Origin: Oikopleura dioica
Lineage: Eukaryota; Animalia; Chordata
Length of the DNA stretch: 64,000 bases
NCBI GenBank assembly: GCA_907165135.1
Contig: OU015566.1
Location: 1,364,001 to 1,428,000, forward strand
Direction of reading: 5' to 3'
Shown here: one piece after another, positions 1 to 64,000 of the stretch
Layout: every line of letters starts with the position of its first letter
Position numbering within the stretch: the first letter of the stretch is position 1
Translations under genes and position numbers: made by a program
Notes under the pieces: model-generated
The model's database searches: none
Seen by the model: only the letters and a program-made list of their open reading frames with translations
Told to the model about the DNA's origin: nothing

Positions 1-116
1 ATTATATAAATAAATTCTTAAGACATCACAAAGCAGTTTGCGAAGAAGAAAAAAGCTTGGAAATAATCAATTATCGAGATCTCGATACAGACAGGGCTCA
101 AATCAATTAGTAAAAG

Positions 117-395
117 CCTGAGTCAGGTTTTGAACACAGGTTTTAACACAGGTTTCAACACAGGTTTTGAACACAGGTTTTGAACACAGGTTGTCAACAC
201 AGGTTTTCAACACAGGTTTTAAAACAGGTTTTCAAAACAAGTTTAAACACAGGTTTTCGACACAGGTTTCAACAAAAGTTTTCAAAACAGGTTTCAATAC
301 AGTTTTCAACACAGGTTTTGAACACAGGTTTTCAGCTAAGGTTTCAACACAGGTTTCAACACAGGTATCAACACAGGATTTCAACACAGTTCTAT
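117..395. repeat. Minisatellite, unit ~11-13 bp (acacaggttttca / acacaggttttga)
   Basis: About 20 degenerate tandem copies directly after cctgagtcagg; the ORFs at 167-425 are just its translation. Confidence 0.9.
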
Positions 396-429
396 GAAAC
401 AACTTCGTTTGCGATCGTTTTTTGAGCCC

Positions 430-1942
430 TTTTAGCCGGAGCTGTTCTTTGGCAAGTTCGAAATTCGATGGATTTAGCCGCCGACGACAGCAATATTTTT
501 TTGGTACATGAATAAAAACAATCAGTTGCGGTACGCAGAAAATGGGGAGCGAGAAAAGGTCCCGAATTTTCTAACAAAAGCGATTTCGATCTGCAAATTG
601 AACATGGCGAAACCGTTTTGGACGGAATGGCATTGGAGTAATGATGAACGGGGTATCTGCCCACCATGTGCGGAAAAACCTTATGACGGTGCAGGAATGG
701 TTTTCGGCGAAATAAGAAAGAATTCAAGAAGAAAAATCGAAAACCTCATTTTCAGGAAATAGAAAAAACATGCTTTATAGATACAAAGTACGGACCTGTT
801 CTCAACCAGGCGCTTGTATAGGCCTTGGTGAGAAAAAACACGAGTGCAATTATATTCCTATGTGCCGTAAGTAATTATAAACAATATTATTACTAATTTC
901 TTGCCTTATTTTCAGCTCAACATAAGCCCTGGGAAGAATGGACTCAATGCAGTCCAAGCAAATTCGAAATTTCACAAAACGCCACTGCTCCTGCTACTTG
1001 GACGAGAACGAGAGTCAGACCGTGCAAAAAATGTAAGTTATTTTTTTTGAGAGAATTTTCCATGCTCAAATTGAACCATAGATTGCGACAATGGAAGACG
1101 ACAATTTGGAAAACTCCCAATTTACGAATTTGAACATCCAAATATCACGAAATTGACAGATATTGAAAACTGCACCGCAGGTTTGAAAAAAACTTTGACA
1201 AAAATATGGAGCAAAATTATGAAAAAAAAACAGGTTTTTCGGTCAAACAGACTGCAAGTTCAAACGAACATCGTGTTTTTTTATTGAAATGAGTAAGTAA
1301 CACGACAGATTAGCGTTACTGAATTATAAATTTGTTGCGAACTATCCGCTTAATATAATATGAATCTTCGAATGAAGTTCCATTCCCTCTCGATTGGAAA
1401 AAAGGCCGATGAAAAGAGCTTACACTCTGAATATCGAGGACAAGTTCACCGTAAGTTTATCGTTTTTTTTTAATTTTTTTTTAAATTTTTCTAGTACAAT
1501 GAAGAGCTAGAATTGGAGCGACTTTTCAATCAATACGAAGATTTTGGGAAACAAGAGATTCCGAGAATTGAATTGAGGGGAGAAAAAGAACACGATGCAA
1601 AAAGTGAAAATGGATTAAAACTGCTTATTATTTATAATCATTTGGGCAAGTTCCATCCATTCAAGAGCGGATATTTACTTAGTTGTCGGACTCGTTTTTG
1701 TGCTAATATTATTGCTTTTCATCATGATGATCTTGACGAATGCAGTAGTGGAATTGTTAGTTTTTCATCAAAAATACTGCATTATTCAACATATTCAGCT
1801 ACAAAGGACTTCAATCGACCAAAAACAAGGAGGAAAACCAGCGACTTTTAAAATCACCAACTATCTCTCTTCGAGAAATGTAAATAAAGACTTATATGAT
1901 GAATTAAAATTTATTGAGCAAAAAAAAAAAAAATTCAAATAA
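430..1942 (+). CDS. Multi-exon, probably single-pass membrane protein with thrombospondin type-1-like repeats (start approximate)
   Basis: Exons encode FWTEWHWS..CPPC, RYKVRTCSQPGACIG..HEC and PWEEWTQCS...TRTRVRPC (TSP1 pattern). Short gt-ag introns. Hydrophobic IYLVVGLVFVLILLLFIMMIL near the 3' end; stop at 1940-1942. Confidence 0.5.
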
Positions 1943-2349
1943 TTTCCAAAAACACTTATTCAGAAAAAATGCATGCAAAGCTCTTTTGTGTGAGGGGTCA
2001 TCTGCCATGCTGATTCATTGTTTCTATCACCCCCTTTCATCCAATATATTTGCGCGTCTGAACACAATTCCCTCTTTTTTTTCTGCCTTTTCAACAGTCT
2101 CAAAGGTCACAGAGATTTGCTCCTCGTCAAAAGTTTGTGAATATAATTTGAGTCGGCGCCGTTTGTGATTGTCGGGGAAATTATCAAGTTTCAAAATTTG
2201 TAAAGAGAGAAGAGGAAAATGGGGTTTTTGAACAAACTGTTGAGAAAAAAGACGCAAGAGGAAAAAGACGCGCTCAAGGTAAGATACAGTCTCCCAAGCA
2301 GGGCTGGATATTTTGAAATCAGCAAAAATTTCAAATCAATTTTTGTGTG

Positions 2350-2730
2350 AAATCTCATTTCTATCTCAAAATTTTGCACCATCTCAACAAATCTCAAATT
2401 TCAATATTATTGCAACTCCCTCGTCATAATTTTTCCATTCTTGAGATTGCTGAGATCTCGAGATCTCAAATCTCAAAATTTTGCAAACAGCGCAAGGGCC
2501 GCGGACAAACGTCGCGGGCTTAGAGCAAGACTTGTGATTGGTTCAGATGGACCTGAAATGCTTGAGATCTCAGAATTTCAAATTTCATTTCATTGCAACG
2601 CGCGTATCCAACTCGCGCCTTTTTTTGAGATAATTGAGATCTCAGCATTTCAAATATCATAATATTGCAAAATCGAAAATTGAGATCTCAGACAGAAAAT
2701 TTTCTGAGATTGCATTTTTGAAATGGATGA
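2350..2730. repeat. Degenerate palindromic, MITE-like repeat rich in (tt)gagatctc(ag)
   Basis: Four or more copies of the palindrome gagatctc, with loosely complementary left and right flanks. Confidence 0.35.
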
Positions 2731-2957
2731 GATGATGATTCATGTTTTTTTTCGGGGTTTGAGATTTTTCTTGATTTCAAAATATCCAGCCCTGCTCCCA
2801 AGGGGATTAGCAAGTTTTGATCTTTTTGCCGATTTAAGGACTCCTCTTGAAGATTTGTCTGGTAGACAAAGTGTCTAACAGACTTTTGCCTTATTTGTCT
2901 TGAAATTTGATTGACTATTTTTTCTCCGAAAACTTGGTTTTGAAGTTTTAACGAGCC

Positions 2958-3551
2958 CATTATTCAAGCCCGCGGAATATCCACCGATCGGAACAAACTG
3001 GAGCAACTGGAAAATCTGGGTTGAAACGAGCGACGAAAATGCTGTTGAAATGACACCGGATTTCTACACTCGCCTTGGCCGCTCTGGAATCAAAATCGAC
3101 GACGAAAAGTATTACACAGTCGACGAAATTCTCAACCTTCGATTTGGTAATCAAGCGATGAGTGTTCAGCGGGAAAAGAAAGCGTTTGCGATTGCGGCTC
3201 TTTTTTCGATTGGTATGTTTTTTTCTCCCTTTTCCAAAGAATAATCGACGAAATCGTAGTCGTTGCTGACAAAACACACGAAATTCTTCACATCGGAAAA
3301 GATCAACGAAACAGGTTCTGGCATCCAAGAGACAAAAAAGCGCGAAGAGTCCAGTGGATCAAGTCGAACGGCGAGGAATTCGACCTTCAAGAGGCGCTCT
3401 GTAATTTTTTCGCCGAGCAAAATAACAATCTGGGTAAGCTTTTTCCTCGAATTACTCAATTTTCATCAATTTAGGAGCGGAAGATGCAAAACTCTTCTCG
3501 TACGAAGAAAACGAGTTCATTGTGCGAATTCTCGGCGAAACTGTTTATTGA
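2958..3551 (+). CDS. Uncharacterised protein (three exons seen, 5' end unresolved)
   Basis: The frame stays open across introns at ~3213-3240 and ~3435-3475: LFKPAEYPPIGTNWSNWKIWVETSDE...IIDEIVVVADKTHEIL...ILGETVY*. Confidence 0.45.
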
Positions 3552-3588
3552 TACTGAAAATTTTGGATGAATAAATTTAGTAGAATTC

Positions 3589-5461
3589 TTATTTATCAAC
3601 AGTCGATTCAAAATAATTCAAATCTGTTTCTCGAGCTTGATTATTTGAAAAAACAGTTTTCTTTCTGAGTTTTTCGTAGACGAATGTTTCTCTTTTTCTC
3701 CAAGGTCGCCAAACTCCGTCGATTGGGAGTGCAGCAGGGTCGGATGCTTCTTGTTGGGGCTTGACTTGCTCGTCCTGAATTTTTAGGAAGCAAAACTTTC
3801 AATAAATCTTACGTAGTAATCAGCTAATTTGAGAAGAAACTTGTCGACCAACTCTGGATACGAATCCGAAACATCATTCCTTTCTCCTTCGTCCTCCGTG
3901 ATCGCGTAGAGCCTCACCAGTTTATCTTCTTCTACATCTTCGAGCGCAACTTTGTCCGGTTCATATTTCAAATTCTTTTTTTGCGAAAAAGAGCAGCCCC
4001 AGTGACAAGGGCGGCCGGTAATCAGCTTCCAATTTTCTGAACGGATGGCGGCTTTGACGGTCACGTCGAAAGTCCTGTTCGACAGGACTTGAAATTCCCG
4101 GCTGTCGAGTTCGCGCTTTGCCCTTTTGAGCGGATCCATGAAGTTGAGGAGGTGGGAGCGTTTTGGAACGGGTCGTAAATGGAAGAGATCTTGAGCAACG
4201 CCATCGAGAGGCAGCGTTTCAGGAGGAACTTCGCAGCCAGCAGATCGAAGGAGAGTCGGAAGCCAATCGGTCACGTGCATGACGTAAGGAAAGGACTTTC
4301 CCTTGAGACTTTCTGGCAGCTTGGGCGAGTGAACAAAAGCTCGACTTCTGATTCCCCCTTCGAAGATATTCCCCTTTTTTCCTCTCAAGGGCCAGTTTGA
4401 AGCTCCTTCTCTTGTTTGACCGCCATTGTCAGAAGTGATGATCAAAAGTGTATCTTTCCAAAATCCCTTTTCCTTCAGCGCTTTCACGATTTCCCCGATA
4501 AAGTGATCTACGACGGCGATTTTTCTAGAGAGCATTTTTCGATAATGCGTCCAAGGTGTTTCCTTGAAAAGGGTCGAGAACTCGGGAAGCCATTGCAGCG
4601 GACCGTGAACTTCTTGGAAAGAAAGAAATTCAAAAAGGGGTGTTTCAGGATCGAAATCATCGAGTTTTGCGATGAAATCATCCGCAATCGCCTTTGTCGA
4701 ATAAGTGCCGTTCAGATCGAATCTTATTTTCTCGGTTCCATTACTGTAAACTTCCCTAAAATCAAAACCAGCTGGTCTGTATATTTTTTTCTCCATAAGT
4801 TCCATCTTCTTTGGCGGTCCTTCAATTTCGCCTCTGTAACACGGGGAGTAGAGATAGCAGTTGTTTCCCGAGTCGTGATAAAAATAATCCTGTGAGCCGA
4901 GATAGAAGCCGAAGAATCTGTCGAAACCTCGATTTTGCGGGCAATGATATTTGGTATAAAATCCAAGATGCCATTTGCCATGCATTGAGGTTTGATAGCC
5001 ACACTGTTTGAATGCTTCAGGAAGGAGAGTCTCGGACAAGGGAATTGCTTCTGGTTCATCGGGCTTTATCACTCCTTGGGAAATATCATTTTTGGTTGAA
5101 TTTGGCTTCGGACCTGATTGAAGACCATATCGAATATTGTACCGGCCTGTCATTAGAGCTGCTCGAGAGGGAGTACAGGAAGGTTGATTGTAATACTTGT
5201 CGATATGCAGTGCATTTTTCGCGAGGTAATCAATATTGGGACTTTTGACATCGGGGTTGACATAGCCTTTGTTCGCATTTTGCAAACCTGTCATCGTGAA
5301 TTACCGATGCTCAAAAATAACATCCTTCAATACTGTCCTAAATCATCAAAGCCCAAATCATCGATGAGAATAAAAATAACATGTGGCTTTTTCGCGAAAC
5401 TTCCGTGTCCAAAACATTCTCTAAGAAACAAAAATATCAGAAAAGGCAGAAGTTTTCGCAT
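3589..5461 (-). CDS. ARSB-like: Arylsulfatase B-like secreted sulfatase
   Basis: Signal peptide MRKLLPFLIFLFLRECFG; KPHVIFILIDDLGFDDLGY; formylglycine motif CTPSRAALMTGRY; GKWHLG; SDNGG; NWPLRGKKGNIFEGGIR; C-terminal DP...GVWRPW. Confidence 0.93.
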
Positions 5462-7075
5462 CTATTTTGATTTGACTAGCGGCGAGGGGTCTTATCATGC
5501 GAAGATTGCCAGATTATTCCTGACCGGTAATTTGAAGCAATCGAAAATTCATTATTTAAGGGTGTCAAGAACTTTAAAAAAAAATCAAGTCTGCTTGGCG
5601 ATCAGAATTCTTGATATCCACCAATTTCGTTAAAATAATTCTAATCTGGCAGGCTAAAAGCATTCACGGTCAAATTTCGATGCAGTCAACGACAACGATG
5701 ACATGCGTATTTGTGCTTATATTTCGCGCGGACCATCAGAAAAATAAATATTCCTGTCAATATTCGCCGTTCACCCTCAGATAAAAAGAGGTATAAAAAG
5801 GATTATTTGTTCATCCGCGGGGGAAGTGTCTTATAGAAACAGTATCGAGCGCGCCTAATCCAATTTGATATACGAACAGATACTCGATGCATGCGAAAAA
5901 GTATACAACTCTTCCTCAAAATAATATTTTTTATTTTGACCTTGTAAACCTTTCTTGTTCATTTTTGACCAAAAAACGATTGCACCAGAGATTCTTCATC
6001 ATGGATCATGAGCTGGACCAATATGAATGTTTTTAACATCTTATTAAAGAAAATAAGTAAATTTGATTTGAAAAAATGTTAAAACGGGAATCAAGGAAGA
6101 GTTTGTCTGGAACGGTTTTCGCCACTTTCATCGAGCAGAAAAAGAAAGAAACGGTTCGACAGAAAACAGAGCCAAATGATCATTTATTCTTATCCCCAAA
6201 AATACCGCCTAAGAAAGTGCCACTTTAATTTATAGTGAAAAAAAGATCGTAGGAAAACACTCACGCGCCTCATTATTAAATACTACCTTTCAAACTTTTG
6301 AAACACTCACTCAAATTAAACAAGCGTCAGAATATGGCAAAGAAGGGTAGCAAAAACGGTATGTCTTGCGTCCGTGAATATTTCATAGAATTATGAATAA
6401 AGCTATGAAGTTCGCGCCGCGAACACATAGTTCCTAAACATATCATACTGTCAGATCTCGTTCGAACCGAAAGAGAAGTGGAAAAATGAAAAGCCCAGAC
6501 GCACATGACCACGATTTTAAAAGAGTTCATGACTCCGCCCAGGAAAGATTAAGAAAATACCTCTTCTTTTGTTGCTTCTAAGGGACCTTGAAAAAATCTG
6601 AAAAAAGCACCGTGATGATACGCACGAGTTCAGTTACGATACAAACACAGAAGTCTTCAGCGTCCGATTTTTATTTGTAATCGCGCCTGTTTTTCTCATC
6701 ATCTCCCTGCTCTGGCTAATGGTCGATTGGAAGGGTTATCTTTCTGCTAAATTTCGGCATACTTTTCATCGAAAGGTATTTGGACGAAAAATCCTTTGTT
6801 TTTATGAAGATTTTAAGGTGAGAAGATCGGTTTTGAAAAGCCCAAAGCTGAGAAAAACGGTAAAGCATTACAAATTCTAGACTGTTTTCTTTTCATATCT
6901 GCTCAATTTCATCAATAAAAGACTTTCATCCAACCATCAAAAATGGCTGAAAGAGCGAAAGTATTCATGTTCCAATAATAATTTATTAATCTCCAAAGAC
7001 AGTCAGGGAGAGATCAAAAGTAAAAATGAAGAAAATGTGAAGAGTAACTTTGTCTAAATGGGAGAGAGGGGCTGT

Positions 7076-10000
7076 TTAGAATTGCACGTCTTTGGACCAG
7101 TCGTTCTGAGAAGCAGCTTGAGCATATCCTTGATTACCAGTTGCGCCGTAAATTTTTCCTGAAGCGGCTGGAGAAGTGCTCCCGCTGCCCATCGGCTTTG
7201 GCTTTTTGGAATCGTCGATGACGCCGAGATTCGGATCCATGGGTTTTGTTCGTGAGGGCATTGTGACTCCACTCGTTTTTCTAAAAGAATATCTTCAACC
7301 AAGGCTATTATTGAGGTCTTTCTTACCGAACTCTTCGATCAGGCAAAACTCCTCCCATGATTTCTTCCTGAGTCGGCGGCTCCTTATCAAATCCTCTCTC
7401 GATCCAAACGCTTTCGAGTCCGCCGCCTTTCTCTGGAGCAAACGTCTTGCCTTCAGTAAACGATCGTTTCAAAAGACGAATAAGAAGCTTTTCTTTGCGC
7501 TTGTTCGATTGAGACTCTGAGTATTCTCGTTTCGGTGGAGTTTTTTGTGCTGGAGCATCTTCAGTGAGGTCGATTGGGGCGCTATTCTTATTGACGACTT
7601 CTAAAAAAACATGGTAAGAGATCAACAGATCTTCTTGGTGACTTACTTGCTGGTCGATGTCCAGATTTGGGCACAACAACGGTCCCTGGCAGTGGCGGTG
7701 GTGGCTGATTGAATATTCCAGTAGGCCCACTTGGTGGCTGAGCCGGACTTGGCGGAAATTGAGGCAGCGTTGACAGTCCTGGAAATACAGGCGCCCCTGT
7801 GTATGGATAACTTGGCCCGCGCGGTCCACTGTGCGGTCCGTTGTGAGCCGGCGCGGCGGTCCGGTCCAAAAGCTGCTTCCGCAAAAGATCATTATTTTCG
7901 TTTGTGAGGCGGAGGCGCTCTTCCAGATCGGTAATTTGCGTTTTGAGATGGTGGGAGCTTGCTTCAGTCGCGATTTCCATCGTTTTCGTAAAGTTCTGGC
8001 GCTTTTTCTCGGCCTTAACGATTATCAGTTACTAAAGAAAAGTGATGGTTGGCTTACCTCTTCGAGCTTCGAAGATAATTCTGCGCATTTCTGCTCATAC
8101 TCTTGTCTTACGAATTCAACTTCATCTTTCCAAGCGTCAACGGTTTCGCGAAACTGCGTTTCTCGGCGCTTGAATGTTTCAATTTTTTCTTCAAGCTCAC
8201 TTAACCATCAGTTATTTCACTTTTTTTCGATCATGAACTAACCGGATTTGCTTGGTCTTCGCTCGCAAATCTTGAATTACAGTCAACTTCTCCCCTCCTG
8301 AAAGTTTCTCTGGATCATCCACAAGCAGCTTTTCCGCCGCACAGAGTTCTTTGATCCTCGCTTCCAGTTCCCTGAATCTATCGTTTTAGATCCTCAGAAT
8401 CAACAACAGGTACTCACGCAATCTTTTTGCCATCAGATTCGTACTGAGCAGCCATTTCGACTTTGAGTTCTTCGATTTGCTGCTCTTTGATCGCTGCTCG
8501 CTCCTCTTTCATTCGAATCTGCTCATCTTTCAGCTGAATGACGCGTTCTAGCTCGGATATTTGACCTCTCAGCGAAAGATTTTGCCGGTCATCATTGTCG
8601 TCCATCGTAAGGGGTACATCATAGTTGTCGTAGATTGGATCAATCGCTGGCACAGGGACCAAGGCTTCTTTAAAATGAAAGTTAGGCAAAAGAAAATGAA
8701 TAAGTATCACATCTTTAAGAAGGCTAAGATCCTTCGATATACGTTAATGGGTTTGAGTGATCTTATTGAAGTCACATGATATCGAATTATGCCATCTTCT
8801 CCATACTTTCCTTAGGATTTTTGTGACAGGCTTTCTTCCTGAAAAGCCCGTATCTATAGAAATTTATGTGAAAGAAAGCAGGCTTAGTTCTACCCGCTAG
8901 AGAGCGAGGATGAAAAATGAAGAAACAAGATTTCGGTCGAAAGCCCCTGATTAATGACAATTCCATCATTGAGGGTAAAATGGAGAATAAATGTACGAAC
9001 AGCAAGATATACATATCCTAGAAGGAGAAAAGTAAAGATAGAAATTACTTGTCGTGGAAATATCTGAAGATCGTCGTTCTGGCGTGCGGCTGCGTTTCGA
9101 TCTCTTTCGACTTCTGCTTCGCGATCTTCTACTGCGCCGATCTCTACTTCTCGATCGAGATCTTCGTCTTCTCCTGTCCCTCGAACGTGAGCGCGATCGA
9201 CTCGATCGCCTTGATCGTCGCCGGTCTCTTTCACGAGATCGCGAGCGTGAGCGAGATCGTTTTTCGCGTAGGGACTTTCTGTATTCGCTTTCTTGTGGTG
9301 GAGCGATACCGGTTGGTGGAGGAATTCCAGGTGGAAAAGCAGGCGGAAAACCGAGGGGAGGAAAGCCGGGCATTCCGGGAGGAAAACCTGGTGGTGGTCC
9401 GGCTGGTGGATATCCTCCGAAAGATGGAGGTGGTACAGCTGAAGAAAATCAGTTATAAATGGAAAAAACAGTGAGAAATGGCCAACAAATGGCTTTTGGC
9501 TCAGCAAACTGAGTAGAAACCTGTCTCAGGGTCCTGATGAAGTTCGTACAAAACCTCGGCTTCAGATCTCAGAGTCAGATTTGTGCACAGGTTTCCGCCA
9601 CAAACGCCAATGGTTGGCTTGAAATTATTTTTGCAGAAATTTCAGAAACCTGGATCAGAAGCTGTAGGAGGCGGGATAGAGCTTTGAGCCCGTTGAATTT
9701 CTTCAAAAAGCTGCTTATTTTCGTCGAAAACCTTCAGTGTCAAGCCCCCATGAGTAATCGATGAAGAAGTGGCTGTTTGTTGCTGCAAAGTTTCAACTTT
9801 TTGGTGATCAGAAGACTTCTTTCGCGGAACTCCGGCTTTGGGCAAGCCGAGAACATCGTGTCTTTTTACAGTGTTAGCGAAATTGAACACGCACAGGAGG
9901 CGTATAAATCAAAAGATAAGTTACAATGAGCGAAAACTGAAGAATTTCGTAACGCACGCGATATTTGGAGGCGGCGCCGGTGAACATAATCCGTTGATTT

Positions 10001-10830
10001 TTCGTTAGGGGCCAGTCGTCAGCGCTTGCGCCGATTTCCTCTAGCAGTGAGAGCATGGCTTTGCAAGGTTCAAATAGAAGGGGGGTGGTCCGGGTGGCGG
10101 AGCCCCCTGGGTCAGGATTAGGGTTAGGGGCAGCTCGAATAATAGCCCCCTACTACCGGTGGATCTTTCAATACAATCTCTAGTTGTCGTGGATCGTGAA
10201 CCTTTAGCTTTGGCGCATTTGGACGAGCAGAGCAACGATCCGCACTCGCGGTATTTCTCCTCTGGAGCAAAGATATTTTCATTGAAAGAAATTCGGCAGA
10301 GAAAGCATGTTGTCATGCGTGCCGGTTTGGCTCGCTTGAAGCGAGCTGCGGACAGTTGCTTCCTAGAGAAAGAAGATGTTTTCTCGCTTTTTGAAACAGA
10401 CAGAAAAAGGGGAGTTGAATGAAAGAATGAGAATAAGGGCGTTTTTTTCGATGGTAATTTTTTGACTTACACAAGTTCATCTCGTTTGAAGTCGGAGTAT
10501 TCTTGGAAGTAGACGTTTGCGTCGAGCTCCAATGATTCGCATATTCTTTGCTTGGTATCGAAAATTGACAAAAAACGTGGTAAAAAGGCATTTTTCGCAA
10601 GAATTCGGAAATTCAAGAGAAAAACAGAAAGAAAAAATTTTGCCCAAAATCATGCCGAAACGGGCAGTTTGCGATCCTATCCTGACTCGTTCGTTTTTGC
10701 ATTCTTCGGAGCAAAACTGTAGCTGCTTGTATTTCTGCGAATATCCGAGCTCCGGAAGAACGAACTGATCTTTCATCTCCTCCGTCAGAAGATCGATACA
10801 TCCCGAACAGACTGGCCCTTTTTTCTGCAT
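7076..10830 (-). CDS. Uncharacterised nuclear-type protein: two FCS/TRASH-like zinc fingers, Pro/Gly-rich segment, RS domain, coiled coil, Pro-rich tail (could be two genes)
   Basis: CSGC...QFCSEEC (10830-10700); CFLC...LLCSSKC (10316-10200); GPPPGFPPG plus RSRSRSR (9450-9060); heptad exons (8640-7900); last exon ends KDVQF* at 7076. The link across 8640-9040 is uncertain. Confidence 0.55.
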
Positions 10831-11339
10831 TTTCCCGCCGATTTCGATCAAATCTAAAATAGAGAAAATATTTAACTCAAATCATTTGATTTTTCCAAAA
10901 AAATGGTAAAAAATTCTGGTCCAATCAGATTACTCGGGCAAAATAAAAAACTTTTAGCCACTAAAATTTCCCCTATCGCAAAACTAAACGAATGTAACTC
11001 AATTTTTTCAATTTTCTAGATTCTAACTAACCAACATTATTATTTCCCCTCTTTCTTCAGTTACAGAAAGGAACCTCTGAAAAGAGTGAAAAAAAGTTTT
11101 TCTCAAAAAACCACAAAGGTAAGATTTGGGCGCCACTAAAAGTTCCCACGGCGAAGCGCTGCGCCAATTGGCTCAAATTGAGCTCAGAAATGCAGAAATT
11201 TGTGAAAATGAACTTGATAGAGAAATAAATGATTGATAAGAAATAATTGACATCTGAAATGATAACAGTAAGTTGAAATTAACTTGAGAAAACTTTAATT
11301 CGTAAAAGTTTCTACGTAATTTTTAAATTAACTTTAGTT

Positions 11340-11872
11340 ATGTTGTCTCGAGAGCAAGAAACACTCGATTATGTGAAAGAACACAAGCTAGAAGGTCTGA
11401 TGACCCAGCTCATAGAGCTCGCCACTTATCACCAGGTAAACGGATCAATCGTTAGAAATTCCCCTCAACTTCATTTCCAGCCGACAGATCTGCGTCAATT
11501 CATCATTGAGCAACTGAAACTGATCGTTGAAGCTCGAGAACTCGGAGTAGAACCGCCAAGTTTGTTGGACGTCACCAATTTTGCCTCGATTTTCGGACTT
11601 ATCGACATTAACAACCGCGGAAAGTAAGTAAGAATGAAAACTTTGAGCCAGCAAGGTCGCGGCTAAATTATTAGTTTCTCGAAGCCGCAAGCTTCTGTTT
11701 ATTAATTTATACTTTCAGAATCAGCCGTGAAGAAGCAATTTCGTCGCTGAAAAAGCTCGGAATCGAGGAAGAACTCTTCATCGGCCTGAATCAAATAAGC
11801 GTGGATGTCTTCGTCAAAGAAGCGCAAGAAGCTTTCCAGAAAATCAACTCGAACTACAAGCGTTCTCGTTAA
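11340..11872 (+). CDS. EFCAB10: EF-hand calcium-binding domain protein 10
   Basis: Three exons: MLSREQETLDYVKEHKLEGLMTQL..PTDLRQFIIEQL..FGLIDINNRGKISREEAISSLKKLG. Matches the docking-domain plus EF-hand layout of EFCAB10. Confidence 0.8.
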
Positions 11873-12243
11873 TTCAGAAACTGTTTCAAAATTTTTTTAT
11901 TTTTGTATGAAAATAAAGTATTTCTGTTATTTTAAAAATCGTATATTTTATAAAAAAAAGCCTATTTCTAGCAAAATCAAAATCAGATTCGATGAGCTCA
12001 GGATTCCTGAGTCAGGACTCTGTATATAATATACAGTTATACTGTACTATTTGCTGTAGCAAACCTGTTATCCCCAAAGAGCTTCAATGAACAGCCGCGA
12101 AGCGGCTTCGCCAAAACAAGGATTTCGATTGATTTTATACCTAAGTCAGATTTTCATTATACTTTGGTCTGTTCCTTCACATTTCCTCGGATCGTCAAAC
12201 CCTAATTGCAAAAAATCAGACTGTAGAATCGGAATTAAATGCG

Positions 12244-14416
12244 ATGGAGTTTTCTTCAACTCGAATTCGAAAACGCGGCGTCACCGATTTCCTCACTTCC
12301 TACGAACACAACTGCATTCTCCAAGACACGATTCCACTCAAACTCGTCAAGGACTCCTATCAATCGAATTGCCTCGCTCTCGACGTTTCAAAACTCAGAT
12401 ACGAAGATTGGTCGCCGCTTTTGAATTCCCTCGCGACGGCGAAGACGATTCAAAAAATCCGCTTCAGCTCGAGCTGGCTCAATTCGAAGCCAGTTCCTGT
12501 CATTCATCAAGAAGCGGCACAGATTCAGACGCAAATTGCAAACTCGCTGAAGAAACTGTTTTCAAAGAAAAATGACCTGAACGAATTGAGCTTTGAGCAT
12601 TTCCCGATCAAGGGCGCTTCAAGTAAGTTTTGCCAAAAAACGATTTGAGGCAGAAAGAAATCTTTTAGTGACTGCTCTCGGCGAAGCTCTTCTCGGCCAA
12701 TTCTGCGAAATTTCGTCCCTTTCCTTGCGAGATTGCTCGATTGGCGATTTGGGCTACTCGCGATTGCAGAATTTTTTGCGTGGAAACTCGATTCTTCGAA
12801 AACTCGACGTTTCTTCGTGCGATTTGAGCGCCGTCGCGATGAGTATGATCGTCGATACGCTGAAGAGCCAGTTCATGATGGGACACGGAAAGAACTGGGA
12901 AGAGAACTTGCGGGAGGAGGAAAGAAATGTATCGAGCACGTATTCTTCTGGATTACAGACGATTAAAATAAACAAAAATCCAAGGGAGGGGTCTATTTCA
13001 GCGCCTAAGCTCGGCTTAAGCTTGGCAACCTGTGTAAAAAACCTGGGTCAGGGTCTAAAGGATCATTAACGAAAAGTTTGTTGCGGCTTATTTCAAAAAT
13101 ATGCCGCAAAAATACCTTTCGAATGTTCGGATTCCGGCTACGCGGCTTTTCATTCACGATCATTTAGGCCCTGACTCAGGTTTTCTACACACGTTCCCAA
13201 GCTGCACGGCTGTCTAAGGATAAACAGTCTGATAATTACTTCCTCGGCAAGAATAACAAAGACTATTTTTCTTTGCCAATAAAAGACATCCCTTTAAAAA
13301 GAATCGGTTCATCTGTGGTCGCCCTGTTTTCCTCGATCAGCGAAGACGATATCCGCTGCCTGGAGCGAGTAGAGCTGCGAAACTGCGGAATCCCATCGAA
13401 CCGCGAAGTCGACTACGCGCTGAGAGAACTCATCGAAAACGTCCCCCAAAAGCTGTCTGTTTTCGATCTCCGCCAAAATCCAATTCTTGACAATGATACA
13501 AGGTAACTTTCTGTCTCCGGGAAAGGTCGAGGAAATGTGCTTTTAGCCGGGCGTTGGTGCAGCTTTTGATGGCGACACTGATAGAAAATCACCCAAATGA
13601 TGATTACGAATCTTTGACGGGATCGAGAACAAGCTTTTCGCCGAAAAATAATAATAATAATAAGATTGCCTCAGGAACTGATTGTTAAAATTAGCATGGT
13701 CTCGGTATAGAGGGCACCTTTCCCTATCCCTTATATTGAACAACCAGTTTGAAGCAAAAATCAACACGAATCTGAAGCCAAGAAACCTCTCCGCGACCTA
13801 CGAAGTCATCCCTGTCCCTTCCGCCAAACAGAGCAAAAGAAAACCCAGCGCGGCGCACAAAAAGTTCCCCAATTCAGCCGAGACCGGCTCGGACAGCGAT
13901 TTATCCGATGATTTCGAATTGGAAGATATGGAATTTATTGATCTTCCCGGGTCGAGTAGTTCGAGTCCGAACAAGGCGGAGAAAACTGATTGGGAAAAAT
14001 TATATAACGAGGAGAAAGAGAAAAGGAAAGATGAGGAGAGGAAGAATAAGCTTTTACAAGGTAAATCTTACAGTAACTGAAAGCTACTGTAGTTTACCCT
14101 TGCTCGTTAACAACCATTTTTAGATAAATTCCAGCTTATGTCAAAACGAATGACCGAAATGGAAGAAATCGTCAGCGCAAAGAACACCGAAATTCGCCAC
14201 TTGAAAGAAGATCAAATCGGCCACGTCCTTGTCGACGAGAATTTTCTGGAAAATATCGAAGCTACTTTTAGCAAGTTCCAAGGTTTTTCTTTATTCTTAC
14301 GATCAGGAACTTACTGCTTTCTAGGCTTTCTTCAGCGATTGAATAATCTTGGAATCTCAGAAATCCAGAACTTACCGGATTTTCAAAATCTAATCGAGCT
14401 CACTTCCGATCAATAA
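12244..14416 (+). CDS. CEP78: Centrosomal protein of 78 kDa (LRR plus coiled coil)
   Basis: N-terminus DFLTSYEHNCILQDTIPL..LRYEDWSPLLNSL, LRRs (LSLRDCSIGDLG, LDVSSCDLS, VELRNCGI, FDLRQNP) and C-terminal FLENIEATFSKFQGFL all resemble CEP78. Confidence 0.88.
13019..13203. mobile_element. MITE of the cctgactcagg family, intronic in CEP78
   Basis: ~46-bp imperfect TIRs: agcttggcaacctgtgtaaaaaacctgggtcagggtctaaaggatc (13019-13064) versus the reverse complement of 13158-13203. Confidence 0.8.
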
Positions 14417-14789
14417 TTGCTTACTATCACTTCATTTCATATTCACAGTCCTTGCAGTCGAAACCGAATAATTCTTACTGTACTTCCCGATCTCATTTCA
14501 ACCCTAAAAAACTTCCACTGTTAAAAACTTTCAAGTACACATCACTCGACCAGTCCTAATGTTTTACGAATGCCCTAAAACATTCCAAAAATCTTTAAAA
14601 AAAAACGCTTTGAACACCTCACCATCTAAGGAGAGGGGATACGATATTTAAGTTATTTTCACTCAACTTTCATCTTTTGTTTCCGGTGTGCTTTTTTGTT
14701 TTTCATTTTTCAGTTCAGCTTTTTTCTCTATTTTTTATTCTATTTTATTCTATTCTATCCGTTATTGAATACTTTTTCTTCAGGAAAAA

Positions 14790-16558
14790 ATGTCTTGGAG
14801 GGTCGATGTAAAGAAGCCCAAGAAACTGAACTAGGATCGACAAATGCCCCCGAAATCCGGATCGGGTTTTCATCGGATTTTCTTGAGCTCTGATTTTTCC
14901 GATCGGGTTTTTGTCGGGTTTTCGTCGGGTTTTTGTCGGGTTTTTTATCGGGTTTTTGTAGGATTTTTTTCGGGTTTTTGTCGGGTATTTTTCGGGTTTT
15001 TATCGGGTCTTTGTCGGGTTCTCGTCGGGTTTTCACAACACTGAAGTTAAATCAAATAAATTGAATCCAAATCGGCGAAAATGGACATAATTTTTGGCTA
15101 ACAGAAGTTTTGGTGCTCTCTTTAAAGAAACTGATGAGTAGATACGATGAGAAACCCGACAAAAATACCCTACAAAAACCCGATAAATGACCCTACAAAA
15201 ACCCGATTTTCTAGGGTCGCCAAAATTTCAACGTCGGGTTTTTGTAGGGTAGGCGGAATCCAACAAAAACCCGACAAAAACGTCGGTTTTCGATCGAGTG
15301 TCGGGTGGGACTTGTCGATCCTAGAAACTGAAGAAGCAAAAGCTTCCGACATTTTTCACAAGAACTGTGGTTGTTTGGGGCCTCACAGAGGAGCAGAAGA
15401 CGGCTGAATTTGTCAAGGATCATCTGTGCACACAGGGAAAGATCGAAACGATAACAATTATCAAGAAAAAACAAGGTACAAATTACACAAATCGGGGAGG
15501 AGTACTGTCAAAAGCCCTCTTTTTCAAAGACTGACTCATAAAACCTTCATTTTTTAGCAATCAAGGTTCGATTTCGCCACCAAGACGACGCGATCAAAGT
15601 CCGATCGAACAAAAAACTCTTCAAAGAATGGCCAAATATCTACTTGAAATACGGAAAGGATGAAAGATCAGTTTCCATCGCTCCAAATCTTGACGAAGAA
15701 CTCGCTGATTTAGCCAATTTAGCAGGTTCCGACAAAAGAAAAAATCTAAATTAAACAGTTTTTAGGGTCATTTTCTTTCGCCTCGGCAAAAGATCAAGAA
15801 AATGCTTCGACAAAGTCGCTGGAAGATTCGCTGATGCTCGACGACGCTGAGGAAATGTCGATCGCAGCGACTTCTGTGACGGGCTTGTCGGAACGAGGGG
15901 CGTTGATGAAGAAACTGCAGAAGCATTCGAAGATTCAAGAAAGCATGCAGGAAGAAATGGACGTTGCCTCGATGATAAGCTCGAAGATTAATGCACTGCC
16001 TCCAACGTTAGTGACAGAGAAGGCCTCTTTTGATTTCAAAATTATTCTTTTAAGATTCCACGAATTCACAGTCCCAGAAAACGAGCGCATCAATTTGGAA
16101 GAAATTCTCGCCGAAAAACTTCTCGATAACGAACTCATGGACGGAATCTCAACAGCGATAAAATGCCGCTTCGTCATTCTTTCTCCCGTCGCTTGGGTTC
16201 CCTGGATCAAAGCGCATCTTGGACTCGATTCTGACATGGTCCACGTGATCAAGGATCAATCCAAGATTTTCATCAGACTTTTTAGCTGGTCTGAATCAAG
16301 ACAGGTACTTGAAGTTATATATTTATGAATATATGAAGGCTACGTGGCCTAAGTGACAAACAAGGCCACTACAAATTCCCTTTTTTCAAGATTGACGATG
16401 CATTCGACGGGATTCTTTTGGTAAACCACAACGACGCAAAGCCAGATTACACATTCGAAGCCAAGAAATTGCCAGAAATCAAGTTCAACGTCCCTTCCAA
16501 CGCGAAAAACAACACTTTTGACAGGAAACGATCTTCAAAATTTTCAAATATTAAATGA
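14790..16558 (+). CDS. Uncharacterised protein with an N-terminal RRM-like fold; exon 1 interrupted by a MITE
   Basis: ATG at 14790 after tttttcttcag. With the insert removed: MSWRVDVKKPKKLKKQKLPTFFTRTVVVWGLTEEQKTAEFVKDHLCTQGKIETITII..AIKVRFRHQDDAIKV (beta-alpha-beta pattern). Stop at 16556-16558. Confidence 0.65.
14831..15324. mobile_element. 494-bp MITE, copy A, with 8-bp TSD (hAT-like), inserted in an exon
   Basis: Termini ctaggatcgacaa...ttgtcgatcctag; TSD aaactgaa at 14823-14830 and 15325-15332; internal gtcgggtttt repeats. Confidence 0.95.
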
Positions 16559-17297
16559 ATATTTTTTCGAATGAAAATTTTCACACAAACATTCAATAAA
16601 AAATCGTCAACAAAGCGAGCTTCGAAATCAATTCAGAAACACTCTTCGTCAATCCTTCGCGAAATTCGCTGCCAACTGAATTTTTTAACTATTTTCTTTC
16701 TCGATTCTTTTTTTTTTCATTTTTTCAGCCATTTATTTTGCCATCTTTTTAGTCAGCAAAAAGCGAGCTTTTAAAGCTTAATTCTCCTTTCTGTTCCTTT
16801 AACTCACTGATAACTATTTATAATAAAACTTCCATTTACTACGACAGTTTTTAAAAATATTTCTTGTGGGAATTTTGTAGGGGGGCAAGAAATCAATTTA
16901 TTCGGGATGACAGCGCAAAGTGTCGAAAATTATAACAAAAAAAAATCGATTTTCACAACATTTTTTGTGATTTTTGTGAAAAAAATAAGGGTATCACTAT
17001 TTTATTTCCGGAAGAAAAAGCTGCCGGAAAATGGTGATTACAGATGTCTCCCTCCTTAAAAAATAAATTGGGCTCAATTCTCATCTTTTACCAAATATTC
17101 TCCCCGCGGGCACGTCGATTGCAGCGAATCCCTTGAATTTCAACCCTTTTTCGTTGTCATCGCCTGTTTTTCTTCTTCCGCCAAAAAGAAGATATTTATT
17201 TATTTTAAAAAGTGACAAGTTCAGCAATGTCTTGAAATGAAGTCCACGAAGTTGCAAGTTTTCGTTTCGTAAGAAAAAAAAGAAGAAAAAAGGGTTG

Positions 17298-20200
17298 ATG
17301 AATCAGAGATACGCAAAAGAAGCGAAAGGAAATTTGAATCGCAAACGCTTTCCGAAATCTGTTGTTATTGCCCATGGTAAGTCAAATGATCACGAGGTTC
17401 CTCGATATTTAATATTTTGGGGGAAATTGACAGGACTCCGGAAACTTTCGAAATGAATACGACTCGTGCAATGAGGGGAATATATTTTCCAATCATAATT
17501 TTAAGCCATCCGATGAAGATTTTGACTAGGCGGAAATCGCCCGTCTGGGCAAAATTAAGCTCCGGAATTTAGCATATGCGGAGTCTTCAAGTCAAACCAC
17601 GAGACTCAAATGACTTTTGAAAGACCATCACATGAACAATTTAAAGAGCATTCCTGTGGAAAAAACCTGAGTCAAGGTCTTGAAAGAGCTTTGATTATAT
17701 AAAGAAGAGCCGCGTTATACCCTAGGATCGACAAGTCCCACCCGACACCCGATCGAAAACCGACGTTTTGTCGGGTTTTTGTTGGATTCTCCCGACCCTA
17801 CAAAAACCCGACGCTAAAATTTTGGCGACCCTACAAAATCGGGTTTTTATAGGGTCATTTATCGGATTTTTGTAGGGTATTTTCGTCGGGTTTTTCTTCG
17901 GATCTACTTATCAGTTTGGTTAAAGATAGTACCCGAAATTCTGTTAGCCAAAAATTATGTCTTTTTTCGCCGATTTGAATTCATTTTACTTGATTCAACT
18001 TCAGTGTTGTGAAAACCCGACAAGAACCCTACAAAGACCCGATAAAAACCCGAAAAATACCCTACAAAAACCCGAAAAATGCCCTACAAAAATCCGATTA
18101 AAACCCGACAAAAACCCGACGAAAACCCGACAAAAACCCGATCGGAAAAATCAGACTTCAAGAAAATCCGACGAAAACCCGATCCGGATTTCGGGGGCAT
18201 TTGTCGATCCTAGGTTATACCAATCTTCTTTTGATTTTTGCGGCAATTCTGTTAAATCTCTTGCAGAACCCTAACTCAGGTTTCTATTTTCCCTATCTTC
18301 TGTCAAATGAGCATTCATACAATAATCTTGTCTTTTAGCGCGAACAAACTCTGCGAGTTCAACGCCGCGCTCGTCGCCAAACAATTCGCCGATGCTGATT
18401 GACGGGAGGAGCCGCGATGGATCACCATGCAACTCTCCGCGCCACAATCCATCGATTCGCAGCGTCATTTCCGTCACCAACAAAGATTCAAGCTCAGGAA
18501 GAGGCGTAAAGAGAAAATCAACGGATCTGGACCAGCCGCGGAAAAGGGAGAAAAGCTCCAAATCATCGAAAAAGAAATCGAAAGAAAAATCGAGCAAGAA
18601 GAGCAGCAGTTTTCATAACTCAAATAGTTCAAAAAGCGAGAGTAGAAATGGCCGTAGTGGCGGGTCGGATTCGAAGAGCCACAAAATGCTCAAAGAGATT
18701 AAGAGGGAAATTAACATGGACTCGCCGAGCAGTAGTAGATCTCCTTTGTCGAATATTTCTCAGGTAAAGAAGAAACATCTAAAAAAGGGTCGAAATTTCA
18801 ACTAAAAAGCTACGCTAGGGAATCTGTGTAGATACCTGATAGTCAGGTCCTGATTCAGGATTCTTATAAAAGCTGGTGCAAATAGCAGCAAAAGCTTATT
18901 TAACACACTACAGACCCTCCCCAACAAGGTGCAAAAGAGAGAATCGAAATATCTCGACTCTAACACCTTCAAAAAGGCTCCACCATTTTTGGGCACACTT
19001 ATAAAAAACCTGTTAATTCTACTTTAGTAGAATTAACTGAAAACCTTTGATAGAAATTCATGTAACTCAGGACCCTTACTCAGGTTTTCGCATATCGTGG
19101 CGCCCAGGTTAAACTTCACCGCAAGATTTACCTCTTACAAGAGCCTTTGCGGTGACTTTTAACGAGACGGTCATTCGGGTTCGCATATTTTCTATAGATA
19201 ACTATCAAAACTCATACTTTTTTCAGCTCGCTGAGCCAGAACACTACACCGACAACGAGTCAGAGCCAGATCAGCTGCCATCGCCACCCGGAAAACCGGC
19301 AAAAGCCGCCGCTCCCAGTCGTCCCGTCCATCAAAAGCCGATTCCCGAAGCGCTCCAAAAACTTATCCCCCTTTCATCCCTGACCACTCTTACACCGTTT
19401 CAAATGGCGAATCCAGATCAATCGAAGATTTTCGGAAAACCGGTTGATTCCAACGCCGATTCGAACACTCGACAGAAAATTGACTTTCACACCCTCGCCA
19501 CGGGAAAGTCCGGTTTGTTGACAAACGAGTTTGAGTCGAACGGACATGCGGGAGAAAATGGAATGGATGGAAATTATACGTCAGACTCGCTTGATTCTCT
19601 CAGGTAATTATTTTGCCACACATCGCGATTCAAGATGTTTTAAATTGATCCGAAATTATCATATACGAATCCCATGGGAGGAGAGAATTATTTGATCATT
19701 ATGATAGAAGAATTTCTCTTCCATTTATATTCATGCAGTGATTCCTTTTTCTGATTGATTTTTCTTGCTTCTCTTCCCAAGTTGGGACGAAGATTAGTTG
19801 ATATTCTTATCTGTTCATATTTGATGATTCTTCCCGTTTCTTATCGTAAATTCTAGCGATCTCGAACACATCCCCGAAGACGATCTCCAGCGCTTGAGCC
19901 TGACCTTCCTTAACCGCTACGCTGCCGGCGACCAACAATGGTGCGAAGACTACCCGGAGCACGGGATGCCTTGTCGCAAGTGCGGCCAGAAAGGACACAC
20001 GGTCATCAACTGCACAAGTCCGCCCAGTGAAAAATGCGTCCTATGCGGCGCATACGATCATCATCATAATTACTGCCCAGATACGTGCGAATTGGAGTAC
20101 AAGAACTTCGTCATTCCTTGCTTTCATTGTAGACAAGCTGTAAGTAGATCGAATTAAAAATTGTAAACAGAACGACCACCCTAGGGCTTAGGCCGCCTAG

Positions 20201-20885
20201 CTAGAGCTCCTAAGTCAGAGCACAATACGGTTAAAAATTTCAGCCCTTATAATAACGTCTTTGCGCCTTACTCCCAGGCATTAGGCGGCGTTTTACCGGC
20301 TCTCGGACAGTGGAAAAAATACACCCGGCATTCTGTGCTGGGATAACTAACAGGGGTGCCCAGTTTTCCTTCCGCTCTGATTCATGACAGATGCCAGCTA
20401 TGGAAATACGGGTACATCAGGGTAAAGACAGGGGAGACCAGTTTGGTAAAAATTATCACGATCGTATGATACGTATCAATCCGTCAATCGCAAGCCATTA
20501 TTTTTTGAATAAACCATCCAGATTAAATGCATTCCTTGTGACTCTCAATATTTAGCGTCTAAAAATCTCCATTTTTTCCTGTATTGACAATGATATTTAG
20601 GGGCATCTAGGGCGCAACTGTCCAGATCACTGGCGTCAATTCCACCGGACGACCAGTTCCAAATTCACCCCGTTCGATAACAGCGCGAATGCGAAAGTGC
20701 CGTCGTGCTACAACTGCGCAGGGCAGCATTACGGGCACGAGTGCACGCGCGAACGCATCAGCACGCACGGGCCCGTCCTCAAACCCACCGTTACCAAGCG
20801 CCTCACCGAGCACCAATCACAGATCTTTGACGAGAGCGGCAAGATCAAACGCGAAACAAGGAGGAGATCTAATAATAAGAGGTAA
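17298..20885 (+). CDS. ZCCHC7: Zinc-knuckle protein ZCCHC7/Air1-2-like (TRAMP subunit); both ends approximate
   Basis: CCHC knuckles CRKCGQKGHTVINC, CVLCGAYDHHHNYC, CFHCRQAGHLGRNC and CYNCAGQHYGHEC, plus the Air-family CPDHWRQFH motif; Ser/Lys-rich N-terminus. Confidence 0.82.
17650..18290. mobile_element. Older cctgactcagg-family MITE hosting the nested copy B
   Basis: Left arm gtggaaaaaacctgagtcaaggtcttgaaagagc and right arm tctcttgcagaaccctaactcaggtttctattttcc are complementary and lie either side of the 492-bp element. Confidence 0.6.
17722..18213. mobile_element. 492-bp MITE, copy B, inverted relative to copy A, with 8-bp TSD
   Basis: Same ctaggatcgacaa termini; perfect TSD gttatacc at 17714-17721 and 18214-18221; close reverse complement of 14831-15324. 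Confidence 0.95.
18815..19112. mobile_element. Degenerate cctgactcagg-family element in a ZCCHC7 intron
   Basis: Weak inverted arms around caggtcctgattcagg and caggacccttactcaggttttc. Confidence 0.4.
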
Positions 20886-21254
20886 GTTCATGGTTTAAAT
20901 CAACCCTTTACTCCCTTTTTTCAGAAAGAACATTTAATCCAACCCTCGCCGAAAACAAAGAACTTCTGCCCGATTTTATCTGCGTCGATTTTTTCCCTAC
21001 TCGAATTCTTATTTTCTGTATCTGGTGCTATTTGCTCTTCCCAAATGCATTTCAGGCACACACTGCCTTTTTATTCTTATTTTCAATAAATAATTATGTT
21101 GCATCCACTGTTCAAAAATTCTCTTTCTCCCTTTTATTTCTTGAGTTCAAACTGAGTCGCTTTTTTATGATATTTTCTAATTCGCGAAGGAGTTTTTTCG
21201 AATAAAATATGCCTTCGCAGAAAAAATATGGGTATTGCTGGATAACTGGATGTT

Positions 21255-21400
21255 GGACTTGGCAACCTTTAAAGAAAACCTTACCAGTTTCCTGAAAGAG
21301 GCTCTTTCAAAGAGCTTAAAGCGCATCATTTGAATATGAATCCGTCAAGCTCTTTAACGACCCTGACTCAGGTTTTCTACTAAGGCTCGTGAGGCCAGAA
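21255..21400. mobile_element. Degenerate cctgactcagg-family MITE
   Basis: acttggcaacc..agaaaacc left arm and ccctgactcaggttttctac right arm match the family termini. Confidence 0.55.
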
Positions 21401-22061
21401 GTATAGAGATAGTTTCTCTGTTTACCTGTTACTGTTACGTTATAATTGTGACCCCTCCCCATTTATATAGTATTTGCTACGACGATACTTTTTCCGTCAT
21501 GATTCTCCTCGAGCACTGGTTTGTTAAATGATGATTATAAATGATCCTCATTTTCCTCCCGTTCTCATTTAGAAAAGATAGAGAATTATAAAAAGAGCGA
21601 CTCATTTTCTCCCGTAAATTGAGTAATTATTAATTTCCAAATATCTCCTCCAGTCTCAAAGTTTTTTCTATCTCTTGACGCAGATACCACTTATATCTAA
21701 AACAGAAAAGTTTCAAATAAAATAATCTTGCCTTCTCTTTCAAATTTTCTGTAAGCAACCAAAAAAGTAAAACTACCAGTGTCCCTGATTTATTGATAAA
21801 AAACCCGACCTGAGTTTTGATAAAAAGGACTGTAGCGAATTTTATATTTTAGACCTCTGGTCAGTCAGATAACCTGGCTGGAAGTAAGCGAACACGAGAT
21901 ATGATCCAGCCCGCCGCCCAGGTTGACGGGCGGGGGACAGGAATGGGTTAAATGAACTTTAGGTAATACCTGTGGCATTTGCCATTATCTGGGCTCGGAA
22001 ATGCACCTGAATATTTCGAAAGGGATAGGGATTTTTCTTCTATGAAGGGAGATTTTTTCCA

Positions 22062-24624
22062 ATGTCAGATCCTAATTTGATAACTTTTTTTAACCTTGAA
22101 CAAGAAGAAGACTCAGAAAATGACGAAGACTTATTCAACTTTCGCTCACTTTTTCGCCACATGCATGGAGAAGCCAGGCGGCTATATAGCGTTAGTTTTC
22201 TCCTTGGAATCCCCCTCTTATCCGTAAATTAAGGGCCTCTCCTGTGATATCGCCCGCTCGGAGCGCAATCTCCGCCTGAATCGCTACAGTAACGTAAGCC
22301 CGTACGATTCGACACGAATCATCCTTTCGGAAGTAGACGGCACCGACTACATTAATGCAAACCTCGCACATTCCAGCGCAGAACCTCAACTAACCTATAT
22401 TTTAAGTAAGTTCCGAACCCCGGTTTTCCGATTTTTAACCTGTTTTTTTTCAGCTCAAGGCCCACTCAGATCGACAGTAGATGATTTCTGGCGAATGGCG
22501 TGGGAGAAAAACGTGACAAACATTGTGATGCTGAATAAACTCTTTGAAAATGGAAGGAAAAAATGTGAACAGTACTGGCCAGAGCTCGTTGGATTGTATA
22601 TGAATTGCTCGGCCGGGCCGGACATCACTTATAAAATTACGCTCAAAGGTAAGCTCTACTGAAAGAGGGTGCTTTGACCCGAAAGAGTCAAGCGAACACC
22701 GGGCTGGCCCAGATTTTTTCTCCTGTTGTCACAACTCGGAATTCTGTCGAGCGGCTGGACTCTAGCCCACTTCCGTATGACATTTGAATGTCAATCCAGT
22801 TAGACTGGTTCATATTTTTCCATTTCACCCTTGTTTCAAATCATCAAATTTCCGTTCAGATGAAAAACACGACGAGCACGATCGCTTCGTGGTGCGTCAA
22901 TTCGAACTCGAGCGGAGCGACTCTTCTCAAAACTCGACGGAAATGAGAACCATCACACAGTTCCATTACATCGCCTGGCCGGATTTTGGCGTCCCAGAAA
23001 CTACCAGAGACTTTGGCGATTTCTTCCATCTTTTAAATAAACATGATTGCTTCAGTTCCGCCTCACGTCCTAGGTAAAGATTTAATCAAGGGAAAAAGCA
23101 TTTATTCTGACTTAGCATTGTTCACTGCTCCGCTGGAATCGGTCGAACAGGGACGCTAATTCTTGTCGATTCATGCCTCAAGCTTTTGTCGAAGCAGAAA
23201 TGTGACAAGGTCGAGCAAGCCGATCTCATTGACATGGCATATCGCGAAGTGCTCTATCTCCGACAATTCCGCGCTGGTCTCATTCAGGTAGACTCCTTTC
23301 TCGACTCCTAACTCAATCCACTTTCAGACAGCGGATCAACTAGAATTCTCAATCAGTTCAATCGAAGTCCTCTACAACGAGTACTTGTTAACTCTCAACG
23401 ACCAAGTTGAAAATACTCCACCACCAACAACAACTGAAGATGCTTCAAACGGAAAACCGGAGGAACTTTCGGGCAAAGAAAAAATTGACTTTTCCTCATC
23501 ATCAGAAACAACAGAAACTTCAGATGAAGAGCCAGCTACTTCAGAAGCTACTGTCGAAACTCAAGATGAAATTCAAGGTAAGAAATCTTTACGTTCACCG
23601 GGATACCTGCTTCTTATGGACAATTTATGCAGATCCTGACTCAGGAGTCCTGACTGAGGACTCCCACACTGTAGCTCTGCAAGTTTTCCCCGAAATCTGA
23701 GTCAGTAGGCTCCTTGCTTTAGCCCCTGACTCAGATTTCGGACACATATTGAGAGGGAGGTTAGACTGAGAGTCTTTGAAACGGGTATATAGCGGTGTTT
23801 ATAATTTTAAATTTTTTGTTCAGGTGAAACTTCAATGACATCTCCACCCTGCGAAGCTGGCGACTCTCCAAAAAGAAAACCTGAACAGGGTAAAATTCGA
23901 AAACTTAACCCAAGTAGTAGTTGATACGAGCTTTTACCAGCACCCAATCAAAAAGTCACAAACTGAGAAATAGTCCTCCCTCCTTGTTTTTCTCGCTTCC
24001 TGTATCCTTCATGGCCTTATCAGCAGTTAATACAGTTTATTTTCGTTTACGGGTCTTCCTAGATCGATAAAAATATAAATGCGCTTCTCTCCTTACGTAC
24101 TTTGCTTGCCCTAAGCTTCAAAAATCAAGAAAAAAAATAGCGACTCAATCTTACAACTGTCGAAATTGAAAAAAATAACGAAATAGTTTTAAGCTTTAAC
24201 ACTAATTGATTTTAGAGAAAATAATGGAGCTGCGAGAGCGCGTCGCCATGATCAAGAACAAAATGAGAGAGGTTGACCGACAAAGAGAAGAAGCAAAAAT
24301 AAGGAGACCTAAACTCTGTAAGTCAGCTTGACCGGCATAAGGTTTCTTTGAGCTTCAAGCTCAAGCTTTCTGAGCGAGTGGAGCCCGTCGGCTCAATATA
24401 AGCCAGCTCTGATTGAGCTGAGCTCGCTCAAAATGCTCGATCTTAGCTCAAATCCGCTCAAAATTAGTTCGTTCTCTTTATTAAACTCCTTTTTTGCAGT
24501 TATTGCGATTGGCGTCGGAATAGCAGTCGGAATCGGCGCGTGGTACTGGTTCAACGGAAAAGAAGCGCCTTCAGTATCTGATGCAATCGACGAAAGCTAC
24601 GTTTCGGTGGAAGTTGAACTCTAG
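22062..24624 (+). CDS. PTPN1/PTPN2-like: Non-receptor protein tyrosine phosphatase, PTP1B/TC-PTP-like, tail-anchored
   Basis: NRYSNVSPYD, DYINA, TQGPL..TVDDFWRM, KCEQYWP, WPDFGVP, VHCSAGIGRTG, FRAGLIQTADQL; C-terminal TM IAIGVGIAVGIGAWYWF. Confidence 0.93.
23690..23741. repeat. Perfect 16-bp hairpin (ccgaaatctgagtcag / ctgactcagatttcgg) in a PTP intron
   Basis: Arms at 23690-23705 and 23726-23741; neighbouring cctgactcagg copies suggest a MITE remnant. Confidence 0.8.
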
Positions 24625-24944
24625 AAACAACCCTCAGCTGCATATTTATTCGCCAACACAACTCGACATTGTCTTCAATCTCCTGAATTTTTTTCTTTGC
24701 ACAATTCTCAATTCAAATTTAACCTGATTTTTACTTTTTTCCTTTTTCGAATAAAAAAAAGAAGGCTTGAAATTTTAAGGTTTTTTTACCCATATTTTCC
24801 TACAGAATCTCCATCTGATAACGAATATCTTCATCCAATCCTCTAATTGGTCCTTTCTGATAATTCTCTAAATCGACCAATCAAGGGATAGGATGAGGGC
24901 TTTCGTTGTTCTAGTATGGTTCTGTGGAGCTGAATTTGCGTTTT

Positions 24945-26251
24945 TCATTCTTGTTTTTCTTTATTATCAGCTCCGAAAGTCAGAATTCTCATCATCAGCG
25001 AATCCAGTCGATCAAAAACAGAAACAGGTTTACCAATCTTCGACAGAAAAGCGAGCGCAAACATAAGCAGTGCTTGGCAAGTGATGATCATATTTTTTCC
25101 TGGAGCAATTTCGCAGCCTTTCAAAGTCGTTTATTTTCAACTTAAGTTTGAAACTACCTGAGAGGGCGAAAACATGAAGTGAAGAAAAGAAAAAGGCCAT
25201 TTTCGTAAAATCGCTTGGTGTCAGTTTTTCGATTTGCTTTTCTTGGGCGGAAGAAAGGCTCGATCCGAGATTGAGGATGAATTCACAACCCATAGCACCG
25301 ACGAGGCCAAGGAGGATGGAGAGCAGCAAGTTTCCTAAAGCGAATTCACCAATACGCAAATGGATAAAAATACCATTATAGACGACGAAACCAATTTCCG
25401 CCGCATAAAGAACTTTCTTCGCCCGGAACAGTTCTTTGAAAAACGCCAGGATAAAAAGCGAAATTTTGTTGGAGCAAAGTTTTTCAAATGCATTTTCAGG
25501 AGTGAAGCAAATCAGCCACCAGGAGACGGAATTGATAAAAATCGTCCGTGCGGACATGAATCCAGATAAAATCGGATTTCTTTATTTTTCTTCAGGAAAA
25601 AAGCTTATAAATCGGACTTTTACTGGAAGAAAAATTTCCTGAATGTCAAAAAGTTGAGCAAAACTGAATTTCCACCAGCAACAAGAAGGAAGAGAACGAA
25701 AGAAATCAATGGAAACTTCCTTTTTGACGTTATTTTCTGACGCGAAATAGTAATCCGAACAAAAACACAGTTCCCAACGCCTCCCTGAGAGAATCCTCCG
25801 TCCAGGATTTTTAGCCATCTTGGCAGTCAAGATTCCATGGGCAATTTCCATTGGAAGCATCACCTTATACCGTTTTATTATTGTAGAAAATAGGGATGTA
25901 CTTTCCTGGGCTCGGCAACCTGAATTGAAAACCTGAGTCAGGATCTGATAGAACTGAAATTAAAAGCCGCGTAGCGGCTTTTTAAAAGAACGAAGCCGCG
26001 AAGCGGCTTTGGTAATATAATATTACCGTTTTTATCTATGAAATATTCACGTTCGTTCTTAAAAAAAGCCTCTACGCGGCTATAAATTTCAGCTCATTCA
26101 GACCCTGACTCAGGTTTTCAACACAAGTTGCCGGGCCTAGGTACTTTCTGTTTGAAATCGCTTTGAAAACGAGTTCCTGAGGAATAAATCCAACGAAAAC
26201 GTCGCATAAGGGCGTCACATAATCTTCAAATAAATCGTCCAAAAGCTCCAT
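24945..26251 (-). CDS. TMEM38-like: TRIC/TMEM38-like trimeric intracellular cation channel (divergent)
   Basis: MLPMEIAHGIL (cf. FDIAHYL), SVSWWLICFTP..FKELFRAKKV (cf. SIWYITFFCP..MKEVTRTWKI), LGLVGAMGCEFI; TM spacing is TRIC-like. Confidence 0.75.
25906..26140. mobile_element. 235-bp MITE of the cctgactcagg family with ~90-bp TIRs and 8-bp TSD
   Basis: ctgggctcggcaacc...gttgccgggcctag; perfect TSD gtactttc at 25898-25905 and 26141-26148; lies in TMEM38 intron 1. Confidence 0.92.
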
Positions 26252-26408
26252 CTCTTGATTTTTATCAAAAAAGAGGGGCGTGCAAAAGAATGATAAGAAA
26301 ACGTGTCTTATCGCCTTGTGGGTGCTAAACGATTCAATAAAATATCCCTTCATTATTAATTTAAATATTTTATTTTCTCAATAAATGTACAGAAAAAAGA
26401 CCATTTTT

Positions 26409-27356
26409 TTATTCTTCATAAATTTTCGACTCGATTGATTTTCCTTTCTTTTCTCTTTTCCACTTCATTCTTTTGAAATGAAAAAAGTGAGTCTTCCTTG
26501 ATTTCAACTTTTGAATCTTACCTTCTGTTTTGAAACCAGATTTTGACCTGTCGCTCGGACAATCTAGTGATGTTTGAAAGTTGAACTCTTCTGTCAGCAG
26601 TGAGGTAAGGATGGAGGCAGAATTCAGCTTCAAGCTCCATCAACTGACGGGAATTGTAAGGCTAGAAATATGAAAAGTTACTTTTCCTGATTTTTGGGCA
26701 AATTTTGGTTATTTTTGGTCGAATTTCGGAGAGATCAAAATTTCAATTCGAAAAAAATGTGGGTAGAGCGAAAATTTCGATTGTGTAAATTTTTGACTCA
26801 AAAATTTGACCAAATTTTTGTCAAAATTTTGGTTGCTTATATTTTTATTCAAATCGCCTTTTCTCAATTTCGGCAAAAAACAGATACTTACAGTTCTCTT
26901 CCGGCGACCACCAGCTTTAAGCCATTTTTGAGTCGGATCTTCTTCTGAATTCAACTCTTCATTTTGCGCTGTTTCCTCCGCTTTTTGCTTTGGTTTTCGT
27001 TTTCTTCTTTTGTCGGAGCCCTGAAATTTCGATTATTCAGAAGAAAAATATTGCTTTTACATTTAAGCTTCCAAAATTGGCAATTTGGTAAAGTTGCGCG
27101 ATCGGCCCCGTCGGCAGCAAATATCGTTCCAGCGCCGAAGGAGAAGGCTGACTCTCCCAGTTCGAGCTGAAAAAGTTCGCGTGAAAAAAGTGATTGCAAA
27201 TGAAGCACCTGAAGAGAGGTGCATTATCAGCTCGTAAATAAAAAACCTCATTTGCGAGAACTGCGGCAGATAGTTTGTAGGCTGCGGAAAGGGATGGACG
27301 GGGGGAAACGAGGCAGTGGCGGGATTGATTGCAACGTTCGCGTTTTGGCCGAGCAT
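26409..27356 (-). CDS. Hox (posterior): Posterior (AbdB-class, Hox9-11-like) homeobox gene
   Basis: Spliced homeodomain GRRKRT|[46 protein letters not shown]|RMKWKREK, preceded by QKWLKAG (AbdB-type Trp motif). The start codon is uncertain. Confidence 0.85.
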
Positions 27357-27506
27357 ATTTTGCGCGTCGAAGATATACGGCCAGCAACTGTGGCAGAGTT
27401 CATTTTTTAGTTTTTACACAACTTTTGGTCTTTCGAAATATTTTCGGACTGTTAGCGATTTTAACGGTTTTTCTTAAAAAATAATCAGAATATTTTATTT
27501 AAGGAC

Positions 27507-27850
27507 CACCCACCCCCGGCAGCTTTTTCCTCCGAAAAATTGAAATTTCTAAAAACGCCATATTTTTGGTTCGAAATGCGTCCCCAGGATAAACTTGCCT
27601 CAAAAACTTGATAAGAGGAATTTTTGACCAAGAATAATCAATATTATCGTCAAAATTAGGGCAAATTCGTCAATTTTCGGCGAATGGCCCAATTCTCAGA
27701 TGCGATTTTGGGGTTGAAGGAGTCGAGATAGACCCTCAGAAAATGAAGCCTCAAAATCGTTTTTTGACCCGTAGAATCCATTTCCGGGGTCAAAATTTTA
27801 AAGTTCCGAAATTTGATTTTTTGAAAAAAGCTGACGGGGGGGGGAGAGGG
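27507..27850. mobile_element. Degenerate ~340-bp inverted-repeat element
   Basis: cccccggcagctttttc versus gaaaaaagctgacgggggg; a related solo fragment lies at 29341-29415 (ccccccgtca..aattttgacccc.gaaatggatt). Confidence 0.45.
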
Positions 27851-28435
27851 ATATTTATCTTAATAATCAAATCTTTTTTTTTATCATATTTATCGAGTAT
27901 GTAAAGTACTTACTGACAAGAACGATTCTAGAACTCTGGCTTTGCGCCATATGCTGATTGAACCTGTGACTGTCCATTTTCGTGCCCGGAAATAAAAGTC
28001 AATAAAACAAACGACGCAATAAACAAATTTTATAGTTTGGTCTTCAGCTGCTCTCTTAGCTGCGCGAAAATTGGGGAGCACTTTGCAGCGAAACTCGTTA
28101 TCAGATTGTTAAAAAATCATTAGCTCTGTTAGCAACTTGTAAATCAGCAATTCGCAAGTGGAGAAAAACGGTCAGCTGGTGCACCATCAAAGGGCCAGCG
28201 AAATCTTCAAGGGTATCATGCCGACGGCGTTATTTCAAGGATTTTCATTACGACTTTTGGAAATTAGGAGTTTGAAACAACGACGAGAGGTTCCTTTCAT
28301 ATTTTGTTATTTTCAAGTTGACGCGTGAACTACAGGATATTTTCTCCTGGGCAATGGACTCATTGATAATATAAAGTATTATATTAATAAAATGACAAAA
28401 TGCGTTATTATAAACGAGCCGTTGGCTGCCAAAAA

Positions 28436-30059
28436 CTAATACATTGATTTATAACAAACGTAACAGATAAAAAAGAAAAATGCAAGAATATTGAAAACGT
28501 CGTTTATAAGAACTGCGGCGATTTCGGGACCAGCCCAATCGATACTTGATGTTATTTCACTCGCACAAGTTTTAGCCCATATTTGCTGGCCAATAAATTC
28601 AACGCATCTTTCGTCATAGTCAAGGCATAAACATGATGGAGGCACACCTTTAATTCATTTACATTTTTGGAAAAAATAGCAAGTAGGTTAACCTACTTGC
28701 AAATGCAATTACCATTCACCCATTTTTGGTCGTTTGGAAGAAAAAAACAACAGGAAAATTTTTCTTGTATTGTTTCAACCAAAACTGCATCGTACACAGG
28801 ATCGCCTAACATTAATTATAATTCCGCATAAATCGGTTGCTCAAATATGTTTACCAGTGAACGAACCTACAAATTCTGTGCTTCGGTAATTTAAGAACAT
28901 AAGCTGAATACTGTCGACAAATTTCTTCCAATAATGAAGATGAATAAAAAGAAATGACTTGAAATATAACCGAATCTCTTTATAACACTGGATATTTTAT
29001 ACCTGCAAACCACCAAGTCCAAGAAAAATTAGAAGACAAAGTAATACCTTATAACAAGGATGTTTCACATTGAAGGACCTTTCATTTCTAGAGCAGGTGA
29101 TCATTCACTAGGCATTAATTGGGCCAAACCAAAATCAGGAAGTATAAAGATGGGAAGTGACAAAAAAGGAAGTAATACTTTTGATATGGGTTTTTATTGG
29201 CCGGTAGGCCAAATGCAGCGATCTTATTGGTCTTCAAAAAATGCACTTCCTTTTTTGTCGCTTCCTATTTTTATACTTCCTTTTTTTAGTTTGTGCCCAT
29301 TAATTTTCCCTTTATGATTGTCTCTCGATCAACAAGTAAAGGCCCCCCGTCAACAATTTTCGAAAAATCAAAAATCGAAATTTCATAATTTTGACCCCAG
29401 AAATGGATTTTCGTATTCCAGTAGTATTATGATAAATTTTTTTATGCCCTAATCTTAATTTTGCTTCTTTAACAATTCTGAAGATAGTCACCAGTTGACG
29501 GATAGTTAAATTTTTTATAAACTTGTAATTTCTAAAATAAAAGAAAAGAAAAAATTCGTAAAATGCATTTAGAGGAATGAAAGGCCCTACAACAATAACA
29601 TTACAAATCATCACCATGAGCATACTTCATTTAATTTTATGGACATGATCAAAGTTTGATCTGGTTACAGTATTGACTAATAACTTACAAGAAATGGATT
29701 TTTCTGTCGATTCGAGACACCACCCCACAACTAAAGATGCTATTTTTTATGTTTACTCATTGCAATAAAATTTTCCTTATAATTCCGATCCAATGGATAA
29801 TCGGAGTAATTACGCCCAATATCAAGACGATTTTCATTGATGTAAAATTTTCTTCGTAATATGCTGGTAAAGTTTTGCTAGCACCAACTCCAATTTTTTT
29901 CTCAATCGCATCAATGAATATTTCATAGTTCATTTTCGCAACTGTAAAATACCAAGCTACAAATCCTAATTGCAAAGCTGAGGTACTGATAGAAAGAGCA
30001 AAAATTCCATATTCTGCATTGTCATCCACTCTTTCAATACCATCGTGAATATAATCCAT
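28436..30059 (-). CDS. Fragments of a multi-pass membrane protein, or a decayed gene
   Basis: Hydrophobic ORF pieces YGIFALSISTSALQLGFVAWYF, IVLILGVITPIIHWIGII, MLMVMICNVIVVGPFIPL and AAVLINDVFNILAFFFF; the exons could not be joined. Confidence 0.3.
29115..29303. mobile_element. ~190-bp foldback MITE
   Basis: aggaagtataaagatgggaagtgacaaaaaaggaagt versus acttccttttttgtcgcttcctatttttatacttcct; ttaa at both ends. Confidence 0.7.
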
Positions 30060-30327
30060 CTCTTTTTTCAGTGTGATACAGTCTAATTCTTCGGCTTGAA
30101 GGCCGAATTACATGTCTTTAATTCCATCACAAAGAATTTTTAGATTTTATGTAGTTACATAGATGGTGCAGTTGAGTGGTTTTTTTGACTGTCGACTAAT
30201 TTTCGGGTTACGCCGTCACCAAATTCTTTTGAAAGATCGAAAAATATTCGTTATATCTGCATTTCGAATTTATTGAAGATAAATAAATGTTAGTCACAAT
30301 ATTTACAGTTAAAAACATTTGCTGAAT

Positions 30328-33300
30328 CTAAACAAGGTGCAGCAAACTTAGAATTACAACCAAAATTGTAGCAATGAAGATTTTGTATTGAGAGCACGCT
30401 GTATCAGGCCAGATTTGCTTCTCGACAGGAGTTACTTTCGCATTCCATTGGCCGAAAATATCCCAGAGCATGTAGCAATTGATGATTTTTCGATTGACGC
30501 ATCGCTCAAAAGTCGAAAAACTTCAAGAAAAAATTAATATTTTCGATCAGAAAATCAGGAATCTTACCGACAAGGACTGTCACTCGGCTCATCCCTTCCA
30601 TCATCTGCTTCAACTAGGCAGTTATCAAACGTAAAAATGATTTCGGCAACTGGGCAGAAATCTTTGCCAGCCCGAAGCGCGTCTTTTGTACAAATCATTT
30701 CATCGAGTTCGAATCGCAAGTCATTCTTTTCGTCATTGTTCCAGAAAGTGAAAATTTCAGGGGTATCCTCGCAGTGCCCTGCGCGTATTTGAACGCATCC
30801 TTAATTTTTTGTCTCTGTAGAATGAGGGGGTTAAACTTACTGTCAAAGGAAGAATATCTACAGGAGCTTTCTGGATTGTCTGTCAGGGCACAGGTTTTAA
30901 TTGCGTCCTGAATATCAGATTTTGAGGATTTTTCACAAGATGAAAATGTCCTTTTATGACTTATTTTTAAAAAACTTACCGTAATAGAGCCAATCTCGCA
31001 ATTGACCCTTTCTTCGATCAATTCCTCGAGCTCCGGATTCAGTCCAGTTTCTTTCTTTTCCGGAATTCCTTCCCGCAACTTCACTTTTTTGATCGGCCGC
31101 CTGCTGATTTTAATCGGCGCTTTTGTCGTTTCCTCTTTCGGCTCCGTCGTCGTTGTTGTTTCATCTGTAGTGGAGGCTGTTGTCGTTGTCGTTGTCGATT
31201 TTGTCGTGATTCGATATTGTTTTGCTGGGGGAACATAAACTGTTGTCGTTTTTGTTGTCGGCTTCGTCGTCGCTGCTGGGGTTGCTTGATTGTTTCGAGG
31301 AAGACCCATCGATTCAGGAACGGTGAACGGGTTGGGAGGGATGTAAGGAGTGGCTTTTGTGGTTGTTATTCTGAAGATTTCCTTTGGATCAACGCCGGCT
31401 TTGATTTTTTCGATTTCGCGCTCGAGCTGCTCGAATGTGATTTCTTCGTCTTTTTGACCGGGAGAGATGTTGGAATAAGGACGCGACGGTAAACTCGGCT
31501 TGCCTGTATTTTCTGAAAAGTGAAAGATAGCTTATGTAGTTGACAGATAAAACGTACCTGGGAGAATATTTTTCTCTCGCATTTGATTGGATAATCCCGG
31601 CAAAGGATTGTAGTAGTAATCGGAAATGTCGAAATCGTAGTTTTGAAAGTCGTAGTCCAGTCCAGGAAGACTATCATAATCATCATAGTCGTCTAACCCC
31701 AAGTAGTCGTTCACAATGTCAGCTGGTAATCCTGCGTCATCGGAAGCGCCTGCCGCTGGCTGGGATGCTCCGTTATTGCATCTTACCCAGCCGATTTGGG
31801 GGTCGTAGCACATTCCGCCGGACATGACATCGTTGATTCCGACTTCGCTTTCCGCTAGAGAGCAAAATGTGATCAAATGATTGATATGAAAATTAGAAAA
31901 CCTTTTGTTGAAATCGTAGAAGCTGTCGTTGTTGTCGTCGTTGTCGTCGTAGTTGTCGTGATACAGGGCGGCGGAGGATTCATCTCTAAGTACAGTTGAG
32001 CCGCCAGTGCTCCTTGATAACCAGCATTGTAGTCCAGCGCCACTTCTGATTGTTTATAATTCGAGCGCTCATTGTAGTAACGATCGTTAATATCCGGCCC
32101 ACCAACAAGAGCGCCAAGGAGAACGTGCGGATTCGGATCAGGGCTCGTTTCTGCTACTTTCGTGCATGCAACTGGCTTGGGAGGACAAGAACTGGCTCGG
32201 TGGTGATATTTTGTCGGCGGATTGCGCCCCCAGCCGACGATGTAGGAGCGAACGTCTTTTCCGAGAAAGTAGTCGATTTGCGACTTGGCGAACTCGCGAT
32301 AGCGGCAACTATTGATTCCGAGATCCGCGGCGATTCCACAAACAAATGCGATATTTGCCGCGTAGCGATTTGGTCCCCACTCTGCCAGGAAAAGCAAACC
32401 TTTTGGGGTGAAAGCTTTTCCGCTGTCCTTCATAAACTTGTCGCAAAACCGCTTGATTGGAATATCATAATCAGCACTGGCAGTCATGTTCTTGAGCAAA
32501 ACTTGCGCTCCGATCGTCACGTCGTCCCAGAAATAAGCAAACGGATCAGCGGTGGAAAGCGCGAACTCTTCGTACTTTTTCTGCGCCGCTCTGAGATACC
32601 AACTGTCAGAAGTAGCGTAGTAAATCCAAAGCGCCGCCCAAGTTAGTTCGTCGCCGAAGCCAGAGGATTTGTAATACTTTTCAGCGTCTGGAATCGCTCG
32701 GTGGTAATAGTCGCGATATCGATCCGCGAATTCGTACAAGTCCCGAGCGTGTTTCAGGCATTTCGCGGCGAATTGAGGGTCGTCTTCTTGGAGCAAAATG
32801 CTCGCCGAAGCTAGAGCCGCCGCTGTTTGACCAGCTAGATCTGTTCCCGGCCGCTCGTCAGTAATCGCAAATGCTTTTCGCGCCCAAGTGATGTCTTCTG
32901 GTCTTCCCCAGCGCTTGTGGTCGATTTCTCCGATGCCCACTTGTCCGTAGAGCTTGTACTTTTCCGGATGACAGTTGATCAGGTACTCCGCTCCGTGTCG
33001 CAGAGCCTTTTTCAAATTATCCAGCTCTCCCGCCTCTACGTATTGTTCTCTGTACTGGACTCCTCCCCAAGCGAGCGTGGTCATACTGTAAGCCATCGGA
33101 AAATTGAATTTCATGAAATCACCGGCGTCGAAATAACCACCAGTTAAATCTTCGTTGTCATCGCCGAAATCTTGAAGGGCAGCGTCTCCGCGCCAGACGA
33201 TCCGGGAGTCGCCTTTTTTCCCGGAGCGTTGGGCTTCGTAGAAGAGAAGAGAGAGACCTTTCATGGAATAACGAAAACGCTAGCACGAAAATCTCTAGAT

Positions 33301-33601
33301 GCGGCGCATTAGAGCCCTGGCGCACCAATTTCGTGCTTCCAGAACATCAACTTTTTTCTCTAGATCTACCGGCTCGCTTGACAAAAGTTTCATTTCGACA
33401 TCATTCTGCCTCAGCTCCGGCTGGGTAAGAGAAATTCTCCAACAAAGGAGAGGTCCGAGAGCGAGATTTTTACGGTCAGTACTGTAATAACTTATTACTA
33501 ATAAGGATAGGTTACTAGAGATCTATTTCTCACAATATTTTTAGACGAGGGAGAAGAGCTGCGATGTTAGTAACCAGCGGTGGAACTGAGATCACCGTCA
33601 T
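30328..33601 (-). CDS. GH9 endoglucanase A: intact catalytic domain, Thr-rich stalks, two Cys-rich repeats, hydrophobic C-terminal tail (5' end uncertain)
   Basis: LLFYEAQRSG, GGYFDAGDFMKF, YHHRASSCP, SEVALDYNAG (catalytic Glu codon at 32044-32046); poly-Thr; SCRYSSFDRCV and PCRFSTFERCV repeats; ends KIFIATILVVILSLLHLV*. Confidence 0.9.
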
Positions 33602-33789
33602 GGATTACTATGACGAGGACGGAATCACGGACGACAAAAAATTAGTGCCTTCTCATTCACTCACTTTAAGCCGAAAAAGGCTGGTTGAATCTTTACACTG
33701 TTCTGGCCACTTATCAATCCCTCATTTAAAATGGTTCATTTTAATAAAAAAAACACGTTCCGCTGTTTACCAAATGCTTCAAACATTCG

Positions 33790-35344
33790 TCATTCCATTC
33801 CTATCAACTCTCCATAGTCAGGTGCAAAAGTCCCCATCGCAAGCAACTTCTGCCCTACTTTCGAGTCTCCCACTGACAGCGTACTTTTGTCTTCAATCAG
33901 TGTTCCTTCGATTTCTAGCGTTAGCACTCCAGCGGCGAGGGCTGTAAATCCAGCGTTAGTGTTCAGCGTAACCGTCGAATGTTGGTAGTCGCTTCGGTCA
34001 TCGAGAAACTCATCGAGCGGATTCGGACCGGCGACGACAGCGCCGTGCAAAATGTGAGGATTCGGGTCTTCCGAGTCTTTCTGCGCCCAGCCGCATTTTG
34101 CCGGTTTGTAGGGACACGAACTGGCCTTGTGGTACGGCCGCTGGGGGCCTCCGTTCTTCCCGTAGCCGACGACAAAGGATTGCCCGGTGTTTTCTCCGAG
34201 AACGTAGTACAGTTGCTTTTTCGCGAGAAGCCGGTATACATTCGGCCGGATGTTATTTTCCGCTGCGATGAGGCACAAAAAGCAGGAAGACGTCGTTGCT
34301 TCAAGAGTGCCCCATTCTGTCAGGAAAAGAAGCCCCGCCGGTGTGTAATCCGCCCCGCCACCGGGCAACAATTTATCGCAAAATCGAATGGTTGGGCCCC
34401 AATGCGGCTCAGCTTTCGTCAAACTTGCCAGCATCGTGTGAACAGCGATTCGTTTATCATCCCAGTTGTAATACTCCATCGGCTGGCGCTTGTTGAATTT
34501 TTTCATATGAGCAGTCGCTTTTTTGATCCAAATTGGCCGGGCCTCTCGATTTTGAACGGCCTTGGCGATCCAGAGCGCTGCCCAAGCGAGTTCGTCGTGA
34601 AAGCCGTTGTATGATTTGTAGCGATTGGCGGCGTCGAGGATCGATTCGTGATAACTGCCTTGGTACTGATTGGCGAATTTGTAGAGCTGCATTGCTTTTT
34701 CCATGCATCGGCGTTGGAATTTCTCGTCGAATCCGCGAAAAACCATGGATGTTGCGGCCAAGGCAGCGGCTGTTTCGGCGATGAGATCAGAGCAGGGACG
34801 CTTGTTCGTGCATTTGAACGAAATTTCGTCGAAAGCTTCGAGCATATCTTCCGGTCGCCCCCAGTACTCATTCGTGTCTTTTGTCTGGCCGACTTGGCCG
34901 TAGAACTCGAAGGGGTTAGTGTGGCATTTGATGAAGTAGTCTGCCGCCCATTTAAGGGCGTCCATAGCTACTCGATACTCGTTCGCCTGGACGTACGCTT
35001 CTTTAAACTCAACCACACTCCAGGCAAGAAGAGTCATCGCGCTGGCCATCGGGAATCCGAACTTGACAAAATCGTGGTCGACGAAATATCCACCGACGAG
35101 ATTTACTTTGTGATATCCTCCGTCCGTCAAGCCGGAATCTTGGCGCCAGTCGATTCGTTTTGGATGCATGCTGAGTTCTCCGCTTCGCTGGGCTTCGAAA
35201 AAAAGAAAGGAGAGGTGGATAGCATGGGCGACATCGTGGACGTATGGAGGGGTGGTGGTCGTGATGACGGAAAAGGCAGTAGGGTTTGGTGGTGGAGGAG
35301 TGTTGACAGCGACGTTTGCGCCGTTGAAGACAGGGTTTACTCGG
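33790..35344 (-). CDS. GH9 domain B with substituted catalytic residues; begins at a splice acceptor, no local start exon
   Basis: LFFEAQRSG...GGYFVDHDFVKF (DAGD replaced), PYHKASSCP, HSTVTLNTNAG (Glu replaced by Thr); acceptor ttctag|c at 35344. Confidence 0.88.
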
Positions 35345-35768
35345 CTAGAAATCCATTGTTACTAATTTCTTCTTGAAAAATATTTTTTTATTTTTGAAAA
35401 ATTTTTTTCTTTTTGAACAAAATTTTTTTTCTATTTTTTTCTTTTTTATTTTCCAAAAAAAGAAAAAAATATATAAATTATCCCTGAAGTGTCAAAATTT
35501 TCGCCTCCAAGAATCACCCTTCACTTCCTCTCCCCCTTTTGTTTCCTGAAATAATAAACTGTCATAAAATAAGCGCAAGCAATTCAACCGCGAAAACAAG
35601 AGGCCTTCATTCTATTCCAAAACGTTTAAAATTTCAACTGCAATTTTACAGTCTGCGAGAATCGATGTAACAATCGTACGAGTTAGTTTACACGCGTGTC
35701 AATATTGAAGTTTCTCGTTTTTAAGCCGACTGCGCTGGTCCCAGTCAGCAGAGATCTTCAAATCAGAC

Positions 35769-37967
35769 ATGAGCGACTTTTTCTGGAGCGATTCTATTTG
35801 GCTTCCGCCGGGAATAAAATGGACCGACTTAGAGAAATTTCAAAATGATGGAGGAAAAATCCCAGTTTTTGAAGATCTGTATATCATTTTTCCACTGTCG
35901 ATAGCGATTCTTGTGCTAAGAAAGACCTTAGAGAAGATTGTTTTTAAACCAATTGGTCACGGATAAAAGATTTTTTTAAGAGAAAAAAATTAACATTTAG
36001 GTCTTCGAGTTTGATGAGCTTTTAGGGTCAGCACTGACCGCCGATTTCCTAGGTCAATTTGGCCGGTCATTTCGAAATAGGCGAAATCCATGGTCCGTTT
36101 GTTCGGTCGGGTCAGCTTTTGGTCGACCAATCAGACCCGATCAGGTCAATTTTTTGGTCAGTGCCGACCCTAGGTGAACTTTGAGTTTCACCAAAAAATT
36201 TTTAAAAATTCTTATCAATAATTTTAAAAAATATATTTTAATTTTTAAAATCATTGATAAGAATTTTTAAAATTTTTTGGAGAAAACATGAATAATATTT
36301 TTCAACTGGGAAGAATTTCTTATATCATTTTGTTATCCGTTAAAAGCCGCTATTTTGGCCTGAAAGACAGAACCCGCAAAACGAATGTGCCAAACGAAAT
36401 CTTGGAAAAATATTTTCTTTCAAATCAAATCTTTCAAGAAAAAAATTTGAAAGAAGAGGACAAAGGTAAGTTCGCTTTTTATAAGCAATAAATTCACGGA
36501 AACGGGTCTAAATTCCAAGAAAACATTTCCCGATCAAATATTGAAATAAGCCCTCGCTAAGTTAATATCTTTAAGCGGTCAAAAGCGGTAAAAACTTTCA
36601 AATGGGCTTATAATTTTATGGCGCCATTTTTCTTAGATTTTTAAGCGCGAATTCTTGAAAAACTTGGAGAATCATGGGACGAGGGGAAAATCGAAAGATG
36701 GTTTCGAAATCAGCGAAGACTAACAATCAAGCCGAAAATTGGGAAATTTGGGGAAACCATGTGGAGAGCCGTTTACTACATTTTTGCTTTCAGGGATGTT
36801 CAGAAATTTTTTTTATGCTTGCATCTAAGGCCCTCGAACTAAAAATTGATTGAAAATCGACAATTTAGGAATTTCGCATGTAATTTATCAACAGTTTAAG
36901 AGTCCTTGCCTCCATTCTAGTGGAAAATTCTTGTGAGGGAATTTAGTTCTCTTCAAATACGGTATTATTTGAAGTGCTGTATTTGCTCACTCTGAGAGGA
37001 ATGTTTAATCTTTCTTGAATCATTTGAACAACAAAAAGCGCAGCTACGGAACTAGCGTCGTCATCAACAAAAGTTGGTTTTGGAACACGATCGAATGTTG
37101 GGAAAACTACCCGATGCAGGAGCTCACGCCCGATGTCCAGAAATACTATTTTCTTGGCTGTGGGCATGCTCTGTCGCTTTGTCTGACCTTGCTGACGGAT
37201 AATGTGAGGAAGGACTTCAAAGCGAAAATTGTTCACCACGCGGCTACGCTTAGTTTGTTGGTGTTTTCTTATGTTTGTGGGTATACAAGAGTCGGAGCGC
37301 TCGGTAAGCATTTCTAGAGACGCATATCAAAAACCGTAAATTTTATTACTCTTGTTCATGTTTTATCTTAAAATTTTGTCTAAGTTCGAATAGAAAATAC
37401 TACCATAAAAAATCTTAGCAGCGAATGAAAAAGTTGTGACTAACAAATGTATTTGGTCCTTGATGAAATTTTAACGACGAGAGTCTCTTGTAGGAAAGAA
37501 TGACAGCCAATTTTTTAGTTATGTGGCTCCATGATGGTTCTGATTTCTACCTCGAAATCGCAAAATCTCTCGTTTATCTCAAGAAACAGTTCCTTGCGGA
37601 TATTTTCTTCACAATTTTCGCCCTCGCCTTTTTCATCAGGTAAAAACCCCCTACTTCCCCATCTTTATCATTTCTCTCAGCCGAATCGTGTACTTTCCCT
37701 TTGTCGTGATTCACACAACTTTGGTCAAACCCATCGGTCTTTTTGGCCTCTTTCCTGGGTACTTTATTTTCAACGCTTTGTTGGGTACTCTTTTATGTCT
37801 CCACCTTTACTGGTTTTATTTAATTTGCGACCTTGCTTGGAAACTGATCAAGGGAGACCAAATTGCGGATAACAGGTACTACCAACAATTTTACCAAGCT
37901 CCCTGACCCGTTCAGATCCGACAATGAAGAATCTTCATCAGAAGACGAAGCAAAAAAGACCAAATAA
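35769..37967 (+). CDS. CERS: Ceramide synthase (Hox-like plus TLC/Lag1 domains)
   Basis: FFWSDSIWLPPGIKWTDL, IERWFRNQRR, KFGETMWR, RKDFKAKIVHHAAT, LHDGSDFYLEIAK, DQIAD; acidic tail SDNEESSSEDE. Confidence 0.93.
36022..36173. mobile_element. 152-bp MITE in CerS intron 1
   Basis: 17-bp TIR tagggtcagcactgacc / ggtcagtgccgacccta; degenerate 8-bp flanks atgagctt / gtgaactt. Confidence 0.8.
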
Positions 37968-38175
37968 ATGACCAAAAACTCGACCAATCTTCCCGAATGA
38001 TTCATATAAAAACATATGATGATGTATTTATAATTATTTCACTGTCAATCTTTAGATTAAATCTTAGGCATCAATTCATAATAAAATATTATGCAACAAA
38101 ACAAAACGAAAAGAAAGATTTTTGAAGAGCAAAAACGTTGAAGCCAAAAATTCCGTCAATCAAAAACAGTCTTAC

Positions 38176-38787
38176 GTATCAGCAGGATCTGGCAAAATTC
38201 TTAACCCGATTTTTCGACCTCTTAATTCTTTGTTTTCTTACCTTGATGGTGTTGTATCGAGAGTGTTGCCAGTTCCGTCTCTTTCCAATGTTGTTCCGAC
38301 TCTTTTCAGCGCCTCTTCTATCGTCTCAAAAGTGTTGATCAGCTCAATCAACAGAAGATCCGAGTTTGGCGGCCCGTTGGAACCATCAGGCTGCGTTCCG
38401 GTGAAAAACATTGACACTTCGCCTTGATGAGTTTGAAGTCGACCATTGTAGTTTTGATTTTTGAGGAGATAGACTTGTCCATCCGCGCTGACTTCGGCCA
38501 CTTGAGCGTCGAAAATCTCAATCGAAGTGACAGGAGAAGTGAAAGTCAATTTCATCAGCCATCCGAATCTGATTTCTCTTTTGATGCCTAAAAATTGGTC
38601 AGCTTGGCCTTTGCCGGTTAAAATTACCGATGGTAATTTTCGCAGAAAATCCTCCGGGCCAAAACTGCGAAATATCATAACTAGTCGGATTTGTCAATTC
38701 TGCCTGAGCGTCTGTTTCTCTTATCAGCCCAAAGCTCAGCGCCAAAAAAGCGACTTTAGGGAAATTTGAAAATTTCATTTCTTCCTT
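38176..38787 (-). CDS. Signal peptide plus CBM2-like cellulose-binding module; probably the 5' exons of GH9 gene B
   Basis: MKFSNFPKVAFLALSFGLIRETDA/QAEL..YDISQFWPGGFSAKITIGIKREIRFGWLMKLTFTSPVTSIEIFDAQV..DGQVYLLKNQNYNGRL (CBM2 W-GGF, GW and N--YNG pattern); a mini-exon ILPDPADT ends in ac|gtaag. Confidence 0.75.
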
Positions 38788-39179
38788 TTCTTTTCCATCA
38801 CTCTTTTTGAAAGAAGGCAAAACAGGTAAATGCGGAATTTGTTACTGACTATTTGAAGAATGAATGTCAAAAGTAGATTTGGCGCATGTTCCTTGCCCGC
38901 GGCGCTTTACAACTAATTCCGGGCAACGAATCACCCGCCGCGCCAGTCATCCCCTGCCGAGACGAGTGTTATCAGTGCTCCGTCAAGGGACGTAAACTCG
39001 CTTGAAAACTCATTATCTTTAATTTTAAATTGAAAAAAAAATAAAGAATAAATTATTATTTTAGTAAAATTTTAAATATTATCAAAAAAATAATTTAAAT
39101 TTTTATTTAAAAAAAAATTATAATTGAAATGATAATTTCAAAAAAAATTTTTTTATCGAATTATTTTTTTTAATCGTGA

Positions 39180-40318
39180 ATGTCGAAAATGGAAAAGTCA
39201 AGTTGAAAATCAACGTTGAATTCACCGAAAAGAAAAGACAGAAAAGCTCCTTTTCGAGCGGATAATCACGGGCTCAAGATTTTTAGTAAATGCTTCTGAC
39301 TTAACGACTCTGACCTTCGGAAGAGCATAATCGTTCTGTCTAAGCGCTCATATTTCCAACAGCTTCAAAGAGAAGAAACAAGGTAAGTAACGGAAAGAAA
39401 ATTCGGAAATTTACAAAAATTGAAGAAAAAAAATGATCGACTTTCAAAATTTGCTAAATGGAGAATCAAAATTCGTTTATTACAAGCAATGGCAGATAAA
39501 TATTGCTATTGGTGTTTTTTGCGTTGCTACGACTATCTGTAGGTCTTTATTTTTCAACCCTTTTGGTGACCAAATAAGTTACGACTGTGATGATCTGGTG
39601 GATGCGATTCGGAGGGTACGAGAAAAACGTAATTATGAAAAGAGATCAGCTTCGCCGAAAGCTTCAAATCGTCAATGAAAGACTTGAGAAGGCTGGATCA
39701 GCTGTGTCTTACGGTAAGATTGAGGCTTGACATGTGAAGATAACAGTTTTAGAGAAGAAGTATTTGGATATTCGGGAAATTTTAAGTGAGCTTAGACTAA
39801 ACTGAGCTTCGAATGAAATATTGCTTCGTGTAAATTTTCATTGAAAAGTTTTGACGGAATAATTTATAGCGATTGGTTAATTGTGAAAAATATATCATCG
39901 TTAAAATCGGATTTGTCCACTAGACATCATTTTATATGATCGAAAATTTCTCATCTTGAAAATTCAGCGAAAAAAAAAATCACGATATTTGAGAAGCGTT
40001 TTTATTTTCGGAAAATAAAGCTCTTCCTTGTTTTCAAAACTGAAACGACAAAGTTGATCATAAAAACATCCTTCCATTAAAACGCACTTCCATGTGAAAA
40101 TTGAGTTCATTGCCGCGGAAGACATCTACCAATAAACATTTTAGAGCGACGATATCCGCCAAGGCCCATTGTTGGTGCTGGGTTTGAAAGAAACGTCTGG
40201 CAGAAACGATCGTCGGGGGTTTCAAGAGCATCGAGGATTCAAACTGGCTCGGATTATTTTGAAAGAACTTCGGATCGAAAAAGAAATTTATCTGTTATTC
40301 AAGAATAAAAAAAATTGA
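39180..40318 (+). CDS. Possible uncharacterised multi-exon gene
   Basis: Short open exons bounded by gtaag/ttag, e.g. RRYPPRPIVGAGFERNVWQKRSS...EIYLLFKNKKN*; no family recognised. Confidence 0.3.
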
Positions 40319-40497
40319 TAAAGAATAAAAAATAAGAAATTTTTTAATGATGATTTATTAAGAAATATTTGTACAAAAGTTAAAAAGACAAGCCTCTCTT
40401 TGACTATTCAAAGATGGCAATTGGTAAAATAGCAGGTAAAAATGAGCAGGATTCACACAGCTTTCATGATATTTGAAAAATAATCTTCACGATAAGC

Positions 40498-41710
40498 TTA
40501 GTTTGATGGGATGTAAGCATGAGGATTGTCGGAGTTGGGATCGTTGACGACAACGGTTCCTCCTTTTTGGGGCTCGCATCGGTTAATGACGGTGTCTCTC
40601 CAGGTTGTCACTTGGTTGCCTTCGAAATCTTCAAGACTGAACAAAGGGGATAAGGAATGATTCAAAGGATTGCACAGGAAATTTAGTGGTCTTGCTTAAA
40701 ACTTACGTGAATTCGCAGCATTCTCGTCGAGTATCATCATACGATCGTCGGTGTGGGTATCTTCCGCAGCACTGATTCTTTGCCTGAGAAATTCCTTCCA
40801 AAGGACAGTTGTTGACTCGATCAGTATGATCAAAGGTTCCACCGCCAGAGATGGTCTGGTAAGCGGCATTGTTGATGCAATAGGATTTGTTGTTTCGAAG
40901 TGGCTCGGTTAGGATGCCGGCATCGCAATTTTGCTTGGCTTGGACGACGGATTTGACGTATTCCAAGTCGCAGAGGCACAGATTTTCGCCAGAGCTCTGA
41001 GCGTTGCCGGAAGAGCAGTCGATCATTCGTTCGCCGGTGGCATCGGTGGTGAAGACGGCGGTGTAGGAGAGAGTGGTGTAGTCGGCGGAGTAGTCCAAAT
41101 CGATGCATTTGTAGCATCTAGGGGAGAATGAGATGAGGTGGGGAATCATAAAGTGGTTTTACCTGTAGAGAACTGAGCAAGCTCGGTCAACCATGTCCTT
41201 AGTTCGTCCACCACCGAAAGATTGCGGATTTTCGGGACCGTTCGCCCAGCAGTAGCAGCCATAGCTCGTGTAGGTATCCTGAAAAAAATTATTTGAACGA
41301 AAGGGTTACGAAAAAATAAGAAAGATTTTTCCCTTATCTATAAAAACAAACCTCGATGGTCTTCAAAGTGCTATCGTTGGCAGGCTCTTGTCCGTCCAGC
41401 CCATCACCTCTCAAGTAAGAGATCATGGCGGCGATGGGGGCAAAAGTAGTGGTAGCTTGATCGGTGGCATCTCGTCGGATTCGACCGCCGAAGTTCTCGC
41501 TGACCCAGTTGCCCTGAATGTTTCGCTCGATTGCGGAGTCGAATCTGTCGGCGAAAGATTTTTCCGCAGCGGCGAGGGAGAGGAGGGAAGAAATTGTCAG
41601 CTTCTGAAAATGAAAAAAAAGTAATGAAAAAGACAATCTTCGTTTATGAATCCTAATCTCTCTTTTGATATAAAAAAGTGTCTTACCATGATATATTTTT
41701 TCAATATCAT
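40498..41710 (-). CDS. Secreted phospholipase-A2-like protein lacking the catalytic His-Asp
   Basis: Signal peptide; SYGCYCWANG..GGG..DMVDRACSVLYRCYKC (HD replaced by LY); LCLCD; Cys-rich tail CCGRYPHRRSYDDTRRECC. Confidence 0.8.
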
Positions 41711-41950
41711 ACTGTGTGTGTGATGATGAGTGCTATTAATCGCTGAATATTTATACGCGCTTAAGCGTTTTTATGATGGCGCTGCGGAGCAATCGTGAGC
41801 GCTCAGTGCAGCGCTCGCGGTTGGGAATTTTGACCGGCGACCTTTTGCCAGGTCAAATGAGAAGCGGAAACGGACATTTCAAAATTAACTCAGGAAGAAA
41901 ATTTTATATAACAGAATTTTAGAACCGACTTTTAAATAAATTTATTGGTA

Positions 41951-44900
41951 TTACATGTCGAAAGTAACATCGTTCTGCAGTGCTTCATTCATTGAAAAAG
42001 AGCTGGTCAGACTGAGGGAACTCGAAGCAGCGCTTATTTCGCTCTTTTCCGACTTTGATGCGTCAGAAATACTCGGCCAGCGCTGGAAAAGAAATGTAGA
42101 TTTGAACTTCTGTCTGAGCGGCAAAATCAGCTCCTTGATTATTACGCCTTTTGGAATTACTAGAAAGGGTTGAGAATTCTTTTTTCTTGAAAAGGATACC
42201 TTTGAACATGTTTTCTAATTTTTCATCGTTGGCGATAATGTCGACGGAAAAGACATTTTTGACGAGTTTTCGAAAGTCGGGAGGGAGAAGGCAATTGGTG
42301 ATGATGAGGCAATGGTTGATCACTTCTTCCGGGAGGATTGTGTCTTCATCTCTCTAATGAATAATATATGGGATCAATGGATTCTTTGAAACATACCAGA
42401 ACATGAAAAAGATAATTGAGAATCCACATCGCTTGGTTTTTAAATTCGACCAGATCCAAATTTTGAGCCAGTTTCACCATCTTCTCATAATTCCCCAGCA
42501 CCTTCAGCAATTTCAATTTTCTTCCGTTTTCGTCCAAATTGATGAGATTATCATCAACTTGTCGGTTTAGAAATTTCATCGCCAGCAGCATCTGCGGCTC
42601 CATGTCATAACCAGCGAGCATGGGGAGCATTGACATAAGCTTTTCGAAATCGCTGGTGGAGAGGAAGAGCGTTTTGCTTTTGAAAATGTAGGAAAGGAAG
42701 GATTTGAGAAGATCACGTGTATCGAGGGTTTCAAGCTCGGAGAAAATTGCAACGATAGTTATCACGGCTTTTTCAAATGACTCCTAAAATGAAATAAGTG
42801 GGAAGACTCTTTATCGGTGAGGGATTTACGAGGGATTTTTGCTTGGCCGTGATTGGCTGACGGGAAAAATCAGCTCTGTGATTCGCTAGAAAAAAGCCAT
42901 AAGGAAACCCTAACCTTAACCCTTTCGAATTCGCTGGGCTGTGATTGGCTGACGCGAAAAATCAGGCCTCTGATTCGCTGTAAAGAAGCCATAAGCTAAC
43001 CCTAACCCAAACCCAACCCTTATCCAATCCTAACCCTAACCCATAACTAAATCTTACCCTCTCTTTTGTATCAGGTAATTCTTCGTAATTACGATGTATT
43101 ATTTAATTTTTTCTAGATAATTTTCTCAGAAAGTAAAAATATTGATAATCTTTCTCTAATCCAATCTTCGAGACTTCAAATTAAAATAAATTGGAGAAAA
43201 TCTGATTTCGATTTCACGCTCAATTTTGAAATGAAAAAATTACCTTGTCAGATCTATTTTCATTTTGAGTTTTGAGCATCATCCACAAGTCTTCTTTCAG
43301 AACTTTTCTCAGCGATAAATCTTTCTTCAAATTCTTCTGAATAAATTCGCACAAAGAGGCGAATTGTTCCCAAGACGAGCAAATGCAAAAGGCGTAGAAA
43401 AAAGGGTTGGGGCTTCCAAGAGAAAGAAGGAGCTTCGAAATCGGCCCTAGAATTTGATTATTTTTGAGAAAAATTAATGAAAAACTACCATTAGAATTTT
43501 TGTCGATTAAAACCGCTTCGGAGGAAAATGCATATGCCAAGGGGATCATTCCAGAAGACGATTTCAAGTTGACCAAATCAGGATTTTGTCGAAGCATCAA
43601 ACGAAGTTCCTTCGGGGGGCCCGGACTATGTCGTCGAATGTCGTCAATGTCGTCGAATGTCGTCAATGTCGTCGAATGTCGTCAGATTTTTCTTCAAAAA
43701 TGGAAAAAAAATCAAAATTTTGAAAACATATCTGTTCTAGAGATTTATTTCTAGAGATTCATTGACGACATTCGACGACATTCGACGACATAGTCCGAGT
43801 CGCCCGTTCCTTCTCTCTTCGATCAATTGCCGCTAGATGGACTGCCGCGCGGCCTGATGGAAAAATAAAGCCGGAATCCGCCGTTTTTATCAAGCCGAGA
43901 ATTGATTCACTAAAAGAATTTATTGAGGGGATAATAAGCCGTTTTAGACCAATCAGATTTTTGCAATCGGCGTGTAGGCCAATCAGATTTCAGAGAGAAA
44001 AACGTTTCAAAAAATAATTTTTTTCGCTCATCTTTTTACCTGTCATAATTTTCCCAGTCATTCAATTTTTCATAAAGAACTCTTTTTGGCTCAAATTCTT
44101 CGTCTTCATCCTTTTCTAGGTTTTTCATTTTCAATTTTTTTCTGAAAAGTACAACGATGATTCAACAGCATTATTCATCAGCTGTCAAAGCCACAGTCAT
44201 TTCAATTAAACCTTGCTTATCAAAGAGCCTCCCGCTTTTAGGAGCTTTGAGCCTTATCGGCGTCCTGCTGAGTTCGTCCTGCTCATCTTCATTTTCCGAC
44301 AAATTGGCTTTTTCGCGTCTAATTGTCGATCTTCTCGAGGGAAGGGTGAAAGGAGACTTGAATTCAAAAGTCGACTTCCGCATCAAAATTATTTAAAAAA
44401 AAACAACAAAGAAGACTTTATTTTCGCCAGAGATATAAATAAAATAGTAGCATTATTCTAGAGCTCAATAAGAATTGATTTGTCTCTCAACTTGAGAGTC
44501 TGTTGAATAATCATTTAGAAGAAGATAAATTCAATTCTTGGATTTTATCGTCGACCAAAAACCGCTTTTTGTTCTTCTTGTTTAACACGGTTACGATTTG
44601 GCACGGAAAATTGAAAAGAAAGCAGAAGCTTTAGAATAGGGCTCGCCATGAAATCTTGAAGTCGCGAGCGAGTATGTTTTTCTGATTCCCCATGTTCTAA
44701 AACCCAAAAGTCTCCATATAACCACACCCTTAAACTCAGCCAAAAAAATTTTAGAGCGAATTTTCGATAAAAATGGCTCTTTTTCGGGGTCTCATTGCTT
44801 AACCGAAAAAATAAACAAAGAAAACCTCTCAAAACTCCTTATATTTGATATTATTTTTTATCAATCATTTAATTTTTTTCGGTAGTTTACTTCGATTCTC

Positions 44901-47025
44901 CCCAGATCTGAGACTAGACTCTTGTAGAATGAAGCCTTGCGCTTCTTTCAAGTACTTTGCCTGGTCGGGAAAACTTGGGGAACTCGAGATATCCAAGGTT
45001 TTCTGGTTAAAATTAGGCCGAAAAACTGTGAATTTGAGGGATTTTTAGTAGGATTTTATTGGGATTTCTGGACAAAATCTTGATCCCAACTTCGTAAATA
45101 GCTTATTTAAAAGAGCAGAATAAGTTATCCTCGAAAAATTGAAAAAATGTTGAAATTTCCGGAGAAATGACGTGATGGCACGTGATCGAAGTCCCAAAAA
45201 CAGGATTTTGGACCTAGCTCTAGAATTTTTTCCCCAAGACTTATGCCTAACAGAGACATATCATTCGAATCAGGAAAAAACGGGGATCATTTTAAGGTGC
45301 AATTCGTAGGGGAGAATTGACATCGACTTTTTTTTGGCGAGCCCTACTTTAGAAGAGGGCATAAGTACTAGCCCGCCATTAAATTTGATAAGCTCGCGCC
45401 AGATAAGGCTGAGTTCTGCTTATTCGCCAAAATAAGCGTAATAAAAGAGATTCAACAGTCGATATAGAATAATAAACATTTAACATGGGTATCATCTTGG
45501 AATTAAGGGGAGGGTCGTCAATATTCGGATTATGGAAAAACAAAAAACCGGGAAAATATGATTGAATGGGAGAAATTCGAATTTACCAGTGAATAGACAA
45601 GGGTTGGATGAATTCACCGGCAAAAAGTAGAAAAAAAGTTTGCACGCAAGATTCGGACAAAAATGCCGTGAAATTAGGGCCATTTTCGCAAAAATTTCCA
45701 AAAATTCGTCATTTTTCAAACAATTTTCTCAATTTCAACCCCTAAAACTTATTTTTATCAGATAATTTTATGCTTAAGAGACTCGGCAAAATCTTTAGAT
45801 TCCAAAAATGTATAATTCATATGCGGAATATATGTATAAATAAGAATTTAATTATATAATTATTAAATAATGGTCACCCCTGAAAATCAATATTGACGCC
45901 CCCCTGAGGTCTAGATAATTAATTTGGTGTTACAAATAATTCAATAGTTATAAGTTACTCTTTGCCAATTATTGAAAGTTCAAGACAGAAAATTGGAATT
46001 TATAGGTTAAATTTTATACCTTAAAGATAAAAAAAGATAAAAAAGGTGGTTTTGAAGACCCGATTAATTTCTAATTTTAACAACGGTGCGCAAGAAAAAC
46101 GTGCTCTAAATGTTCTTTTTTGATATCTGTGTTTTGCCTAAGGTTCTTTTCTCTTATCTACAATTTTCGGAGGTACTGATGGGTTTTATCAACGAATATC
46201 GCAAATCCGCTTTCCAAGGGGGCAAGGATAATTCTTGATAAAGAAAAAATACATCCGATAAACGGGCTTAATTTTGTTTGTATGAGGACAGCTCAGCGTT
46301 TTTTACCGTATTTTCTTTACTCTTCAAACTTCCGATAATTTGAAGAACTTCCGCGTTTTTCCCAAACAAGTCTCATTTTTCACGAAAAATGGCTCGAATC
46401 CAAAAAAAAATTGCGACAATTTTTGCCAAAATTTTGGTCAAATTTTAGGTTTCCGCAATTTTCGACTCGCCATCAGATTTTTTTTGCTAAAAATTCGGTT
46501 GATTTTCAAAATCAAAAATCTAATTCGATGAAAAATTCGTTTGAAAAAGCACTGGGGTCAAAATTCTTCACCAGATTTTGGGGAAAATTCAAACCGCAAA
46601 ATTGACCACTCCCAACTGTGTCGACATTCCTTTTAGACCCCTGAATTTACCACAAAAGAGTCCCCTTTCGAACGGCTCATTTTTTGTGTCGAAAAAGTTC
46701 ATGAAAACGCATCATTATCTTCTTCCGCCAAATCCTATTAATGCCACGAGCAAAGAATTTTTTGCGTAAGAGGAGATTGAAAACTCAGTCTGGAGATTCG
46801 CGTCAGATTAATGGGATCAGTTTTCTTTCGGCGAGCACATAAATATGGTATTAGAAGTTTTGAGCTGCGAATTCGATCTTCATCCTTTGACTTTGGCTCG
46901 TCATAATCGCCGGAAAAATTGGCCCAAAATTCAAGATATGGAGAAATGAAAATGACAGAAATATGGTCTTCTGCTAAAATTTGCGCCGACCGCAAATGAA
47001 AAGAAGCCAGCTTCAAGGGCTTCAA
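41951..47025 (-). CDS. Ankyrin-repeat-containing uncharacterised protein B (core 41951-44400 well supported; 5' extent uncertain)
   Basis: GRAAVHLAAIDRREKELRLMLRQNPDLVNLKSSSGMIPLAYA once the 200-nt insert is removed; helical exons at 42765-41951. Confidence 0.5.
42849..43060. repeat. 92-bp direct duplication with telomere-like (CCCTAA)n tails, intronic
   Basis: gtgattggctgacg..aaaaatcag..tgattcgct..agccataag starts at 42849 and 42941; each copy is followed by aaccctaacc-type repeats. Confidence 0.75.
43614..43805. mobile_element. 192-bp MITE with 8-bp TSD inside an ankyrin exon (introner-like)
   Basis: TIRs ggggggcccggactatgtcgtcgaatgtcgtc / gacgacattcgacgacatagtccgagtcgccc; perfect TSD gttccttc at 43606-43613 and 43806-43813. 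Confidence 0.93.
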
Positions 47026-47316
47026 AACTGGCCAATTTTAAAACCTCCACTTTTGAAAAGCGATATCATATCTTGCGTAAACTAAAACGTGTTTCAAATA
47101 CGGAATTCTCGGGCTTTTCTCAAGGTCGTAGAATGAAGGGACTCGTAAATTTCTCTCAGCCAATAAGAAACAAGTATTTTCTGGTTCAACCAATCACAGG
47201 CGAGCGAATCTCCCAAAGGCTCCAACTTTTTGAGCGGATGATAAAAGCTGATTTATTTTTAGCTTTATGCATTTATTATGATCTTCAGCAATATCGAAAA
47301 ACGGACATCGTTGATT

Positions 47317-50300
47317 TTATCTTTTCAAGTGGAATTGAACCGTCGTCTCGTACTTTTCCTCGCTGTGTTGCCTCTTGGAATTATCATCAACGTGGCGCGG
47401 CTTAAAATTGAAAATTCGAACAATTGAAGATGGCGATTATAAAATGCTTACCTGCCAGTGAGATCCGTTATTCAACGGGCGAAAGGGAAGTCCATCGCCG
47501 AGTTTTGTTTTCACCGTGTCCATGGGCAGCTCGGGACCGCGCACTTTGGCGGATTTGGCCAAAATTAAGGGTCGTCCGGCTTTTGTCCGCGCCAACTACA
47601 AGAATGATTGGCGTTTATAATTGGATTAAATTAACGGTTCATCAAATGACCTTCCAATTTATGAACACTAACCCTTACACTAACCCTAACCCTTACGTTA
47701 ACGCTTACCCTAGCCCTAACCCTAGATACTTGAAAATCACTTTTGCGGAGCAAAATTCTAACCCCCATATTTCTTGTGCTCATTAGATAGAGCAACTCCT
47801 AAGGAGTCGAATGGTATAGTTTTTAGGGTCTGAGTCATCACCTATGACGTCACAAGGGCCCCCTTTGAAAAATGGGCATGTCCCCCTGTATCTCCGAAAA
47901 TTTTCAGAAATATATGGAGATTTGGGCATCGTTAGAAAGCCCAGCTCAAACTGGTTATGAGCACAAGGTGTGCAAGAAAAAATTTCGACGAAAAAAAAAT
48001 TTTTTGGGACAAGAACTTTTCTCAAAAAAAATTTTTTCGGAATTTTTTATTGCGCAACTAGTGCTCATAATCAGTTTGAGCTGGGCTTTCCAACGATATC
48101 AAAATCTCTTTATATTTCTGAGAATTTTCGGAGATACAGGGGGACATGACCTGACATTTTCAGGTACTTTAAGCACTAGAATTTGAGATATTCCGTGGCT
48201 TGGACACATAAAAATTGTACCAATCGACTCCTCAGAACCTGCGCTACAAGATCAGCACAAAAAATATTGGGGTCCCGATTTTGCTCCGCAGAAGTCATTC
48301 TCATCTATCCTAAGCCATTCCCTTAACCCGTTAACAGGGGCGTGCAGGTTTGACCTGCACGCGTGGAAACGGGTAGCCAATCACAACCTCGGATCCTTGA
48401 TTTCACTCAATCATCGACAGGCAAAAGCGTAGGCGAAATCGACCACCCTGTTAACGGGTTAAGTTCATCTACTTACTTGAACAGGAAGCCCCGAGGAAGG
48501 CGGAAGAGGCGCTTGGAAGTCCTCTGTCAATTTTCTTTCTAGAGGTCAGAAATTTTCAAAGAGGCTCTAAGTACTAAGGATACTTGCATCCTGGAGTACA
48601 CACAGAAATTTCCCCTTACCCCAAACGTTGAGAGATATCTCTTATCGCTACTTGCAAGGAGTGTTCATTTTTCTGCGGCCTTATCTCGCAGCTTCTAAAG
48701 GGGCAATTTTGAAAACATAAAATTGGACTTTTCTTAAATTCTTATCTGACCGTTCCTTTCTCGAGGCTTTTGGGGAGTTACAACGGTCAAACCTTCAGTT
48801 GCTTCTTTTGACTCGAATTCGCCATTTTCGCAAGCGTCTACTTTTCCAGCTATTCGCAGTCGGCTTCGAAGACCGTGGAGGAGTTCTTCTCGTGGAAGAC
48901 TTTTCGCGCTCGGGTTGGCGGAGGACCCCTTCAAAAATCATTGAATAAGGAAAAAAGGGGATGAAATAAGGACCTTTAGGGAGCTGGTAAAATCGACAAA
49001 TGCTTCTCTCGAGCGATCAGATCTCGAGTTCAGTAAATCGGAAAGAGCTTCGTTTTGGAGATCGCAGAATTTTTTCTTGAACAATTGAAGCTTCCTGTAT
49101 TCTTCCGTTTTTCGCTCCCGGACGTACTCTGCGGTCGCGTGTTTGAGCTGCTTGGAGCACTCTCGTCGATTGAATAGAACGGCGATGTCTTCGGGGGTGT
49201 TTCCGTTGTTGTCTTTGACGAGGAAGAGGGTGCGGTCCAGGCTGGAAAAATGTTCGCAGAGGGGCCAGTTGCCGTTCTTGGCAGCGACATGCATGACGGT
49301 GTAGCCGTCTTGATCTTGGAGATCGAAGTTGATTCCCTTATTTTAGGTTCCTTGAATGCTTAATTCGTCTTTTTTATCATTAACCCAAAAAATCAGCCGA
49401 AAAAAGTGGTCTAAAAATCCAAGTTACAATTTTTCTTCACGTAAACAAGATTTTTCTGGTTTTAAGTGAGCTGCTTAGCATGTTGGAACCGGACCTGGAT
49501 GTGTCGTTTGTCGGAAGAAAAGTGCGGTTTCGTCAACTTTGAAATTGTCTCCTTGCTGGCTTTTGTCAGTTTTCGCCTCAGCGGCGCGTTTTCAGCAAAC
49601 CAAAATAGGGCGTTTCTTCCGTTGTTGTCTTTTTAGAGGGTTTTGATCAGTGAAATCGAAGAGGAAGAATTCTTCTTTTCGAACCCTTTCCTACGGCGAG
49701 TGGGGAAAAACCATGGTCGAGGAGCTTTTGAATCACTTGATAATTGGCCTTTTTCGCAGCTCGGTGGAGCGCGGTTTCGCCGTTTGAGCCAATTACTGTA
49801 CTGTTGTTCTGATGCGCCAGGGACAGTTCCAACCAACTCACATCGCCTGAACACAATCATTTATAAACAAGAAAACTTTCGACTCGAAAAAAGGCCTCGA
49901 AACCTCCTTCAACAGCGTAAAGAATGTCCTTCCTTCGGACATTTGCGGCTACAATGTTATTTGCTTTGAATTTGGCTCATTTATGAATTTGGGAATTTAC
50001 TGACAACATATTTAAAAAGAAATCTTTCGAACCAAGCCTGTGAACACAGAGCTCATTTTTCTGTGCTCAGCAACAAATAAGCCAAAACTGGCTGTTCAAT
50101 TATTTTTATGAGTTGGTCAATTTTTCAATCTAGAAATTTTTTTTTCTCTTTCAAAAAATTAATTTTTTTGATCAAATTTTTTGAAAATTTGTTTTTCGGA
50201 AATATTTTTTTAAGAATTATTTTTTTCAAAAAAATTCTTCTTTCAAGGCTTGAACCTTAATCTACGTACCTGAATCTACAGCAGAGTGAATATCCCTGCA

Positions 50301-51080
50301 GTATTTTTGCCTCATCAAAACATGTCTTGTGAGTATTTTTCCGTCTTCCGTCATTTTTGTCTCGCTTGAAATTCAAAATTTTTAGAATTTTTAGGATTTC
50401 ATAATAATTTTCGAAGAAAAAGCAGAAAAGAGTGAAAGTAGAGTGGTTGCCCTTGGATCTCAGGAAGACAATAAAAGACAAGAAAAGATGCTCGTCATTG
50501 GTCTATTTATTCAAAATTCCATTTTTCGTGTTTGGACAGAATTGATTGTTTGCACACTGAATTTGGTTATCTGAATTTATCGATAATAAACTTTTCCAAG
50601 CTGCGGAACGAGCGTTTTCTAGTCGATTTGGTCTGTTGAGGCTAAAAATAAAGGTAAAAAATAATTTTCGACTCAAAATTTTAGCCAAAAAAAAATTTGA
50701 TTTTTTTGGAATTTTTATCGATTTTTTGACTAAAAACTTCAAAAAATCGTCGATTTTATGATTTTTTCTGAATAAATTAATTAATTTTTTTTTAATTCAT
50801 CAAAAATTTGGTCAATTTTTTTTACTAAAATCGATTTTGTACCTGAGCAAAGAAGAGTCAAAAGCTTCAACATTTTCTTCTCCATACTTTGCTTTCGTTT
50901 GTTTTCTCGGCTCTTGTGCTGGCAGTTTTTGTCGTTGTTGTTTTCAATCGAGCTGGAGGACGATTCGAGAAGTTCCACGTGACTGTTGTAGACGAATAGA
51001 TCGTCTTCGGTCTCTTCCTTGACCTGGCTCAATCGGAAGCCCGAGGGGCGGCGTGACGCTACATTGTTGCAGTACTTCAA
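47317..51080 (-). CDS. Ankyrin-repeat-containing uncharacterised protein A (ends approximate)
   Basis: GETALHRAAKKANYQVIQKLLDHG, DGYTVMHVAAKNGNWPLCEHF, NGNTPEDIA; flanking low-complexity exons. Confidence 0.55.
47655..47725 (+). repeat. Degenerate telomere-like repeat (CCCTAA/CCCTTA)
   Basis: actaacccttacactaaccctaacccttacgttaacgcttaccctagccctaacccta. Confidence 0.7.
47739..48295. mobile_element. ~560-bp foldback element with nested inverted repeats
   Basis: Outer arms acttttgcggagcaaaat / attttgctccgcagaagt; inner ~90-bp arms catgtccccctgtatctccgaaaatt...gagcac / gtgctc...ggagatacagggggacatg. Confidence 0.85.
48327..48458. mobile_element. 132-bp piggyBac-like MITE
   Basis: TTAA at 48323-48326 and 48459-48462; perfect TIR cccgttaacaggg / ccctgttaacggg; internal hairpin gtgcaggt-ttg-acctgcac. 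Confidence 0.85.
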
Positions 51081-52328
51081 ATTTGTCTGAAATTTTTGGT
51101 CATTTTTGAAAATGCTTCAAAAGAAAAACAACAGATTGTCGATTGTTTAAATTTTTATAGGAAATTTAAGAAATTTGGTCAAAAACGAAAATTATCATTA
51201 TGACACCCTTATTTATTTTTTCAAAATTTATTTGACTAAAAATCTGGCAAAAAATTTTTGGGCCTAAAATTAACGAGTTTCTTAATTTTCAATAAATTTT
51301 TCAACCCAAAAATAAAAAAAAACAAGCTGACCTACCATTAATAACTCTCAATTCAGTGCGAGGCGCAAATTCAGTCTGAAACTCTCTGACTAATTGAGTC
51401 GCTATTTTTGACAATCTCACACTCTGACTGCTCTCAGCCCGTTTCTCACGTGACTTTTGTTCTTTTTTTTCTTTGGCTCTTCCCTGGAAAGAGAATTTGA
51501 CTTTTTGAAACTCCAAAAAGCGGTTGTTTTTGAGTCTGTTTTTGAAAAAAAGCTGCGACAAGGCGTGGAAGGTTTTTGTTCTGCGCTGCTTTTATAGAGC
51601 ATTATCATGCGCCAAATTCATGATTGACGCCTTTTTATAGCGCTTATTACTGAAGTTGATTTCGTACGAACAATCCAGTCGACATTGCCCATATTGATTT
51701 TTTTTTGCCAAATTACGTTTTTATGGAAATATTATTTAATTTTGAAATATTTTTCTTTATTATACAGAGTTATTTTCGGGGCGTTCATGAGTCGACAATT
51801 TTCGGCCGACATTTTTTGTCGCAAAACCCTGGTAAATTTAAAAAACGTCCATGAACGGTCGAAGTAATTATCTCGACATTATTTTTGAAAATTTGAAATA
51901 CTGAAATCTGATTGGCTGCCTCCCAACCGGTATCCCCGAATCCGTCCCTTTGATTGGTCGAAAATTTTGTGGAATTTAGTTCGGAAAATTGTCGATTTTG
52001 TTTGTCGAAATTCCTTATTTTCTACTCCAGATTATATAAAGGAAAATAAAAATGGGTGTGTTGTTTTTGAGTTTAGGCTATTTTTAACACTCTAACTTAG
52101 ATTCATCAACTATAATTTATTATTCTGACATTTATGATGAGCCCCTCTCGTAAAATAAAACTCTCGAATTGGTTTCACCTTTTGACCTAGTTGACTCAAA
52201 AACTCTTAAAATAGGGCACTCGGGTTTTGTAGAATAAACTTGTTCAAAAGCGAGATTCTGTACACATGTATTTACAGCGGAAAAGTACGGTAAATTTATT
52301 AAGTAAAGTGATCAAGTCTATTTTTGAC

Positions 52329-55300
52329 TTAGGGATTGTAAGGCTCGGGTTTGACGCAAGGAAGTCGCATTTCGATTCGCTTGTTGGCCAGGACGAGTCC
52401 GCAATCTTCGGGTCGGCATGCGCACTCGTGGTAACTGAGAAAAAATTCTAGTTTTTTGAAAAAAGAAAATTCTTTTTACCCGTCTTGATTGAAGCAATCC
52501 TGAGTTTCGTCACAAGCGTGCGATCCTGATGCGCATTCATCGATGTCAATGCAGCTCTGAGTCTCTTCTACGTACTGGTATCCACAAGGACAGACGCAGA
52601 CGAAATCACCTAAGGAAAGACCGTTGCGAAATGTTTCTCAAAGTCACTTTACCGTAAAGATTGCAGCAAGCAATATTCTCGCCGCAAATGGTCGGATCGA
52701 CGTCGCACTCGTTGATGTCTTCGCAACTGTCGACACCGTCGCCTTCGAAGCCGGAATTGCAAACGCACTCCGCATCAAGCATCTGAACAGTGATAAAAAT
52801 AGATTTAGGAGAAAGTGGCACCTGTCCGAGAGAGTTAGTAGTGACTTCGCACTGGGCAAGATCATGGCAATCGCAAGGTACTTTTTCGCACTCTCCAAGG
52901 ATGTTTCTTGTGTAGCCCTTTTTGCAGACGCAGCGGCCCTTGTCGCAGACTTCCAAGCGGCTACAGACTGGATCACAGTAGGGGAAGCACTCGCCTGAAA
53001 TTTTCGTTAGAACATGTTTGTTTTTAGAAATTCATACCAGTAATGTAGTCCTTGTAATAACCGGGCTTGCATTTGCACTCCATGAAGAAACAGGCCTGGT
53101 TGGAGCCGCATTCTTCCTCGCAGCACTCATTTTTGTAGCCACTTCCGTGCCAGGGATCGACGCAACCGTCGCAGATGTAAGAACCGTCAGTATTGAGACA
53201 GATTCCATTGACGTCGCAATTATGAAGCTCTAGAATCGAGAATGAAAAGGTAAGAAAGGAAAAGAATGAGTGTACCTTCCGTGCATTCGTCGATATCCTC
53301 GCATTCCAGCTCGTCTCCTGGCGGATCGACCGGTCTGTAGCCATTTTTGCACTCGCAAGTTTCTCCGTCAGCGCCGATCTTTTGCTTTTCAGGGCAAATT
53401 GGATTGCATTGTTTCCCATTGCCTTCCCATCCCGTCTTGCAGTAGCACTCGTAGCTGCCCTCTGTATTCTTGCACGTCGCGTTTTCGTCGCAATTGTGAC
53501 TCTCATCGCCGCACTCGTTAGTATCGCAGCATGTTGTGCCTGTTCCGTGGTAGCCTTCCTTACACTCGCAGCGATAAGGCTCTCCGTCGACAGCCATATT
53601 CAAGTCGATGCAGTTGGCGTTGCTGGAACACATGTTGTCGGCGGAACATTCGTTTGTGTCGCCACAGACGACGTCGCCTGTGGATGAGATCTTTGCTTCT
53701 GTTCCTGGAGCGCAAAGACACTAAGAGAAAGATTAAAAAAAACATTTCCAAGAAAAAAAATACCTGGAAGCTTCCAGGAAGATTGACACATTCCATGCCG
53801 TTCGAGCAGCCAATCGTCTCGCACTCATCAACATCAGAGCAGCTTCCATCCGCCTTAGCTTCGTATCCTTCCTGGCAAATACAGATTCCCTGTCCATTCG
53901 ATCCGAGAACACACATCTTGCCAGTTCCACAGCTTGGTTCGCAGACGGCAACATTATCTTCGCATTTGTCAAATCCGTTTCCAGTCGTTCCCGGCGGACA
54001 AGTACAGCTGTAAAGATCCTGTGCAGATGTCAGCTCATCGCAAGTTGCGGTTGGATGGCACAGGTCGATCTCGCCGCAGATGACGGTTTTTTCGCAAGTT
54101 CTGCCGTTTCCGGTGTAGCCAGTTTCACAAGTACAGAGATAGCTTCCTGAGAAAAGGGCTTTTCAAAACATTTGATTTCAAATATTTCAGATTTGTCTGG
54201 AATTCGATGAGCCCTGTGCCTGATAAATTTGTACAGAAAGCCGTTTCCGCGCAGTCATGCTGTTTTGTCAGACACTCATCAATATCGATACATGTTGAAG
54301 TAATCGGATCGTGCTCGAATCCGGGTGGGCAGACGCAATCGTATCCTCCGGGATAATTTGTGCAAGTGTATCCAGCATCGCAAACGACAGCCTTGCACTC
54401 GTTGATATCCACGCAAACGCCATCAACATCGGCTTCATACCCAGCGGCGCATTCGCATCGGTACTCGTCGCTGTCCAGGTCGTAGACGCATTGTTCGGTA
54501 TCGAGACAATCCTCGGTGCAGCGGACAATTTCCTTCTTGGAAACACAGAAAAGTCCGTTTCCTTCGTATCCAGTTGGACATTCGCAAGTCCATGAGCCCT
54601 CGGTGTTTTCACAGATAGCGTTTGTTCCGCAGTTGTGAGTGGTGTCGCTGCATTCATCACGGTCCTCGCAAATTCCTGAGACAAAAATCAGCATTTATTT
54701 TTTCAGACTTCAAACCTGTATCAGGATCGCGAGCAAACCCATCTGGACAAGTACAAAGATAGCTGCCCGGCAAATTGACGCACAGATCATTTGTGATCCA
54801 GCAATCATTCATAAGATTGTCGCATTCATCAACGTCCTCACACTCGACAAGTGGATCTCCATCGTAGCCAGCTTTGCAAACGCATGAAGACTGGTTATTT
54901 TCAATAACGCAATGTGCGTTGATGCCGCAGTCGGGGCACTCTGGCTTGCAGCATTCGCCGTCGCCGGCATATCCTTCGTTGCAAGTGCACCTTAAAATAT
55001 TGATAAAGACCTTATTTCGAAAATTTAGCTAAAATGTTAATCCGGCGTTTTATTGAATAATTTTGCATAATATATTTTTAGCTCTCGTAGAAGAGAAACT
55101 CTTGAAATATATACAAATATAAAAAATCAAACAGATATGGTTATCAATAAAACTTACAAATACGAGCCAAAAGTATTAAGACAGTCCGCGTTCCCATCAC
55201 ATGGATTCGGATCAAGAGAACACTCATCGACATCATCGCAGATGCCAACTGCGTTCTCAGTGAAACCATCAGCGCATGGACAGAGGTAGCTGCCAGGGAA

Positions 55301-58300
55301 ATTTTCGCAGTCCGTATTAGGTCCGCAAAGATCCAGGAGACATTCATCGACATCTTCGCATTTGCCATCGGCGTTGGTCGTGTAGCCGTCTGCGCATTTA
55401 CAATAAGTGAAGAGACCGGTACCTCCAGTTGGCAAGTCCTTGAAATAATTTCGTAGTAAATTTAATAGTAAATAGAGTAGAAACCTGGGAAATGATAACA
55501 CATCTGCCATTTTCGCCGCAATCTGGGCATTCTGGCTGGCAGTCTTTGCCGTTCCCAATGAAGCCATTGACACAAGTGCATGTGTAGCTTCCAAAAGTAT
55601 CCTCACAGAGTGATGATCTATGACAATCATCGGTCTGATCTTCACACTCATTGATGTTGATGCAATCTGCGGATCCGCTATTTTCCCCTTCGGGATATTT
55701 GAAACCATCTTTACACTTGCACTCAAAGCCGCCAACATTGTTGACACAATCTTCTAGAAGAGGATCACATGAAAGAACGTCTACGAGACATTCATTGATG
55801 TCGACGCACTCGAGCGGGTTCGACCCAAAGACCTCTTCGAAACCATTGTTGCAGCGGCATTCCAAGTCGCCATCGGTATTTCCAGGATTATCAGCAAGAG
55901 TGCAGTGAGCGTTTGGACCACAGGTTGTATTAGTGCAAATTGGGTGGCAGAAGCATCCGTTGCCGAGGAAGCCATCTTTGCATTCGCACGCGAAAGAGCC
56001 TTCAGTATCAATGCAGTCAGCATCGACGTCACAGTTGTGCAGATCATCGACGCATTCGTTGATATTGACACAATCTCCATCACCTTCACCTTTGTAGCCA
56101 ATTGGGCACTCGCAGGTATGCGCTCCGATGGTATTCACGCATCTTTCCGGGATGAGGTAGCTATCACAAATGTGAGCTCCAGTTTCACACTCGTCTATGT
56201 CATCGCAAATGGTAGCAGGATTTCCTGCGTATCCAGTGTGACATTCGCATGTTGGAGTATTTTGAATGAATGAGCAGAAAGCGTTGACTCCACAGACGGG
56301 GCAAGTCTCGAAGCACCTGAGCCCGTCTCCAAAGTAATTTTCCTTGCATTCACAGTCGTAGCTGCCGTAAGTGTTCTCACAATCAGCGTTGACATCGCAG
56401 AAGTGAATTCCCAGATCACACTCGTGAATGTCCAAACATTCTGATGTCTCATTAACAGCAGCAAATCCATCAAGGCAAGGGCAATCTTTTCCATTTCCAT
56501 AAGTCTCTCCTGTGCAAGAGCATGTGTAACTGCCATCAGTATCGATACAGTCAGCTCTTGGATGACACCGGTGGTCGTAATCACACTCGTTTATATTCAA
56601 GCAGTCTCCAGTCGTGGCCCTTACTAATCCCAACATCGGTTCGCCACCAACAGCATATCCGGCCGGGCAGCCGCAGGCGTAAGAACCAGCAGTATTAATA
56701 CAAACTTCAACAGGAATAGCATCGTCGCAAATGTTCTGCGTCGGATCATCGCACTCATTGATATCAATGCAATCACCCGTGGCATCGCGCTCAAAACCAG
56801 GGTTGCAAAGGCACTGGGTTTCGAAAATTGTTCCGGCGGATGTTGAAGTCATTGTCGTACAGAACTCGTTATCGCCACAGCCGATAACTGGGCAAATCTC
56901 GTGGCAAATGAATCCATTTCCTTCGAATCCAGCTGGACATTCGCAGTTCCACGAACCTGGGAGCTCAATACAGTCGGCGATCGCAGCGCATCCGTGAAGA
57001 TTGACATCGGCGCACTCGTGAATGTCGATGCAATCAAAGCCGTTTGTATCAAATTGATATCCGTCTTTACAATCGCATGTATAGTCGCCATCACAATTGT
57101 AGCACTCTGTATTGGTACCGCAAGAAGTAAGTGGCTCTCGTTCACATTCATTGATATCGATGCATTCTCCTGAAGCGTCAAGTTCATATCCAGGTTTGCA
57201 ATTGCATTCCTTGTCTGATCGGTCCGGGAGAACAACACAGTCCGTATTCACTCCGCAGAGCTCGCAGTCTGGTAGACAGTCGAATCCGTTTCCGATGAAA
57301 TCTGGTGGGCAGCTACACTCATATCCGCGGAAAAGAGTGATGTCATAGGGAATATTGTCGCAAATAGAATTCGGACCACATTGATGAGTTTGATCTTGAC
57401 ACTCGTCGATGTCTTCACAATCGCCCGCGGCATTCCGTCGATATCCAGTTTTGCAGCGGCATTCAAACTCACCATGTGTGTTTTCGCAGTATTCAGTGAT
57501 TGTACAGCCGGTTACGATCGTATTATCTTCACATTCGTTAATATCTACGCATCTAGTGATCTCTAAAGTATCGGGGTCGAAGAAAGGGGCAAAGCCTTCG
57601 TCGCAATAGCAACCCATAGAAGCATCAGGCATCACTGCGCAGTGAGCGTAGTCAACGCACTCTGGGCACTCAACACAAGAGTATGATCCAATGATGTTAA
57701 CACAGATCTCTGTGGCGTCACAAATATCAGTAATATTGCACTCGTTTATATCAATACATCCAGCAACAGGGTCGCCTTCGAAACCAGGCCAGCAAGCGCA
57801 TTCAGCTGGGCCAATTAAACTGCCATCAACGATACATTCAGCGTTGTCGCCACAATCAGGATCGCAGTCTAGCTCGCAAGGAAGTTGCGTGTGGAAGATG
57901 CAAATATCGCCTGTTCCAATGTACCACTCATCGCACTCGCAGAAATAGCTTCCCTGCGTGTTGGTGCACTCGGCATTGATGTCACATGGATCAATTCCGG
58001 TTTCGTTTATGTCGCACTCATTAACATCTACACAGCTTATACTTCCATTAGTAGCAACTTGTTGTTTATAGCCGATTGCGCATGGACAGACATAACTTCC
58101 AAGAGTATTGTAGCAAACTTCCGTAATCGCGTCACAGTCATTCTTGCTTGAATCTTGGCATTCGTCATCATCTTCGCATGTGACAGTGCCATTAGCATCA
58201 ACAAATGTCTTGAGGCCATCATTGCATCTGCACTCAAGTCCAGCTCCATCATCTCTTGGGCCACAATATTGCTCAGCCGTACATGTCTCCGCGCATTCAA

Positions 58301-61300
58301 GTGGGATCCACTCGCAGTCACCGTCGTGGCTTAGTCTATCAAAGCCATACGGACACTCGCAGGAGAAAGAGCCAATTGTGTTCTTACAGATGAGGGGCAA
58401 ATTGCCAGCTTGCGGTCCTCCACCTGTAGTGAAAAGAGCATCGCAATTGTGATCGCCAGTACTGCACTCGTCAACGTCGTCGCAAATTGGATTATTGCTC
58501 GCGTCAACGCCATTTTGTTCGAATCCTGGTTCGTTGCAGATACAGCTTGGCTCCCAAATATGTGGGTTGTGAATTGGATCGTTGATGAAAGTGCACTCTT
58601 GGCTGACAGGATCGCAAGTTGTCGGGCATTCGATTTTGAAGCATTCATATCCGTTTCCGCGATAACCAGTTTTGCAAGTGCAGTCATAGCTCGCAGTGGG
58701 GAAGATGCGGTTGTCACAGTCAGCGTTAATATGACAGTGATGGATATCTAGAGCACATTCGTCAATATCTTCGCAATCTCCCGTCAGCTCATTGAGCTGA
58801 CTACCGGCTGGACAACAACATGAAAACCCAAAGAGCTCATTTTGGCACTCTCTTGGAATGCCAACTTGAATGGAACTACAGTCATCTGTCTGTTCTTCGC
58901 ACTCGTTGATGTCAACGCAGCCAGCAGAGAGATCATTTGGATCAGCAAGTCGGAAATATGTATCGTCGATGCAAACACATTCGGGATTGGTCAAATCGTT
59001 ATTGCATTTCATAAAGGGTCGAGCGGAGCAATTGGGGCAGTCTGGGTAGCACTTGTGTCCAGGATTAGCAGGATCGCTGTCCCAAAAACCAGCATTGCAA
59101 GAGCAATCGTAGCTGCCGGGAGTGATTGTATTGTCACATTGAGCATTCGGGTCGCAAGTGTGGGTATCATCAGTGCACTCATTAATATCAATGCACGGAA
59201 CTGTATTGAGCGTCTCTACACCGGTAGGAATGCCGTATTCATACCCACTGGGGCAAATACACTCATACGATCCAATCGTGTTATCACAAATTTTGTGATC
59301 ACCAGCGCAATCGTTCAATGTTGGATCACTACATTCATCAACATCTTCACATCCATCAGCAATGACACCAGTGGTGATCCAGTCGTAGCCAACTTCACAC
59401 TCACAAGTGGCGCCTTGATTTGCCGCGGCGATGTATTCCATTTTGCAAACGGTATGGGGAGCGTTATTGCAATCGTCCGTGCACAGACAAGAGTAGTTAT
59501 CCTCGCAAGTGTAGAGCTGACCGCTTCCGTCAAGACCTGGATCGCTGTCAACGCACGTCTGATTGTCAAAACAGTGATGAATGAACTCTCGGCTAAGGTC
59601 GCACTCATTTATGTTTACACAATATTCAGTTGTAGTTGGATCAGACGAGTCGAAATCAACAATAAGCTCGTATCCTTCAGGACATTTGCAGTTATAGCTA
59701 CCGAATGTATTGTCGCACAGCGCGTTGCTGTCCGTGCAAATGTTTGTAGTATCACATTCATCGATATCAACACAATCTCCTGGCGCAAGTTTATCACCTG
59801 GCGCAGCTTCGCTTCTGAAACCAACATCACAAACGCAAATTAAGTCATCTTCAGCGACGTTCATTTCGCAATGAGAATTTTCGATTCCGCTGCAATCGTC
59901 GCAGACGAGAATGCATTCATACGAGCCCATCGTGTTTTGACAGAACTTCGCGTCGATGCAAACATGGTTGTTGGAGGTACACTCGTTGATATCAATACAG
60001 AGGTCGGGATCATTTTGATCAGGTTCGTAACCATGTGGACATCGACATTCATAAGATCCACTGAATTCGATGCAGTCATACAGGGCGCAATCAGGGTTGA
60101 CCGAGGTATCGCAATTTTCTGTCGATCTACCACAAATCGTTGCGTCGTCACATTCAGGAATGTCAACACACTGAGTCTCGAGCGGATCAGCCGATGCTTT
60201 TTCATATCCAAGTTGGCAAACACATTGGGTTGGTTTTCGGGCATCCGCATGATCTGAGACTTCGCAGTAAGAAAATGACCCTGCATCGCCACAGCCAGCT
60301 TCGCACTCGAGACAAATACAGTCAGCTTTGGAGACATAGCCATCCCCGTCAGTATCCGTCGCGCAATCACCCTGACAGTAATAAGAGCCGTCAGTTTCGA
60401 CACATTCATCTACATCGTGAGTGCAAGTATGCAGATCTCGAGTACATTCGGGAATATCTTCACAAACTCCATTTACAAGCTCGTATCCAAGGGCGCATTC
60501 GCATACGTAGTATCCAGGGTAATTAATGCAAATTCTATCTTGAGTATAGTCGCTTCCGGAATTGACTGATTCTTCGATCCGCACTTCGGCTACGCAGTCC
60601 CACTTGATATCAACATATGCTCTAACGGAGTCACCAGTAGAACTGTCGATGCAATCAGGGATGAAAGTCTGTCCATTAACGATGAATTCGCAAGATTCTT
60701 GACCCTTACAAGCAGCATTGATGTATGGAATGAGATTGAAATCGTTGTTGATGTCGCAAGTTGGACAACCAGAAGAAGAGAAACAGCAGGTTTCTTCATC
60801 CCATCGACCGTGAGCAGCGTAAGTTACGGAAATTGTTGATCCAGCGGGGCACTCAAGGAAAACAGACGGATTCTTCTTACTGTAGCACATGCTGTCCACG
60901 GCTTGATATGCTGGAACTGGGCGGAGCTCTCTTGATTCAACTACCTGCAAACGGGCGCCAGATCTACTGAATAAGCTTACAGCAGAGCGACCAGGTCGAC
61001 TAGGCATGGGCATGATTCCACAAGGATCTTGTTCTGTCTCACACTCGTTGATGTCAATACAGGTTGAGTATGGTATCAGTACATAATCCCCATCTCGTTC
61101 CCACTCGTATCCTTCTTGACAGTCGCAATCATAGTAATTCATGCTGTCTGAATATCCATTCGCATCAACAAGAGTCGAATCAGTGCTTAGTAGATTACTA
61201 TTACACTTGGAATAATCGCCATGTCTTGCTTTGCAATCAGGGCAAATTGGACAGCCACACTTCGCATCACCTTGATCAAGGCTAACTTCTTGCCAGGAGC

Positions 61301-64000
61301 CAGAGCTAGAACTGAGCCAGTTGCATGATTGATCCGCACCACAAGGATATCGGCCAGGATAAGTTGTTGCATCGCAGATATCTATCTTGACACATTCTGT
61401 TTCCGCTGCATTGTACTCGTATCCTTCTGGACAACGGCAGAAAAATGATCCCATGATATCGACACATTCTTCATCTGCTGCAGTGCAAGTGTGCTGATCG
61501 GTAGCGCATTCATCGATATTGTAGCAAATAAGACCATTTCCAGATGTTCCTTTGGCTTCGTAGCCGTCGATACAGCGGCAGTCCTTGACTGCTGAGCCGG
61601 CAACGCCTGTGTCGACGGTCATAAAGCACTCAAGAGTATTTGGATCAGCTAGAGGTGCGTAAGTGCCGCAGAAACTTGTATCGGTGCAAATGGGATCAAT
61701 GCAATCGTAGCCACCGTCAGTATCAGTGCAGTACTCCATACTATAACACTCATTATCTGAGTCGACAGTGCACTCGTTGATATTTGTGCAAGTGACTGCA
61801 TTTTCTCCGACACCAACTGTCCATCCGATCAAAGTATTTCCAACTATGTTATCACACTCGCAGTGATAGTAGCCAATGTCATTGACACACTTTGATCCCG
61901 TGACAGTCAAATCACATGGATCATTGTCACACTCGTTTATATCAACACAGCCAAGTGCTCCATCGTACTCGAATCCAGACGGACAGATACAAATTTCTGT
62001 CGCTGCATCTCCTATGATCTGAACCTCGCACTCTGAAGGTGGGTGATTGGCTACAGTCGAATCAACGCAAGTGTCGACGCTGCAAAGTTTCAAACATTCG
62101 TATGATCCATCAGTATTAATGCAATGCAGTCCACCGAGTGCTGAGCTGACAGAAGTTCCATCTAAGAAAGTGACTGAAGTCAAAGAGGCCCAATCAGGAT
62201 TGCAAGCATCGGTGTCTCCATCTTGAGGATCATTCGCGATGCCGTCTTCGCACTCGTTTATGTCTACACACTCAAGGTAAGGAGTAGCTGGATCTTTTTC
62301 ATTGTCGTAATATCCTTTTGGACAGTAGCAATTTACTCCCCCATCGAGATTTTCACATTCTGCTTCGATAGCTCCAGTGATTGCCCCACCAGCGTCGGTA
62401 GCGTCACAATAGTTAAGCGTTGAGCACTCATTGATGTCATCACATATTGAGCCATTAAACTCATATCCTTCATCACATATACATTTTTCTCCTTTTGCGG
62501 TTTTGTCAGTGGAGGGATCCACGTATCCATTGTGAATTCCCATCAGATAGAAAAGATTACCATCATGATCAACAACGCATCGACCATGATCCCCGCAAAC
62601 CGTATGATCAGTACACTCGTTATCGCATGTGTATGATCCATCCAAGTTGATGCAGTAATCGGCGCTAAGACAATTATGAAGAACTTGATTATTATAGGTT
62701 ATTTCATCACATTCATCGATGTCAGTGCAGCTGTATTGTTGAGTGATTTCATCGTATGATAAATCATAGCCAGGAAGACATGAGCAGTAAAAACTCCCAT
62801 CAGTATTGGTACACAGTTGACTCTGGTGACCATGGTCATCAAGGTTATCAAAGTTGCAGTTATGAGTGATTCTGACCGTGTCGCTATCAACATCGAGTCC
62901 TTGACATTCATCGACGTCTACGCAGCTAACATCACCAACATCCTTTGTTTTCCAGTCCGGAGAAAGAGCACTTCCGGCATTGTAAACATATCCCGTTTTA
63001 CAGTGGCACTGAGGTCCCGCTGTTGCGTCGAATTCACAGTACGTATGATCTCCAGTACAATCGACGCCAGCTGCACATTCCCAAGTGCACGAGTAACTTC
63101 CTTCGTTATCAGTGCAAAGACTGGCTGAAGTACATTCGATAGAAACATCATTCCATAGCGGATTCGCGACAGATGTAGTCGCAGCTTCATTATTTACACT
63201 ATCGGCGCACTCGTTGATATCGATGCACTCAATATCTGGGCTTGTCGGGTCGAGTCCAGTGTTCGGATCTTTCATGTATCCATGAGCGCAATCAATGTAG
63301 TATGATCCAAGTGTATTGACACATTTGAACGGAGTTAATCGATGATCGTTTTTATTATTGACGTTGATTGTCTCGTTTTCCGACTCAATTTTCACGCAGA
63401 TGTTATCAGCAGTAGCAGCGCCATTTGTATCCTCGATGTTTTTACAAAAGCCGACGTTACAATCGTTGTTGACTGTATCAGTACATGTAATGTCGGTGAA
63501 ACCAGTGTACAGCGCGTTTGTGTTGAAACAGTCCCAAAGACCGTAAAGCTCGTCAGCTACACAATCAGCTGAACACTCATCAACATCGTTGCAAACGCCA
63601 GCATCAGTGTCTCGTTTGTAACCCTGGATGCAGTTGATTGTCACTCCGATCGTTCCCCAAGACCCGGTTTCTCTCCTTCTTCTTGATGACTCGATGTTTC
63701 CGGCCTCGTACTGTGCCCAATACTCTTCCCAAGTATGGACTCCATCAACAGTGCCGTTCAATCCCATTACACAGCGTTCTTTGTTTTCAAAGGTCGCAGT
63801 GCATGGAACTGGCTCACACTCCGGCGGGTAGCAATTTTCTTGAAGATAGTCCCAAGTGTCGTCCAAACATTCGTAATTTGGTGATCCGTCAAAAAAGCAC
63901 TTGTAGAGGTGCGAATTGATTTCCCATTTGAAGACATCTTGACACGTGATTTTCGGATCTTCGGAGCATTGATCAATTGTTCCACAGATAAATGCATCAG
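52329..64000 (-). CDS. Giant secreted fibrillin-like EGF/cbEGF-repeat protein with an internal SUEL (galactose/rhamnose-binding) lectin domain; 5' part lies beyond the window
   Basis: 2822-aa ORF, open to the window edge, with dozens of D(I/V)(N/D)EC cbEGF units alternating with plain EGF; SUEL-like LECPAGSTISVTYAAHGR..CKGQESCEF at ~60890-60590; about 9 further small exons; ends CVKPEPYNP*; no TB domain or TM recognised. Confidence 0.9.

What the first reader, a model, noticed from the sequence alone, without database searches (positions are those of the whole stretch)
35344..38787. Ceramide synthase nested antisense inside an intron of a CBM2-GH9 gene
GH9-B starts at a phase-2 acceptor (ttctag|c cga gta) and has no signal-peptide exon before CerS begins. 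2.8 kb upstream on the same strand, the signal peptide plus CBM2 exons end in a strong phase-2 donor (gat ac|gtaag, ~38176). Joining them gives SP-CBM2-linker(..DPADT-RVNP..TTTTPP)-GH9, a known invertebrate cellulase layout, with the entire CerS gene (35769-37967) inside that intron. The alternative is that CBM2 ends at the TAA within gtaag as a stand-alone protein.
Basis: inference. Interest (0 to 1): 0.8.

Follow-up and report, generated by a model that had tools for sequence, protein, structure and literature searches.

The report
Ceramide synthase nested in cellulase-like gene
In the tunicate Oikopleura dioica, a complete ceramide synthase gene lies backwards inside a 2.8-kb intron of a secreted cellulose-binding, cellulase-like gene; comparison with relatives supports this well, no RNA evidence was obtained, and it is a tidy but ordinary nested gene that corrects the published gene model.

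Summary
It is not supported by RNA.

**Host gene model (minus strand)**
- Exon 1, 38778-38628: signal peptide and start of CBM2.
- Exon 2, 38587-38242: rest of CBM2.
- A 24-nt microexon, 38199-38176.
- A 2,831-nt intron, 38175-35345.
- Exon 4, 35344-33790: Thr/Pro linker and GH9 domain.

**Nested gene**
- The ceramide synthase gene (35769-37967, plus strand) lies wholly inside the long intron.

**Key evidence**
- The 58 codons of exon 4 upstream of its first in-frame ATG are under strong purifying selection against a second O. dioica lineage (dN/dS about 0.03, synonymous sites saturated). They hold no in-frame ATG, so an upstream coding exon is required.
- In three other larvacean contig types, the CBM2 end, the linker and the GH9 start form one uninterrupted exon (...TTPSSRINPVF...).
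- A second, deeply diverged O. dioica lineage (L012/L014) has the same exon lengths (151, 346, 24 nt) and the same antisense ceramide synthase.
- The microexon is kept in three lineages, with mostly synonymous changes.

**Other points**
- The published model GH9-1 lacks the signal peptide and CBM2; its start appears to be a 7-nt artefact.
- The GH9 domain lacks the catalytic Glu, so it is a likely pseudo-enzyme.
- The RNA runs laid came from a divergent lineage and were uninformative.

This is a new member of a known kind, of moderate-low interest.

The parts
38628..38778 (-). Host exon 1 (151 nt): start codon, signal-peptide-like N-terminus (MKFSNFPKVAFLALSFGLIRETDA|QA) and first CBM2 motif (QFWPGGF). 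It ends in a phase-1 donor, ATCG|GTAATT.
   Evidence: The exon has the same length in L012 (2927-3077). dN/dS is 0.12 against L012.
38588..38627 (-). Host intron 1 (40 nt, GT-AG). The same intron is 481 nt long in lineage L012.
   Evidence: It is absent in L001, where the domain is continuous.
38242..38587 (-). Host exon 2 (346 nt): body of the CBM2 domain and start of the linker (...ERDGTGNTLDTTPS). It ends in a phase-2 donor, TCA AG|GTAAGA.
   Evidence: The exon has the same length in L012 (3559-3904). dN/dS is 0.036 with pS 0.67.
38200..38241 (-). Host intron 2 (42 nt, GT-AG).
   Evidence: It is 37-42 nt long and poorly conserved in L008 and L012.
38176..38199 (-). Host 24-nt microexon (A ATT TTG CCA GAT CCT GCT GAT AC, coding -ILPDPAD-). 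It is phase 2 in and phase 2 out, with donor |GTAAGA.
   Evidence: It is kept in three lineages (window/L005, L008/L010, L012-L014). The seven full codons change almost only at synonymous sites (window against L012: 5 synonymous and 1 nonsynonymous difference; one Ala/Val replacement in L012), and the split last codon also differs (Thr, Asp or Glu, Ala). The AG and GTAAGA flanks are intact while the surrounding intron is unalignable.
35345..38175 (-). Host intron 3 (2,831 nt, GT-AG, phase 2). It contains the whole ceramide synthase gene on the opposite strand.
   Evidence: The equivalent intron in L012 is 2,245 nt (3966-6210) and also holds the ceramide synthase. No terminal inverted repeats were found at its ends.
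35769..37967 (+). Nested ceramide synthase gene (TLC/Lag1p family), about seven exons. Approximate blocks: 35769-35960, 36339-36467, 36660-36797, 37039-37303, 37519-37639, 37681-37875, 37916-37967. The stop TAA is at 37965-37967 and AATAAA overlaps it at 37963-37968. The exon 3/4 boundary is not fully resolved.
   Evidence: Pfam TLC hits. Exon blocks are conserved with L012. The motifs KIVHHAAT and WLHDGSDFYLE are read. RNA reads of a related lineage skip 37296->37514, which fits the 37304-37518 intron.
33790..35344 (-). Host exon 4 (1,555 nt, stop included): Thr/Pro-rich linker (RVNPVFNG...TPPPP...TTTTPP) and a complete GH9 domain. The catalytic Glu is replaced (NEVA -> STVT), DAGD reads VDHD and HHR reads YHK.
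   Evidence: PF00759, E=2.6e-112. Alignment. The pre-ATG part has dN/dS 0.031.

Best explanation
This is one four-exon gene on the minus strand. It encodes a secreted protein of about 691 aa (683 aa without the microexon). The layout is signal peptide, CBM2 cellulose-binding domain, Thr/Pro linker and GH9 domain.

Its third intron (38175-35345) contains a complete, independently transcribed ceramide synthase gene on the plus strand. The host pre-mRNA is transcribed through the ceramide synthase in antisense. Splicing then joins the 24-nt microexon, or possibly exon 2 directly, to the acceptor at 35344. Both joins are in frame.

The ceramide synthase uses its own promoter, in the 424 nt between its ATG and the host acceptor. 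It terminates about 200 nt before the microexon.

Shown here:
- the exon and intron layout;
- coding constraint on every host exon, including the ATG-less start of exon 4;
- continuity of the same protein in relatives;
- conservation of the nested layout in a second O. dioica lineage.

Inferred:
- the actual splice in mRNA;
- secretion;
- a non-catalytic, cellulose-binding role, suggested by the loss of GH9 catalytic residues in this orthologue group.
For: 1. Exon 4 is open for 58 codons upstream of its first in-frame ATG. These codons include the conserved GH9 N-terminus, and two out-of-frame ATGs come first.
2. Those 58 codons evolve as coding sequence against L012: 30 synonymous and 7 nonsynonymous differences, dN/dS 0.031, pS 0.69.
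3. Between 35345 and 35768 there is only one ATG-to-GT phase-2 mini-ORF (MTVYYFRKQKGER), with no hydrophobic core. There is also no block conserved with L012.
4. Genomic contigs of other larvaceans carry '...ERDGTGNTL[DE]TTPSSRINPVF...TTT..[FY][VT]HDLKHV..LLFFEAQRSG...' as one exon (P0129/L003, L006:3367-3816, L015:1402-1791). L001 and L011 have CBM2 and GH9 exons on one strand about 320-390 nt apart.
5. Joining the window's exon 2 donor to the 35344 acceptor recreates TTPS-S-RVNPVF exactly. Both candidate donors are phase 2, like the acceptor.
6. L012 (7.2 kb) and L014 (5.9 kb) come from separate ENA and JGI metagenome records. They hold exons of 151, 346 and 24 nt, then the antisense ceramide synthase. 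L012 also reaches the acceptor tttttag|T CGA ATC.
7. The microexon is flanked by AG and GTAAGA in three lineages and changes mostly at synonymous sites.
8. The layout PF00553 plus PF00759 is common in animal GH9 proteins.
9. The nearest minus-strand AATAAA after the microexon is 356 nt away, inside ceramide synthase exon 6.
Against: - No RNA read across the junction was obtained. The four runs laid gave only reads under 95% alike, all partly aligned, and none on the CBM2 or GH9 exons.
- No transcript-derived protein with the joined sequence turned up in the two word searches that could have found one.
- A GTAAG donor in phase 2 carries an in-frame TAA in all three lineages. A CBM2-only product ending ...ILPDPADT* would therefore explain the coding conservation of the microexon equally well.
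- The published Norwegian model GH9-1 starts MAAFFS-RINPVF, without CBM2. That start seems to be a 7-nt exon plus the read-through polypyrimidine tract (my inference).
Confidence: 0.85

Rival explanations
1. There are two separate genes. One is a small stand-alone secreted CBM2 protein (about 173 aa) that ends at the TAA inside the GTAAG after the microexon, or at the TAA after exon 2. The other is a GH9 gene with its own 5' end next to the ceramide synthase promoter. The ceramide synthase would then lie between two genes, not inside an intron.
For: An in-frame TAA follows both candidate donors in all lineages. The reference annotation models the GH9 part alone. No junction-spanning RNA was seen. 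Divergent promoters shared by neighbouring genes are usual in compact genomes (general knowledge).
Against: - The GH9 exon has 58 constrained codons and no in-frame ATG before residue 59, with two out-of-frame ATGs first.
- A product starting at Met59 would lack a signal peptide and the first conserved GH9 segment.
- No alternative first exon is conserved between lineages.
- Donor positions +1, +5 and +6 of GTAAGA, which a mere stop codon does not need, are kept in three lineages whose neutral sites are saturated.
- Relatives have one continuous exon.
- No stand-alone CBM2 transcript product was found among proteins of 63-200 aa.
Confidence: 0.07
2. The gene makes both products. The full-length CBM2-GH9 mRNA co-exists with a short CBM2-only isoform, made by retention of the donor or early polyadenylation inside intron 3, and perhaps with an isoform that skips the microexon. 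Transcription of the antisense ceramide synthase would influence the ratio.
For: The exon 2 and microexon donors are both phase 2, so both joins are in frame. The skipped form recreates the sequence of relatives. The TAA sits directly after each donor. In haplotype L005 the exon 2 donor is the weaker AAG|GTTTGA.
Against: There is no expression data at all. The first minus-strand AATAAA lies 356 nt into the intron. Amino-acid-level conservation of the microexon shows that it is used, but not how often.
Confidence: 0.2
3. The GH9 part is a decaying remnant, cut off from its 5' exons when the ceramide synthase segment was inserted. The apparent splice signals would then be fortuitous.
For: The catalytic Glu is lost and DAGD is degenerate. 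No reads fell on it.
Against: - The 518-codon frame is intact in the window. About 90% amino-acid identity is kept against saturated synonymous divergence in L012.
- The same catalytic substitutions occur in the orthologue of another species (P0002, 63% identical, also intact). The loss is therefore old and the protein has been maintained.
- Exon lengths and splice sites are conserved.
Confidence: 0.02

Closest known systems
Animal SP-CBM2-GH9 endo-beta-1,4-glucanases. Examples are the PF00553+PF00759 proteins of Oculina, Patiria, Ptychodera, Daphnia and bdelloid rotifers found. Abalone and Ciona enzymes are known from the literature (my recollection, not checked here).
   Same: The domain order is the same: N-terminal secretion signal, family-2 carbohydrate-binding module, Thr/Pro-rich linker and a GH9 (alpha/alpha)6 domain. 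The GH9 domain is 40-45% identical.
   Different: The catalytic acid Glu is replaced (Thr here, Ala in P0002). DAGD reads VDHD here and VNHG or VDHG in relatives, and HHR reads YHK. It is probably not a hydrolase. The CBM2 is divergent: only the uninterrupted orthologue passes Pfam's threshold.
Published O. dioica (Norwegian) gene model GSOIDG00002601001, 'GH9-1' (bioRxiv 10.64898/2026.03.31.715263, SI2)
   Same: It is the orthologue of exon 4. It uses an acceptor 10 nt upstream of the one proposed here and reads on as ...RINPVFNGANVVVNTPPPP... It is identical to the L012 translation where the two overlap.
   Different: The model starts MAAFFS and has no signal peptide or CBM2. On L012 this start corresponds to ATGGCTG|GT (6095-6101) joined to an acceptor 10 nt upstream of the one proposed here, so the polypyrimidine tract is read as Ala-Phe-Phe-Ser (my inference). 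The model proposed here adds 173 N-terminal residues.
Intron-nested, opposite-strand genes of animals. Examples are OMG, EVI2A and EVI2B in a human NF1 intron and the many nested genes of Drosophila (textbook knowledge). Intron-nested genes are also mentioned for O. dioica in the CORAL preprint 10.64898/2025.12.04.692336.
   Same: A complete gene with its own promoter and poly(A) signal sits on the opposite strand inside one intron of a host gene.
   Different: Most O. dioica introns are a few tens of nucleotides long (here 40 and 42 nt), so a 2.8-kb intron holding a gene is unusual locally. The intron site is uninterrupted coding sequence in several related larvaceans.
Catalytically inactive glycoside-hydrolase-fold binding proteins, for example GH18 chitinase-like lectins that lack the catalytic Glu (general knowledge). 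This is a functional analogy only.
   Same: A glycosidase fold is maintained under purifying selection after loss of the catalytic acid, and is combined with carbohydrate binding.
   Different: The fold and family differ. No binding or activity data exist for this protein.

Membership tests
Intron-nested antisense gene pair | The whole nested gene (start to poly(A) signal) lies within a single intron of the host | tested here: met
   The ceramide synthase runs from its ATG at 35769 to its stop at 37967, with AATAAA at 37963-37968. The intron spans 35345-38175.
Intron-nested antisense gene pair | The host exons on both sides belong to one gene | tested here: met
   They form one continuous exon or sit in close tandem in five other larvacean contig types. 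The phases match. The ATG-less start of exon 4 is under coding constraint.
Intron-nested antisense gene pair | The flanking host exons are joined in mature mRNA | tested here: inconclusive
   Read laying on X4, X5, X6 and X1 gave only reads under 95% alike, from a divergent lineage, and none on the host exons.
Intron-nested antisense gene pair | The arrangement is conserved in related lineages | tested here: met
   L012 and L014 have the same exon lengths and the antisense ceramide synthase, at synonymous saturation.
Animal CBM2-GH9 endoglucanase | GH9 catalytic domain | tested here: met
   PF00759, E=2.6e-112, profile positions 3-443 of 444.
Animal CBM2-GH9 endoglucanase | Family-2 carbohydrate-binding module | tested here: met
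   The orthologue L001:2-451 hits PF00553 at E=5e-7, 30.4 bits against a cutoff of 24. P0123 and P0124 carry a precomputed PF00553. The window's exon 2 alone scores 15.8 bits because an intron splits the domain.
Animal CBM2-GH9 endoglucanase | N-terminal signal peptide | not testable with these tools
   No signal-peptide predictor was available. By eye: a charged start, a hydrophobic core VAFLALSFGLI, then TDA|QA. Orthologues are similar (L012, P0123, P0124).
Animal CBM2-GH9 endoglucanase | Catalytic residues: two Asp of DAGD and the Glu of NEVA | tested here: not met
   In alignment A2, DAGD reads VDHD, NEVA reads STVT and HHR reads YHK. P0002 has VNHG and SAVG. The neighbouring paralogue GH9-A keeps DAGD, SEVA and HHR.
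Ceramide synthase (TLC / Lag1p) | TLC domain with the Lag1p motif (HH...LHDxSD) | tested here: met
   PF03798 hits on two exons, at 6e-14 and 8.4e-6. KIVHHAATL and WLHDGSDFYLE are present.
Ceramide synthase (TLC / Lag1p) | Intact, expressed gene | tested here: inconclusive
   All seven exon blocks are conserved with L012. Reads of a related lineage are spliced across 37304-37518. The exon 3/4 boundary is unresolved.

The most novel reading that the evidence does not exclude
The gene-bearing intron may have arisen in the O. dioica stem lineage at a position (the Ser codon AG|Y of ...TTPSSRINPVF...) that is uninterrupted coding sequence in at least three other larvacean taxa. On this reading, a gene-sized segment carrying the ceramide synthase entered a coding exon or a tiny young intron. 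It was tolerated because it is spliced out. A 24-nt piece of it later became a conserved coding microexon. Nesting has since locked the two genes together in genomes otherwise known for extreme rearrangement. The direction of change (gain here or precise loss in relatives) could not be settled, because the relatives are unidentified metagenome contigs.
Probability: 0.3. Interest if true: 0.55.

Novelty: new member of a known kind. Interest (0 to 1): 0.35.

Why it matters
- **Annotation:** it corrects the model of one member (GH9-1) of the expanded O. dioica GH9 family. The protein gains a secretion signal and a cellulose-binding module. Together with the missing catalytic Glu, this recasts it as a likely secreted cellulose-binding pseudo-enzyme. 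That is relevant to how larvaceans handle the cellulose of the house.
- **Genome evolution:** it gives a clean, comparatively dated example of an intron-nested gene in a genome with tiny introns, with related species that lack the intron. Such a case is useful for studying intron gain or loss and microexon birth.
- **Limits:** it does not open a new kind of biology.

Tried and rejected
- **RNA reads.** No listed run holds the stretch. The four raw-read RNA runs of the same species label gave 21-43 reads each (4 for the single-cell run). All were under 95% alike and only partly aligned, on ceramide synthase patches and two AT-rich spots. They say nothing about the host junction.
- **Own start for the GH9 exon.** Internal initiation at Met59 is rejected: two out-of-frame ATGs come first, and the constrained codons upstream would go untranslated. 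SL trans-splicing at 35344 would not supply an ATG (my knowledge of the O. dioica leader, not tested).
- **Alternative first exon.** Only one phase-compatible mini-ORF exists before the ceramide synthase, and it is not conserved. A search for the published 'MAAFFS' start in the window found nothing.
- **Transposon-like ends of intron 3.** None were found.
- **Known RNA families in 33000-39600.** None at E<0.1.
- **Gene identifiers.** The identifiers of GH9-1 occur in no paper's main text.
- **Ceramide synthase exon 3/4 boundary.** It could not be fixed consistently in both lineages.
- **Not run.** The large representative-protein search and structure prediction were not run, because family scans and word searches left nothing open.


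Full report
**1. What is in the sequence**

Read on the minus strand, an ATG at 38778 opens MKFSNFPKVAFLALSFGLIRETDAQAELTNPTSYDISQFWPGGFSAKITI.
- Exon 1 ends at 38628 (ATCG|GTAATT, phase 1).
- A 40-nt intron ends at 38588.
- Exon 2 (38587-38242) carries the rest of a CBM2-like domain and ends ...ERDGTGNTLDTTPS + AG|GTAAGA (phase 2).
- After a 42-nt intron lies a 24-nt stretch, A ATT TTG CCA GAT CCT GCT GAT AC|GTAAGA (38199-38176, phase 2).
- 2,831 nt further on, ttctag|C CGA GTA (35345|35344) opens a frame that runs 518 codons to the stop at 33790.

That frame is a full GH9 domain (PF00759, E=2.6e-112). Its first in-frame ATG is codon 59 (35169), downstream of the conserved GH9 start PYVHDVAHAIHLSFLFFEAQRSG. 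Two out-of-frame ATGs (35234, 35225) come first.

Between the two host parts, on the plus strand, lies a ceramide synthase.
- Its ATG is at 35769 and its stop at 37965-37967.
- Two exons hit the TLC domain, and the Lag1p motifs KIVHHAATL and WLHDGSDFYLE are present.
- AATAAA overlaps the stop codon.

**2. RNA evidence**

No public run was listed as holding the stretch. I laid three bulk and one single-cell RNA run of the same species label on 33100-39050.
- All reads were under 95% alike and only partly aligned, so the runs come from a divergent lineage.
- They touch ceramide synthase patches. One spliced joint, 37296->37514, fits the intron 37304-37518.
- Nothing fell on the host exons.

**3. 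Relatives: one continuous protein**

A word search with the GH9 frame gave P0002 as nearest relative (63% identical).
- Its genomic contig L001 carries a complete CBM2 exon (Pfam CBM_2, E=5e-7, 30.4 bits against a cutoff of 24).
- About 320 nt downstream, on the same strand, it carries the linker and GH9 start.

A search with the window's CBM2 exon 2 returned metagenome gene fragments. The key one is P0129...GTGNTLDTTPSSRINPVFDP...TTTPPFVHDLKHVMHLSLLFFEAQRSGKL....
- Its contig L003 is genomic, since short introns lie elsewhere in it. The CBM2 end, linker and GH9 start form one exon.
- The same holds in L006/L007 and in the JGI contig L015.
- L011 has an intron of about 390 nt one codon away, apparently GA-AG.
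- None of these holds a ceramide synthase at this position.

Joining the window's exon 2 donor directly to 35344 recreates TTPS-S-RVNPVF, the sequence of these relatives. With the microexon, the Ser is replaced by R-ILPDPAD-T. Both joins are in frame.

**4. A second O. dioica lineage has the same nest**

A search with the first 200 residues of exon 4 found P0135. Its 7.2-kb contig L012 matches the published Norwegian protein.
- L012 has exon 1 (2927-3077, 151 nt), exon 2 (3559-3904, 346 nt) and the microexon (3942-3965, 24 nt, |GTAAGA).
- A 2,245-nt intron follows, with the ceramide synthase on the opposite strand.
- The acceptor is tttttag|T CGA ATC AAC at 6210|6211.
- An independent JGI contig, L014, shows the same up to its end.
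- blastn finds collinear conserved blocks only at host exons and ceramide synthase exons. It finds none in the 424 nt between the ceramide synthase ATG and the acceptor.

**5. Selection**

Window against L012:

| Segment | Synonymous divergence | dN/dS |
|---|---|---|
| Exon 1 | pS 0.67 | 0.12 |
| Exon 2 | pS 0.67 | 0.036 |
| The 58 pre-ATG codons of exon 4 | pS 0.69 | 0.031 |
| Microexon (7 full codons) | 5 synonymous, 1 nonsynonymous change | - |

- Synonymous sites are saturated (pS 0.67-0.92).
- The ATG-less start of exon 4 is therefore translated, and it needs an upstream coding exon. The only same-strand, phase-compatible, conserved candidates are the CBM2 exons.
- Three lineages keep the microexon with AG and GTAAGA flanks while the introns around it cannot be aligned. 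They are window/L005, L008/L010 and L012-L014, and are 79-87% identical in exon 2.
- The TAA inside GTAAG would also serve a CBM2-only product. However, positions +1, +5 and +6 of the donor are conserved too, which a stop codon does not require.

**6. The published model**

SI2 of bioRxiv 10.64898/2026.03.31.715263 lists GSOIDG00002601001 'GH9-1', starting MAAFFSRINPVFNGANVVVNTPPPP.... On L012 this start reads as ATGGCTG|GT (6095-6101) spliced to CTTTTTTTAG TCG... (6201 onward). That is a 7-nt first exon plus the polypyrimidine tract of the real acceptor (my inference). The window has no equivalent. The model thus lacks 173 N-terminal residues. The same preprint reports an expanded GH9 family expressed in the house-building epithelium, but says nothing specific about GH9-1 in the text I could read.

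**7. What the protein is**

The alignment with a termite enzyme, Ciona and coral proteins and the neighbouring paralogue GH9-A shows:
- DAGD -> VDHD;
- HHR -> YHK;
- catalytic NEVA -> STVT.

P0002 shows VNHG and SAVG, and L003 shows VDHG. GH9-A keeps all three motifs. The loss is old and the protein is maintained, so a secreted cellulose-binding pseudo-enzyme is the most likely role (inference). This agrees with another first-stage note on this window.

**8. Rivals**

- Two separate genes: about 0.07.
- Full-length and short isoforms together: about 0.2, and not exclusive of the main reading.
- Decaying remnant: about 0.02.

The reasons are given in the Rival explanations section.

**9. Origin**

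An intron in this linker is present in O. dioica, L001 and L011 and absent in L003, L006 and L015. Without knowing the species, gain and loss cannot be told apart. No inverted repeats mark the intron ends.

**10. Verdict**

It is a nested gene of a known kind and a gene-model correction, of moderate-low interest.

Noticed in passing
window 38800-38965 (just upstream of the host ATG at 38778); L012 2715-2895: A non-coding block about 88% identical over roughly 150 nt between two lineages whose synonymous sites are saturated. RNAalifold predicts a stem with two compensatory pairs (GGCGC..GCGCC against GGCAA..TTGCC). There is no Rfam hit. It lies between divergently transcribed genes and could be a promoter or 5'UTR element, or a small RNA.
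   Followed up: partly
window 33790-35344 and 31873-33279: GH9-B lacks the catalytic Glu and has a degenerate DAGD motif. The adjacent paralogue GH9-A (PF00759, E=9.8e-135) keeps DAGD, HHR and SEVA. The orthologue in another species (P0002) shares the losses.
   Followed up: partly
window 36023-36172 and 36185-36287 (ceramide synthase intron 1): Two palindromic, MITE-like elements: 17-nt inverted ends 116 nt apart, and a 49-nt-arm hairpin.
   Followed up: no
window 33481-33513 and 35388-35412: Short piles of RNA reads (88-95% alike) whose flanks are unlike the window on both sides. They are probably a repeated or low-complexity motif from other transcripts. Unexplained.
   Followed up: no
window 33564-33947 (+): A plus-strand ORF (MLVTSGGTEITVMDYYDEDG...) lies between GH9-B and GH9-A, opposite to both. 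It was not examined.
   Followed up: no
L011 669-1057: In another larvacean contig the linker intron seems to be a non-canonical GA-AG intron (TCA AG|GACTGG ... AAACAAG|G ATT AAT). It lies one codon away from the O. dioica intron site.
   Followed up: partly
L012 364-1536; window beyond 39433 (+): Upstream neighbours are conserved between the lineages: a divergently transcribed small gene (MIDFQNLL.../MMDFKAFF...) and, in L012, an Fe/Mn superoxide dismutase further on. Local gene order therefore extends beyond the nest.
   Followed up: no

What the first reader, a model, noticed from the sequence alone, without database searches (positions are those of the whole stretch)
33790..35344. GH9 pseudo-enzyme beside an active paralogue
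Compared with its neighbour, the DAGD motif reads VDHD (35080), HHR reads YHK, and the catalytic-acid motif SEVALDYNA reads STVTLNTNA (Thr codon at 33973-33975). The ORF is otherwise long and intact, suggesting selection for a non-catalytic cellulose-binding, scaffolding or regulatory role.
Basis: partly seen in the sequence, partly recalled or inferred. Interest (0 to 1): 0.75.

Follow-up and report, generated by a model that had tools for sequence, protein, structure and literature searches.

The report
Dead cellulase domain fused to live one
The "pseudo-cellulase" is real and strongly conserved, but it is almost certainly not a separate gene: it is the first of two GH9 cellulase domains in one secreted Oikopleura protein (cellulose-binding module, dead GH9, live GH9, mucin-like stalk).

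Summary
The minus-strand ORF 33790-35344 is a full GH9 domain with VDHD for DAGD, YHK for HHR, and Thr (33973-33975) for the catalytic-acid Glu. It also has TN for the conserved Asp-His pair and NT for the Asp-Tyr of DYNAG.

The domain is not decaying. The fold is predicted intact, and orthologues in at least six larvacean lineages keep the dead motifs. Synonymous sites are saturated while pN is about 0.05 (omega about 0.02 between two close lineages). It is as constrained as the active domain.

The reading "pseudo-enzyme beside a paralogue" needs correcting:
- A metatranscriptome contig splices this exon (acceptor at 35344) to upstream signal-peptide and CBM2 exons.
- The ORF runs in frame through a 16-residue linker into the first 13 residues of the "neighbour" GH9.
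- In relatives the two domains share one ORF, one exon, or a phase-matched GT-AG intron.
- In this window a 543-nt insertion with inverted-repeat ends (33258-33800) supplies the apparent stop codon. It must be removed as a GA-AG intron, and that splice is not shown.

The likely role is a non-hydrolytic glucan-binding or positioning domain next to the active cutter.

The scan earlier noted another catalytically impaired GH9 head elsewhere in this genome. The Bergen orthologue is listed as GH9-1 in a 2026 preprint, with no comment on catalytic residues.

The parts
38628..38778 (-). Exon 1. ATG at 38778-38776, a signal-peptide-like N-terminus (MKFSNFPKVAFLALSFGLIRETDA/QAEL) and the start of CBM2 (FWPGGFSAKITI). 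It ends with the first base of a split Gly codon.
   Evidence: Sequence. tblastn matches to the upstream exons of relatives L003-L006, L001 and L014. The signal peptide is judged by eye only.
38588..38627 (-). Intron 1, 40 nt, GT..AG (inferred).
   Evidence: Removing it joins ...AKITI-G-IKREIRFGWLMKLTF in frame. In L001 the same CBM2 is one continuous ORF.
38242..38587 (-). Exon 2. The rest of the CBM2 module plus a linker.
   Evidence: Pfam CBM_2 E=0.018, 15.8 bits, below the cut-off for this exon alone. The L001 orthologue is 80% identical and scores 29.6 bits, above the cut-off of 24. An X1 RNA contig covers 38242-38354 and joins it to 35344.
35345..38241 (-). Intron 2, 2897 nt, GT..AG. It contains a plus-strand ceramide synthase gene.
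   Evidence: Metatranscriptome contig junction 35344->38242 with ends CT..AC on the plus strand. In species X the CBM2 exons lie about 0.8 kb upstream of the GH9 exons, with no ceramide synthase match.
33801..35344 (-). Exon 3. A Pro/Thr linker, the catalytically dead GH9 domain, a 16-residue inter-domain linker (STLSVGDSKVGQKLLA) and the first 13 residues (MGTFAPDYGELIG) of the second GH9 domain.
   Evidence: PF00759 at 376.8 bits. AlphaFold2 pLDDT 93.8; Foldseek TM 0.92/0.97 to 3wc3 and 1ks8. Junction homology to L003, L010, L014 and L012.
35071..35082 (-). VDHD in place of DAGD. The supporting Asp54 is lost; the putative base Asp57 is kept here but is Gly in species X.
   Evidence: Roles of the two Asp as stated in PMC6032398.
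34870..34875 (-). Thr-Asn in place of the family-invariant Asp123-His124.
   Evidence: D is 100% and H 98% conserved in 118 animal GH9 proteins. N124 is shared by every member of the dead clade, including P0301 domain 1.
34126..34134 (-). YHK in place of HHR.
   Evidence: The same YHK is found in several dead ascidian GH9 domains.
33958..33975 (-). TVTLNT in place of EVATDY. The catalytic-acid Glu412 is Thr (33973-33975), Asp416 is Asn and Tyr417 is Thr.
33258..33800 (-). A 543-nt insertion, a candidate GA..AG intron. It has 13-nt terminal inverted repeats (33786-33798 and 33263-33275) and flanking GATAGG/GAAAGG.
   Evidence: Inverted repeat I2. Absent at this site in L003, L010, L014 and L011. 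A GC-starting intron lies at the same site in Atlantic-type O. dioica L012/L013. Exact removal restores GELIG-LSLLFYEAQ. The splice itself was NOT observed: an X1 contig runs unbroken across 33738-33963.
31902..33257 (-). Exon 4. The catalytically intact GH9 domain (DAGD, DH, HHR and Glu all present) and the start of a Thr-rich stalk.
   Evidence: PF00759 at 450.6 bits. Residue table. 65% identical to L003 8966-11305.
31558..31854 (-). Exon 5 (acidic, Tyr-rich stalk segment), reached across an inferred 47-nt GT..AG intron at 31855-31901.
   Evidence: Sequence and frame. tblastn to L003_A residues 474-732. No RNA evidence.
30695..31512 (-). Exon 6 (Thr-rich, mucin-like and Cys-containing tail), reached across an inferred 45-nt GT..AG intron at 31513-31557. 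It ends at TGA 30695-30697; a further exon is not excluded.
   Evidence: No Pfam match. No RNA evidence.

Best explanation
Window 33801-35344 (minus strand) is the third exon of a gene of about six exons that encodes a secreted protein of about 1,500 residues. The domain order is signal peptide, CBM2, GH9 domain 1 (dead), a 16-residue linker, GH9 domain 2 (active), and a Thr-rich stalk and tail.

Shown:
- Domain 1 keeps the (alpha/alpha)6 GH9 fold but has lost the catalytic acid (E412T), the supporting Asp (D54V), and the neighbouring D123/H124, R137 and D416/Y417.
- These losses, or equivalents, are fixed in every orthologue found.
- The domain evolves under purifying selection as strong as that on the active domain.

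Inferred:
- Domain 1 cannot hydrolyse cellulose.
- It works as a non-hydrolytic glucan-binding or positioning module. Together with CBM2 it would hold or orient a cellulose chain or microfibril for the adjacent active GH9 while the cellulose scaffold of the larvacean house is trimmed or organised.
- In this lineage the two domains are separated by a 543-nt insertion with inverted-repeat ends, which must be removed as a GA-AG intron.
For: Dead residues. Residue roles are from PMC6032398 and established knowledge of NtEgl D54/D57/E412 and T. fusca Cel9A D55/D58/E424.

Fold intact: AlphaFold2 pLDDT 93.8; Foldseek TM 0.92/0.97 and rmsd 1.4-1.5 A to 3wc3 and 1ks8.

Selection (NG86):
- Window versus Atlantic-type O. 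dioica L012: pN 0.050, pS 0.766 over 511 codons.
- L012 versus L008: dN 0.016, dS 0.80, omega 0.02.
- Window versus species X: pN 0.238 for the dead domain and 0.245 for the active one.
- Within species X: pN 0.051 for the dead domain (L003 versus L001) and 0.075 for the active one (L003 versus L010).

One gene:
- An RNA contig joins the CBM2 exon to 35344.
- The window ORF reads ...EDK-STLSVGDSKVGQKLLA-MGTFAPDYGELIG in frame, and L003's active GH9 starts MGTFAPDYGELIGASLLFYEAQ.
- L003 has a GT..AG intron that is phase 0 at both ends and gives a linker of the same length.
- Between L010 and L003, the 16 codons upstream of the supposed ATG differ by 6 synonymous and 0 non-synonymous changes and begin right after an AG.
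- P0377/L014 has one genomic ORF across the junction.
- P0301/L011 has one 1033-residue ORF: CBM2-like, dead GH9, active GH9.
- In the tree, P0301 domain 1 groups with the dead clade (100/96) and domain 2 with the active clade (95/95).
- The second domain has no signal peptide of its own.

The GA-AG intron class is frequent in O. dioica (PMC7072748).
Against: - No read or contig shows the 33801|33257 splice. The only RNA contig there runs unbroken from 33963 to 33738, which could be unspliced RNA, a 3' UTR or DNA carry-over.
- If the intron is not removed in this lineage, the dead domain ends at TGA 33790 as a stand-alone CBM2-GH9* protein.
- No binding or activity data exist. The binding role is an inference from retained fold and aromatic residues.
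- Asp57 and a new Asp55 are present in O. dioica, so residual or altered chemistry cannot be strictly excluded.
- The public gene models could not be inspected. The preprint's GH9-1 sequence is truncated in its supplement.
Confidence: 0.75

Rival explanations
1. Stand-alone pseudoenzyme gene in this lineage. The 543-nt insertion split an ancestral two-domain gene, so the window now makes SP-CBM2-GH9* ending at TGA 33790, plus a separate active GH9 product.
For: An in-frame TGA at 33790-33792, with an ATTAAA-like signal downstream. An X1 RNA contig is continuous over 33738-33963, with no junction reported at 33801. There is an ATG at 33264.
Against: - The split would cut the first helix of the second GH9 domain (DYGELIG|LSLLFYEAQ) and leave it without a signal peptide.
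- MGTFAPD(Y/F/W)GELIG is conserved in all lineages, and the linker plus this stretch has 4 non-synonymous versus 26 synonymous differences between two O. dioica lineages.
- The post-GELIG tails of the window and L012 are unrelated, as expected for an intron.
- GA-AG introns are common in O. dioica.
Confidence: 0.13
2. The first GH9 domain is still an enzyme with changed chemistry or substrate (for example a transglycosylase, or a different acid/base pair using Asp55 and Asp57).
For: O. dioica keeps Asp57 and gains Asp55 (VDHD). The fold and many conserved aromatic residues are kept.
Against: - Species X orthologues have VNHG, with no Asp at all in the motif, and Ala at 412. P0301 domain 1 has VNGG and Gly412. 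Both are under the same constraint, so the conserved function cannot depend on these Asp residues.
- No acidic residue lies near position 412 (STVTLNTNAG).
- D123/H124, R137 and D416/Y417 are also lost.
Confidence: 0.08
3. A decaying pseudogene copy or an annotation artefact.
For: Loss of catalytic residues, taken alone.
Against: An open frame of 514 codons. omega about 0.02 with saturated synonymous sites. A spliced RNA contig. Orthologues in at least six lineages keep the same architecture.
Confidence: 0.01

Closest known systems
Animal GH9 endo-beta-1,4-glucanases (termite NtEgl, PDB 1ks8; earthworm EF-EG2, PDB 3wc3)
   Same: Same family (PF00759) and the same predicted (alpha/alpha)6 barrel (TM 0.92-0.97, 38-42% identity).
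   Different: It lacks the catalytic acid Glu412 and the supporting Asp54, and also D123/H124, R137 and D416/Y417. It sits N-terminal to a second, intact GH9 domain in the same protein.
O. dioica (Bergen) GH9-1, GSOIDG00002601001, listed in SI2 of bioRxiv 10.64898/2026.03.31.715263
   Same: It is the orthologue. The printed N-terminal ~420 residues match the window and L012, including GGYFVDHDFVKF.
   Different: The preprint treats the GH9 genes collectively as cellulases and lists GH9-1 without comment on catalytic residues or a two-domain structure. Its model starts MAAFF and lacks the CBM2 exons. The sequence is truncated in the supplement, so its full extent is unknown.
Ascidian tandem GH9-like proteins (Ciona intestinalis LOC100176349, 1078 residues; C. 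savignyi H2YH71; Clavelina LOC143448311)
   Same: Two GH9 domains in one tunicate protein. The domains lack the base Asp and the acid Glu, and several carry the same YHK motif. A tree that holds the larvacean dead clade together with ascidian domain 1 is not rejected (p-AU 0.58).
   Different: In ascidians both domains are dead (DGxG; E412 to S, R or G). In larvaceans the second domain is intact. Earlier literature noted only that the catalytic base is G in a few sea-squirt isoenzymes, with activity unknown (PMC6032398).
Pseudo-glycosidases: GH18 chitinase-like lectins (YKL-40 and similar) and alpha-Klotho (tandem GH1-like domains each missing a catalytic Glu). From general knowledge, not tested here.
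   Same: A glycosidase fold is retained, catalytic carboxylates are replaced, and the protein is conserved for a non-hydrolytic role. Klotho is also a tandem.
   Different: A different fold family. Here one of the two tandem domains remains catalytically competent, and the likely ligand is the animal's own cellulose.
Multi-domain bacterial cellulases (for example Caldicellulosiruptor CelA, GH9-CBM3-GH48) and plant KORRIGAN (a GH9 acting in cellulose synthesis). From general knowledge.
   Same: A CBM plus more than one GH module in one polypeptide, and a GH9 acting on cellulose that the same organism produces.
   Different: In those proteins all GH modules are active. None pairs a dead GH9 with a live GH9.

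Membership tests
GH9 (CAZy family; Pfam PF00759) | Significant match to the family profile over its full length | tested here: met
   376.8 bits, profile positions 3-443 of 444, gathering cut-off 27.7.
GH9 (CAZy family; Pfam PF00759) | (alpha/alpha)6 barrel fold as in solved GH9 structures | tested here: met
   AlphaFold2 pLDDT 93.8, pTM 0.94. Foldseek TM 0.92/0.97 and rmsd 1.4-1.5 A to 3wc3 and 1ks8.
Active GH9 endoglucanase | DAGD motif: catalytic base Asp (NtEgl D57) plus the essential supporting Asp (D54) | tested here: not met
   VDHD in the window and other O. dioica lineages, VNHG in species X, VNGG in P0301 domain 1.
Active GH9 endoglucanase | Catalytic-acid Glu (NtEgl E412) in NEVA(T/x)DYNAG | tested here: not met
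   Thr in O. dioica, Ala in species X, Gly in P0301 domain 1. The column is 97% Glu in 118 animal GH9 proteins.
Active GH9 endoglucanase | Hydrolysis of beta-1,4-glucan | not testable with these tools
   Needs a recombinant protein assay.
Pseudoenzyme (a conserved, catalytically dead homologue) | Purifying selection despite loss of catalytic residues | tested here: met
   omega 0.02 (L012 versus L008). pN 0.05 versus pS 0.77 (window versus L012). The dead domain's pN is no higher than the active domain's.
Pseudoenzyme (a conserved, catalytically dead homologue) | Expressed | tested here: met
   A spliced poly-A metatranscriptome contig joins 38242 to 35344, and other contigs lie along the exon at 93-97% likeness. 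Low cross-lineage read depth in three O. dioica RNA-seq runs. Tissue and expression level are unknown.
CBM2 (Pfam PF00553) | Profile match above the gathering score | tested here: inconclusive
   Window exon 2 alone scores 15.8 bits, below the cut-off of 24. The unsplit orthologue in L001, 80% identical, scores 29.6 bits, above 24. Exons were searched separately; the joined model was not searched.
Two-domain GH9*-GH9 protein (single gene) | Both domains in one reading frame or transcript | tested here: met
   Met in relatives: one ORF in P0301/L011, one exon in P0377/L014, a phase-matched intron with a coding signature in L003/L010. In the window the frame is continuous up to GELIG, but the splice across 33258-33800 was not observed.
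MITE-derived ('introner-like') intron | Terminal inverted repeats and a target-site duplication at the intron ends | tested here: met
   13-nt arms, 12 of 13 complementary, at 33263-33275 and 33786-33798. The flanks GATAGG and GAAAGG are an imperfect direct repeat.
MITE-derived ('introner-like') intron | Further copies of the element in the genome | tested here: not met
   No other blastn match in the 64-kb window or in the loci fetched up to that point, L001-L010. The rest of the genome could not be searched.

The most novel reading that the evidence does not exclude
Tunicates, the only animals that make cellulose, carry an old lineage of catalytically dead GH9 domains: dead-dead tandems in ascidians and a CBM2-dead-live tandem in larvaceans. 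These would act as cellulose "readers" or rulers. In the larvacean protein, the dead cleft would grip a glucan chain at a fixed distance from the live cleft, so that microfibrils of the house scaffold are nicked or trimmed at defined positions rather than degraded.
Probability: 0.25. Interest if true: 0.75.

Novelty: new variant of a known kind. Interest (0 to 1): 0.58.

Why it matters
Larvaceans build and discard cellulose-scaffolded houses several times a day, and a 2026 preprint reports an expanded GH9 family expressed in territories of the house-making epithelium. If one of these "cellulases" is a conserved dead domain hard-wired to a live one and to a CBM2, then part of the expansion is about binding or organising cellulose, not cutting it.

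This gives a concrete pair of domains for testing how an animal controls the length or assembly of its own cellulose. It also corrects gene models that split the protein or miss its CBM2 exons. Finally, it flags the ascidian tandem GH9-like proteins as probable pseudoenzymes.

Tried and rejected
- **RNA-seq runs X5-X7.** These came from a divergent O. dioica lineage (most reads under 90% alike). They gave only low depth on the exon and no usable junctions.
- **dN/dS between the window and species X.** Synonymous sites are saturated (pS 0.79-0.91), so only pN and pN/pS bounds are given. Only L012 versus L008 gave a finite dS.
- **Looking for the public O. dioica protein models.**
  - No O. dioica-named or window-own protein appeared in the length ranges searched, 252-803 and 429-1365 residues.
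  - The 1.84-billion-representative search gave only a 178-residue fragment at 89% identity.
  - This is compatible with a fused model of about 1,500 residues, but it is not evidence for one.
- **Other copies of the 543-nt element.** None was found in the window or in the loci fetched by then.
- **Beetle hit P0002.** At 45% identity it is an ordinary active GH9 and is not relevant.
- **Literature.** Searches for a GH9 pseudoenzyme found nothing, apart from a remark that a few sea-squirt isoenzymes have Gly at the catalytic base.
- **Decaying pseudogene.** Considered and rejected; see the rival explanations.
Full report
**Observation.** Two GH9 ORFs lie head to tail on the minus strand. I call the upstream one B (33790-35169, with the frame open up to 35346) and the downstream one A (31873-33264). 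Both match Pfam PF00759, B at 353-377 bits and A at 451 bits. They are 42% identical to each other.

I compared B with termite NtEgl (PDB 1ks8) and with a profile alignment of 118 animal GH9 proteins. B reads VDHD for DAGD (35082-35071), YHK for HHR (34134-34126) and STVTLNTNAG for NEVATDYNAG.

B also replaces several other family-invariant residues: D123/H124 (to TN), R137 (to E), G148 (to C) and D416/Y417 (to NT). Of 99 columns that are at least 92% conserved, B differs at 23 and A at 18. Only B's differences fall on the catalytic centre; A keeps every one of those residues. In GH9 the C-terminal Asp of DAGD is the base and the N-terminal Asp is an essential helper (PMC6032398). That Glu412 is the acid is established knowledge for NtEgl and for T. 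fusca Cel9A (E424).

**Not a decaying copy.** AlphaFold2, run with a 50-sequence alignment, gives pLDDT 93.8 and pTM 0.94. Foldseek places the model on animal GH9 structures at TM 0.92/0.97 and rmsd 1.4-1.5 A.

Orthologues with the same or equivalent dead motifs turn up in marine metagenomes and Logan assemblies:
- Atlantic-type O. dioica (L012/L013, P0375; 94% amino-acid identity but only about 80% nucleotide identity).
- Two further O. dioica-complex fragments (L008, L009).
- A lineage at 72% identity (P0376).
- A related species complex that I call species X, with several sublineages (L001-L007, L014, P0272, P0275; 63-65% identity). These read VNHG, YHK and SAVGLTNNAG.
- A distant form (P0301/L011) reading VNGG, N124, FHK and G412.

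The Bergen gene GSOIDG00002601001 is listed as GH9-1 in SI2 of bioRxiv 10.64898/2026.03.31.715263. It is the orthologue and also reads VDHD.

Nei-Gojobori counts show strong purifying selection:
- Window versus L012: pN 0.050, pS 0.766 over 511 codons.
- L012 versus L008: dN 0.016, dS 0.80, omega 0.02.
- Window versus species X: pN 0.238 for B and 0.245 for A.
- Within species X: pN 0.051 for B (L003 versus L001) and 0.075 for A (L003 versus L010).
- pS is 0.79-0.91 in these comparisons, so synonymous sites are saturated.

The dead domain is therefore at least as constrained as the live one. Several replacement residues (V54, N124, K361) are themselves fixed across the whole dead clade.

**Upstream: the exon belongs to a CBM2 gene.** There is no ATG between the acceptor at 35346-35345 and codon 35169. 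A contig from a poly-A marine-plankton metatranscriptome (run X1, about 96% identical to the window) joins 35344 directly to 38242. The skipped 2897 nt are bounded by GT..AG on the minus strand.

The upstream exons are 38778-38628 and 38587-38242, separated by an inferred 40-nt GT..AG intron. They encode a signal-peptide-like start and a CBM2. Exon 2 alone scores below the Pfam cut-off, at 15.8 bits. The unsplit species X orthologue is 80% identical and scores 29.6 bits, above the cut-off of 24.

The long intron holds a plus-strand ceramide synthase gene. This agrees with another first-stage note on this window. In species X the CBM2 exons lie about 0.8 kb upstream of the GH9 exons, with no ceramide synthase match.

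**Downstream: B and A are one protein.** B's ORF does not stop after the GH9 domain. It reads ...LEIEGTLIEDK-STLSVGDSKVGQKLLA-MGTFAPDYGELIG-ME*. In species X the 780-residue active GH9 starts MGTFAPDYGELIGASLLFYEAQRSG. So the first 13 residues of domain A, which form part of its first helix, lie in frame at the end of B's ORF.

Five independent lines show that this is not chance:
1. In L003, a GT..AG intron sits directly after ...LEDK and ends directly before VAGAIGNTAVGKELFK-MGTFAP. It is phase 0 at both ends and gives a 16-residue linker, the same length as in the window.
2. Between L003 and L010, those 16 codons upstream of the supposed ATG differ by six synonymous and no non-synonymous changes. 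They begin right at an AG, while the sequence further upstream is unalignable.
3. P0377/L014 is a single genomic ORF reading ...HSAVGLTNNAGF...LEEK-VAGVIRNTQIGKDLFK-MGTFAPDWGELIGFSLLFYEAQR. The L014 contig carries CBM2, B and A in order on one strand.
4. P0301/L011 is one uninterrupted ORF of 1033 residues that runs off the contig end: signal-like start, CBM2-like module, dead GH9, active GH9. In a maximum-likelihood tree its first domain is sister to the B clade (100/96) and its second to the A clade (95/95).
5. In Atlantic-type O. dioica the ORF again runs through the linker and MGTFAPDFGELIG. Linker plus this stretch shows 4 non-synonymous versus 26 synonymous differences from the window.

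Domain A has no signal peptide of its own in any lineage.

**The apparent stop codon.** In the window, GELIG and LSLLFYEAQ are separated by 543 nt (33800-33258). This insertion is absent from L003, L010, L014 and L011. Its ends are 13-nt inverted repeats with 12 of 13 positions complementary, flanked by GATAGG and GAAAGG. The TGA at 33790-33792 lies inside the left arm.

Cutting from G|GA at 33800 to AG|G at 33258 restores GELIG-LSLLFYEAQ exactly. GA-AG introns are unusually frequent in O. dioica (PMC7072748). Atlantic-type O. dioica has an intron at the same site that starts with GC. Its read-through tail is unrelated to the window's, as expected for non-coding sequence.

The splice itself was not seen. 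The only RNA contig there is continuous from 33963 to 33738, and my one read-laying run is used. I put the probability that the intron is removed in this lineage at about 0.8. No second copy of the element was found in the window or in the loci fetched by then, so "MITE-derived" remains a description of its ends, not a family assignment.

**Rest of the gene.** Using the species X protein as a guide, with splice sites read from the sequence:
- Exon 4 is 33257-31902 (active GH9 plus Thr run).
- Exon 5 is 31854-31558.
- Exon 6 is 31512-30695.
- The two introns between them are 47 nt and 45 nt, both GT..AG.

The summed model is about 1,503 residues. No O. dioica protein appeared in searches limited to 252-803 or 429-1365 residues. 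This fits a long public model but does not prove one.

**Mechanism.** Shown: the catalytic acid and helper Asp are lost, the fold is intact, the domain is under strong constraint, it is expressed, and it sits between a CBM2 and a live GH9.

Inferred: the domain does not hydrolyse. Most family-conserved aromatic residues are kept (W32, W74, W98, Y102, W127, Y195, Y206, W217, W221, H360), while H124 and Y417 are lost along with the catalytic residues. I therefore suggest it still accommodates a glucan chain and acts as a second, cleft-type binding module that positions the neighbouring active site. The species X and P0301 orthologues have no Asp at all in the DAGD position, so the conserved function cannot rest on the Asp55 and Asp57 that O. 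dioica retains.

**Comparison with what is known.** The 2026 preprint reports an expanded O. dioica GH9 family with territory-specific expression in the house-making epithelium, and lists GH9-1. It says nothing about catalytic residues or tandem domains.

Ascidian tandem GH9-like proteins (Ciona LOC100176349 and others) have two domains that both lack the base and the acid, and several share YHK. The only mention I found in the literature is that a few sea-squirt isoenzymes have Gly at the base, with activity unknown. The 14 dead domains fall on one side of a branch against the 24 active ones (support 88/93). A tree holding the larvacean dead clade together with ascidian domain 1 is not rejected (p-AU 0.58). 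Long-branch attraction cannot be excluded.

Conceptually the closest analogues are the GH18 chitinase-like lectins and the tandem GH1-like domains of Klotho (general knowledge). An earlier follow-up in this scan (s1-331741) reported another GH9 head with a lost catalytic part in a giant gene elsewhere in this genome. I did not test that report.

**Verdict.** The feature is a conserved pseudo-GH9 domain, but it sits inside a CBM2-GH9*-GH9 protein rather than being a separate gene beside a paralogue. I class it as a new variant of a known kind, of moderate interest.

Noticed in passing
window 35769-37906 (+): A ceramide synthase-like gene lies antisense inside the 2897-nt intron of the GH9 gene. 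It is expressed: X1 contig junctions at 36463->37517 and 37635->37677 (GT..AG) and reads in X5-X7. Species X has no ceramide synthase match in its contigs, and its CBM2 exons lie about 0.8 kb upstream of the GH9 exons.
   Followed up: partly
P0294, P0290, P0289, P0291, P0292 (ascidian proteins of about 900-1090 residues): Ascidian tandem GH9-like proteins have BOTH domains missing the catalytic base and acid (DGxG; E412 to S, R or G; often YHK). They look like double pseudoenzymes. The literature notes only a Gly at the base in a few sea-squirt isoenzymes.
   Followed up: partly
SI2 of bioRxiv 10.64898/2026.03.31.715263 (GH9-16, GSOIDG00017527001): Another O. dioica GH9 reads GGYYDGGGFIKY at the DAGD site, the same DGGG seen in domain 1 of two of the ascidian-type tandems. 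The species probably has more than one dead GH9.
   Followed up: no
window 33801-35344 compared with L012 447-2464 and L014 1647-3863: Intron positions turn over quickly. The dead-domain exon has no introns in the window, has three introns in Atlantic-type O. dioica, and has four or more in L014. L011 has none across the part of the gene it holds.
   Followed up: partly
window 33481-33513: In all three divergent-lineage RNA-seq runs, 8-14 reads match only this 33-nt AT-rich stretch inside the 543-nt insertion, with unrelated sequence on both sides. This is probably a chance match to an abundant transcript, but it is unexplained.
   Followed up: no
window 38775-38798 (-): A short upstream ORF (ATG GAA AAG AAA AGG AAG AAA TGA) has a stop that overlaps the main ATG at 38778-38776. 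The 5' end of the transcript is unknown.
   Followed up: no
L011 (Logan SRR23998775), 1298-4399: A single ORF encodes CBM2-like, dead GH9 and active GH9 modules in an unidentified organism, probably a distant appendicularian (38% and 49% identity to the window's two domains).
   Followed up: partly
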